From: a virus
Taxonomy: Duplodnaviria > Heunggongvirae > Uroviricota > Caudoviricetes
Length of the DNA stretch: 5,746 nucleotides
IMG/VR virus record: IMGVR_UViG_2671180814_000012
Direction: 5' to 3' (one strand)
This document shows positions 1 to 5,746 of this stretch, piece by piece. Below the pieces are notes generated by a model. It was not told where the DNA came from. It was given only the letters and a program-made list of their open reading frames with translations, and made no database searches. Positions within the stretch are counted from its first letter, which is position 1. Each line of letters starts with the position of its first letter. A program made the translations under genes and the position numbers.

Positions 1-35
1 GCCAGCGGTAATTGAAGCCTGATAGCTAATTTCAC

Positions 36-323
36 TCACAGTACCGCCTCCTGAAAATCACCCTGATAGAAAGCCGGTACACGCTGTCGTTTGCGGGCGT
101 TTTGCCAGTCCTTACGAGCCTGTTCAGACGGGAATAACCCGTAGCCAGAGTTGTATACATCCCCACTGGCAACCAGCTCTCTGGCGAGAACGCTTATTAA
201 ATATCTTGTCGCCCCGGTTTTAGCTTCCAGTTGTCGTAACGTCTCGCGCCCACTCTGGCGTACGAGTTCAACAACCTGCCCCTTAATTTTTTCCCGCTCT
301 TCCTGTGTAAATACTTTTGCCAT
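36..323 (-). CDS. Hypothetical phage protein, about 95 aa, last gene of the minus-strand replication operon in this window
   Basis: Frame open from TTG at 338, but the first ATG (323) follows a G-rich stretch (GGGGG) and gives MAKVFTQEEREKIKGQ... The upstream gene's stop lies at 339-341, so the two are tightly packed. No motif I can name. Confidence 0.45.
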   Translation of the reverse strand: MAKVFTQEEREKIKGQVVELVRQSGRETLRQLEAKTGATRYLISVLARELVASGDVYNSGYGLFPSEQARKDWQNARKRQRVPAFYQGDFQEAVL

Positions 324-338
324 AAGCGCCCCCGGCAA

Positions 339-1064
339 TCACTTTTCCGACACAATACGACCGGAGGAATCGACAATCTGTCGAACAATATCCCGGTGCT
401 TGTTCAGCTCCCGCAACGCGGCGCAGACACGCTCCCACTTCTGGACATGACTTTTCGCCCGACGCAGTTCGCGGTTTGCCATATGCAGCGATGGTAAAAC
501 CAGGTCATCCGCTTGCGTTTCGGTGAACGATGGCAACGACTGCACAATGTCCGCCACAGTTTCTGTTTTAATTTCTTCCTGTGTTGCAGCTTCCTGTACC
601 GGTAACGCAACACCTGCTGGCTGAGGAAAGACTTTACCATCCGTTTCCGCTATGGATGCGGCTTTCGGCTCTGCCGGTAAATCAGCGCCCGGTATGCAGT
701 ACCGAAATTTACCGCCCTGATTCACGCGAATCAGACGCCCTTTGCTGATTGCCATGGCCAGCGATGAATTCGCCCGGCGGGAGGTAATCCCGAACATCAG
801 TGCCAGCTCATCCGCCGTTTGTGGGCCATGTTGTTCAATCGCCTCAGTCAGCATTTGCGCTGTCACTTTCGGTACCGGTGACACTGGTTCACTTTCACCA
901 GCCTGAATCAGCCACCACATCGAACCCTTGTTATCCGCTTCACCACGGCGCTTCAGTTTCCACAGTTCGTTGACCGCATCTTCACGGCTGATTCCAAGGC
1001 GGGACGCCACCACATGTGAAGAGGCTCTTTTCAGTGCTTTCAGTGCGTCAAATACAGTTTCCAT
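339..1064 (-). CDS. Hypothetical phage protein, about 241 aa, possibly a DNA-binding protein with an N-terminal winged-helix-like segment (recalls DUF1627/YdaW-type proteins found after prophage dnaC-like genes)
   Basis: Track ORF 339..1082 starts at TTG; the internal ATG at 1064 is preceded by GGAGGATG about 8 nt upstream, so 1064 is the likelier start ([11 protein letters not shown]...). Sits immediately downstream of the DnaC-like gene (stop at 1086). Family assignment is recall only. Confidence 0.5.
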
Positions 1065-1085
1065 TAAAACATCCTCCAACAAAAA

Positions 1086-1832
1086 TTACTTCACAACTCC
1101 CGGAAAGCTGACATTTGAACGCCAGCTATCCCAGTTAAACGTCACCCACCGACAACCGTTCATGGTCATGCGGTCCATAATCCTCTCACCAAGAAGCGTG
1201 CTCATTGCGGCATGATTCAGGTTTGTTAACATCCCGACACTGCACAGTGATGCTGTCCGGCGATCAATTATCTGGTGCAATACCACCTGCTCGTTTTTCG
1301 TCTCCCGCTGAATGCCTATTTCATCCAGGACCAGCAAATCAACCCCGCAAAGCTCCTGTAAAAATTTTTCACCGGATTTGCCGTTGTCGTAGCTGTCATG
1401 CAACACGCTCATGACATCAGACTCGGTGACGATAATCACGCTGCGCCCCTTCGCCATCAGCCGGTTACCCATCGCCGCTGCAAGGTGATTTTTCCCGGTG
1501 CCGGTTTTACCGCTGAACACAAAATTCGTGCACCCGGTCATCAGTTCGTCAGCTATGGATTTGGCCTGGCTCAGCGCGTATTTTTGCCCGTCGTTCTGCA
1601 CCTGATAATTCGCAAACGAGCATTTGCTGTGCAGAGGCTGGATGCCCGAACGATTCAGGATTTTTTCCACCCGCAACTGGCGATTCTGGCGGTTAATCTC
1701 CTCGCTGCGTTTTCGTCCTTCAGCAAGTTGCCATTCCCGCCACTCCTCCACCGTCCGGTACGGTGGAACCGCCCCCTGTGGTGCAAGTCTGTGAATACGT
1801 TCAAGAACCCCGGCTGCCGCAATGTTTTTCAT
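1086..1832 (-). CDS. dnaC: DnaC-like replicative helicase loader (AAA+ ATPase, IstB/DnaC family), phage replication protein P-position gene
   Basis: Walker A-like GKTGTGKNHLAAAMGN, which matches my recollection of the unusual GKN variant in E. coli DnaC. Walker B-like LLVLDEIG. Length 248 aa. Lies directly after the O-like gene (stop at 1839, start at 1832). The Rac equivalent would be ydaV. Confidence 0.85.
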   Translation of the reverse strand: MKNIAAAGVLERIHRLAPQGAVPPYRTVEEWREWQLAEGRKRSEEINRQNRQLRVEKILNRSGIQPLHSKCSFANYQVQNDGQKYALSQAKSIADELMTGCTNFVFSGKTGTGKNHLAAAMGNRLMAKGRSVIIVTESDVMSVLHDSYDNGKSGEKFLQELCGVDLLVLDEIGIQRETKNEQVVLHQIIDRRTASLCSVGMLTNLNHAAMSTLLGERIMDRMTMNGCRWVTFNWDSWRSNVSFPGVVK

Positions 1833-1838
1833 GCCACA

Positions 1839-2903
1839 TCACCCCCTGAATCCCGGCGGAATTTCGGTATCCGGTTCAGAAATATGATTCACACAACGCT
1901 GGTTGTTCGTGCCGCTTACCGGGAGCAACCAGGGGTTTTCAAAATTCCGGTCCGGCCCAAAAAACGTCGTCGCTCGCTGAACAAATTCCGTTCCCGCTTT
2001 CCCGGTCGCCGCCAGGTATCTCGCGTAACGCCTCACACCATCCAGCATGGTCTCTGGTGGCACCCCCTCGCGCAATCTGGCCTTCCAGGCACTGAATGCG
2101 GATTTCTTCGGGTTTGCCCCGGCACGCAACGGGTATTCCCGCCAGACCTGTTCGAACACATCCGGATAATCCACTCGTCCCACAGGCTGCCCGGTGTTTT
2201 CCGGGGCTACCCGATCGGCTTCCCGCTGAATGGCGGAATCGGCTTCAGGCTGCTGCAGTTGGAGTGATTGCTCCGGCCTTGCGGTCATCACCTGCTGCAC
2301 AGCGCCCGAATCGGCTTTCAGCGCATACGCTGAATCGGCTTCCGGTGTCGAGCCTGCTGGCTGACCAGGATTGACGGTCTGAACATCCCCTGCCTGGTTC
2401 GTGGCGTTTTTTACGCCATGGACCATAGTGTTTTGATCTTCTTTATCTGTATCTTTATCTGTATCTGTCGTGACTCGTCGTGACATGTGCGTGACATTTC
2501 GTGACGCGCCGTGACAATCGCCATTTTGTTCCCGCTTTCTTTCCCTCTCTCGCTGCGCCCTCTTGCGCTCTGCAGGAGATTTTGCGGTTTGCGAAATATT
2601 GCCGTTGTCCTCTTTAAGCACCTGGCGTTTTTCCCATCCAGTGATTAAATCACCATCAAGTACCCGCCCCTGCATCGTCTGCAAAATTGAATCAATTACC
2701 TCTTCTGTCACGTCGAGCGCACTTGCCAAATCTTCTGTCGTGACATCAATGTGACCTCGCGTGACATTTCGTGACGCGCTCACCAGGAGGTGGATATACA
2801 CTGCCATCACTGTTGCAATTGGCTGCCCTGACACCCTGGCAATTGTTCGCCACTTAGGGTCATTTGGCATGTCATGCCATAATCTGAGCCAGGCGTTAGC
2901 CAT
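1839..2903 (-). CDS. Phage replication initiator (lambda O-like functional position) with internal origin iterons
   Basis: About 354 aa from ATG at 2903, preceded by GAGGTG about 5 nt upstream (track ORF begins at GTG 2909). Located between the CII-position gene and the DnaC-like gene. Contains two clusters of phased CGTGAC repeats, as lambda O contains ori. Basic and acidic low-complexity linker (RKRAQRERERKREQ, TDTDKDTDKED). Confidence 0.7.
   Translation of the reverse strand: MANAWLRLWHDMPNDPKWRTIARVSGQPIATVMAVYIHLLVSASRNVTRGHIDVTTEDLASALDVTEEVIDSILQTMQGRVLDGDLITGWEKRQVLKEDNGNISQTAKSPAERKRAQRERERKREQNGDCHGASRNVTHMSRRVTTDTDKDTDKEDQNTMVHGVKNATNQAGDVQTVNPGQPAGSTPEADSAYALKADSGAVQQVMTARPEQSLQLQQPEADSAIQREADRVAPENTGQPVGRVDYPDVFEQVWREYPLRAGANPKKSAFSAWKARLREGVPPETMLDGVRRYARYLAATGKAGTEFVQRATTFFGPDRNFENPWLLPVSGTNNQRCVNHISEPDTEIPPGFRG
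2440..2463. repeat. Tandem 12-bp direct repeat tctttatctgta x2 (with a partial third copy tctgt), adjacent to iteron cluster 1
   Basis: Read directly: 2440-2451 and 2452-2463 are identical. Locally AT-richer than the surrounding gene. Encodes the acidic DKDTDKD stretch of the initiator on the minus strand. Confidence 0.8.
2469..2515. repeat. Iteron-like array 1: five CGTGAC copies phased at about 10-11 bp (candidate replication origin inside the initiator gene)
   Basis: CGTGAC begins at 2469, 2479, 2490, 2500 and 2510, roughly one helical turn apart. Lies in the middle (linker) region of the O-like CDS. Confidence 0.65.
2739..2779. repeat. Iteron-like array 2: four (C/T)GTGAC copies phased at about 10 bp, including a 21-bp exact duplicate of part of array 1
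   Basis: CGTGAC at 2739, 2760 and 2770, TGTGAC at 2750; an inverted copy TGTCACG at 2706-2712. gcgtgacatttcgtgacgcgc occurs at 2489-2509 and again at 2759-2779, exactly 270 bp apart. Confidence 0.6.
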
Positions 2904-2974
2904 ACTCACCTCTTCTGATACCGAATCTTTTTACTCACGAGTTGCCGGGAGCGATTCGATATGGCTATTGTCAG

Positions 2975-3400
2975 TCAATGTACTGCCACAGCATTTCCTG
3001 CCGGGCCACCACGGTTCATCTGATTGAAACCGGCGATTGCCACTGCGACAAAATCATCAGCGTCTCTCACCAGTCGTTCATGCGTCTCCACCAGTTCCCG
3101 AAAATAAGCTGAACTGTGGCTGCGCATTCGAGCCACCAGCGGAGGTGGCATTGCCCTTTCGATCGCAGGTAACAACGCCTGAATTTTTTCAACAGCGTCA
3201 GGGGTGTCTTTATCCAGCCAACGGAAAATCTTTTGGGTGTTGAGATAAAGCGTGTTGTGCTTGCTGTCGTTATGCAGAACCGGAAACGTCATTCCCAGTT
3301 CGAAATAAACCCTGGTTATTTCAGCTGCCGGAACTTTTTCACCGTCCGGATGCGCCCAGGCTTTCATCGCCATGCGGATGTGTTCATGCTTGATTTTCAT
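2975..3400 (-). CDS. ydaT: CII-position regulator, YdaT-like (proposed functional analogue of lambda CII in Rac/CP-933P-type prophages)
   Basis: 141 aa starting MKIKHEHI.... ATG at 3400 preceded by GGGGGTGA. Its start overlaps the stop of the upstream Cro-like gene (ATGA at 3397-3400). Position between cro-like and O-like genes. Family name is from recall of Rac YdaT (about 140 aa), not from a search. Confidence 0.6.
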   Translation of the reverse strand: MKIKHEHIRMAMKAWAHPDGEKVPAAEITRVYFELGMTFPVLHNDSKHNTLYLNTQKIFRWLDKDTPDAVEKIQALLPAIERAMPPPLVARMRSHSSAYFRELVETHERLVRDADDFVAVAIAGFNQMNRGGPAGNAVAVH

Positions 3401-3660
3401 GAATCACCCCCCGCCGATGGTTGTGTGTTAGCCTGAAACTCAGCAGGCAAGCCGTCAGTTGGGTTGGGGTAGGTTTTACTGTCAATCTCATGTGGGGTCA
3501 CCACCCATCCCGTTGCTTCACACCAACGTAATATTTTTTCTCCTGTAAGTTTTGCACGCCCCGTTATAACGTGGCTGACCATCCCTTGGGATGCGCCAAC
3601 AATCTCAGCAAATGAACTCTGGGTTATATGAAAATGATGCAAATATTCTCCAAGATTCAT
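3397..3660 (-). CDS. ydaS: Cro-like HTH transcriptional regulator (YdaS/Cro-CI family), first gene of the early-right-equivalent operon
   Basis: About 87 aa from ATG at 3660 (MNLGEYLHHF...), preceded by AGGGCGG; the track ORF extends to a TTG at 3687. Candidate HTH segment SFAEIVGASQGMVSHVITGRAKLTGEKILR. Divergent from the repressor gene across an operator-containing intergenic region. Confidence 0.65.
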   Translation of the reverse strand: MNLGEYLHHFHITQSSFAEIVGASQGMVSHVITGRAKLTGEKILRWCEATGWVVTPHEIDSKTYPNPTDGLPAEFQANTQPSAGGDS

Positions 3661-3696
3661 AATCCGCCCTATGTGATGTGTTACCAATGCATAATT

Positions 3697-3759
3697 AATA
3701 GCACTGTTATTTTTAAAAGTAAATAGTGATGCTATTTCAAAGTGATTAGCAATCTTATT
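3697..3759. promoter_or_regulatory. OR-like operator region: three 15-bp dyad-symmetric sites between the divergent repressor and cro-like genes (expected to overlap PR/PRM-type promoters)
   Basis: Sites at 3697-3711 (aatagcactgttatt), 3722-3736 (aatagtgatgctatt, near-perfect palindrome) and 3745-3759 (attagcaatcttatt, weakest). Centre-to-centre spacing is 25 and 23 bp. Half-site consensus AATAGY / GCTATT. A candidate minus-strand -35 TTGAAA sits at 3740-3735 with a poor -10; promoter hexamers are not confidently assignable. Confidence 0.6.
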
Positions 3760-3771
3760 AGAATTGGATGT

Positions 3772-4272
3772 ATGAAAAGAAAATCATTGTCAGACACCGA
3801 CCTCAACGCCGCCAGAAGACTGAAAGAAATCTGGATGGCAAAGAAATCTCAGTTGGGATTGACTCAGGAACGTGCGGCGGAAATTATGGGGTTTTCAACA
3901 CAAGGGGCGGTAAGTCACTACCTAAATGGTCAAACCCCACTAAACCTTGAGGCTGTTCTAAAGTTTGCTGGCTTACTGAAAGTTCCCCCTGAGTCAATCA
4001 GGCCAGACATGGTAGATTTGCTGCAAATTGCAAGGATGTATTGTCGAGAACCACAGCAAGATAACATAGTCGCATTACCAGCAGACACAGAACAAACAGA
4101 GGATGAACTACCGTTTGCCGTAGAGCCGATGGAACGAGATTTAATCCATACGTTCAGAGCTTTTCCGAAAGAAGATCAAGAACACATGCTTCAGGAGATG
4201 AAAGATAAAAAAGAATCAATGGATCGTACGGTTGCGCGGTGGTTAGCTGCACAAAAAGGCCGTCGCGCCTAA
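3772..4272 (+). CDS. paaR2: Prophage repressor with a lambda CI-like N-terminal HTH domain and a short acidic C-terminal region lacking a LexA/S24 peptidase domain (RacR/PaaR2-like)
   Basis: From ATG 3772 (MKRKSLSDTDLNAARRLKEIWMAKKSQLGLTQERAAEIMGFSTQGAVSHYLNGQ...), 166 aa. This aligns by eye with the lambda CI N-terminus (...[41 protein letters not shown]...). The track ORF starts at GTG 3742, which would run through operator site 3. No Ala-Gly cleavage site or Ser/Lys dyad context is recognisable. Symbol is recall-based and tentative. Confidence 0.75.
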   Translation: MKRKSLSDTDLNAARRLKEIWMAKKSQLGLTQERAAEIMGFSTQGAVSHYLNGQTPLNLEAVLKFAGLLKVPPESIRPDMVDLLQIARMYCREPQQDNIVALPADTEQTEDELPFAVEPMERDLIHTFRAFPKEDQEHMLQEMKDKKESMDRTVARWLAAQKGRRA

Positions 4273-4291
4273 ATCAGAGGAGATATGTAAA

Positions 4292-4486
4292 ATGAGTACA
4301 GTCCTTTCCCCAATGGTTTCAGAATTTGAGACAGTTGAGCAAGAAAATAGTTACAACGAATGGCTGCGGGCCAAAGTAGCAGCAAGCCTCGCGGATCCCC
4401 GCCCGGCGATTCCGCATGATGAGGTAATGGCGGAAATGGAACAAATTATTGCCCAAATTGCTGCTGCAACTCACAGAGGTGAATAA
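4292..4486 (+). CDS. paaA2: Small type II antitoxin partnered with ParE (PaaA-like, ParE-associated antitoxin)
   Basis: 64 aa (MSTVLSPMVSEFETVEQENSYNEWLRAKVAASLADPRPAIPHDEVMAEMEQIIAQ...). AGGAG 8 nt upstream of the ATG. Its stop overlaps the toxin start (TAATG at 4483-4488). Size and partner match my recollection of the roughly 63-aa PaaA2 antitoxin of E. coli O157; unverified. Confidence 0.65.
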   Translation: MSTVLSPMVSEFETVEQENSYNEWLRAKVAASLADPRPAIPHDEVMAEMEQIIAQIAAATHRGE

Positions 4487-4776
4487 TGTTACCCGTTTTA
4501 TGGCTACCATCTGCTCGTGATGATTTGCGCCAGATCGTAGCCTACATAGCTAAAGAAAATCCCGCGGCAGCACGCAGAATGAAAATTCGAATTGAAACAT
4601 CCGTTTTGCCGCTCACAGAGCATCCTTACCTGTATCCTCCAAGCGAGCGAGTTCTTGGTCTTCGTGAAATTGTAACTCATCCTAACTACATCATCCTTTA
4701 CCGAGTAACAGCATCAAGCATAGAAGTAGTAAATATTGTGCATTCTCGAAGACAGTATCCAGGCAAAAACAGTTAA
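4486..4776 (+). CDS. parE2: ParE/RelE-superfamily toxin (ParE-family type II toxin)
   Basis: 96 aa. ParE-like pattern: N-terminal LPVLWLPSARDDLRQIVAYIAKENPAAARR and C-terminal YRVTASSIEVVNIVHSRRQYP (ParE consensus ...I.I.RVLH.R.D-like). Overlaps the upstream antitoxin by one base. Followed by an intrinsic terminator. Confidence 0.8.
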   Translation: MLPVLWLPSARDDLRQIVAYIAKENPAAARRMKIRIETSVLPLTEHPYLYPPSERVLGLREIVTHPNYIILYRVTASSIEVVNIVHSRRQYPGKNS

Positions 4777-4792
4777 TTATTCCCGCCGACAG

Positions 4793-4818
4793 AACCACCT
4801 TAGGGTGGTTTTTTCTTG
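4793..4818 (+). terminator. Rho-independent terminator closing the repressor-antitoxin-toxin operon
   Basis: Stem aaccacc (4793-4799) pairs with ggtggtt (4804-4810), loop ttag, followed by tttttctt (4811-4818), 17 nt after the parE stop. Confidence 0.7.
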
Positions 4819-4832
4819 CCCCAACAAAAAAC

Positions 4833-4875
4833 AATAGCGATGCTATTTACATCAAAAAAATAATGATGCTATTGT
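4833..4875 (+). promoter_or_regulatory. OL-like operator pair carrying the same dyad motif as the OR region, overlapping a candidate PL-type promoter reading rightward
   Basis: aatagcgatgctatt at 4833-4847 is a perfect 6-3-6 palindrome; aataatgatgctatt at 4859-4873; spacing 26 bp. Candidate -35 TTTACA (4846-4851) and -10 TATTGT (4870-4875) with an 18-bp spacer, both overlapped by the operators. Confidence 0.55.
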
Positions 4876-5054
4876 TTCAGGCGTCAACCCACCCCGCCCC
4901 ACAGAATGCAGGGCAATACTTCGAGTTACCAGACAGTGGTCAGGGGTTAAGTAGCCAGCCCGAGGCGTAAGAACATGACGGCAGGGTTCAATCTTTAACT
5001 ATGCAGCAGGTTTTTTGTTCCGCCACCCCGGCGTTAAGGGGAAATGAGGTCAGC

Positions 5055-5207
5055 ATGGATACTATCGATCTTGGCAACAACGAATCTCTGGTGTGCGGCG
5101 TGTTCCCTAACCAGGATGGAACGTTTACCGCCATGACGTATACCAAAAGCAAAACGTTTAAAACCGAATCTGGCGCGCGTTGCTGGTTAGCCAGAAACAC
5201 TGACTGA
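5055..5207 (+). CDS. Small hypothetical early-left protein, about 50 aa
   Basis: ATG at 5055 preceded by GAGG 5 nt upstream (MDTIDLGNNESLVCGVFPNQDGTFTAMTYTKSKTFKTESGARCWLARNTD). The track ORF begins earlier at 5001 without a convincing RBS. Stop overlaps the next ORF's ATG (TGATG at 5205-5209). Confidence 0.4.
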   Translation: MDTIDLGNNESLVCGVFPNQDGTFTAMTYTKSKTFKTESGARCWLARNTD

Positions 5208-5584
5208 TGAGGCTGACGATGGAATTTAAAGATTTACCGTCTGATGTACAGAAAACAGCAGCTCATACATTGCATTCTGTGCTGCGAGAAATCGGGAAAG
5301 ATATTGCAAGCGAGCCAGCAAAAGATCTGGCCCGGAAAATCAAGACCGCTTTCGTTGAGCTTTATAATGTTGGCACTGACTCTGAAACTGTCGAGACCAA
5401 GACCGTAAGTTCACCAATATTCTCACTTGAGCCAAGCGTATTATCAGGTGAAATATGCACCGAGATTTCCAGCGAACTGCTTCCGGTAATACGAGAAGCA
5501 ATTCGCCGTCGCGGTTTGGATGGAAGTTATGATCATGACGTTCTGCAAGTTCTCAGGACAATGGTGACTTCACTGGGGATTTGA
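5207..5584 (+). CDS. Hypothetical early-left protein, 121-125 aa
   Basis: Start either at 5207 (coupled to the upstream stop) or at 5219 (MEFKDLPSDVQK..., GAGG 8 nt upstream). Amino-acid composition looks protein-like; no recognisable motif. Confidence 0.5.
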   Translation: MRLTMEFKDLPSDVQKTAAHTLHSVLREIGKDIASEPAKDLARKIKTAFVELYNVGTDSETVETKTVSSPIFSLEPSVLSGEICTEISSELLPVIREAIRRRGLDGSYDHDVLQVLRTMVTSLGI

Positions 5585-5746
5585 TCCCTGCGTCCTCTAA
5601 GCTTTTGATATAGCGGTCCTCCAAGAAGCGGTAAATTTTGTCGAAATCATCTTTTCCCTCTGGTTTATTCAGAGGATTACAGGACCCGTAAGTAGCGGCA
5701 TACATTTCAACCGTTTGGTAATGACTCCAACTTATTGATAGTGTTT
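5553..5746 (-). CDS. 3' end of a minus-strand gene entering from beyond the right window edge (partial CDS, C-terminal about 64 codons)
   Basis: Hand translation of the minus frame finds no stop from 5746 down to TGA at 5553-5555 and reads ...SWSHYQTVEMYAATYGSCNPLNKPEGKDDFDKIYRFLEDRYIKSLEDAGIKSPVKSPLS*. Not in the supplied track, presumably because the start is outside the window. Overlaps the 3' end of the plus ORF by about 32 bp. Confidence 0.35.
   Translation of the reverse strand, partial: TLSISWSHYQTVEMYAATYGSCNPLNKPEGKDDFDKIYRFLEDRYIKSLEDAGIKSPVKSPLS

Follow-up and report, generated by a model that had tools for sequence, protein, structure and literature searches.

Paired iteron arrays within an initiator gene: a probable bipartite replication origin of a lambdoid-type prophage

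The window, i.e., the whole stretch of 5,746 nucleotides analysed here, carries on its minus strand a replication initiator gene that occupies positions 1839-2903 in the list of open reading frames and specifies 354 amino acids if translation begins at the ATG at 2903. Translation might instead begin at a GTG at 2909; the minus-strand open reading frame spans 1839-2909. The protein matches phrog_3729, annotated as 'replication initiation protein', over residues 3-356 (E 3e-250), and its homologues are named 'phage replisome organizer' by NCBI. A linker joins its N-domain, a winged helix like that of DnaD, to a C-domain resembling DnaT. The DNA-binding N-domain (residues 1-126) is encoded by 2526-2903 on the minus strand and resembles the N-terminal domain of DnaD in fold. 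A structure model of this domain built from 80 sequences (pLDDT 82.4) was used instead of the full-length model, which was too poor (pLDDT 47.7). The C-domain (about residues 240-354) is encoded by 1842-2186 on the same strand. Positions 214-311 of the family profile matched the C-terminal domain of DnaT in three structures (6aep, E 7e-6; 2ru8, 2e-4; 9zbt, 9e-4), and the match takes in the terminal SEPDxxIPPGFRG. A full-length equivalent of DnaT was considered and rejected, since NF002770, the cut-off of which is 201 bits, gave a score of 18.1 and matched only the last 24 residues. Comparison of the whole protein with Pfam gave no family at E<=0.01, Phage_rep_O included; Phage_rep_org_N (PF09681) came out below threshold with an E value of 0.013. 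Homology to the O protein of phage lambda was likewise rejected, as BLASTP against lambda O (E 0.15) aligned the low-complexity linker only. The initiator, described as 'O-like' in the sequence-only reading, is thus an analogue of lambda O in function and not by descent. Directly downstream, at lower window coordinates, the minus strand carries a gene for a DnaC-like helicase loader (1086-1832). Its product matches Pfam IstB_IS21 (E 3e-19), phrog_50, and NCBIfam PRK12377 (499 bits), while its 296 bits against the NCBIfam DnaC model lie below the cut-off of that model.

The hexamer CGTGAC occurs nine times on the plus strand of the 5.7-kb window, every copy being located within the 307 nucleotides from 2469 to 2775. 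In 200 shuffles of the whole window, the mean count was 2.56 and the maximum 7, and none of the 200 reached 9. The form of the repeat unit on the coding strand is GTCACG. Five of these iterons make up array A in the linker (2469-2515, minus strand), which encodes CHGASRNVTHMSRRVTT at residues 130-146. They start at 2469, 2479, 2490, 2500, and 2510, giving spacings of 10, 11, 10, and 10 nucleotides, exactly the five phased copies noted before. Array B (2739-2779, minus strand) lies inside the coding sequence of the DNA-binding domain. It specifies ASRNVTRGHIDVT at residues 43-55, which form the end of the helix spanning residues 29-45 and the loop that precedes the helix-turn-helix. Four copies had been read in this array between 2739 and 2775. 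Three are exact, with CGTGAC starting at 2739, 2760, and 2770 (GTCACG at 2775-2770, 2765-2760, and 2744-2739 on the coding strand), but the fourth is the one-mismatch variant TGTGAC at 2750-2755 (GTCACA at 2755-2750). The spacings in array B are 11, 10, and 10. A single inverted iteron, with GTCACG on the plus strand at 2707-2712, encodes part of D-V-T in the turn of the helix-turn-helix; this copy was absent from the sequence-only reading. The two arrays share the exact 21-mer GCGTGACATTTCGTGACGCGC, found twice in the window where none is expected by chance. Its copies at 2489-2509 (array A) and 2759-2779 (array B) are 270 nucleotides or 90 codons apart and encode A-S-R-N-V-T in frame at residues 133-138 and 43-48 (ATG at 2903 = 1), as had been proposed. 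The exact 11-mer TCTGTCGTGAC is duplicated at the same offset of 270 (2464-2474 and 2734-2744). The iteron cores are asymmetric 6-bp units with weak flanks.

On the coding strand, array A is directly followed by an AT-rich tract (2425-2468), the presumed unwinding element, in which A+T amounts to 75% over 2425-2464. It is built of GATAAA/GATACA units encoding TDTDKDTDKED. Tracts of the GATAAA type come after array A in the homologues too, and the number of 12-nucleotide repeats in the tract differs among close relatives. Beyond the tract lies an inverted repeat (2395-2425) with the core TGGCG-A-rich loop-CGCCA, for which a hairpin in DNA is computed at -8.7 kcal/mol (z -3.1). Its core is retained in enterobacterial homologues, and equivalent inverted repeats elsewhere are individually weak, 10 of 40 genes reaching 10/200 shuffles or fewer. 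The idea of a hairpin as a universal part of the locus was dropped on this count and kept for the enterobacterial group only. DnaA boxes are absent from 1900-3260, and their number in the whole window is at the chance level. A reading of the repeats as internal promoter or terminator was also discarded, as iterons make up the promoter-like match at 2491-2518 and such matches occur as often as in shuffled sequence.

The initiator gene was compared with 44 homologues from Gamma- and Betaproteobacteria (Enterobacterales, Pseudomonas, Bordetella, Acidovorax, Aquitalea, Gilvimarinus, and others), in which arrays were located as clusters of the commonest CG-containing hexamer. Homologues that keep the protein but lack phased repeats would point to a coding coincidence; what was found is that about 35 of the 44 genes carry two arrays at equivalent places, at gene nucleotides ~129-181 and ~380-490. 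The class hexamer is present at the place of array A in 38 of the 44, and array A is identical in 80 close relatives. Spacing between iterons is 10 nucleotides in 124 cases and 11 in 38, and other homologues, too, have the two-iteron unit GTCACG-MAAT-GTCACGC in array A as well as in array B. In the alignment of N-domains, every indel falls within the array B loop. One small clade (homologues L115, L117, and L122) has a loop of equal length without recognisable array B iterons and with weak linker iterons only. The protein can for this reason do without array B, and replication perhaps can as well.

Selection on the protein for a repeated loop and linker peptide could in principle yield repeats as a by-product, in DNA devoid of any cis function. 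Even in the clade lacking the iterons, the loop keeps its conserved R-G pair and its constant basic length, which indicates that part of the loop peptide is structurally constrained. Codon choice, however, makes this explanation exceedingly improbable for the arrays as a whole. When codons were shuffled synonymously (300 shuffles per gene), the observed hexamer count was reached at most once in each of the 34 genes tested. Among 22 genes of the GTCACG class, array B uses GCG for A43 and TCA for S44 in 21 of 22 cases each, and GTC for V47, ACG for T48, GGT for G50, CAC for H51, GTC for V54, and ACG for T55 in all 22. The spacer residue R49 is free, with four codons in use, and invariant residues outside the iterons employ two to six synonymous codons. 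In the inverted iteron, V65 is GTG in 20 of 20 homologues, whereas other conserved valines use three to four codons. Under the iterons, third positions with four-fold degeneracy do not vary, and each of the three frames is used to read the iterons, giving VT, SR, and H. Moreover, the loop peptide is wholly different between iteron classes (ASRNVTRGHIDVT, ASNATERGRTQNV, or NAGVTQSNA), while the periodicity of the DNA is retained.

These iteron classes, GTCACG, GTAACG, and CGAACG, were called separately for arrays A and B. The two arrays agree in 24 of the 44 genes and disagree in none, at least one array being unassignable to a class in the remaining 20; permutation gave on average 12.3 concordant genes and at most 19. 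At least three separate switches between GTCACG and GTAACG were seen, e.g., in homologue L113 relative to its sisters L083, L108, and L111, and the same pairing of classes is visible in the peptides of 79 proteins. Earlier, array B had been left open as a possible remnant of a duplication. A neutral, functionless copy of array A, arisen by duplication or gene conversion, might explain the common 270-nucleotide offset of the exact 21-mer and 11-mer, and in homologues L081 and L082 arrays A and B have 27-39 identical nucleotides in common, so sequence has been exchanged between them. Gene conversion, rather than independent selection, could accordingly underlie part of the covariation. Against a remnant stands the finding that array B occupies the same codons in genes of two proteobacterial classes whose N-domains are 57-71% identical. 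In addition, its iteron bases stay fixed even though those of the spacers and the synonymous sites nearby drift, and it changes class along with array A. A neutral remnant is therefore considered very improbable. With synonymous sites frozen under the iterons and class switches occurring in both arrays, the double constraint postulated from the window, as cis element and as coding sequence, is borne out.

The arrays travel with the N-domain, judging from the company they keep. They are retained next to DnaC-like loaders, lambda-P-like loaders, or no loader gene at all, and in combination with different C-domains. When the same C-domain is joined to another N-domain, a different repeat is present in the gene. 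The P0033-type initiators contain two arrays of GAAGGGGCTT that are 255 nucleotides apart. As no homology is detectable between their N-domains and those of the window family (hhalign probability 0.2%), the two-array layout seems to have recurred independently, with a different repeat. A core of only 6 bp would also suit a host factor or another phage protein, to which real cis elements might owe their conservation instead of to the initiator N-domain. That possibility is regarded as highly unlikely, given the persistence of the arrays with the N-domain across C-domains, loaders, and hosts, the change of repeat upon a change of N-domain, and the lack of DnaA boxes in the region. Inspection by eye of the recognition helix revealed no consistent specificity residue for the three iteron classes.

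Because they are conserved, have frozen codons, are never discordant in class, and are laid out similarly in a second family, both arrays are functional DNA sites, neither remnants of a duplication nor a coincidence of coding. The region 2395-2779 is probably a bipartite replication origin of a lambdoid-type prophage, embedded in the coding sequence of its own initiator. The DnaD-like winged-helix N-domain would recognise the 6-bp core GTCACG, which is offered once per helical turn. Array A, the AT-rich tract, and the inverted repeat would constitute a lambda-like core in which the duplex is opened, and to which the DnaT-like C-domain, aided by the neighbouring DnaC-like loader, would bring the host helicase DnaB. 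Array B, ~220 bp upstream, would be another binding region of this initiator maintained by selection, with four direct sites and one inverted site. Most likely, the two arrays cooperate via oligomerisation of the initiator, which would loop or wrap the intervening DNA. The helical phase between the arrays is loosely kept (resultant 0.50-0.61 by assumed period, the genes not being independent samples), and looping that depends on a particular face of the helix is therefore unsupported. As the sites sit in coding DNA, peptides such as ASRNVT..., VT, SR, and H would be dictated by the sequence of the iterons.

A different role for array B is conceivable but rather unlikely: it may be bound by the initiator as a control element, outside the initiating complex. 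It could then serve as a roadblock or autorepression site within the initiator's own gene, as a titration or handcuffing site limiting re-initiation, or as a fork barrier that imposes unidirectional replication or a switch in replication mode. Array B has no adjoining AT-rich tract, and the DNA between the arrays (33-67% A+T) contains none comparable to 2425-2468. It is located inside a transcribed gene, upstream of the presumed unwinding site, and one clade appears to do without it. The replisome organiser of phage SPP1 provides a precedent, since it binds a second set of repeats, oriR, and, once bound there, has been proposed to halt the fork and cause the switch from theta to sigma replication (PMC6316719), and oriL of this phage fires unidirectionally (PMC5737612). 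On the other hand, the sequence of the window gives nothing that separates a positive from a negative role, and the promoter-distal extra iterons of lambda-type Stx phages bind O weakly and are nevertheless required for replication (PMC7466680).

The proposal of a bipartite origin can be extended, doubtfully, to a general and convergent design of phage initiators, in which binding sites and the DNA encoding the helix-turn-helix form one cassette and the two arrays are bridged. The sites would bracket the initiator's own helix-turn-helix DNA, or would be contained in that DNA in the case of the second family. Protein and origin specificity would be combined in one compact cassette that mosaic recombination cannot separate, and bridging of the arrays by the initiator would produce a looped complex that is needed for firing or sets the direction of replication. 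If true, such a design would explain why both arrays switch class jointly and why the same arrangement is found in two families without detectable homology between their N-domains.

Of 5426 complete E. coli genomes, 1817 (about a third) have the replication module, at up to four places in each. In E. coli genomes such as that of CFT073 it is annotated as 'hypothetical protein'. A literature search yielded no description of the origin of this initiator family, and iterons are not mentioned in the paper on Eru-type Stx phages. If both arrays are needed, the locus would offer a naturally occurring model of a bipartite origin that is easy to manipulate. Array B can be destroyed by synonymous recoding while the protein is left intact, which would allow a clean test of a second initiator-binding cluster, the role of which is still argued for bipartite chromosomal origins. 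Dual coding, too, is seen at this locus with unusual clarity, in that a DNA-binding function freezes codon choice and a loop of the DNA-binding domain takes its amino acid sequence from the very site that this domain presumably recognises. In practice, the iteron class might predict replication compatibility or cross-talk among co-resident prophages, for which it could also be used as a simple typing marker.

Several known origins resemble the one proposed here. In phage lambda, the origin also lies within the initiator gene, between the parts for the N- and C-terminal domains (lambda record annotation; PMC7466680). The order on the coding strand is the same, first iterons and then the AT-rich tract, and the iteron DNA doubles as linker code; the length of the protein varies with the number of iterons (PMC7466680). 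Variants of ori-lambda in Stx phages carry six iterons (PMC7466680). The four 18-bp iterons of lambda, which have internal dyad symmetry, form one cluster, whereas the window has two separate in-gene clusters of asymmetric 6-bp cores. Nothing like an iteron occurs in the N-terminal coding part of O, while the second array of the window lies in the code for the DNA-binding domain. The loader of the window is DnaC-like, unlike lambda P.

The initiator G38P (gp38) of SPP1 is similar in that direct repeats lie in its own gene beside an AT-rich unwinding element (PMC6316719). It binds these oriL repeats as well as those of oriR elsewhere (PMC6316719), and the NCBI name of the window homologues adds to the likeness, as does the N-domain fold similar to that of DnaD. 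The second site of SPP1 is ~13 kb away, outside the gene, and has its own AT-rich element, whereas the second array of the window is ~220 bp away, in the gene, without such a tract. The initiator of the window also differs by its DnaT-like C-domain. Short iterons in two sets, used by an initiator encoded by the element itself, are also known from PICIs/SaPIs, where the sets are intergenic and flank an AT-rich melting region (PMC6092414). In the window, by contrast, the AT-rich tract lies outside the pair, beside array A only, and ~220 bp of coding DNA separates the arrays.

As in iteron origins in general, the repeats of the window, putative binding sites, are about one helical turn apart. In Helicobacter pylori (oriC1/oriC2) and in the oriC of Bacillus subtilis, coding DNA from the region of the initiator gene lies between two clusters of initiator boxes, only one of which adjoins the unwinding element. 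The initiator is DnaA in these bacteria, and the clusters flank dnaA rather than lying inside it, with roughly 1 kb or more between them. E. coli DnaT resembles the initiator of the window over the C-terminal ~100 residues, SEPDxxIPPGFRG included. DnaT itself lacks a sequence-specific origin-binding domain, unlike the initiator proposed here, the N-domain of which would recognise the iterons in its own gene.

By its gene and profile assignments, the window is the region for immunity and replication of an enterobacterial prophage of lambdoid type. Its minus-strand genes are transcribed in the order cro-like (3397-3687), cII/YdaT-like (2975-3400), initiator of 354 residues (1839-2903), DnaC-like helicase loader (1086-1832; PRK12377 of NCBIfam, 499 bits), DUF1627 and DUF977. 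A cI-like repressor gene (3742-4272) on the plus strand is directly followed, on the same strand, by a toxin-antitoxin pair (4292-4776), the antitoxin of which is of PaaA2 type (PF21217, E 3e-23) and the toxin a ParE (PF05016, E 2e-17). The 14-mer ATAGYGATGCTATT is present in three copies (0.01 expected), one in the repressor/cro intergenic region (3723-3736) and two beyond the toxin-antitoxin pair (4834-4847 and 4860-4873); they look like the right and left operators of the repressor.

The initiator has a match in phrog_3729 (E 3e-250), a family named "replication initiation protein", and its homologues carry the NCBI name "phage replisome organizer". The sequence-only reading had called the gene O-like; homology to lambda O was rejected, with no Pfam match at E ≤ 0.01 and a BLASTP E-value of 0.15 against lambda O. 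Pfam Phage_rep_org_N aligns with the initiator from end to end, below threshold (E 0.013). An AlphaFold2 model of residues 1-126 made with 80 sequences (mean pLDDT 82.4) contains a beta wing (78-87) and helices at 16-25, 29-45, 56-63 and 67-77. The last ~100 residues of the initiator have homology to E. coli DnaT in its C-terminal domain (6aep, E 7e-6), and the terminal SEPDxxIPPGFRG is part of the match. The N-domain is a winged helix and the C-domain is DnaT-like.

All nine copies of CGTGAC in the window lie within 2469-2775, a number never attained in shuffled sequences (mean 2.56, maximum 7). Five make up array A (starts at 2469, 2479, 2490, 2500 and 2510). The earlier observation of two arrays was confirmed by these nine copies and by an exact 21-mer present at both 2489-2509 and 2759-2779, with the correction that the four copies counted in array B comprise three exact ones (2739, 2760 and 2770) and the variant TGTGAC (2750). 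A single inverted copy at 2707-2712 had been missed. A second exact repeat, an 11-mer, has the same offset of 270 nt. The coding-strand unit GTCACG is translated, according to its frame, into V-T, S-R or H, and the 21-mer yields ASRNVT at residues 43-48 and 133-138. Given the modelled layout of the N-domain, array B codes for the last part of helix 29-45 and for the loop preceding the helix-turn-helix, and array A for the linker that follows the N-domain.

Conservation was examined in the DNA of eight diverged homologues (protein identity 46-93%), in 63 loci from a one-genome-per-species scan, about 35 of which have the N-domain, and in 80 near-identical viral contigs. In the latter the iteron arrangement is constant save for a few single-base changes. 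In about 35 of 44 homologous genes, the most frequent hexamer with a CG in it, counted over the first 600 nt, forms two clusters, at gene nt ~129-181 and ~380-490; the hosts include Enterobacterales, Pseudomonas, Bordetella, Acidovorax, Aquitalea, Castellaniella and Gilvimarinus. Iterons within an array are spaced by 10 nt (n = 124) or 11 nt (n = 38). No recognisable array B was found in a small clade (L115, L117, L122), although the loop has kept its length. Length differences in the N-domain alignment are confined to this loop; the protein P0005 has seven additional residues there, that is, 21 nt or two iterons.

When synonymous codons were shuffled (300 times per gene), the observed hexamer count was attained at most once in each of the 34 genes tested. 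Among 22 genes with GTCACG iterons, the codons that lie under array B iterons are frozen, with GCG for A43 and TCA for S44 in 21 of 22 and one codon throughout for V47 (GTC), T48 (ACG), G50 (GGT), H51 (CAC), V54 (GTC) and T55 (ACG). The spacer codon R49 varies in these genes (CGA, CGC, CGT, CGG), and two to six codons (0.8-2.3 bits) are used at invariant residues outside the array. V65 is GTG in 20 of 20, so the inverted copy is constrained too. Judged from these sequences, selection acts on the DNA of the repeats and not on the peptide alone; the shuffles and the frozen codons contradict the options, raised earlier, that one array is a duplication remnant or that the repeat is a coding coincidence.

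The arrays also change together. Three iteron classes were distinguished: GTCACG, GTAACG and CGAACG. When each array was classified separately, the two agreed in 24 of 44 genes and were never discordant, at least one array being without a class in the other 20, mostly owing to ties in arrays with few copies; 10,000 permutations gave a mean agreement of 12.3 and a maximum of 19. At least three class switches have occurred, in the L081/L082/L121 clade, in L083, L108 and L111 as compared with their close sister L113, and in L119. One frame of GTAACG reads TAA and is closed to translation; arrays of this class are read in the V-T and x-N-x frames, at spacings that mostly alternate between 10 and 11 nt. 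The peptides are paired likewise in most of 79 family proteins that were aligned with the window N-domain: loop NVTRGH is accompanied by linker CH..SR.VT, and loop NATERGRTQ by linker NA.ER..TP. Each of the two arrays is helically phased, they covary and they are selected at the DNA level.

Directly after array A on the coding strand, A+T reaches 75% (2425-2464). The tract consists of GATAAA/GATACA units, which generally succeed array A in homologues. In the window it is a 12-nt tandem repeat, GATAAAGATACA (2425-2468), coding for TDKD units; its copy number is the sole repeat feature that varies in number among the 80 close relatives (94-100% identical), of which the window has one of the shortest versions. 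Just beyond it, an inverted repeat (TGGTTCGTGGCGT / ACGCCATGGACCA, 2395-2425) folds as single-stranded DNA with -8.7 kcal/mol (z -3.1); it was also scored as terminator-like on the antisense (plus) strand. Its core, TGGCG and CGCCA around an A-rich loop, is kept in enterobacterial homologues whichever N-domain they carry, and non-enterobacterial lineages have other GC-rich inverted repeats, each individually weak, at the equivalent place. By its sequence, a lambda-like core adjoins array A. No AT-rich neighbour of array B and no DnaA boxes in the origin region were found.

A mechanism can be proposed in which the N-domain would occupy a single face of the DNA, with one core bound in each helical turn, the duplex would open at array A and the AT tract, and host DnaB helicase would be delivered by the DnaT-like domain and the DnaC-like loader. 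Array B would most likely be bound as well and work together with array A by oligomerisation of the protein; the structurally similar N-terminal domain of DnaD was solved as a tetramer, according to the title of entry 8ojj. With lower probability, array B might instead be regulatory, as a roadblock, titration site or fork barrier, the last of which has been proposed for SPP1 oriR (PMC6316719).

The arrays are co-inherited with the N-domain across different C-domains, hosts and loaders, whether DnaC-like, lambda-P-like or none. Yersinia and Serratia relatives (L084, L087) combine the N-domain and arrays with a lambda-P-like loader. Several prophages (L086, L088 and L234, the last at 1334993-1336057 of E. 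coli CFT073) have no helicase-loader gene after the initiator gene; the gene that comes next is of DUF977 or wHTH type. In a Serratia MAG and a Pantoea genome (L126:1501-2690, L137:1501-2800), a GIY-YIG-like segment, YVYYVATTDGDVVRVGISRNPWAR, follows the N-domain in place of the iteron linker; GTCACG-type arrays were not seen in these genes, in which repeated ACTACG words are present. Of 5426 complete E. coli genomes, 1817 contain the 530-nt segment of N-domain and origin, at up to four places each, and the CFT073 initiator of this module is annotated as "hypothetical protein". Prophages that share both a host cell and an iteron class could cross-talk, or compete for initiator.

A second family, typified by P0033 (phrog_1701, phrog_25210; loci L152:2001-3110 and L154-L233), has the C-domain and linker in common with the window family and a different N-domain, for which no homology was found with hhalign (probability 0.2%). 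Its genes carry two arrays of another 10-mer, GAAGGGGCTT, at 11-nt spacing, one within the presumed helix-turn-helix segment as read from the sequence (gene nt ~184-205) and one in the linker (~439-470). They lie 255 nt apart and in frame, so that EGASKGL or a close variant is encoded twice. Over 44 sequence variants, as read by eye, the iteron bases are fixed, and variation is seen at the eleventh base, the spacer, and at synonymous sites in the flanks. The two-array layout is therefore not confined to one lineage.

The order of iterons, AT-rich tract and palindrome at array A is that of lambda, in the record of which the iterons are annotated and followed by A-rich sequence. The palindrome of the lambda origin comes after the AT-rich tract. 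Lambda O differs in having one iteron cluster only; no iteron-like sequence was found in its N-terminal coding part. An origin inside the initiator gene is classical in lambda (PMC7466680) and SPP1 oriL (PMC6316719), and two clusters of initiator sites are known from SPP1 oriL/oriR (PMC6316719), from PICI origins (PMC6092414) and from bipartite oriC. A literature search of incomplete coverage yielded no account of the origin of this initiator family and no description of an initiator gene in which the part that encodes the DNA-binding domain holds a second array that covaries with the one in the linker. Such a covarying second array appears to be new, beside the in-gene origins and paired site clusters that are already known.

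Follow-up and report, generated by a model that had tools for sequence, protein, structure and literature searches.

The two overlapping genes on the minus strand at positions 3397-3660 and 2975-3400 of the phage DNA analysed here (a stretch of 5,746 nucleotides, called the window in the following) stand in first and second place in the rightward (PR-type) early operon of a lambda-like prophage. Taken as a whole, the window represents the part of this prophage that serves immunity and replication. The locus is a variant of an immunity region that has already been characterised, namely that of CP-933P, with the peculiarity that YdaT stands beside a Cro analogue which is not YdaS. We consider it very likely that the pair comprises ordinary early regulators, a Cro analogue and YdaT as CII analogue, and that it is not a toxin-antitoxin system.

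Both genes of the pair are present in the list of open reading frames. The frame of the upstream gene spans 3397-3687; the ATG at 3660 gives a protein of 87 aa, while the longer version has 96 aa. The start of the 87-aa protein is the same in RefSeq for the nearest complete genomes (strains RMDEC465 and 90-3040) and for further contigs. The downstream gene, ydaT, starts with an ATG and encodes a protein of 141 aa; the calls of both genes agree with those of RefSeq in the nearest complete genomes. Because searches returned 317 homologues (E<=0.001) of the YdaT protein and 27 clusters homologous to the 87-aa product, both open reading frames are, as judged from their conservation, genuine genes. 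The plus strand reads TCAT at 3397-3400 and the minus strand ATGA, so that the upstream gene ends in a TGA that shares bases with the ATG of the downstream gene. This overlap suggests translational coupling of the Cro-position gene and ydaT.

The minus-strand pair and its ATGA overlap had been pointed out in a first-pass annotation, and the reading frames and the sequence itself bear this out. The same annotation took the overlap for a trait of the ydaS-ydaT genes of Rac-type prophages, and this part does not hold. In the Escherichia coli K-12 prophage Rac the last base of ydaS is 1420661 and the first of ydaT is 1420684, which leaves a gap of 22 nt. The identical 4-nt overlap is seen instead in CP-933P, whose published locus we reached through its twin Sp12 in the Sakai annotation. 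It also occurs in strains RMDEC465 and 90-3040 and in the phages Tritos, 689R5, 673R7 and pPE4.

The pair is followed on the same strand by two genes, one for a replication initiator of the O kind (1839-2909) and one for a helicase loader that resembles DnaC (1086-1832), which were both recognised by phrog, NF and Pfam matches. These two genes gave phrog_3729 "replication initiation protein" with E=3e-250 and NF009043 with 499 bits, as well as a match to IstB_IS21. They probably belong to one operon with the cro-like gene and ydaT. The window further contains a DUF1627/YdaW-like gene (339-1082, minus strand) and, on the plus strand, a DUF1391 gene (5001-5207).

The first-pass annotation had likened the pair to YdaS/YdaT, and only the second half of this assignment is sustained. 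The 141-aa protein scored 36.9 bits with PF06254, for which the cut-off is 21; the scores for comparison are 44.7 bits for YdaT of Rac and 40.9 bits for YdaT of Sp12. It also matched phrog_163 "CII-like transcriptional activator" (E=3e-40) and two solved structures in the PDB, 3c4r (E=3.9e-79, residues 1-141) and 8bt1, which is YdaT of CP-933P (E=3.1e-70, residues 2-141). These homology searches indicate that the protein is a member of the YdaT family. Its identity is 76.6% with YdaT of Sp12/CP-933P and 33% with that of Rac; the exact CP-933P YdaT is not among the 120 homologue matches listed.

The solved YdaT combines an N-terminal POU-like HTH domain with a long helix for tetramerisation at the C-terminus; as a tetramer it binds DNA at a defined operator, and its fold is not that of a toxin (PMC9986795). 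Arg60 is the sole fully conserved residue of helix alpha-3, the recognition helix of YdaT (PMC9986795), and both R60 and W61 of the window protein are identical to those of CP-933P YdaT. Five of the seven residues in the hydrophobic core of the tetramer, a four-helix bundle, are also identical (110, 111, 117, 118 and 121), and the two exchanges, I to L at 103 and V to A at 114, are conservative. Formation of a tetramer, binding to an operator and activation of a leftward promoter have been reported for the CP-933P and Rac proteins only (PMC9986795, PMC8630535, PMC11879457). By analogy with these proteins, the YdaT of the window is a functional analogue of lambda CII. Its recognition helix deviates from that of CP-933P YdaT in residues 50, 52 and 53; the alpha2-alpha3 loop and the recognition helix, residues 41-53, read VLHNDSKHNTLYL in the window versus ELYDDSHPEALAR in CP-933P. 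Because of these differences the range of targets, including host targets, could differ between the two proteins.

The YdaS half of the assignment failed in all of our sequence comparisons. The YdaS family corresponds to PF15943/COG4197, and the curated cut-off of PF15943 is 30 bits. Neither the 87-aa nor the 96-aa version of the upstream protein gave a match to PF15943 at E<=10. The positive controls scored 107.7 bits (YdaS of Rac) and 46.5 bits (YdaS of Sp12/CP-933P). BLASTP of the 87-aa protein against these two YdaS proteins returned no alignment at E<=100, and phmmer, run against the PDB at E<=1, failed to retrieve the YdaS structures 8c7k and 8co2, although both are present in the PDB and match YdaS of Sp12. 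With the Pfam scan, BLASTP and the PDB sequence search all negative, we rejected membership in the YdaS family.

A comparison of profiles with hhalign gave the 87-aa profile a probability of 95.5% with a profile of Rac and Sp12 YdaS together, of 91.5% with Sp12 YdaS alone, of 45% with Rac YdaS alone and of 6% with P22_Cro types. The high probability with YdaS was, however, no better than that of the control, in which the 87-aa profile was aligned with the lambda-CI-like repressor domain from its own locus (93.2%). The signal therefore probably reflects only the shared Cro/C1 HTH superfamily, and we did not accept it as family-specific evidence of homology to YdaS. On the basis of the Pfam, BLASTP and PDB searches the 87-aa Cro-like repressor belongs outside the YdaS family.

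What the 87-aa protein is instead can be read from its domain, its model and its position. It matched phrog_35 "transcriptional repressor" with E=1.8e-16. With HTH_3 of Pfam it scored 20.8 bits, which is under the cut-off of 23, while a relative from strain 90-3040, which is 82% identical, scored 26.9 bits and is over this cut-off. The 27 homologous clusters come from Escherichia, Shigella, Salmonella and Raoultella; all of them are called generic helix-turn-helix regulators and in none of the 27 does the name YdaS appear. An alignment of 15 of these clusters contains 30 invariant columns. The AlphaFold model has confident helices in residues 3-50, and the C-terminal 33 residues are of low confidence. 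The best neighbours of this model in a Foldseek search of the PDB were HigA, P22 C2, the 434-type HTH/434 repressor and C-protein domains. The search returned only generic XRE folds, none of them at E<=0.001, and YdaS was absent from the top 50 matches.

The 87-aa protein is 38% identical to the DNA-binding domain in the repressor of the same locus (E=6e-7). The two proteins have the recognition segment QG-VSH in common (SQGMVSHVITGR versus TQGAVSHYLNGQ). This degree of identity fits the view that Cro and repressor would read the same operators. The protein is thus a small HTH protein divergent from a repressor across repeated operators, which is the layout of a Cro-type gene. We base the assignment on its position, the predicted HTH fold, the 38% identity with the repressor domain and four copies of an operator; by position and predicted fold, the XRE-type HTH protein encoded at 3397-3660 is a Cro analogue.

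The four operators are arranged in two groups. The repressor gene and the cro-like gene are separated by a divergent intergenic region of 111 bp, with both genes of the pair downstream of it. This region contains two OR-type operators with the 15-bp motif AATAGNNNTGNTATT (3697-3711 and 3722-3736). Two copies of the same motif (4833-4847 and 4859-4873) form OL-type operators, which are located past a terminator-like hairpin of parE (4788-4815). The motif thus occurs at four sites in the window versus 0.10 expected by chance. The location of the OL-type operators mirrors the PL933P/OL arrangement of CP-933P (PMC8630535).

The repressor, an analogue of CI and PaaR2 with 166 aa, is encoded on the plus strand at 3772-4272. 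Its mRNA is predicted to be leaderless (start at 3772), and the PR start is predicted near 3686. It matched HTH_3 with 35.8 bits and the N-terminal domain of the lambda repressor with E=2.9e-9. Over its C-terminal 44 aa it shares 52% identity with PaaR2 of Sp12, and a DicA model matches the C-terminal part. A Pfam search detected no S24 peptidase domain in the repressor. Co-oriented with the repressor gene is a pair of the paaA2-parE2 type (4292-4776). It consists of a PaaA2-type antitoxin (4292-4486; PF21217 with E=3e-23, PDB 3zbe, 75% identity with Sp12) and a ParE toxin (4486-4776; PF05016 with E=1.8e-17, PDB 5cw7, 67% identity with Sp12).

At the other end of the cro-like gene, across the start codon of ydaT, is an inverted repeat at 3390-3407, which we call the YdaT box. 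The plus strand reads TTGATT-N6-AATCAC (in full TTGATTTTCATGAATCAC) and the coding strand reads GTGATTCATGAAAATCAA. The operator footprinted in CP-933P is TTGATTN6AATCAA (PMC9986795), and the box deviates from it by one mismatch, a G in place of T at the outermost base. The Rac YdaT box, ATGATTCATGAAAATCAA, is functional (PMC11879457) and agrees with the coding strand of the window in 17 of 18 positions. We aligned the box region of the window with those of Sp12, Sp11, Rac and the strains 90-3040 and RMDEC465. In this alignment the box and the first codons of ydaT are conserved, and everything upstream of the box diverges. The box is inside a stretch of 30 bp (3377-3406), which in this part of the window is the sole match to Rac DNA; there are further matches to Rac in other parts. 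Another site that resembles the box, at 717-734, contains two mismatches. We rejected it as a chance occurrence, because 17 of 200 shuffled sequences gave at least two matches.

The PRE-type promoters of CP-933P and Rac are located within the cro-like gene (PMC8630535, PMC11879457). A scan of the window for the sigma-70 consensus detected no leftward promoter inside its cro-like gene. A miss of this kind would be expected for a promoter that depends on an activator. By inspection of the sequence we propose, with low confidence, a candidate -10 element at 3429-3434 (plus strand) for a leftward, YdaT-dependent, PRE-like promoter. It is part of a candidate extended -10, TGnTAGCCT, at 3426-3434. 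The hexamer TAGCCT is 21 nt past the box, and in Sp12 TACAAT has the same spacing after the box. The match of the candidate to the consensus is weak (3/6).

These elements can be combined into a mechanism for which the CP-933P locus is the precedent. Experiments on CP-933P have shown that YdaS acts as Cro and YdaT as CII and that the locus is bistable (PMC8630535); YdaS binds the operators and represses the repressor promoter (PMC8630535). In the window, the 87-aa Cro analogue and the repressor would most likely be competitors for the OR and OL operators (AATAG-N5-CTATT), and this competition could create a bistable switch. YdaT would most likely bind the box TGATTC-N6-AATCAA, which spans the start codon of its gene, and, once bound, activate the leftward promoter inside the cro-like gene; this would increase transcription of repressor, paaA2 and parE. 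The ATGA overlap would tie the translation of YdaT to that of the Cro analogue. Any effect on growth upon derepression would be a side effect, either of the overexpression of transcription factors or of the downstream replication genes. By analogy with the homologous systems, it is probable for the window locus that its proteins bind DNA and activate the promoter, that the switch is bistable and that toxicity is absent.

The comparison with CP-933P/Sp12 shows what has been retained in the window and what has been exchanged. The order of genes in Sp12 is ydaT (ECs_2277), ydaS (ECs_2278), a spacer of 97 bp, paaR2 (ECs_2279), paaA2 and parE2; the Sp12 repressor starts with MQKKE, as published for PaaR2 (PMC8630535). 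The window has the same order as CP-933P/Sp12, with repressor-paaA2-parE facing cro-ydaT-O (Jurenas et al. 2021, PMC8630535). Both loci have the cro/ydaT overlap of 4 nt, a YdaT box at the start of ydaT, OL-type operators past ParE and repressors without an S24 peptidase domain. On the DNA level the window is 79% identical to Sp12 at 2986-3406, which covers ydaT and the box. There is no homology to Sp12 in the 800-bp immunity core at 3407-4206. The homology returns at 4207-4425 (the tail of the repressor and the first part of paaA2), and 4607-4733 (parE) and 4885-5044 are also homologous.

The contents of the core are different in three respects. In the Cro position there is an HTH_3-like XRE protein in the window versus a PF15943 YdaS in CP-933P/Sp12. 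The repressor's DNA-binding domain is lambda-CI-like in the window, while that of PaaR2 has no Pfam match. The operators are AATAG-N5-CTATT repeats in the window versus repeats of the GTTTAGTAA type, as described for CP-933P. Since the Cro protein, the repressor domain and the operators all differ, the immunity specificity differs from that of CP-933P. From this mosaic of sequences, the window appears as a variant immunity region of the CP-933P type, in which cro, operators and the N-terminal domain of the repressor were swapped as a cassette (3407-4206).

Other relatives place YdaT in similar surroundings. The Rac prophage of E. coli K-12 shares with the window a CII analogue of the YdaT family, a near-identical box and a divergent repressor, and the genes downstream in Rac, a DnaC-like YdaV and a DUF1627 YdaW, are also like those in the window. 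YdaS of Rac, in contrast, is a member of PF15943 and is unrelated by BLASTP to the Cro-like protein of the window, and Rac is without the paaA2-parE pair that the window has. Lambda resembles the window in having a divergent repressor and cro, which share OR and OL operators, and a second regulator after cro that turns on the leftward repressor promoter; replication genes of the O and P type come next, and the repressor shares its transcript with accessory genes. The CII protein of lambda is, however, structurally unrelated and has a direct repeat as its site, while YdaT, a symmetric tetramer, recognises an inverted repeat (PMC9986795). Compared with lambda, the repressor of the window is also without an autocleavage domain, and there is a toxin-antitoxin pair in place of rexAB.

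In Sp11 of Sakai, the phages vB_EcoS-813R8, 689R5, Tritos and 673R7 and Actinobacillus pPE4, a gene of the YdaT family directly follows and overlaps a small HTH gene in the Cro position and the replication genes come next. The Cro-position proteins of these elements are of the P22_Cro, HTH_17-like and HTH_3 kinds, and most of the loci are without paaA2-parE; several of them are inducible phages and not prophage remnants. Taken over phages and prophages, four kinds of protein precede the genes of the YdaT family in the Cro position, namely YdaS, P22_Cro, HTH_17-like and HTH_3, and swapping of the Cro position ahead of ydaT is common. In a scan of species-representative genomes, a YdaT-family gene was directly downstream in 7 of the 9 species-level loci with the Cro type of the window, and paaA2-parE was found in 0 of the 9.

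This exchange of partners bears on the idea that the pair could be a genuine toxin-antitoxin module of type II, in which YdaT would be the toxin and the HTH protein the antitoxin. The names given by Pfam and RefSeq ("toxin YdaT", "YdaS_toxin") and the two small genes with their 4-nt overlap would fit such a module, and the HTH protein is also weakly HigA-like, with HigA among its Foldseek neighbours and 22 bits with TIGR02607. The cut-off of this family is 47.7, and the score is far under it. Partnership with at least four unrelated HTH families in the Cro position is unfit for a co-evolving toxin-antitoxin interface. YdaT itself, as described above, binds a defined operator as a tetramer and does not have the fold of a toxin (PMC9986795), and replication genes come after the pair on the same strand. 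Furthermore, two groups have rejected toxin-antitoxin status for the YdaS/YdaT pair (PMC8630535, PMC11879457), and the induction of YdaS and YdaT of Rac together had no additive effect on growth (PMC11014345). By analogy with these homologues, the type II reading would already be largely refuted by published experiments, and we regard it as highly improbable.

A different question is whether the Cro analogue and YdaT, as regulators, could be harmful to the host. The first-pass annotation had proposed two toxic functions under one repressor, YdaS/T and ParE. The closest experimental system, CP-933P, gives no support to this proposal: its YdaT was non-toxic (PMC8630535) and does not turn on rcsA, through which Rac YdaT exerts its toxicity (PMC11879457). 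When the YdaT of Rac is derepressed or overexpressed, cells form filaments and die as a result of rcsA activation (PMC11014345, PMC11879457; earlier PMC5700377, PMC5700373). Toxicity by this route is documented for the Rac protein only (PMC11879457). YdaS of Rac was not toxic on its own in a later study (PMC11014345), and in CP-933P slower growth was caused by YdaS or PaaR2 on prolonged overexpression only (PMC8630535). Given the toxicity of Rac YdaT and the slowed growth with CP-933P YdaS or PaaR2, some growth phenotype is conceivable for the window proteins as well.

It seems unlikely to us that loss of the repressor would free a toxic YdaT or Cro-like protein, with filamentation or death as in Rac and with two independent killing functions including ParE. 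Such an outcome could be imagined for a YdaT-family member, given that Rac YdaT kills through rcsA, and the window protein does differ from the non-toxic CP-933P YdaT at the three recognition-helix positions. The locus is, in addition, kept in thousands of genomes (the exact YdaT protein is indexed in 6106 blocks). The overall identity of the protein, however, connects it with the non-toxic CP-933P YdaT (76.6%) and only distantly with Rac YdaT (33%), and in inducible phages the YdaT-family genes hold the CII position and are annotated as cII. The finding that YdaS of Rac is non-toxic alone speaks against a toxic Cro-like protein, and the window protein is outside the YdaS family anyway. The wide retention is explained more simply by clonal Shigella sonnei and by the addictive paaA2-parE pair.

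In a more specific form, the YdaT allele with its altered loop and recognition helix would have gained host targets, and loss of the repressor would be lethal independently of ParE; this too we judge improbable. If it were true, the remnant immunity region would be doubly addictive, and this could help to explain why the decayed segment is retained in essentially all sequenced genomes of the lineage. An ordinary Cro/CII-type pair is the reading that we prefer.

For annotation this means that the label "toxin YdaT family protein" invites a toxin reading, while the evidence points to CII-like regulators of lambda-like phages. Nothing points to a new toxin, and beyond a correct annotation the importance of the locus is small. 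It does show how the PaaR2-PaaA2-ParE2/YdaS-YdaT immunity region diversifies, with the specificity core swapped as a cassette, the YdaT box retained on one side and the repressor tail and the toxin-antitoxin pair on the other. It has been proposed in the literature that the toxin-antitoxin pair protects the immunity region from recombination, and this swap is relevant to the proposal.

The window and CP032523.1 share 99.98% identity, and near-identical proteins are labelled Shigella sonnei. In near-identical chromosomes, IS1 copies and the dmsC/dmsD region follow shortly beyond the DUF1391 gene; the presence of these sequences nearby indicates that the element is a decayed prophage.

When the window was compared with Sp12, the equivalent of CP-933P in the Sakai genome, no DNA homology was detected over positions 3407-4206, the immunity-specificity core. 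This core comprises the cro-like gene, the operators and the N-terminal domain of the repressor. Both of its flanks are homologous to CP-933P/Sp12 DNA; one contains ydaT and the YdaT box, the other the C-terminal tail of the repressor, paaA2 and parE. The last 44 residues of the repressor are PaaR2-like (52% identical). It follows that the repressor is a hybrid: its DNA-binding domain is of the lambda-CI type and its C-terminus, 44 residues long, of the PaaR2 type.

A promoter-like site (TTCAAA, 17-nt spacer, TAGAAT) is located within 3736-3774. Since it ends at 3764, only 7 nt ahead of the repressor ATG at 3772, the mRNA of this gene may be leaderless; in this respect it would possibly resemble the mRNAs of paaR2 and lambda cI, which have been reported to be leaderless. 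Two more copies of the 15-bp operator motif occur at 4833-4873, 3' of the terminator-like hairpin of parE (4788-4815), and they are overlapped by promoter-like hexamers. Judged from these elements, the region looks like an OL/PL analogue preceding the DUF1391 gene, and it resembles PL933P of CP-933P.

In the Cro-like protein, the C-terminal tail (residues 55-87, VTPHEID..YPNPTDG.P; 3397-3495) contains many residues that are invariant across genera; in spite of this conservation the tail was predicted with low confidence in the structural model. The conservation allows two readings, namely that it acts on the protein or that it acts on the DNA. The coding DNA of the tail overlaps the expected place of the YdaT flanking sites and a putative PRE-like promoter.

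In lambda the origin is located within the O gene. At 2440-2515 and 2737-2775, the O-like gene of the window contains clusters of GTGAC-containing repeats, for example CGTGACATTTCGTGACGCG, which is present twice, and a tandem of two TCTTTATCTGTA units; these repeats may be origin iterons. Some of the strains whose chromosomes carry the window have a split O-like gene or a shorter call for the repressor (145 or 161 aa).

At 28556-29937 of locus L004, Sakai Sp11 has a second YdaT-family gene, together with a P22_Cro-type gene (17-nt overlap). The Sakai genome hence carries two YdaT alleles, in Sp11 and Sp12, which share the same box. The repressor ORF of Sp11 looks truncated, with the S24 peptidase as the only domain kept.

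In the host chromosomes that carry the window (L012-L016), IS1 copies and the dmsC/dmsD region are found a short distance past the DUF1391 gene. A few genes past the DUF977 gene, the same chromosomes encode an N6_Mtase/Eco57I protein and a restriction enzyme of the BsuBI/PstI type, which likely constitute a restriction-modification system.

Follow-up and report, generated by a model that had tools for sequence, protein, structure and literature searches.

A probable lambda-type right operator in a heteroimmune version of the CP-933P PaaR2/YdaS/YdaT switch

Organization of the locus

The stretch of DNA analysed here, hereafter the window, comprises 5,746 bp of the viral sequence IMGVR_UViG_2671180814_000012, and it spans the part of a lambdoid prophage that is devoted to immunity and replication (Table 1). 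On the minus strand, a gene encoding a Cro-like helix-turn-helix (HTH) protein is followed by ydaT, with which it overlaps by 4 nt, and by an O-like replication gene, a DnaC/IstB-like ATPase gene and a DUF1627 gene. The Cro-like protein had a weak Pfam HTH match and no match in the PDB, and YdaT is the functional analogue of CII. Diverging from these genes, the plus strand encodes a repressor followed by a paaA2-like antitoxin gene and a parE toxin gene, with a ydfA-like gene further downstream.

The paaA2-like and parE genes are predicted to be co-transcribed with the repressor gene, in the slot that rexAB occupies in lambda. The sole match of the PaaA2-like protein was to the 33-residue PaaA2 stability-determinant domain, and no DNA-binding domain is present in it. 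A terminator-like hairpin lies 3' of parE and closes the repressor operon immediately ahead of a second operator and promoter region, referred to below as OL and PL. No Rfam family was matched in the whole window. The prophage may be defective, leaving a switch that controls only the toxin-antitoxin cargo and the early genes.

Table 1. Genes, promoters, operator-like sites and other features of the 5,746-bp window
Feature	Coordinates	Strand	Details
DUF1627 gene		-	
DnaC/IstB-like ATPase gene	1086-1832	-	
O-like replication gene	1839-2909	-	
ydaT	2975-3400	-	PF06254; PHROG 163 (CII-like activator), E = 3e-40; 77% identity to CP-933P YdaT
YdaT operator-like inverted repeat	3390-3407	none	TTGATTTTCATGAATCAC; 1 mismatch to TTGATTN6AATCAA; at the Cro-like/ydaT junction (PRE-type control)
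Cro-like HTH gene	3397-3660	-	87 aa; in the YdaS position; PHROG 35, E = 1.8e-16
PR-like promoter (putative)	3695-3723	-	-35 TTTACT (3723-3718), 17-nt spacer, extended -10 TGcTATTAA (3703-3695)
OR1-like operator site (site 1)	3697-3711	none	AATAGCACTGTTATT; self-complementary 12/15; centre -68 from repressor ATG
OR2-like operator site (site 2)	3722-3736	none	AATAGTGATGCTATT; self-complementary 10/15; centre -43 from repressor ATG
PRM-like promoter	3736-3764	+	-35 TTCAAA (3736-3741), 17-nt spacer, -10 TAGAAT (3759-3764); scanner-called, 9/12 matches
OR3-like operator site (site 3)	3745-3759	none	ATTAGCAATCTTATT; self-complementary 8/15; centre -20 from repressor ATG
Repressor gene	3772-4272	+	166 aa; lambda-CI-type N-terminal domain, disordered linker, PaaR2/DicA-type helical C-terminal domain
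paaA2-like antitoxin gene	4292-4486	+	75% identity to CP-933P PaaA2
parE toxin gene	4486-4776	+	PDB 5cw7 (ParE2), E = 7e-37; 67% identity to CP-933P ParE2
Terminator-like hairpin with U-rich tract	4791-4812	+	-15.1 kcal/mol, z = -3.0; 2/200 shuffles equally stable
OL-like site a	4833-4847	none	AATAGCGATGCTATT; 3' end leads into the PL-like -35
PL-like promoter	4846-4875	+	Scanner-called; TTTACA, 18-nt spacer, TG-extended TATTGT (TGcTATTGT)
OL-like site b	4859-4873	none	AATAATGATGCTATT; holds the PL-like TG-extended -10
ydfA-like gene	downstream of parE	+	

The repressor protein

The N-terminal domain of the repressor is related to that of lambda CI. Residues 2-81 match PDB 1lmb, the lambda CI N-terminal domain (E = 3e-9), in an alignment that includes the basic N-terminal arm (MKRKSLS in the repressor, STKKKPLT in lambda), and a Foldseek search with the predicted fold of this domain returned lambda CI N-terminal structures with TM scores of 0.81-0.93, an rmsd of 1-2 Å and 37-40% identity. 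In the AlphaFold model, which has a mean pLDDT of 79 and values above 85 in the N-terminal domain and the C-terminal helices, five N-terminal helices are followed by a disordered linker (residues 92-111), a short helix (119-129) and a long helix (133-165). Over its last 44 residues, the repressor shares 52% identity with CP-933P PaaR2 (E = 5e-15), and residues 106-162 match positions 74-130 of the NCBIfam DicA profile (E = 7e-8), the protein as a whole scoring under the DicA family cut-off (32 vs 101 bits). Given the lambda CI matches at one end and the PaaR2 and DicA matches at the other, the repressor consists of a lambda-type DNA-binding head on a PaaR2/DicA-type tail. An identical protein is present on a record from Shigella sonnei.

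In lambda CI, residues E34 and D38 form the positive-control patch that contacts region 4 of sigma-70. They align with E33 and E37 of the repressor, and E37 is invariant in the family. The S24 C-terminal domain of lambda CI mediates pairwise cooperativity and RecA-dependent induction. A domain search of the repressor gave no Peptidase_S24 match; RecA-mediated cleavage is therefore not expected, and cooperativity and induction must differ from those of lambda.

Operator-like sites at OR and PL

The intergenic region between the repressor and Cro-like genes contains three related dyad sites. They had been predicted, in an original annotation of the same DNA, to lie between divergent repressor and cro-like genes, 23-25 bp apart and with the third about 12 bp from the repressor ATG. 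The coordinates and sequences proved exact, both genes were confirmed in the predicted orientation, the site centres are 25 bp (sites 1 and 2) and 23 bp (sites 2 and 3) apart, and the ATG (3772) lies 12 nt beyond the end of site 3. Relative to the operator word AATAGCAnTGCTATT, with the ideal dyad AATAGCANTGCTATT, sites 1, 2 and 3 carry one, two and three mismatches, respectively. The OR1-like site is the closest to the Cro-like gene and holds the extended -10 of the PR-like promoter on the minus strand. The OR2-like site abuts both -35 elements, the PR-like one and the PRM-like one, at its opposite ends, and the OR3-like site lies within the PRM-like spacer, sharing one base (the first) with the PRM-like -10.

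With up to three mismatches allowed, the window contains five occurrences of the pattern (0.20 expected), a count that was reached in none of 200 whole-window shuffles. Since the 111-bp intergenic region is AT-rich (30% GC), it was shuffled separately as a second chance test: three or more sites appeared in 0 of 20,000 dinucleotide-preserving shuffles, and the probability of two or more was 0.0003. A chance origin of the three OR sites is ruled out by these shuffles.

The other two sites accompany the PL-like promoter, which reads toward the conserved ydfA...dicB early-left region. Neither the pattern nor a weight matrix built from relatives revealed a third OL site in the window. The position of OL and PL in the window is the position that they have in lambda and in CP-933P.

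Promoters and the start of the repressor gene

Within positions 3600-3850, the PRM-like promoter was the sole plus-strand call of the promoter scanner. Its -10 lies 7 nt from the repressor ATG, and a usable Shine-Dalgarno sequence is absent; in the relatives described below, the PRM-like -10 is conserved as TAGAAT or TAAAAT, with a gap of 6-7 nt to the ATG. From this spacing, the PRM transcript is predicted to start at the ATG or 1-2 nt away from it. The syntenic paaR2 gene of CP-933P is experimentally leaderless (PMC8630535), and together with the -10/ATG spacing, the missing Shine-Dalgarno sequence and the gap kept in relatives, this supports a leaderless repressor mRNA. A GTG at 3742 was considered as a repressor start and rejected: it lies inside site 3 and the PRM-like promoter and is GAG in three relatives (L010, L011 and L022), and both the lambda alignment and the PGAP annotation begin at MKRK.

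The putative PR-like promoter is oriented toward the Cro-like and ydaT genes, and, on the minus strand, the end of site 2 leads into its -35. The consensus scanner missed it, as its -10 (TATTAA) ends in A in place of the usual final T. We assign it from the parallel with the PL-like promoter and from conservation, given that PR and PL have the same build in the relatives, with a -35 of TTGACA or TTTACA and TGnTATTnn at equivalent positions.

Conservation of the sites among relatives

Relatives of the region were collected as 12 loci from Escherichia coli, E. albertii, Citrobacter braakii, Salmonella diarizonae, Rouxiella, Yersinia frederiksenii and metagenomes. A scan of genome contigs gave four loci, and most of the relatives were reached through contigs encoding repressor relatives and viral contigs. 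Three sites lie upstream of the repressor ATG in all 12, at an unchanged distance from it and with spacings of 24-25 and 23-24 bp, and the position of site 1 is kept in every one, either exactly or to within 2 nt. Past the cargo of the repressor operon, 0.5-2.9 kb downstream, 11 of the 12 loci carry exactly two further sites, 24-26 bp apart. A first, unrefined weight matrix trained only on the relatives' sites scored the five window sites at 14.1-16.9 bits, the next position reaching 8.1 bits; in the refined version, likewise trained on the relatives alone, these sites were the top five positions of the window (17.5-20.7 bits), and nothing else reached the listing threshold of 11 bits.

AATAnC is the half-site of the family. 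The window and eight relatives, nine non-identical loci in all, form an ungapped block in which identity is 100% at the outer AATA/TATT bases, compared with 69% for the inner site bases, 77% for the spacers and 42% for the 36 nt toward the Cro-like gene. Site 3 has outer bases of its own (A.TA....TATT), which are also 100% conserved in this block. Perfect AATAnC sites were found at site 1 in 9 of the 12 loci, at site 2 in 7 and at site 3 in none, and at the two OL sites in 10 and 7 of 11 loci. The halves of site 3 match AATAnC at a mean of 3.4 and 3.9 of 5 positions, and both are off-consensus in all 12 loci. This deviation fits an OR3-like site that is weak or preferred by the Cro-like protein, and equally a constraint imposed by the PRM promoter, which cannot be separated from it in silico.

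These data bear on the prediction that the graded match of the three sites would translate into ordered occupancy. The gradation of mismatches is real, and site 3 departs from the consensus throughout the family, but the family matrix gives 17.5, 19.7 and 18.4 bits for sites 1, 2 and 3, with no gradient among them. An affinity gradient of 1 > 2 > 3 was consequently rejected; what survives is the deviant character of site 3, and sites 1 and 2 cannot be ranked by the family matrix.

The same deviation raises the question of whether site 3 belongs to the repressor at all. Conceivably, the repressor uses sites 1 and 2 only, as a bipartite OR resembling the operator at PL, and site 3 is either a site for the Cro-like protein only or simply the sequence context of the PRM spacer and -10. 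The two-site arrangement at PL, in the window as in 11 of the 12 relatives' loci, would favour such a reading, as would the complete lack of perfect half-sites at site 3 and the way in which it fills the PRM spacer and overlaps the -10 by one base. Against it, site 3 retains the dyad frame, its invariant outer bases and the exact 23-bp spacing, stands at the position of lambda OR3 and scores 18.4 bits with a matrix derived from relatives alone, a degree of conservation that would be abnormal for a promoter spacer. We therefore regard a bipartite OR as unlikely and retain the reading in which all three sites are operators.

The family extends beyond the aligned loci. In IMG/VR, 62 contigs encode a repressor relative, some of them 40-65 kb long, and they contribute 31 further distinct intergenic regions, most with three OR sites and two PL sites. 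In a Pseudohongiella relative, an unchanged recognition helix (QGAVSHYLN) is combined with a canonical S24 C-terminal domain, and three AnTACCGCCrGTAnT sites lie at -65, -42 and -19. Some relatives, of 244 aa, have a second HTH domain, and a search for operators of that domain found none. The best E. coli match is 97.9% identical, and at least 80% of positions 3300-4300, the repressor/cro region, is present in 72 of 5,426 complete E. coli genomes. A DNA search with positions 3397-4272 against 50,697 phage records found nothing, and a protein search of the phage collection returned only lambda-type CI at about 31% identity, with no cultured phage there carrying the immunity region. Searches of the literature for the operator word gave nothing relevant, and no description of the word or of the repressor was found in papers or in the phage records.

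Heteroimmunity with CP-933P

The closest characterized system is that of CP-933P (Sp12 of E. coli O157:H7), in which PaaR2, YdaS and YdaT behave as counterparts of CI, Cro and CII, and the locus is bistable (Jurenas et al. 2021, PMC8630535). Its 97-bp intergenic region is footprinted by both PaaR2 and YdaS, and both also regulate the PL promoter (PMC8630535). We identified the reference locus (L005) by means of a primer from the supplement of that study (PMC8630535). Another O157:H7 locus considered as CP-933P (L002/L004) turned out to be the PaaR1-type paralogue, and a further one (L003) lacks a toxin-antitoxin module.

The window and CP-933P share the gene order ydaT, Cro-like gene, divergent repressor gene, paaA and parE, with the replication genes past ydaT, and operators at both OR and PL. 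They also share the YdaT operator at the junction of ydaT with the upstream gene. The pattern TTGATTN6AATCAA is by itself not unusual, with three occurrences in the window against 3.9 expected, and the weight is carried by its position and by homology: the sequence at the CP-933P ydaS/ydaT junction, to which this operator has been mapped (Prolic-Kalinsek et al. 2023, PMC9986795), is near-identical to that around TTGATTTTCATGAATCAC in the window.

At the DNA level, homology with CP-933P covers ydaT up to position 3406, the repressor tail and paaA (4207-4425) and the 3' part of parE (4607-4733), and resumes, at 93%, at 4885, just downstream of PL. It is broken at 3407-4206, in the middle of parE (4426-4606) and at about 4734-4884. 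In mid-parE, the DNA is too diverged to be aligned, the two ParE proteins being 67% identical. The other two breaks correspond to the Cro-like gene, OR, the repressor N-terminal domain, the terminator, and OL and PL, and they include all five operator-like sites. In contrast to the shared backbone, neither the repressor N-terminal domain nor any part of the Cro-like protein (compared with YdaS) has BLAST similarity to its CP-933P counterpart, and the operator word is AATAGCAnTGCTATT in the window and a GTTTAGTAA-type repeat in CP-933P. Since the DNA-binding domain, the Cro-like protein and the operator word all differ, the window and CP-933P are expected to be heteroimmune, and the locus is, by these comparisons, a heteroimmune version of the characterized PaaR2/YdaS/YdaT switch.

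A third version is found in an O157 prophage of the PaaR1 type. The window repressor shares its C-terminal helical module with DicA and DicC of the Qin prophage and with the 132-133-aa PaaR1-type repressors of other O157 prophages, and is 56% identical to the O157 PaaR1-type protein over 64 residues. The divergent arrangement of repressor and Cro-like gene and the presence of ydfA...dicB in the downstream region are further resemblances to DicA/DicC, whereas the N-terminal HTH domain and the operator word differ from those of the DicA/PaaR1 type, the O157 type using ACAATAAAAAACTGT.

In each of these three backbone versions, the same operator word is found at both OR and PL (AATAGCAnTGCTATT in the window, ACAATAAAAAACTGT in the O157 PaaR1-type prophage and GTTTAGT-type repeats in CP-933P), and the repressor and the Cro-like protein have a recognition-helix motif in common. 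The motif pairs are TQGAVSHY and SQGMVSHV in the window, where both conform to QGxVSH, TQQTVQQW and AQQTVWQW in the O157 PaaR1-type prophage, and SYLSQLMSGR and SYLSQMASGR in CP-933P, the repressor being given first. The strongest in silico evidence that the repressor and the Cro-like protein use these sites as their operators is this co-variation of operator word and DNA-binding domain.

Two other explanations were considered. The likeness of the sites to one another might simply reflect AT-rich promoter sequence or the duplication of promoter elements, with no dedicated binding protein; the 30% GC content of the region and the coincidence of parts of the sites with -10 and -35 elements speak for such an origin. 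It is nevertheless very improbable, given that composition-matched shuffling did not generate three sites even once in 20,000 trials, that the sites are dyad-symmetric with perfectly conserved outer bases amid unconserved flanks, and that their word changes with the DNA-binding domain across three immunity types. That the palindromes serve PaaA2-ParE autoregulation rather than phage immunity is barely credible: they do lie upstream of an operon ending in paaA2-parE, and classical type II systems do autoregulate through palindromes in their own promoter, but relatives with other cargo (HipA-like plus DUF3037, HigB plus an HTH protein, or small unknown ORFs) keep these sites and their spacing, the PaaA2-like protein has no domain with which to bind DNA, the corresponding CP-933P region is footprinted by PaaR2 and YdaS (PMC8630535), and further sites lie at PL, beyond the toxin-antitoxin operon.

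Comparison with lambda, 434 and P22

The proposal that the three sites reproduce the OR1-OR2-OR3 layout of lambda held to within 1-2 bp. The annotated lambda record places OR3, OR2 and OR1 with their centres 19, 42 and 66 nt from the first base (A) of the cI start codon, and the equivalent distances in the window are 20, 43 and 68 nt. As in lambda, three dyads separate divergent repressor and cro genes, and it is the promoter-proximal one that deviates from the others; the N-terminal domains of the two repressors are homologous (37-40% identity) and agree in fold, N-terminal arm and acidic patch; 6-7 nt separate the -10 from the repressor ATG, implying a leaderless mRNA; and a second operator is located at PL, past the terminator that ends the accessory operon. 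Unlike lambda, in which the sites are 17 bp long with the half-site TATCACC, the window sites measure 15 bp and are built on AATAnC. In place of an S24/LexA-type C-terminal domain, the repressor has a helical module of about 50 residues, there are two OL sites rather than three, and the counterparts of Cro and CII come from the YdaS-like and YdaT families rather than from those of the lambda proteins.

In phages 434 and P22, the repressor and Cro of one phage have recognition-helix residues in common and recognize a shared set of three operators with reversed preference. The presence of QGxVSH in both window proteins resembles this arrangement; past the HTH fold, the window proteins have no known sequence relationship to those of 434 and P22.

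Taken together, we consider that the three sites most probably serve a lambdoid prophage as the OR of its bistable, lambda-type immunity switch, a reading to which we assign a probability of roughly 85% on the in silico evidence. The switch follows the logic of lambda and of the system published for CP-933P, with no change of concept.

Proposed mechanism

The scheme that we infer extends from binding by either protein, through the order of occupancy and activation, to the leaderless start and looping. Repressor dimers would bind the 15-bp dyads through their AATAnC half-sites. Occupation of sites 1 and 2 would cover the PR-like -10 and abut its -35, keeping the Cro-like gene, ydaT and the replication genes off. 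The dimer at site 2, centred at -43, would contact region 4 of sigma-70 and stimulate the weak PRM-like promoter, whose transcript, starting at or beside the repressor ATG, would be a leaderless mRNA that also carries paaA2-parE. Site 3, off-consensus and inside PRM, might be the last to be filled by the repressor, giving negative autoregulation, the first to be filled by the Cro-like protein, or both. The same repressor would shut the PL-like promoter through the two sites at 4833-4873, and the PaaR2/DicA-type C-terminal domain presumably provides oligomerization for cooperative binding and perhaps for looping between OL and OR.

Conclusions

On a wider view, the locus may represent an undescribed lambdoid immunity group with the operator AATAnC-N3-GnTATT, in which a chimeric repressor joins a lambda-CI N-terminal domain to a DicA/PaaR2-type oligomerization tail that replaces S24, combined with the OR geometry of lambda to within 1-2 bp and two OL sites; we see the chances for and against this proposal as evenly balanced. 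If it is true, the 23-25 bp spacing of OR would be set by the N-terminal domain and the promoter architecture, not by the C-terminal domain. The switch would also be SOS-independent, and it would guard a variable slot for toxin-antitoxin or defence cargo, filled by ParE, HipA-like or HigB modules in different relatives.

The predicted operator map, comprising OR1-3, the OL pair, PR, PRM, PL and the YdaT site, applies to an immunity type found in Shigella, E. coli and related prophages. The combination of a lambda-type N-terminal domain and geometry with either an S24 domain, as in Pseudohongiella, or a DicA/PaaR2-type tail constitutes a natural comparison, which could reveal how cooperativity and induction are achieved without RecA cleavage.

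OL-like operator, PL-like promoter and possible leader

Two further copies of the OR-like dyad overlap a TG-extended PL-like promoter in the window (see table below). This OL-like operator comprises two sites rather than three, as it does in 11 of the 12 relatives' loci. The promoter lies directly 3' of a strong hairpin followed by a U-rich tract, which was not picked up by a simple terminator scan, and which looks like a tIMM-type terminator separating the repressor operon from OL/PL. Directly 3' of the promoter, heteroimmune prophages share a stretch beginning ACCCACCCCGCCCCACAGAA at 93% conservation (window 4885-5044 versus 3116-3276 of L005, the CP-933P immunity locus, and versus L002, an O157 PaaR1-type prophage locus); the operators immediately upstream are unrelated between these prophages. 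In the early-left transcript, this DNA may form a conserved leader or a nut-like region.

Features in the window and in a relative's locus
Feature	Coordinates	Details
Inverted repeat TTGATTTTCATGAATCAC	3390-3407	Across the Cro-like stop/ydaT start junction
Hairpin, then U-rich tract	4791-4812	3' of parE; -15.1 kcal/mol, z = -3.0
OL-like site	4833-4847	Overlaps the PL-like promoter
PL-like promoter	4846-4875	TG-extended
OL-like site	4859-4873	Overlaps the PL-like promoter
Three AnTACCGCCrGTAnT sites	L009 2429-2489	At -65, -42 and -19

Inverted repeats around the Cro-like gene

The repeat at the end of the Cro-like gene aligns with the YdaT site of CP-933P and, apart from one mismatch, fits the published operator of YdaT, TTGATTN6AATCAA; this match and alignment make a PRE-type control site probable here. 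At the start-codon region of the same gene lies one arm (3652-3664) of a 13-nt inverted repeat, whose other arm (3744-3756) falls at site 3 of the OR-like operator; the arms are 79 nt apart and 85% complementary, and this repeat is probably due to chance.

Repressor relatives and their cargo

Relatives of 240-255 aa (P0013-P0023; loci L006, L015, L017 and L019) carry two tandem HTH domains ahead of the common C-terminal tail, the lambda-type head first and the PaaR1-type head second. The only sites common to their OR and OL are of the AATAnC type, and no operator for the second head was found. L009, from a Pseudohongiella MAG, encodes a relative that shares the recognition helix of the window's repressor but has a canonical S24 C-terminal domain; the three sites there (see table above) resemble the lambda operators in their central bases. 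The N-terminal domain and OR geometry thus persist through a C-terminal domain swap.

The cargo downstream of the repressor gene, between it and OL/PL, also varies among relatives (L015/L016, L017/L018, L019 and L020/L021): PaaA2-ParE in the window is replaced elsewhere by HipA_2 with DUF3037, HigB with an HTH protein, or small unknown ORFs. This position behaves like a rexAB-type moron slot controlled by the repressor.

Follow-up and report, generated by a model that had tools for sequence, protein, structure and literature searches.

RESULTS

Organization of the locus

The window analysed here, a stretch of 5,746 nucleotides of viral DNA, represents a decayed Shigella sonnei prophage and contains an operon that is a copy of a published arrangement. 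The repressor-antitoxin-toxin unit put forward in the original prediction was recovered on the plus strand as open reading frames at 3772-4272, 4292-4486 and 4486-4776, with a 19-bp gap after the first of them, and the same three coding sequences are annotated by RefSeq at an E. coli locus that is 99.4% identical. The features considered in this work are the following.

2975-3400, minus strand: ydaT-like gene, 141 aa, functional analogue of lambda cII (Pfam YdaT_toxin, 5.1e-9)
3390-3407: YdaT-operator-like inverted repeat TTGATTTTCATGAATCAc at the ydaS/ydaT junction, one mismatch to TTGATTN6AATCAA
3397-3660, minus strand: ydaS/cro-like HTH gene, 87 aa from the ATG at 3660 (HTH_3, 5e-4, under the Pfam cut-off)
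3695-3723, minus strand: putative PR-like promoter, read from the sequence: -35 TTTACT (3723-3718), 17-nt spacer, TGc-TATTAA (3700-3695)
3697-3711: OR1-like operator AATAGCACTGTTATT, half-sites invariant in E. coli JB2
3722-3736: OR2-like operator AATAGTGATGCTATT, abutting the PRM-like -35 (consensus match; JB2 comparison)
3736-3764, plus strand: PRM-like promoter TTCAAA-17-TAGAAT (promoter scan; invariant in JB2)
3745-3759: OR3-like operator ATTAGCAATCTTATT, weaker, lying between the PRM-like -35 and -10 elements and departing from the consensus at two bases
3772-4272, plus strand: paaR-like repressor gene, 166 aa (Pfam HTH_3, 8.3e-9)
4292-4486, plus strand: paaA-like antitoxin gene, 64 aa (Pfam PF21217 PaaA2, 3e-23)
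4486-4776, plus strand: parE-like toxin gene, 96 aa (Pfam PF05016 ParE_toxin, 1.8e-17, full length)
4791-4818, plus strand: intrinsic terminator closing the operon, analogue of lambda tImm (RNA fold)
4833-4847: OL2-like operator AATAGCGATGCTATT, overlapping the PL-like -35 (consensus match; JB2 comparison)
4846-4875, plus strand: PL-like promoter TTTACA-18-(TGc)TATTGT, ahead of ydfA-like early-left genes (promoter scan)
4859-4873: OL1-like operator AATAATGATGCTATT, overlapping the PL-like -10 (consensus match; JB2 comparison)
4885-5000, plus strand: near-invariant non-coding leader, right-hand boundary of the cassette (comparison with relatives)

The repressor

The first gene of the operon had been described as encoding a CI-like repressor, and for the N-terminal domain this description is accurate, as residues 2-81 match the N-terminal domain of lambda CI in a PDB sequence search (1lmb, 2.9e-9) and BLASTP aligns the protein with lambda CI at 5e-14. 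It does not extend to the C-terminus, which is of the PaaR/DicA type, and Pfam returned no Peptidase_S24 match in the 166-aa protein. Since the S24 domain, which mediates RecA-stimulated autocleavage, is missing, the switch would not be cleavable in the RecA/SOS pathway. Over its C-terminal 64 aa the repressor is 56% identical to that of a second O157:H7 locus (L002, strain Z1766), the likeness being limited to this region, and alignment of four repressor types, PaaR2 included, revealed 19 invariant C-terminal columns. The DicA family model NF007257 matches residues 106-162 (7e-8), with a score of 32 bits that is far under the family cut-off of 101 bits, indicating that the repressor is not a DicA orthologue. 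The PDB sequence search yielded no PaaR2 structure with which the C-terminal region could be compared.

Judging from these matches, the repressor is a natural chimera, in which a CI-like N-terminal HTH domain is joined to a C-terminal region of the PaaR/DicA type, and its 244-aa relatives with tandem HTH domains appear to connect lambda CI with the PaaR repressors through direct homology. The operon contains, upstream of the antitoxin gene, an HTH regulator gene of the PaaR type, with an N-terminal domain of a type unlike that of PaaR2.

The antitoxin and toxin genes

The spacer between the repressor and antitoxin genes (4273-4291, 19 bp) bears the Shine-Dalgarno sequence GAGGAG, and the stop codon of the antitoxin gene overlaps the start of the toxin gene by 1 base (TAATG). 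Similarity of the second product to PaaA2 (PDB 3zbe, 1.4e-23), together with the C-terminal columns that the repressor shares with PaaR2, bears out the suggested kinship with paaR2-paaA2-parE2. No HTH, RHH or ParD family match, that is, no DNA-binding domain, was found in the antitoxin by Pfam and family-model searches. The proposed protein search with the product of 4486-4776 likewise gave clear ParE similarity, adding to the PF05016 match an alignment of residues 1-93 with ParE2 (PDB 5cw7, 6.7e-37) and about 70% identity to the crystallised ParE2 of E. coli O157:H7. The kinship needs one refinement, since the pair belongs to the paaR2-paaA2-parE2 family and is nearer to L002 (toxin 86%, antitoxin 77% identical) than to PaaA2-ParE2 itself.

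L002 was considered as a candidate for paaR2 and rejected; its repressor begins with MMSALE..., as opposed to the published MQKKE, and its antitoxin differs from the PaaA2 of the PDB, from which it follows that L002 is the other O157 paralogue. We infer that it corresponds to the published CP-933M paralogue, as such loci occupy two places per O157 genome and such a paralogue is mentioned in PMC8630535. The true PaaR2-PaaA2-ParE2 set was located in the deposited genome of the Escherichia phage Evi, where the gene order is the same and the PaaR2 N-terminus is MQKKE, as sequenced in the paper.

Operators, promoters and terminator

The motif AATAGN5CTATT has 6 matches in the window versus 1.68 expected. 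At the E. coli JB2 locus, which is 78% identical, the operator half-sites are invariant and the spacers variable; in the OR3-like site the 3' half is invariant and the 5' half is off by one base. By this count and this comparison, the OL-like operators (4833 and 4859), which had been predicted beyond the unit, are real. Five putative cognate 15-bp sites flank the operon, three (3697, 3722 and 3745) over the divergent PRM-like and PR-like promoters and two over the PL-like promoter, and the toxin and antitoxin genes do occupy the proposed rexA/rexB-equivalent position between the OR-like and OL-like operators.

The TAGAAT -10 element of the PRM-like promoter ends 7 nt upstream of the repressor ATG, no Shine-Dalgarno sequence is present, and the geometry is that of lambda PRM and PRM933P. 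The repressor mRNA is thus probably leaderless, as is documented for paaR2 and cI (PMC8630535). On the other strand we infer a PR-like promoter, which is built in the same way as the PL-like one, its -10 lying within an operator; it is absent from the scan output, having A at position 6 of the -10. A PL promoter with OL operators, PL933P, is likewise known in CP-933P (PMC8630535).

Promoter-like sites occurred at chance frequency (5 found versus 5.6 expected, among them those at 4887-4860 on the minus strand and 3859-3887 on the plus strand). In agreement with the idea of a single unit, a simple scan of the plus strand found neither promoter-like nor terminator-like sites at 3887-4846, and the antitoxin and toxin genes are thus predicted to follow the repressor gene with no intervening promoter or terminator, the predicted terminator coming after parE. 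The terminator, which had also been anticipated after the toxin gene, was recovered by RNA folding and comparison of relatives as a 9-bp hairpin (4791-4812) running into a U-tract, with a folding energy of -15.1 kcal/mol and a z of -2.5. This hairpin is missing from the list of the simple terminator scan, probably because the longest stem consumes some of the U run. It is kept in JB2, and L002 has a different hairpin with a T-run in the same place.

On the divergent side, the YdaT-like protein is 81% identical to YdaT of L002 and the YdaS-like protein 36% identical to its L002 counterpart; RefSeq has an 87-aa coding sequence at the position equivalent to the ydaS/cro-like gene. The role of YdaT as a CII analogue has been described (PMC8630535, PMC9986795). 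With up to 2 mismatches, TTGATTN6AATCAA has 2 matches in the window versus 0.46 expected, and the position of the listed repeat agrees with that of the published OM site at the ydaS end.

The immunity cassette and its conservation

Comparison with heteroimmune relatives by blastn set the boundaries of the region at 3407/3411 and 4885/4892. Outside these boundaries identity is about 94-95%; in the toxin-antitoxin DNA that they enclose it falls to 75-78%, and the repressor, the operators and the cro-like gene are swapped between prophages as one cassette. In the conserved leader at the right-hand boundary, folding of 4882-4998 gave z = +0.6, without a thermodynamic signal; Rfam, run on the entire window with an E limit of 1, produced chance-level matches only (mir-331, AS-pc02 and the hairpin ribozyme), far below gathering scores, so that the leader shows no known RNA element of the put-like or nut-like kind.

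In related cassettes, the slot directly 3' of the PaaR/DicA-type repressor gene bears other cargo: HipA_2 with DUF3037, matching the PADLOC candidate PDC-M66 A and B; a HigB-HigA pair, matching PD-Lambda-2_A and part of PD-Lambda-2_B; or one ORF of no recognised kind. Related repressors thus occur with other cargo, and also cargo-free.

A similar repressor-antitoxin-toxin stretch is present in 842 of the 5426 complete E. coli genomes, the same gene order was found in full lambdoid prophages and at the O157:H7 locus, and 6004 indexed blocks of an assembly collection contain the identical repressor protein. Between deeply diverged alleles, dN/dS is 0.05-0.09 for the two genes (0.05-0.06 for the toxin gene, 0.07-0.09 for the antitoxin gene versus JB2 and L002), with dS >1 and saturated. 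The toxin and antitoxin genes are under strong purifying selection, and this, together with the number of genomes carrying the stretch, indicates that the arrangement is not due to chance.

The S. sonnei prophage that hosts the cassette has been truncated, interrupted by IS1 and cut by deletions, with the cassette itself intact. This prophage adjoins genes of the ynfF/G/H type, as does Qin in K-12, and the genes downstream of the operon are ydfA-like (DUF1391). Persistence of an intact cassette in a dismantled prophage fits retention by addiction; alternatively, it could reflect clonal descent and not selection.

DISCUSSION

The suspicion that this arrangement had already been described proved right, more fully than was assumed. 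The paaR2-paaA2-parE2 operon of CP-933P from E. coli O157:H7 (Hallez et al. 2010, as cited in PMC8630535) was analysed by Jurenas et al. 2021 (PMC8630535), who covered OR and OL, the PRM, PR and PL promoters, leaderless paaR2, bistability and addiction. PaaR2 is there a CI analogue, without an S24 motif and reported to have no sequence similarity to CI; PaaA2 is labile to ClpXP/ClpAP, and the pair stabilises plasmids. Toxicity, specific neutralisation, ClpXP/ClpAP lability, post-segregational killing and bistability are known just for the CP-933P system (PMC8630535). Structures of PaaA2-ParE2 are available (5cw7, 5cze, 5czf and 3zbe). The rex-slot framing is not new either, having been stated by Prolic-Kalinsek et al. 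2023, according to whom paaA2-parE2 replaces rexA-rexB. 'PAAR2' of a Burkholderia paper, which also came up, is an unrelated component of a type VI secretion cluster.

The explanation that we favour, and consider likely as a whole, is that positions 3400-4885 form the exchangeable immunity cassette of a decayed lambdoid prophage of the Rac/Qin/CP-933 type, and that the leftward maintenance operon of this cassette is a paaR-paaA-parE three-gene unit, in which an addiction module guards the cassette or the prophage remnant. By analogy with CP-933P, the repressor would shut off PR, with its ydaS-ydaT genes for the Cro and CII analogues, as well as PL, and would autoregulate PRM. The probably leaderless PRM transcript and a YdaT-activated transcript of the PRE type would also yield PaaA and ParE, and PaaA, which has no DNA-binding domain, would wrap around ParE and neutralise it. 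As PaaA would be degraded by ClpXP/ClpAP, loss of the cassette or a stop of its transcription should lead to poisoning by the stable, nucleoid-associated ParE. In this way the pair may keep the immunity cassette, or what is left of the prophage, from being deleted or replaced.

A counterpoint to this mechanism is that the N-terminal domain and the operators of the repressor are unrelated to those of PaaR2 (28% overall identity), and the regulatory details are therefore extrapolated. It also counts against the mechanism that ParE2 of CP-933P showed no activity whichever state the switch was in (PMC8630535).

It could also be proposed that PaaA-ParE is a lysogen-expressed exclusion or abortive-infection system equivalent to RexAB, in which an infecting phage, by stopping host transcription or by degrading or titrating PaaA, would free ParE and the cell would halt before progeny release. 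In position, with the repressor gene before it and the terminator and OL after it, the pair matches rexA-rexB, it is predicted to be expressed from the maintenance promoter, its slot holds defence-candidate cargo in related cassettes (PDC-M66 A/B; PD-Lambda-2_A and part of _B), and lability, as found for PaaA2, is a property on which toxin-antitoxin systems of the Abi type depend. However, positional analogy is not evidence of function, and none of the three proteins had a match in PADLOC v2.0.0 at E up to 0.01. Literature searches for phage defence by PaaA-ParE, and for the S. sonnei locus, found nothing relevant, exclusion and abortive infection are unmentioned in the two CP-933P papers, where the published role of the pair in this cryptic prophage is addiction and stabilisation (PMC8630535), and in the same work ParE2 activity was detected in neither state of the switch and ParE2 release in none of the conditions tested. 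We therefore regard this possibility as unlikely. Equally doubtful is a broader proposal, namely that defence or addiction modules expressed in the lysogen are generally housed in the slot just 3' of PaaR/DicA-type repressors and co-transcribed with the repressor gene (PaaA-ParE here, HigB-HigA, HipA_2 with DUF3037 or the unrecognised ORF elsewhere, RexAB in lambda). PaaA-ParE would then act in Abi or exclusion against superinfecting phages, besides addiction or in its place.

The lack of a DNA-binding domain in PaaA, and the first description of the system as a three-component toxin-antitoxin, would agree with an autonomous system whose HTH protein is the detached half of a 'split antitoxin' and regulates its own operon only, an idea discussed in PMC8630535. 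This we find quite improbable here, as the same operator is found over a second promoter 1.1 kb off, past the terminator and ahead of the early-left genes, and the OR sites overlap the divergent promoter for the cro-like and cII-like genes. Moreover, the N-terminal domain is homologous to that of lambda CI, the C-terminal region is of the type found in DicA, a prophage repressor, the repressor, operators and cro-like gene are exchanged together, and related repressors have other cargo or none. Still less credible, and indeed highly improbable in our opinion, is that the operon has no present activity and survives as the inert leftover of a dead prophage. Truncation and IS1 interruption of the S. 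sonnei prophage, and the cryptic state of CP-933P itself, would speak for such a relic; on the other hand, none of the three ORFs is shortened, the control sites (promoter, operators and terminator) are undamaged, the low dN/dS persists across deeply diverged alleles, and the PaaR2-PaaA2-ParE2 set occurs also in the genome of phage Evi.

With the addiction module as the preferred reading, the significance of the locus goes little beyond annotation. The published CP-933P scheme, with a toxin-antitoxin pair riding on the repressor transcript, is present in Shigella sonnei too, in a version that differs in immunity specificity and has a repressor recognisably like lambda CI in its DNA-binding domain. 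The comparative gain is that the pair has long co-diverged with heteroimmune cassettes (dS >1, strong purifying selection), that it persists in a prophage otherwise undergoing dismantling, and that the slot in relatives bears other toxin-antitoxin or defence-candidate cargo. These three points make the idea of a rex-like defence cheap to test and are not evidence for defence.

Comparison with known systems

The lambda cI-rexA-rexB-tImm unit has the repressor gene first, a PRM-type promoter and three OR sites, and two accessory genes on the transcript, followed by a terminator and then OL/PL, all as in S. sonnei; the repressor N-terminal domains are homologous. PaaA and ParE are, however, unrelated to RexA and RexB in sequence (their only Pfam families are PaaA2 and ParE_toxin), so that the map position alone is equivalent. 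The S. sonnei repressor lacks S24, two OL sites are detectable and not three, and the exclusion phenotype of RexAB is not known for PaaA-ParE.

With DicA of the E. coli K-12 prophage Qin the repressor shares the C-terminal region, as matched by NF007257, and the locus shares ydfA-like (DUF1391) genes downstream; in K-12, dicA is directly followed by ydfA, with no toxin-antitoxin pair known between them. The RK2-type ParD-ParE system has the toxin family in common with the present one and differs in the antitoxin, which is here of the PaaA type and there a DNA-binding ParD that autoregulates its operon.

L002 has the closest toxin and antitoxin, including the antitoxin C-terminus of the MAEME..IAQIA type, the YdaT with 81% identity, and a hairpin and T-run terminator after parE. 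Its repressor N-terminal domain and operators are unrelated, which makes the two loci heteroimmune.

With respect to CP-933P, the toxin is about 70% identical to ParE2, the C-terminal third of the antitoxin differs, the repressor has 166 aa versus 123 aa in PaaR2, and its N-terminal domain is detectably homologous to CI, in contrast to what was reported for PaaR2. The operators are AATAGN5CTATT here versus GTTTAGTAA-type repeats, and a clear intrinsic terminator is present, whereas none was seen after parE in the Evi/PaaR2 sequence. The gene order, the short spacer before the antitoxin gene, the adjacent or overlapping antitoxin and toxin genes, and the placement in a lambdoid immunity region, with OR and divergent ydaS-ydaT on one side and OL/PL on the other, are all the same (a leaderless repressor start, as in CP-933P, is probable here), as are the PaaA-family antitoxin without a DNA-binding domain, the ParE-family toxin, and the repressor without S24 but with the conserved C-terminal region ...FxAFP...KKxS...ARWxAAQKxRRA. 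The locus reproduces the scheme that Jurenas et al. 2021 set out for CP-933P and is an ordinary addition to a known family.

Organization of the repressor operon

The original prediction placed a ParE-type toxin-antitoxin pair behind the repressor gene, in one unit closed by a terminator. The observation was confirmed and its interpretation supported, and all three open reading frames were recovered exactly where they had been proposed:

3772-4272, + strand: repressor ORF, 166 aa (Pfam HTH_3, 8.3e-9)
4292-4486, + strand: antitoxin ORF, 64 aa (Pfam PaaA2 'stability determinant', 3e-23)
4486-4776, + strand: toxin ORF, 96 aa (Pfam ParE_toxin, PF05016, 1.8e-17, full-length match)

The antitoxin ORF is preceded by a 19-bp spacer containing a GAGGAG ribosome-binding site, and overlaps the toxin ORF by one base (TAATG). 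On the 3' side of the toxin gene, a 9-bp hairpin at 4791-4812 is followed by a U-tract (RNA fold -15.1 kcal/mol, z = -2.5); a simple terminator scan did not pick it up. This hairpin is kept, with an altered loop, in the related, 78%-identical locus of E. coli JB2, while L002, the second paaR-paaA-parE locus of E. coli O157:H7 (strain Z1766), has another hairpin and T-run at the equivalent position. Since the window scan listed neither promoter-like nor terminator-like sites for 3887-4846 on the + strand, a single transcript for the three genes is consistent with the sequence.

Identity of the toxin, antitoxin and repressor

Protein searches matched the toxin to the crystallised ParE2 of E. coli O157:H7 (5cw7/5cze; 6.7e-37, ~70% identity, residues 1-93) and the antitoxin to PaaA2 (3zbe; 1.4e-23), in agreement with the predicted family. 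O157:H7 genomes have two loci of the paaR-paaA-parE type. L002, whose toxin and antitoxin are 86% and 77% identical to those of the window, was ruled out as the paaR2 locus, its repressor beginning MMSALE and not MQKKE; we infer that it corresponds to the paralogue on CP-933M to which Jurenas et al. refer. Escherichia phage Evi carries in its deposited genome the genuine PaaR2 (MQKKE...), PaaA2 and ParE2 set, thus the canonical system occurs in a sequenced phage genome and not in cryptic prophages only. In Evi, parE2 is unannotated (locus L004 3501-3776; LR597642.1 24917-25192), beside annotated paaR2-like and paaA2-like genes.

In the window's toxin-antitoxin pair, dN/dS is 0.05-0.09 at dS >1 for both genes; dS of ydaT, outside the cassette described below, is 0.3-0.6. 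Judged by these substitution rates, both alleles are old and strongly constrained by purifying selection.

The repressor is, by its domain matches, a hybrid. Its residues 2-81 share homology with the DNA-binding domain of λ CI (1lmb, 2.9e-9; BLASTP against CI, 5e-14), and Pfam gave no S24 peptidase domain. The last ~60 residues form the region that all PaaR proteins share, in which 19 columns are invariant over four repressor types; they also match the DicA family model in its C-terminal part. In some 244-aa relatives the same CI-like domain is followed by a second, PaaR1/DicA-like HTH and then by the same C-terminus; such tandem HTHs were seen in three proteins of 243-255 aa (P0018, P0020, P0022). 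The 166-aa protein may represent this tandem architecture minus the inner HTH, and these relatives suggest a route by which the hybrid arose.

Operators and promoters

A 15-bp palindrome, AATAGN5CTATT, occurs at five sites flanking the operon, with three promoter-like elements around them:

3697-3711: operator-like site, upstream of the repressor gene
3722-3736: operator-like site, upstream of the repressor gene
3745-3759: weaker operator-like site, upstream of the repressor gene
4833-4847: operator-like site, downstream of the terminator
4859-4873: operator-like site, downstream of the terminator
3736-3764, + strand: PRM-like promoter TTCAAA-17-TAGAAT (promoter scan)
3723-3695, - strand: PR-like promoter TTTACT-17-TGcTATTAA, facing the cro-like gene (read from the sequence)
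4846-4875, + strand: PL-like promoter TTTACA-18-TGcTATTGT (promoter scan)

At up to 2 mismatches, the window holds 6 matches against 1.68 expected, a number reached in 1 of 200 shuffles; the sixth, at 1051, is an unrelated hit. The JB2 locus, at only ~78% identity, keeps the half-sites of both stronger OR sites unchanged but not the 5-bp spacers, a footprint that would be expected for protein-binding sites, and two matching sites are found at the OL position as well. The PRM-like promoter has its -35 hexamer right beside the middle operator and the weak third operator within its spacer. Its -10 ends 7 nt upstream of the repressor ATG, with no Shine-Dalgarno sequence, which is the geometry of leaderless λ cI and paaR2. 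The PR-like and PL-like promoters are built alike: each has its -10 inside an operator, and its -35 borders on the neighbouring one.

An exchangeable immunity cassette

Comparison with heteroimmune relatives by blastn defined the limits of the cassette. The flanks left of ~3410 and right of ~4885 are 94-95% identical, and the interior is replaced or far more diverged. Similarity to an O39 prophage, which has a LexA-family fragment without a toxin-antitoxin pair, ends at 3410 and resumes at 4892; with Evi (PaaR2 type) it ends at 3406 and resumes at 4885, and between these points just pieces of the toxin-antitoxin genes match (~76%). Because the flanks are conserved and the interior swapped, the cro-like gene, OR, repressor gene, toxin-antitoxin pair, terminator and OL/PL constitute one exchangeable cassette.

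Its right-hand junction is the segment 4885-5000. Lying just past the PL-like promoter, these ~110 nt barely vary among five heteroimmune prophages, and 12 deposited phage genomes carry them at 80-97% identity. Rfam gave no match for them, and folding no thermodynamic signal (z +0.6). They might serve as a recombination linker or be bound by a protein; alternatively, they might be a leader or antitermination element not yet described, in phages whose examined loci show no evident N gene.

Genomic surroundings

Two genes lie divergent from the repressor gene:

2975-3400: ydaT gene, 81% identical to ydaT of L002
3397-3660: cro-like HTH gene

At their junction (3390-3407) lies a sequence that almost exactly matches the YdaT operator known from the literature, TTGATTN6AATCAA. 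The name 'toxin YdaT', given by Pfam and RefSeq to the 2975-3400 product, is misleading; published work shows that YdaT is a CII-like transcription activator, not a toxin. O-like, DnaC-like and DUF1627 genes follow farther to the left. Two clusters of closely spaced (C)GTGAC(A) repeats, 260 bp apart (2477-2515 and 2737-2775), fall within the 356-aa O-like replication gene and are possibly origin iterons as in λ O. On the right are a ydfA-like DUF1391 gene and, after it, a 125-aa ORF (5207-5584) with no match in Pfam, NCBIfam or PADLOC.

Shigella sonnei chromosomes, e.g. HE616528.1, match the window at 99.9-99.98% identity, and source names of the repressor protein confirmed the species; the exact protein occurs in 6004 blocks indexed in the assembly collection. 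Relative to six S. sonnei chromosomes, the window is without 138 bp between 86 and 90, in the region of their DUF977 gene. IS1 and deletions have reduced the S. sonnei prophage, which adjoins ynfF/G/H-type genes, to a remnant, but its immunity region is intact. The 3' end of the window, 5717-5746 (GGTAATGACTCCAACTTATTGATAGTGTTT), is what we take to be the IS1 terminal inverted repeat. In S. sonnei loci the IS1 transposase gene begins at this point, hence the left arm of the prophage is interrupted or deleted. E. coli FDAARGOS_944 carries a lambdoid prophage that is complete and whose immunity region is 99.4% identical.

Maintenance, addiction or defence

Element by element, the window sequence matches the scheme established by experiment for CP-933P, the cryptic O157:H7 prophage with paaR2-paaA2-parE2 (PMC8630535). 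There, PaaR2 is the CI analogue and represses PR (ydaS-ydaT, encoding the Cro and CII analogues) and PL; it autoregulates a leaderless PRM transcript also encoding PaaA2 and ParE2, and transcription from a PRE-type promoter, activated by YdaT, likewise enters the operon. PaaA2, which lacks a DNA-binding domain, binds ParE2 directly and thereby neutralises it, and is itself a substrate for degradation by ClpXP/ClpAP. The locus is bistable and stabilises an unstable plasmid, and PaaR2, without a RecA-cleavage motif, does not respond to mitomycin C (PMC8630535). As the layout reproduces this scheme, the window operon is most likely the maintenance operon of the immunity cassette, in which PaaA-ParE would act as an addiction module penalizing loss or replacement of the immunity region. 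What the sequence itself shows is the gene content, the homologies, how operators and promoters are laid out, the limits of the cassette and the purifying selection. By analogy, the repressor would bind the palindromes, the three genes would be co-transcribed, the toxin would be toxic and its antitoxin labile, and the pair would have an addiction phenotype.

The pair had also been proposed to occupy the position of the λ exclusion genes rexA-rexB, with a possible role in exclusion or abortive infection. The position does correspond and the three-gene unit is present, but neither is new, both having been published. Prolic-Kalinsek et al. 2023 had already named paaA2-parE2 as the substitute for rexA-rexB. 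A defence role of PaaA-ParE seems unlikely to us: no PADLOC model matches the repressor, antitoxin or toxin, the CP-933P papers do not mention exclusion or abortive infection, and literature searches on such a role of PaaA-ParE found nothing. Some plausibility, not support, is lent by related cassettes, in which the slot just after the PaaR/DicA-type repressor gene holds differing cargo:

PaaA-ParE again
HipA_2 and DUF3037, matching PADLOC candidate system PDC-M66 (A and B)
HigB-HigA pair, matching PD-Lambda-2_A and part of PD-Lambda-2_B
unknown ORF of 112-120 aa
none (O39 prophage)

Slots with cargo other than PaaA-ParE lie at 3787-5360 (loci L013/L014), 3612-4339 (L015/L016) and 3553-3915 (L019/L020). 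Judging by these cassettes, the slot is a variable cargo site, like the rex position in lambdoid phages, and a defence role is for this reason worth a cheap test.

Relation to known systems

Every sequence-testable defining feature of the PaaR-PaaA-ParE family was found at the window locus, and a literature search found no paper on the S. sonnei copy. The locus adds an uncharacterised, heteroimmune copy to a known family that has been studied by experiment. Its repressor differs from S24-type CI repressors in having no peptidase domain, the pair differs from RexAB in showing no homology to it, and the system differs from canonical ParD-ParE in being without ParD.

Follow-up and report, generated by a model that had tools for sequence, protein, structure and literature searches.

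A lambda CI-type DNA-binding head paired with a PaaR/DicA-type tail in a probably non-cleavable prophage repressor

Results and discussion

The subject of our analysis is the protein encoded at positions 3772..4272 (+) of a 5,746-nucleotide stretch of DNA from a virus of the Caudoviricetes (IMG/VR record IMGVR_UViG_2671180814_000012); this whole stretch is referred to as the window. We consider it quite probable that the protein is an immunity repressor of mosaic construction, in which a lambda CI-type head is combined with a tail of the PaaR/DicA type where other CI repressors have the S24 autoprotease domain, that RecA does not cleave it, and that it works through the operators, the tail assembly and the switch proposed below. 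Judged from its sequence, it is an uncharacterised member of an already described class of non-cleavable repressors, in which head and tail are combined in a new way. The class has been known since 2011 from the Gifsy phages and DicA, PaaR2 was characterised in 2021, and the protein alone changes little in this respect.

The DNA-binding head

The gene, which we regard as encoding a PaaR-like functional analogue of lambda CI, specifies 166 amino acids plus a stop codon from an ATG start. The same open reading frame (3772-4272, +) was annotated by the NCBI pipeline in E. coli and S. sonnei, and our alignment shows that all full-length homologues start with MKRK.

The DNA-binding domain at the N terminus (residues 1-91; 3772..4044, +), which opens with the basic arm MKRKSL, is of the lambda CI type. 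Homology to the N-terminal domain of lambda CI covers residues 2-90: a phmmer search of the PDB matched residues 2-81 to the lambda repressor N-terminal domain in 1lmb with an E-value of 2.9e-9, and residues 27-74 correspond to Pfam HTH_3 (E 8e-9). An AlphaFold2 model built on an alignment of 50 relatives has residues 8-91 as a confident helical domain, with a pLDDT above 80 for the head, and Foldseek aligned the modelled head with structures of the lambda CI N-terminal domain at a TM score normalised to the target of 0.85-0.93, an rmsd of 1-2 A and 37-40% identity. The initial annotation had compared the first 90 or so residues with the lambda CI N-terminal domain by eye, and the 1lmb, Foldseek and HTH_3 results bear this out; its remark that the protein ends soon after the DNA-binding part is also correct, as 76 residues follow position 90. 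The Foldseek search with the whole model returned only HTH-domain matches, and its superposition on the Rep-Ant complex 5d50, at an rmsd of 19 A, was discarded as not meaningful. In lambda CI, E34 and D38 form the positive-control patch; at both of the matching positions, read from the phmmer alignment, the repressor has Glu.

Among isolated phages, the head has its nearest relatives in the CI proteins of Stx phages, which are full-length members of the LexA family. Residues 2-90 are 52% identical (E 4e-30) to the S24-bearing CI of Stx phage Lys12581Vzw, and beyond residue 90 there is zero similarity to those Stx-phage proteins. The repressor shares with lambda CI and the S24-bearing Stx CI a head alike in fold and sequence (37-52% identity) and a basic N-terminal arm.

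Search for an autocleavage domain

Peptidase_S24 (PF00717), searched for at E<=1, matched neither the whole repressor nor its C-terminal 76 residues, and it matched none of 50 members of the repressor family. Profile-profile comparison of the tail with the full-length S24-bearing Stx-phage CI gave a probability of 0.05%. The sole Ala-Gly of the repressor, at residues 66-67, lies within the helix-turn-helix (HTH) DNA-binding domain, Cys-Gly does not occur anywhere in the protein, and the interdomain linker contains neither an Ala-Gly nor a Cys-Gly scissile bond. The Ser/Lys catalytic dyad of S24 repressors was not found in the repressor either. The initial annotation had proposed that a recognisable S24 domain and an Ala-Gly cleavage site are both lacking, and these results support it on the two points. 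Lacking both a catalytic domain and a cleavage site, the repressor should be beyond direct inactivation by RecA. The earlier expectation that induction would not take place by direct RecA-stimulated self-cleavage is supported by the undetectable S24 domain and with the homology of the tail to PaaR2, PaaR1 and DicA.

One alignment might seem to indicate otherwise. A BLASTP comparison with an approximate lambda CI sequence reached residue 158 at 31% identity, and tblastn against lambda gives the same extension past the head. We rejected this extension as S24 homology because past residue ~90 it is gapped, its identities are scattered and it adds no score over the match to the N-terminal domain. 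The repressor thus appears to be outside the self-cleaving LexA / lambda CI (Peptidase S24) family, although it shares the type of head. For annotation this means that repressors of the PaaR/DicA type should not be named "LexA family", nor should they be assumed to be SOS-inducible.

The linker and the C-terminal tail

The head is followed by a variable acidic linker that is predicted to be disordered (residues 92-118; 4045..4125, +). The AlphaFold2 model has a pLDDT below 50 at residues 92-112, and the linker has the highest dN (0.218) among the three segments of the repressor. The description of the protein as ending in a "short acidic tail" is right for residues 91-122, with 9 D/E vs 2 K/R, and wrong for the last ~48 residues, which form a conserved domain predicted to be helical; residues 123-166 have 8 D/E vs 10 K/R, so they are not net acidic.

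The conserved tail module (residues 119-166; 4126..4269, +) is a putative oligomerisation domain of the PaaR/DicA type. It is modelled at a pLDDT of 80-91 as a helix (119-129), a Phe-Pro turn and a 33-residue helix (133-165), and in our reading of the alignment a 3-4 heptad stripe is formed by the conserved residues L140, M143, K147, M150, V154, W157 and Q161. The repressor contains the conserved motif of the aligned tails, ...AFPEEDQ...KKESM...ARWLAAQKxRRA, and the extreme C-terminus, AAQKGRRA, is nearly invariant. No Pfam family matches the tail, and in the PDB no solved chain matches the DicA tail, while for PaaR2 the N-terminal domain only is represented (7nkv, 8c3k, 8c3l); we therefore flag the tail as a conserved domain that has neither a Pfam family nor a solved structure. 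A phmmer search with the tail only against 1.8 billion representative proteins returned 11 clusters, two of them apparently of low complexity.

A different origin for such a protein would be decay: the repressor could be the truncated remnant of an S24-bearing CI, and its tail a meaningless read-through. The element that carries it is a degraded prophage, and the nearest head relatives in isolated phages are, as stated above, full-length LexA-family CI proteins. A read-through sequence would hardly be 52-56% identical in PaaR1 and PaaR2 and recognisable in DicA, however, nor would it be confidently predicted and under purifying selection, as the tail is (dN/dS 0.14 vs an O145:H28 homologue). 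The same tail is carried by at least four different HTH architectures, namely lambda CI-like (166 aa), GtgR-like, PaaR2-type and P22 C2-like heads, in total proteins of 132-133 aa for the PaaR1 type and 123 aa for the PaaR2 type, and it is also found behind a tandem of two heads in a protein of 244 aa. It is present as well in the repressor of phage Evi, which has been isolated and forms virions. Finally, there is no room for S24 remnants, with paaA starting about 20 bp past the stop codon. The decay explanation is effectively refuted already, and we give it next to no chance.

We return to the tail as a functional part of the repressor. By analogy, it most likely supplies dimerisation and a higher-order assembly of the octamer type. 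A more speculative proposal goes beyond oligomerisation: the tail of ~48 residues would be a separate, transferable unit standing in for the S24 domain and recombined onto at least four unrelated HTH heads, with AAQKGRRA serving as a sensor for RecA-independent induction, either as a protease degron or as a dock for antirepressors acting in trans. AAQKGRRA resembles the basic C-terminal ClpX recognition class. We hold this proposal to be improbable; if true, a tail of this kind would explain the switching of a whole class of enterobacterial prophages.

Relatives of the tail and the question of SOS control

For comparison with PaaR2, its sequence was rebuilt with the primers listed in PMC8630535 (Table S3) and with a viral contig beginning MQKKE, as in that paper. 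BLASTP aligned the last 44 residues of the repressor with the PaaR2 C-terminus at 52% identity (E 4e-15), and the tail with PaaR1 (Sakai ECs_1069) at 56% identity across 64 residues (E 6e-23). In both cases only the tails align and homology of the heads is absent; similarly, phmmer retrieved 7nkv from the PDB with PaaR2 and not with the repressor. The NCBIfam DicA model NF007257 matched residues 106-162 with an E-value of 7e-8, a score that falls under the cut-off for the whole protein because only the tail matches, and hhalign matched the tail profile to DicA residues 78-130 with a probability of 96.8% (E 2.6e-10); the tail identity to DicA is only 29%. The match of the tail profile to Gifsy-2 GtgR was weak (probability 35%, E 4e-4, 30 columns); the Gifsy repressors and the tail have 'LLxxFxxLPExE' in common, which covers the first helix and the turn. 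DicA and GtgR aligned with an E-value of 4e-12. RacR was rejected as a relative, since it showed no similarity to the repressor by BLASTP or hhalign. The repressor is thus of the DicA type in being a small HTH protein that lacks an S24 domain and whose C-terminal region is like that of DicA, and it agrees with the PaaR proteins in position and tail but not in N-terminal homology.

A close counterpart in organization is PaaR2 of CP-933P / Sp12 in E. coli O157:H7. It is found in the same place, divergent from a cro-like gene and ydaT and directly upstream of paaA-parE, and the PaaA, ParE and YdaT proteins of its locus are 75%, 67% and 77% identical to those encoded here. It likewise lacks an S24 domain, has a promoter geometry that would suit a leaderless mRNA here too and has a second set of operators and promoter downstream of the toxin-antitoxin pair. 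PaaR2 differs in having 123 aa, whereas the repressor here has 166 aa and a longer acidic linker; the putative operators here are AATAG-N5-CTATT and the PaaR2 repeats have the consensus GTTTAGTAA; and the Cro partner here is unrelated to the YdaS of CP-933P. PaaR2 has been described as an octameric CI analogue that has no peptidase motif and does not react to mitomycin C (Jurenas et al. 2021, PMC8630535). It represses ydaS-ydaT and protects the whole intergenic region, the CP-933P locus is bistable and its toxin-antitoxin pair is addictive (PMC8630535).

PaaR1 (from Sp4, the counterpart of CP-933M) has the same paaA-parE cargo and homologous flanking DNA, but is a protein of 133 aa whose HTH is GtgR-like and not lambda CI-like. 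DicA, encoded by the Qin prophage of E. coli K-12, is also a small non-cleavable lambdoid repressor, and ydfA (DUF1391) lies downstream in both cases; its N-terminal domain is of the P22 C2 type and no toxin-antitoxin pair accompanies it. According to Lemire et al. 2011 (PMC3121763), repressors of ~150 aa without a cleavage motif, among which DicA and RacR are named, occur in most E. coli genomes; the authors placed DicA in the GfoR/GtgR group and found that antirepressors act in trans between prophages. The Gifsy repressors GtgR, GfoR and GfhR follow the same logic as the repressor here, being HTH proteins of ~136 aa that have no cleavage motif and stay uncleaved during induction (PMC3121763).

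Control as in the Gifsy phages would mean that DNA damage leads to induction although the repressor is non-cleavable: LexA would govern a small antirepressor, and this would bind the repressor, perhaps through the tail. DicA, whose tail is homologous to the one here, is itself relieved by the antirepressor Rem (Ragunathan & Vanderpool 2023, PMC10448788), and the weak GtgR profile match, the DicA-GtgR alignment and the grouping and trans-acting antirepressors described by Lemire et al. point in the same direction. The Gifsy phages, however, have a LexA-boxed dinI-antirepressor operon, and we found none in the PaaR-type loci examined: a scan whose positive controls, the dinI box of Gifsy-2 and the sulA box, were both recovered was negative for LexA boxes across the window, the related 25-kb prophage L001, Sp4, phage Evi and 45 PaaR2 loci, and CTGT-N8-ACAG has 0 occurrences in the window. 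Rem and a candidate GftA open reading frame were used as tblastn queries on 70 fetched loci, and for neither was a homologue present in the window, in L001 or in the loci from S. sonnei; no DinI homologue was found in these sequences either. Where rem would be expected, the related prophage has a hypothetical gene (L001 6849-7127), which was rejected as a candidate because it has no similarity to Rem. The unresponsiveness of PaaR2 to mitomycin C noted above also argues against this type of control, which we judge to be improbable; such a route in cis is unlikely, and an antirepressor from elsewhere in the genome may act in trans, a crosstalk for which Lemire et al. give examples.

The joint of the immunity cassette

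The DNA is homologous to that of the PaaR1, PaaR2 and Salmonella loci as far as a point within cro (about 3471-3511), and again from 4133-4145, exactly at the beginning of the tail; for the PaaR1 locus, the break lies between about 3471 and 4145. The immunity-specific cassette therefore comprises the 5' part of cro together with OR and the coding sequence for head and linker of the repressor, while the tail belongs to the conserved flank. In this way the recombination joint of the cassette can be placed exactly where the tail starts. The repressor also shows that there are paaR-paaA-parE cassettes with a third, lambda CI-type immunity specificity.

Genomic context

The window represents that part of a Rac/CP-933-type lambdoid prophage which is concerned with immunity and replication. 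Its left end contains truncated DUF977 and DUF1627 genes, which are followed by genes for a DnaC-like ATPase (1086-1832, -) and an O-like replication protein (1839-2909, -). The next gene, ydaT (2975..3400, -), is a functional analogue of cII and matched PF06254 (E 5e-9) and phrog_163 (E 3e-40). In the YdaS position, divergent from the repressor gene, is a cro-like HTH gene (3397..3660, -; phrog_35, E 1.5e-16, and HTH_3) which has 87 aa as called in S. sonnei and E. coli and is specific to this immunity type; its product has no similarity to the YdaS of CP-933P. On the other side of the repressor gene are paaA, encoding the antitoxin (4292..4486, +; PF21217 PaaA2, E 3e-23; the identity given above is to PaaA2), and parE, encoding the toxin (4486..4776, +; PF05016, E 1.8e-17; compared above with ParE2). 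All three genes are co-oriented, with a gap of about 19-20 bp between the repressor gene and paaA and an overlap of 1 bp between paaA and parE, and the repressor heads a three-component paaR-paaA-parE toxin-antitoxin cassette. The order ydaT-cro-repressor-paaA-parE is that of CP-933P and Sp4. Farther to the right are a ydfA-like DUF1391 gene (5001-5207) and an ORF of unknown function (5207-5584).

The association with paaA-parE suggests another role for the tail, as a docking site for the PaaA-ParE complex, in which case repression would be a three-component conditional co-repression tuned by the toxin-antitoxin pair. Hallez et al. are said to have found in 2010 that full repression needs both PaaR2 and the PaaA2-ParE2 complex, and tail and paaA-parE are found together in the window, in Sp4, in CP-933P and in the E. 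coli locus L054. Other carriers of the tail do not fit, though: the tail-bearing repressors of Salmonella are followed by an unknown gene of 112-120 aa, the 244-aa variants by HipA_2 plus DUF3037, and DicA directly by ydfA. Because there are tail-bearing repressors with other cargo or none, the association is not obligatory, and we see docking as a very improbable function.

Shigella sonnei chromosomes, for example that of strain 53G, match the window at 99.98% identity, except for a deletion of 138 bp close to its left end. The S. sonnei element is a ~10-kb remnant interrupted by IS1, and no integrase, lysis or virion genes were found in the 20-kb S. sonnei loci that we fetched; this element has nothing left to induce. 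The initial annotation had offered two possibilities, that an antirepressor or some other route is needed or that the element is an uninducible cryptic prophage. Both have a basis, the former in the relief of DicA by Rem (PMC10448788) and the latter in the IS1-interrupted S. sonnei remnant.

Candidate operators and promoters, and proposed working of the repressor

The operator motif AATAG-N5-CTATT, of 15 bp, was counted in the window at <=1 mismatch and gave 4 sites vs 0.08 expected by chance; AATAG-N6-CTATT was rejected as the operator motif, having matches at chance level only. Three candidate sites lie between the cro-like and repressor genes, at centre-to-centre distances of 25 and 23 bp. 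The OR1-like operator AATAGCACTGTTATT (3697..3711) overlaps the spacer and extended -10 of the presumed PR promoter. The OR2-like operator AATAGTGATGCTATT (3722..3736) is an exact match to the motif and abuts the -35 of the PRM-like promoter, a geometry that would resemble lambda OR2/PRM. The OR3-like operator is a fifth, weaker copy (3745..3759); read on the minus strand it has one mismatch to AATANNNNTGCTATT, and it is located between the PRM-like -35 and -10. Two copies of an OL-like operator (4833-4847 and 4859-4873) are found downstream of parE, about 1.1 kb from OR, so that the lambda layout of three operators at OR plus OL is matched here. The operators and the activation geometry are our own reading because the head is not homologous to that of PaaR2.

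The PRM-like promoter, TTCAAA-17-TAGAAT (3736..3764, +), was obtained in a consensus scan and in a relaxed scan. It would have transcription begin with the first base of the start codon (A of ATG, 3772) and would thus give a leaderless mRNA, an arrangement that has been demonstrated for paaR2 and lambda cI (PMC8630535). For PR, the consensus scan found no minus-strand site at 9 of 12 matches, and the best candidate by eye, TTTACT-17-TATTAA with an upstream TG, is weak. A PL-like promoter, TTTACA-18-TATTGT (4846-4875, +), reads towards ydfA and is overlapped by the OL-like sites in a common OL/PL region (4833..4875); CP-933P has an analogous arrangement in PL933P/OL (PMC8630535). A terminator-like hairpin with a U tract (4791..4817, +; 9-bp stem, -15.1 kcal/mol, z -3.1) ends the repressor-paaA-parE operon. 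At the junction of cro and ydaT, the inverted repeat TTGATTTTCATGAATCAC (3390..3407) resembles a YdaT box, with one mismatch to TTGATTN6AATCAA, and its position matches that of operator OM of CP-933P (PMC9986795); this argument rests on position, because the count of the motif in the window, at a setting of 3 mismatches, is not above chance.

Taken with the homology of the tail to PaaR2, these elements suggest how the repressor may work. The head would bind the 15-bp AATAG-N5-CTATT sequence at the three sites of OR and the two sites of OL, and assembly through the tail would, as judged from PaaR2, lead to cooperative binding and to looping between OR and OL. At OR the repressor would shut off the operon of cro, ydaT and the replication genes and drive its own leaderless transcript, which would also carry paaA-parE; at OL it would shut off the operon on the ydfA-dicB side. 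Switching would then require either a bistable Cro/YdaT circuit or an antirepressor acting in trans. In the S. sonnei remnant, the repressor would then keep the early genes of the prophage silent, and the ParE/PaaA addiction module may keep the region from being lost.

Cargo genes and architecture of the repressor family

The slot directly 3' of the tail-bearing repressors is filled by variable cargo, and four states of this slot were seen across the loci: the toxin-antitoxin genes paaA-parE, an unknown gene encoding 112 to 120 aa, HipA_2 and DUF3037 genes, or nothing. The slot spans positions 4273-4800 of the window and, among the fetched loci, L058 4403-5200, L062 4736-6400 and L067 8343-8508; its counterpart in lambda is the position occupied by rexAB. 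The 244-aa relatives (P0013-P0023) carry tandem heads, a lambda-CI-like HTH and a PaaR1/GtgR-like HTH, before the same tail. The presence of two HTH heads on one prophage repressor is unusual. Loci of this type are L062-L064 (the repressor gene lies at L062 4001-4735), and in these it is HipA_2 and DUF3037 genes, not paaA-parE, that come after the two-headed repressor.

The extreme C-terminus of the repressor tail, AAQKGRRA (residues 159-166, window 4246-4269), is nearly invariant in the tail family, with A160, Q161, K162 and A166 each conserved at 90% or more. This end may resemble the basic C-terminal class of ClpX recognition signals (MuA, YbaQ).

Related phages and contigs

A tblastn search (E ≤ 0.01) of 50,697 phage records with the tail as query identified a single matching record, that of Escherichia phage Evi (LR597642.1), which encodes both a PaaR2-type regulator and paaA (region L065 19764-20347); such immunity regions thus occur in an isolated, virion-forming phage. 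A PaaR2-type viral contig, L037, contains a DinI homologue (11869-12081; 39% identical to Gifsy-2 DinI) separated from paaR2 by about 4.8 kb, and a LexA-box scan of this locus scored no box.

The prophage remnant in Shigella sonnei

Phage_pRha and Phage_ASH domains occur together in a protein of 262 aa whose gene (L050 13191-13979) lies between two IS1 copies on the remnant's PL side in S. sonnei 53G; proteins of this kind are frequently annotated as antirepressors. A type II restriction-modification pair, comprising a BsuBI/PstI-like endonuclease and an N6_Mtase/Eco57I methylase, directly adjoins the remnant (L048 2590-5501). In some S. sonnei strains this pair carries a frameshift or is split.

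All six S. sonnei reference loci contain 138 bp of the DUF977 gene that the window lacks at positions 86-90, and this loss results in a 100-aa ORF (window 36-338) in place of 140 aa. The 125-aa ORF at window 5207-5584 matched phrog_33007 (E = 5e-80) and nothing in Pfam or NCBIfam; it is kept 3' of ydfA in S. sonnei, where IS1 cuts it off downstream.

What the first reader, a model, noticed from the sequence alone, without database searches (positions are those of the whole stretch)
4833..4875. Second copy of the repressor operator motif lies downstream of the TA module, so the TA pair sits inside the immunity region
The 15-bp dyad AATAGYGATGCTATT seen between the repressor and cro-like genes recurs twice at 4833-4873, right after the operon terminator, overlapping candidate -35 and -10 hexamers that face the downstream plus-strand genes. 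This is the lambda OL/PL logic, and it places the TA genes between the repressor gene and OL as fixed cargo of the immunity module rather than a random insertion.
Basis: seen in the sequence. Interest (0 to 1): 0.6.

Follow-up and report, generated by a model that had tools for sequence, protein, structure and literature searches.

The report
Left operator-promoter of a prophage switch
The repeated motif after the toxin-antitoxin genes is very likely the second (left) operator and promoter of a lambda-like prophage switch, a layout already shown by experiment in a sister prophage of E. coli O157:H7, so this is a new immunity variant of a known design and not a new kind of system.

Summary
The dyad, better written AATAGC-N3-GCTATT, has four strong copies in the window: two between the repressor and cro-like genes (3697, 3722) and two after the parE terminator (4833, 4859). 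The downstream pair brackets a -35 (TTTACA) and overlaps a -10 (TATTGT) that face ydfA.

All 49 loci with this repressor type show the same 2+2 pattern. Heteroimmune relatives replace the dyad at both places together with the repressor's DNA-binding domain. Homology between immunity types resumes at 4885, about where PL should start.

The window is a PaaR/PaaA/ParE three-gene module inside a Rac/Qin/CP-933P-like immunity region. Jurenas et al. 2021 showed for CP-933P that the equivalent fragment is a promoter (PL933P) repressed about 100-fold by PaaR2 and YdaS.

The new elements here are the immunity type (a lambda-cI-like N-terminal domain fused to a PaaR C-terminal domain) and its operator sequence.

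"Fixed cargo" is only partly right. paaA-parE accompanies the PaaR C-terminal domain in 60 of 61 Escherichia/Shigella-type loci (one deletion remnant), but relatives elsewhere carry HigBA, a HipA-like pair, an unknown ORF or nothing. Binding itself was not tested.

The parts
3390..3407 (.). YdaT (cII-like) type inverted repeat TTGATTTTCATGAATCAC at the cro-like/ydaT-like gene junction; candidate PRE activator site
   Evidence: 1 mismatch to TTGATT-N6-AATCAA, the motif reported for CP-933P YdaT (abstract of PMC9986795). Only suggestive statistically: 17 of 200 shuffles give at least 2 hits.
3397..3660 (-). cro-like (YdaS-type) HTH gene, transcribed from PR
   Evidence: ORF and weak HTH_3 match. 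Its 5' half lies in the immunity-specific non-homologous island.
3697..3711 (.). OR1-like operator AATAGCACTGTTATT, overlapping the inferred PR -10 (TATTAA, 3700->3695 on the minus strand)
   Evidence: (22.1 bits); conserved in all 49 same-type loci
3722..3736 (.). OR2-like operator AATAGTGATGCTATT. It overlaps the inferred PR -35 (TTTACT, 3723->3718, minus strand) and abuts the PRM -35. Its centre at 3729 lies about -42/-43 from the leaderless PRM start.
   Evidence: (22.3 bits); always 25 bp from the OR1-like site in 49 loci
3745..3759 (.). weak OR3-like candidate ATTAGCAATCTTATT over the PRM spacer and -10
   Evidence: fifth-best PWM hit, 10.0 bits, 9/12; weaker still in the 78-80% subclades. 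Tentative.
3736..3764 (+). PRM-like promoter TTCAAA-17-TAGAAT. The predicted start coincides with the repressor ATG at 3772, giving a leaderless mRNA.
   Evidence: invariant in 21 distinct OR sequences; leaderless paaR2 shown by 5' RACE and N-terminal sequencing in CP-933P
3772..4272 (+). repressor, 166 aa: lambda-cI-like N-terminal DNA-binding domain plus PaaR/DicA-type C-terminal domain, no S24 peptidase domain
   Evidence: residues 2-81 match lambda cI 3-81, E 3e-9; last 44 aa 52% identical to PaaR2, E 5e-15; DicA 29% over 51 aa; only HTH families in Pfam
4292..4486 (+). paaA antitoxin
   Evidence: PF21217 PaaA2, E 3e-23; PDB 3zbe PaaA2, E 1e-23
4486..4776 (+). parE toxin
   Evidence: PF05016, E 2e-17; PDB 5cw7 ParE2, E 7e-37
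4793..4814 (+). intrinsic terminator of the repressor-TA operon (AACCACC-TTAG-GGTGGTT followed by a U-tract)
   Evidence: -15.1 kcal/mol, z -3.3; a hairpin plus T-run at this position in every immunity type, with different sequences
4833..4847 (.). OL2-like operator AATAGCGATGCTATT, overlapping the first two bases of the PL -35
   Evidence: 23.6 bits; half-sites invariant across 30 distinct OL sequences
4846..4875 (+). PL-like promoter: -35 TTTACA (4846-4851), 18-nt spacer containing an A7 tract, TG, -10 TATTGT (4870-4875). It faces ydfA.
   Evidence: both hexamers conserved; same layout as PR on the other strand; positional homologue of the PL933P fragment tested by GFP fusion
4859..4873 (.). 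OL1-like operator AATAATGATGCTATT, overlapping the spacer, the TG motif and the PL -10
   Evidence: (19.9 bits)
4885..5054 (+). conserved leader of the PL transcript, shared by all immunity types; lies outside the immunity-specific DNA
   Evidence: homology to heteroimmune L009 and L056 resumes exactly at 4885 at 93-96%; no Rfam match; no excess folding energy
5055..5207 (+). ydfA-like gene (DUF1391), first gene of the early-left operon. In relatives this operon continues to dicB or kil and an exonuclease.
   Evidence: PF07151, E 1e-28; synteny

Best explanation
Window 4833-4875 is the left operator-promoter (OL/PL) of a lambdoid (Rac/Qin/CP-933P-like) prophage immunity region. Two 15-bp dyads (AATAGC-N3-GCTATT) overlap a sigma-70 promoter that fires rightwards into ydfA and, in relatives, on to dicB or kil and an exonuclease. 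One dyad sits on the -35 and one on the -10. The 166-aa repressor made from the leaderless PRM transcript binds these dyads as dimers through its lambda-cI-like N-terminal domain, as it does the two matching dyads at OR, and so blocks RNA polymerase at PL and PR. The cro-like protein probably uses the same sites. The PaaR-type C-terminal domain probably oligomerises, which would allow cooperative binding of neighbouring dimers and possibly an OR-OL loop across the 1.1 kb that holds the repressor and TA genes. paaA-parE is co-transcribed with the repressor and ends at its own terminator just before OL. It therefore occupies the lysogen-expressed slot that rexAB fills in lambda. What is shown here: the sites, their positions, their conservation and their covariation. 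What is shown elsewhere: promoter activity and repression of the homologous CP-933P fragment. What is inferred: binding by this repressor, cooperativity, looping and promoter strength.
For: Only four strong sites exist, in two pairs, against 0.23 expected. PL on the plus strand and PR on the minus strand are parallel cassettes: dyad, TTTAC(A/T), 17-18 nt, TG, dyad overlapping TATT(GT/AA). All 49 loci with this repressor type (77-100% aa identity) have exactly two sites at OR and two after parE. Across 30 distinct OL sequences the half-sites and both hexamers are invariant or nearly so, while the dyad centres and the spacer vary. Five immunity types share the repressor C-terminal domain and the TA pair but have different N-terminal domains. 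Each has its own dyad at both OR and post-parE positions. Shared words average 11.1 nt within a type against 6.9 nt between types, and 3 of 120 permutations reach the true pairing. Homology between types is lost over the terminator and OL/PL and resumes at 4885, about the predicted +1. The dyad follows the N-terminal domain outside this family. Stx2 phage F039 cI (52% identical N-terminal domain, same recognition helix) has AATAGTCTAGCTATT in its OR. L066 (N-terminal domain about 75% identical, different cargo) has the dyads at OR and around TTGACC...TATTGT 2.2 kb downstream. In the literature, the CP-933P fragment running from the parE2 stop to just before the conserved leader is an active promoter repressed about 100-fold by PaaR2 and YdaS, and PaaR2 is reported to octamerise (primers matched to L009). 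In K-12 Qin the DicA operator half-sites recur after dicA around TTGACC.
Against: No binding or transcription data exist for this repressor or this fragment. PL has an imperfect -35 and -10, and an 18-nt spacer in this window. Only two clear OL sites were found, against three reported for CP-933P and lambda. Looping and oligomerisation rest on 52% identity over 44 residues to PaaR2. The covariation statistic is modest for two of the five types (L007, L008), whose A/T-rich dyads cross-match.
Confidence: 0.85

Rival explanations
1. The downstream dyads are auxiliary looping anchors only. They help repressor oligomers repress PR and tune PRM through an OR-OL loop, but there is no functional promoter at 4846-4875.
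For: PL hexamers are imperfect and the spacer is 18 nt here, ranging from 16 to 20 among near-identical loci. PaaR2 is reported to octamerise.
Against: The -35 and -10 are conserved in every locus and every immunity type and always face the early-left genes. The homologous CP-933P fragment is an active promoter. The early-left genes have no other obvious promoter.
Confidence: 0.05
2. The sites control a leftward antisense promoter (TTGACG-16-CATTAT, 4887->4860) that reads back into parE and modulates the toxin-antitoxin pair.
For: The promoter scan reports this minus-strand site with 9/12 matches, and it overlaps the 4859-4873 dyad.
Against: In the other subclades of the same immunity type these hexamers degrade to TTGATG or TGATGA and TACTAT or TGCTAT with a 15-nt spacer. 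Promoter-like hits in this region are near the shuffle expectation (4 found against 2.4). The terminator hairpin lies directly in its path.
Confidence: 0.04
3. The repeat is a non-functional relic of recombination between OR-like sequences, or operators used by the PaaA-ParE complex for classical TA autoregulation.
For: Lambdoid immunity regions are mosaic. Many type II TA complexes bind palindromes.
Against: A relic would not keep invariant half-sites while centres drift, nor covary with the repressor N-terminal domain in five types. The sites lie downstream of the TA genes, not at their promoter. PaaA2 has no DNA-binding domain. The same dyads occur in loci that lack paaA-parE altogether.
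Confidence: 0.03

Closest known systems
paaR2-paaA2-parE2 immunity region of cryptic prophage CP-933P / Sp12, E. coli O157:H7 (Jurenas et al. 2021, PMC8630535)
   Same: Same gene order: ydaT, ydaS <- OR -> leaderless repressor, paaA, parE, terminator, OL/PL, conserved leader. The repressor C-terminal domain is homologous (52% over 44 aa), as are PaaA and ParE (E 1e-23 and 7e-37 to the solved structures). The fragment tested as PL933P is the positional homologue of window 4777-4884.
   Different: The repressor N-terminal domain is unrelated: lambda-cI-like with an N-terminal arm, 166 aa against 123 aa. The operator differs (AATAGC-N3-GCTATT against GTTTAGT-type repeats). Two clear OL sites are seen against three reported. 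No experiments exist for this type.
Phage lambda cI-rexA-rexB / OL-PL
   Same: Divergent PR/PRM with repressor dyads. A candidate activating site lies about -42 from a leaderless PRM. Accessory genes are co-transcribed with the repressor and end at a terminator before a second operator set that overlaps a promoter for the early-left genes. The repressor N-terminal domain is homologous (E 3e-9).
   Different: There is no S24 autocleavage domain, so RecA-type induction is not expected. The operator is 15 bp, not 17 bp. OR-OL distance is 1.1 kb, not 2.4 kb. No N/nut system was recognised downstream. The cargo is a ParE toxin-antitoxin pair instead of RexAB.
DicA/DicC and the dicB operon promoter of cryptic prophage Qin (E. 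coli K-12)
   Same: Same downstream operon (ydfA...dicB) and part of the same leader. The DicA C-terminus is weakly homologous. DicA operator half-sites recur after dicA around a TTGACC -35.
   Different: Qin has no cargo between the repressor gene and the left promoter. Its N-terminal domain and operator are different.
cI of Stx2-converting phage F039 (Oslovirus)
   Same: It has the closest N-terminal domain among sequenced phages (52% identity, recognition helix TQGAVSQLLN against TQGAVSHYLN) and an 11/12 match to the dyad in its OR. Cargo, here a restriction-modification pair, follows cI.
   Different: It is a classical 239-aa cI annotated as a LexA-family repressor, with a different C-terminal half. 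Its OL was not examined.

Membership tests
Lambdoid immunity region with OL/PL (lambda-type bipartite operator system) | Divergent repressor and cro genes separated by a short region that holds several copies of one dyad overlapping two promoters | tested here: met
   Two strong dyads and one weak dyad lie in 3697-3759, overlapping PR and PRM candidates.
Lambdoid immunity region with OL/PL (lambda-type bipartite operator system) | A second cluster of the same dyad beyond the repressor operon, overlapping an outward-facing promoter | tested here: met
   Sites at 4833 and 4859 overlap TTTACA-18-TATTGT. The arrangement is conserved in 49 loci and covaries in 5 immunity types.
Lambdoid immunity region with OL/PL (lambda-type bipartite operator system) | The repressor binds both operator sets and represses PL | not testable with these tools
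   Shown only for the homologous CP-933P fragment, with PaaR2 and YdaS.
Lambdoid immunity region with OL/PL (lambda-type bipartite operator system) | Immunity-specific DNA is bounded by DNA shared among heteroimmune relatives | tested here: met
   There are two non-homologous islands, 3472 to about 4140 and about 4734 to 4884, with homology resuming at 4885.
PaaR-PaaA-ParE three-component toxin-antitoxin module | PaaA-family antitoxin followed by a ParE-family toxin | tested here: met
   PF21217 and PF05016; PDB PaaA2 and ParE2 matches.
PaaR-PaaA-ParE three-component toxin-antitoxin module | An upstream co-oriented regulator with a PaaR-type C-terminal domain | tested here: met
   52% identity to PaaR2 over the last 44 aa, E 5e-15; alignment A1.
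PaaR-PaaA-ParE three-component toxin-antitoxin module | Regulator DNA-binding domain of the PaaR2 type | tested here: not met
   The N-terminal domain aligns with lambda cI, not with PaaR2. The window is a domain-swapped relative, not a paaR2 allele.
Lambda cI / LexA-like (S24) repressors | C-terminal S24 peptidase domain that mediates RecA-stimulated autocleavage | tested here: not met
   Pfam finds only HTH families. The protein is 166 aa and its C-terminal domain is homologous to PaaR2 and DicA.

The most novel reading that the evidence does not exclude
The interval between the repressor stop codon and the terminator/OL may be a dedicated, lysogen-expressed cargo slot of DicA/PaaR-type prophages that exchanges toxin and defence modules: ParE, HigB/PD-Lambda-2-like, HipA-like/PDC-M66, a possible small hydrophobic toxin, or nothing. 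In Escherichia the addictive paaA-parE pair may enforce co-inheritance of the two physically separate specificity islands (N-terminal domain plus OR, and OL). New immunity types could then arise only through matched double exchanges around the TA pair. The variable A5-A9 tract in the PL spacer may additionally tune PL strength.
Probability: 0.2. Interest if true: 0.5.

Novelty: new member of a known kind. Interest (0 to 1): 0.3.

Why it matters
It shows that the layout worked out for one O157:H7 cryptic prophage is general. The layout is a repressor, a co-transcribed ParE toxin-antitoxin pair, and then a second operator-promoter. It holds across at least five immunity types, and 842 of 5426 complete E. 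coli genomes match at least part of the block (72 carry this window's type in full). The work gives a precise, testable operator (AATAGC-N3-GCTATT) for an uncharacterised repressor with a lambda-cI-like DNA-binding domain. It also places the TA pair in the same lysogen-expressed cargo slot that holds rexAB in lambda and candidate defence systems in relatives. That is useful for annotating prophages and for finding cargo, but it does not change current understanding.

Tried and rejected
1. A genome-contig scan using the family alignment was wasted.
2. A summed 12-mer match score for OR against OL was blurred by A/T runs. It was replaced by longest shared words.
3. The leader at 4882-5054 was tested as a structured RNA or a known family. 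Rfam has no match and the MFE is no better than shuffles (z +1.3). I did not pursue a put-like or nut-like reading.
4. The minus-strand promoter-like hit at 4887->4860 was considered and set aside because it is not conserved.
5. A third OL site was sought with the PWM and none was found.
6. No sequenced phage in the INPHARED collection carries this repressor at full length, so no phage-level immunity data could be linked.
7. The structure-prediction and fold-search tools were not used. They would not have tested DNA binding.

Full report
**Observation**

The window holds four strong copies of one dyad and no others. AATAGCACTGTTATT is at 3697-3711 and AATAGTGATGCTATT at 3722-3736. Both lie in the 111-bp gap between a minus-strand cro-like gene (3397-3660) and a plus-strand repressor gene (3772-4272). 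AATAGCGATGCTATT is at 4833-4847 and AATAATGATGCTATT at 4859-4873. With up to three mismatches these are the only places hit. The expectation is 0.23, and no shuffle out of 200 reaches the observed count. A PWM built from 25 distinct sites in relatives scores the four sites at 19.9-23.6 bits. One weak fifth site scores 10.0 bits at 3745-3759, and nothing else exceeds 5 bits. The conserved core is AATAGC-N3-GCTATT.

**Context**

The minus strand carries:
- a DUF1627 gene;
- a DnaC/IstB-like loader;
- an O-like gene;
- a YdaT (cII-like) gene;
- the cro-like HTH gene.

The plus strand carries:
- the repressor;
- a PaaA antitoxin (PF21217; PDB PaaA2, E 1e-23);
- a ParE toxin (PDB ParE2, E 7e-37);
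- a hairpin terminator at 4793-4814 (-15.1 kcal/mol, z -3.3);
- the two downstream dyads;
- a 170-nt leader;
- a ydfA-like DUF1391 gene.

The repressor is a chimera. Residues 2-81 align with lambda cI residues 3-81, including the N-terminal arm (E 3e-9). The last 44 residues are 52% identical to PaaR2 of CP-933P (E 5e-15) and weakly similar to DicA. There is no S24 peptidase domain. The identical protein is annotated in Shigella sonnei.

**Anatomy**

On the plus strand, TTTACA (4846-4851), an 18-nt spacer, a TG motif and TATTGT (4870-4875) form a promoter-like site. One dyad overlaps its -35 and the other covers the spacer, the TG motif and the -10.

Read on the minus strand, OR has the same cassette: dyad, TTTACT, 17 nt, TG, then a dyad overlapping TATTAA. 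PL and PR are therefore parallel.

The PRM-like promoter TTCAAA-17-TAGAAT (3736-3764) would start transcription at the ATG at 3772. That gives a leaderless repressor mRNA, as shown by experiment for paaR2 and known for lambda cI. The 3722-3736 site is centred about -42/-43 from that start. From my own knowledge of lambda, this is the position of OR2.

**Conservation within the immunity type**

An IMG/VR scan and the E. coli collection gave 48 further loci with this repressor type at 77-100% amino-acid identity.
- All 49 loci, including the window, have exactly two sites at OR and two after parE. Only a few stray 10/12 matches occur elsewhere, inside an exonuclease gene.
- Across 30 distinct OL sequences, the half-sites, TTTACA and TATTGT are invariant or nearly so. 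The dyad centres and the promoter spacer vary.

**Covariation between immunity types**

In complete E. coli genomes, 72 carry the whole block. About 770 more share only the 3' end of the repressor gene plus paaA-parE. Sampling these gave four other repressor N-terminal domains fused to the same C-terminal domain. One of them is PaaR2 itself (L009, MQKKE...).

Each type has its own dyad, and in each the dyad appears both at OR and after parE, around a TTGAC(A/T) -35. Words shared between OR and OL average 11.1 nt within a type and 6.9 nt between types. With one representative per type, 3 of 120 permutations reach the true pairing.

Against the heteroimmune loci L009 and L056, homology changes along the window as follows:
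- it is lost from 3472 to about 4140 (cro N-terminus, OR, repressor N-terminal domain);
- it returns at about 76% over the repressor C-terminal domain and the TA genes;
- it is lost again over the terminator and OL/PL;
- it resumes at 93-96% exactly at 4885, about the predicted PL start.

The dyad also follows the N-terminal domain outside this family. Stx2 phage F039 cI has a 52% identical N-terminal domain and nearly the same recognition helix, and its OR contains AATAGTCTAGCTATT.

**What is already known**

Jurenas et al. 2021 (PMC8630535) reported the following for CP-933P:
- PaaR2, YdaS and YdaT act like CI, Cro and CII.
- PaaR2 and YdaS footprint the intergenic region.
- A promoter named PL933P, with operators OL1-3, lies beyond the TA genes.
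- A PL933P-gfp fusion is repressed about 100-fold by either protein.
- PaaR2 octamerises in solution.

Their cloning primers match L009 from the base after the parE2 stop to just before the conserved leader. The tested fragment is therefore the positional homologue of window 4777-4884. What is new is this immunity type and its operator.

**Fixed cargo**

Within the Escherichia/Shigella-type loci, 60 of 61 with a PaaR C-terminal domain have paaA-parE directly downstream. The exception, L010, keeps only a fused remnant, with the terminator and OL intact.

Elsewhere the same slot holds different contents, and no PaaA/ParE homologue is detectable in any of the five non-Escherichia loci below:

| Locus | Source | Slot contents |
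|---|---|---|
| L064 | Salmonella diarizonae | HigB/HigA, PD-Lambda-2-like |
| L066 | metagenome | HipA_2 plus DUF3037, PDC-M66A/B-like |
| L070 | Salmonella houtenae | unknown 112-aa ORF |
| L068 | Serratia | no long ORF |
| L072 | Morganella | nothing |
| L074 | K-12 Qin | nothing |

In each case an OR-type dyad reappears after the slot, around a TTGAC(A/C/T) -35. The TA pair is therefore a long-standing accessory in a recurrent cargo slot. It is not an intrinsic part of the switch.

**Mechanism and rivals**

The best reading (0.85) is an OL/PL-type repressor-controlled promoter for the early-left operon. The cro-like protein probably shares the sites, and cooperativity or looping through the PaaR-type C-terminal domain is possible.

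The rivals are a looping anchor without a promoter, an antisense promoter reading into parE, and a relic or TA-complex operator. All three are disfavoured by hexamer conservation, by the lack of conservation of the antisense hexamers, by covariation with the N-terminal domain, and by the presence of the dyads in loci without the TA pair. Binding, promoter activity and looping were not tested for this element.

**Verdict**

This is a new member (a heteroimmune, domain-swapped variant) of a known kind, and interest is modest.

Noticed in passing
window 4853-4859 (A7 tract in the PL spacer); compare L001, L012, L017, L018: Among loci with the same or a 99% identical repressor, the A-tract between the two OL dyads varies from A5 to A9. 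This gives -35/-10 spacers of 16-20 nt and dyad spacings of 24-28 bp, whereas OR spacing is always 25. It could be slippage that tunes PL, or homopolymer assembly error.
   Followed up: partly
L066 3001-3735 (protein P0018; also P0013-P0023): These repressors of 240-255 aa carry a window-type cI-like N-terminal domain followed by a complete second PaaR-type HTH plus C-terminal domain. They are tandem double-HTH proteins. They may be an intermediate on the way to the 166-aa chimera in the window.
   Followed up: partly
slot between the repressor stop and the terminator/OL: L064 3612-4339, L066 3787-5360, L070 3577-3915, L072 3400-3580, L074 2043-2110: The slot that holds paaA-parE here carries other contents in relatives: HigB/HigA (PD-Lambda-2-like), a HipA_2 plus DUF3037 pair (PDC-M66A/B-like), an unknown 112-aa ORF, or nothing. 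Stx2 phage F039 has a restriction-modification pair after cI.
   Followed up: partly
L068 3917-4000 (Serratia ureilytica): A 27-codon hydrophobic ORF (VNTGIALFIALLEFIVASLRLIGLLIK) with a strong Shine-Dalgarno sequence (GAGGGGGG) lies in the otherwise ORF-free cargo slot. It looks like a small membrane toxin of the type I kind. That resemblance rests on my memory only.
   Followed up: no
window 4885-5054: The leader of the PL transcript is 93-96% identical across heteroimmune prophages, and the region around it matches in 4493 of 5426 complete E. coli genomes. It starts with a C-rich, G-poor stretch (13 C and 2 G in 21 nt), has no Rfam match and shows no excess folding energy. Its function is unknown; a Rho-loading site is one idea.
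   Followed up: partly
window 2469-2515 and 2739-2775: CGTGAC is repeated five times at 10-11 bp phase and three more times about 270 bp away, inside the O-like replication gene. These look like origin iterons, as in the lambda O gene (cross-matches).
   Followed up: no
window 3390-3407: TTGATTTTCATGAATCAC has one mismatch to the published YdaT recognition motif. It sits at the cro-like/ydaT-like gene junction, where a PRE-like promoter was found in CP-933P.
   Followed up: partly
window 5219-5584: A 121-aa ORF after ydfA has no match in Pfam or PADLOC. It replaces ydfB/ydfC of some relatives.
   Followed up: no
L010 3156-3270 (E. coli CAU16175): An in-frame-looking internal deletion fuses the first 22 codons of paaA to the last ~19 codons of parE. 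The terminator and OL remain intact. This is a natural loss of the TA pair from the slot.
   Followed up: partly
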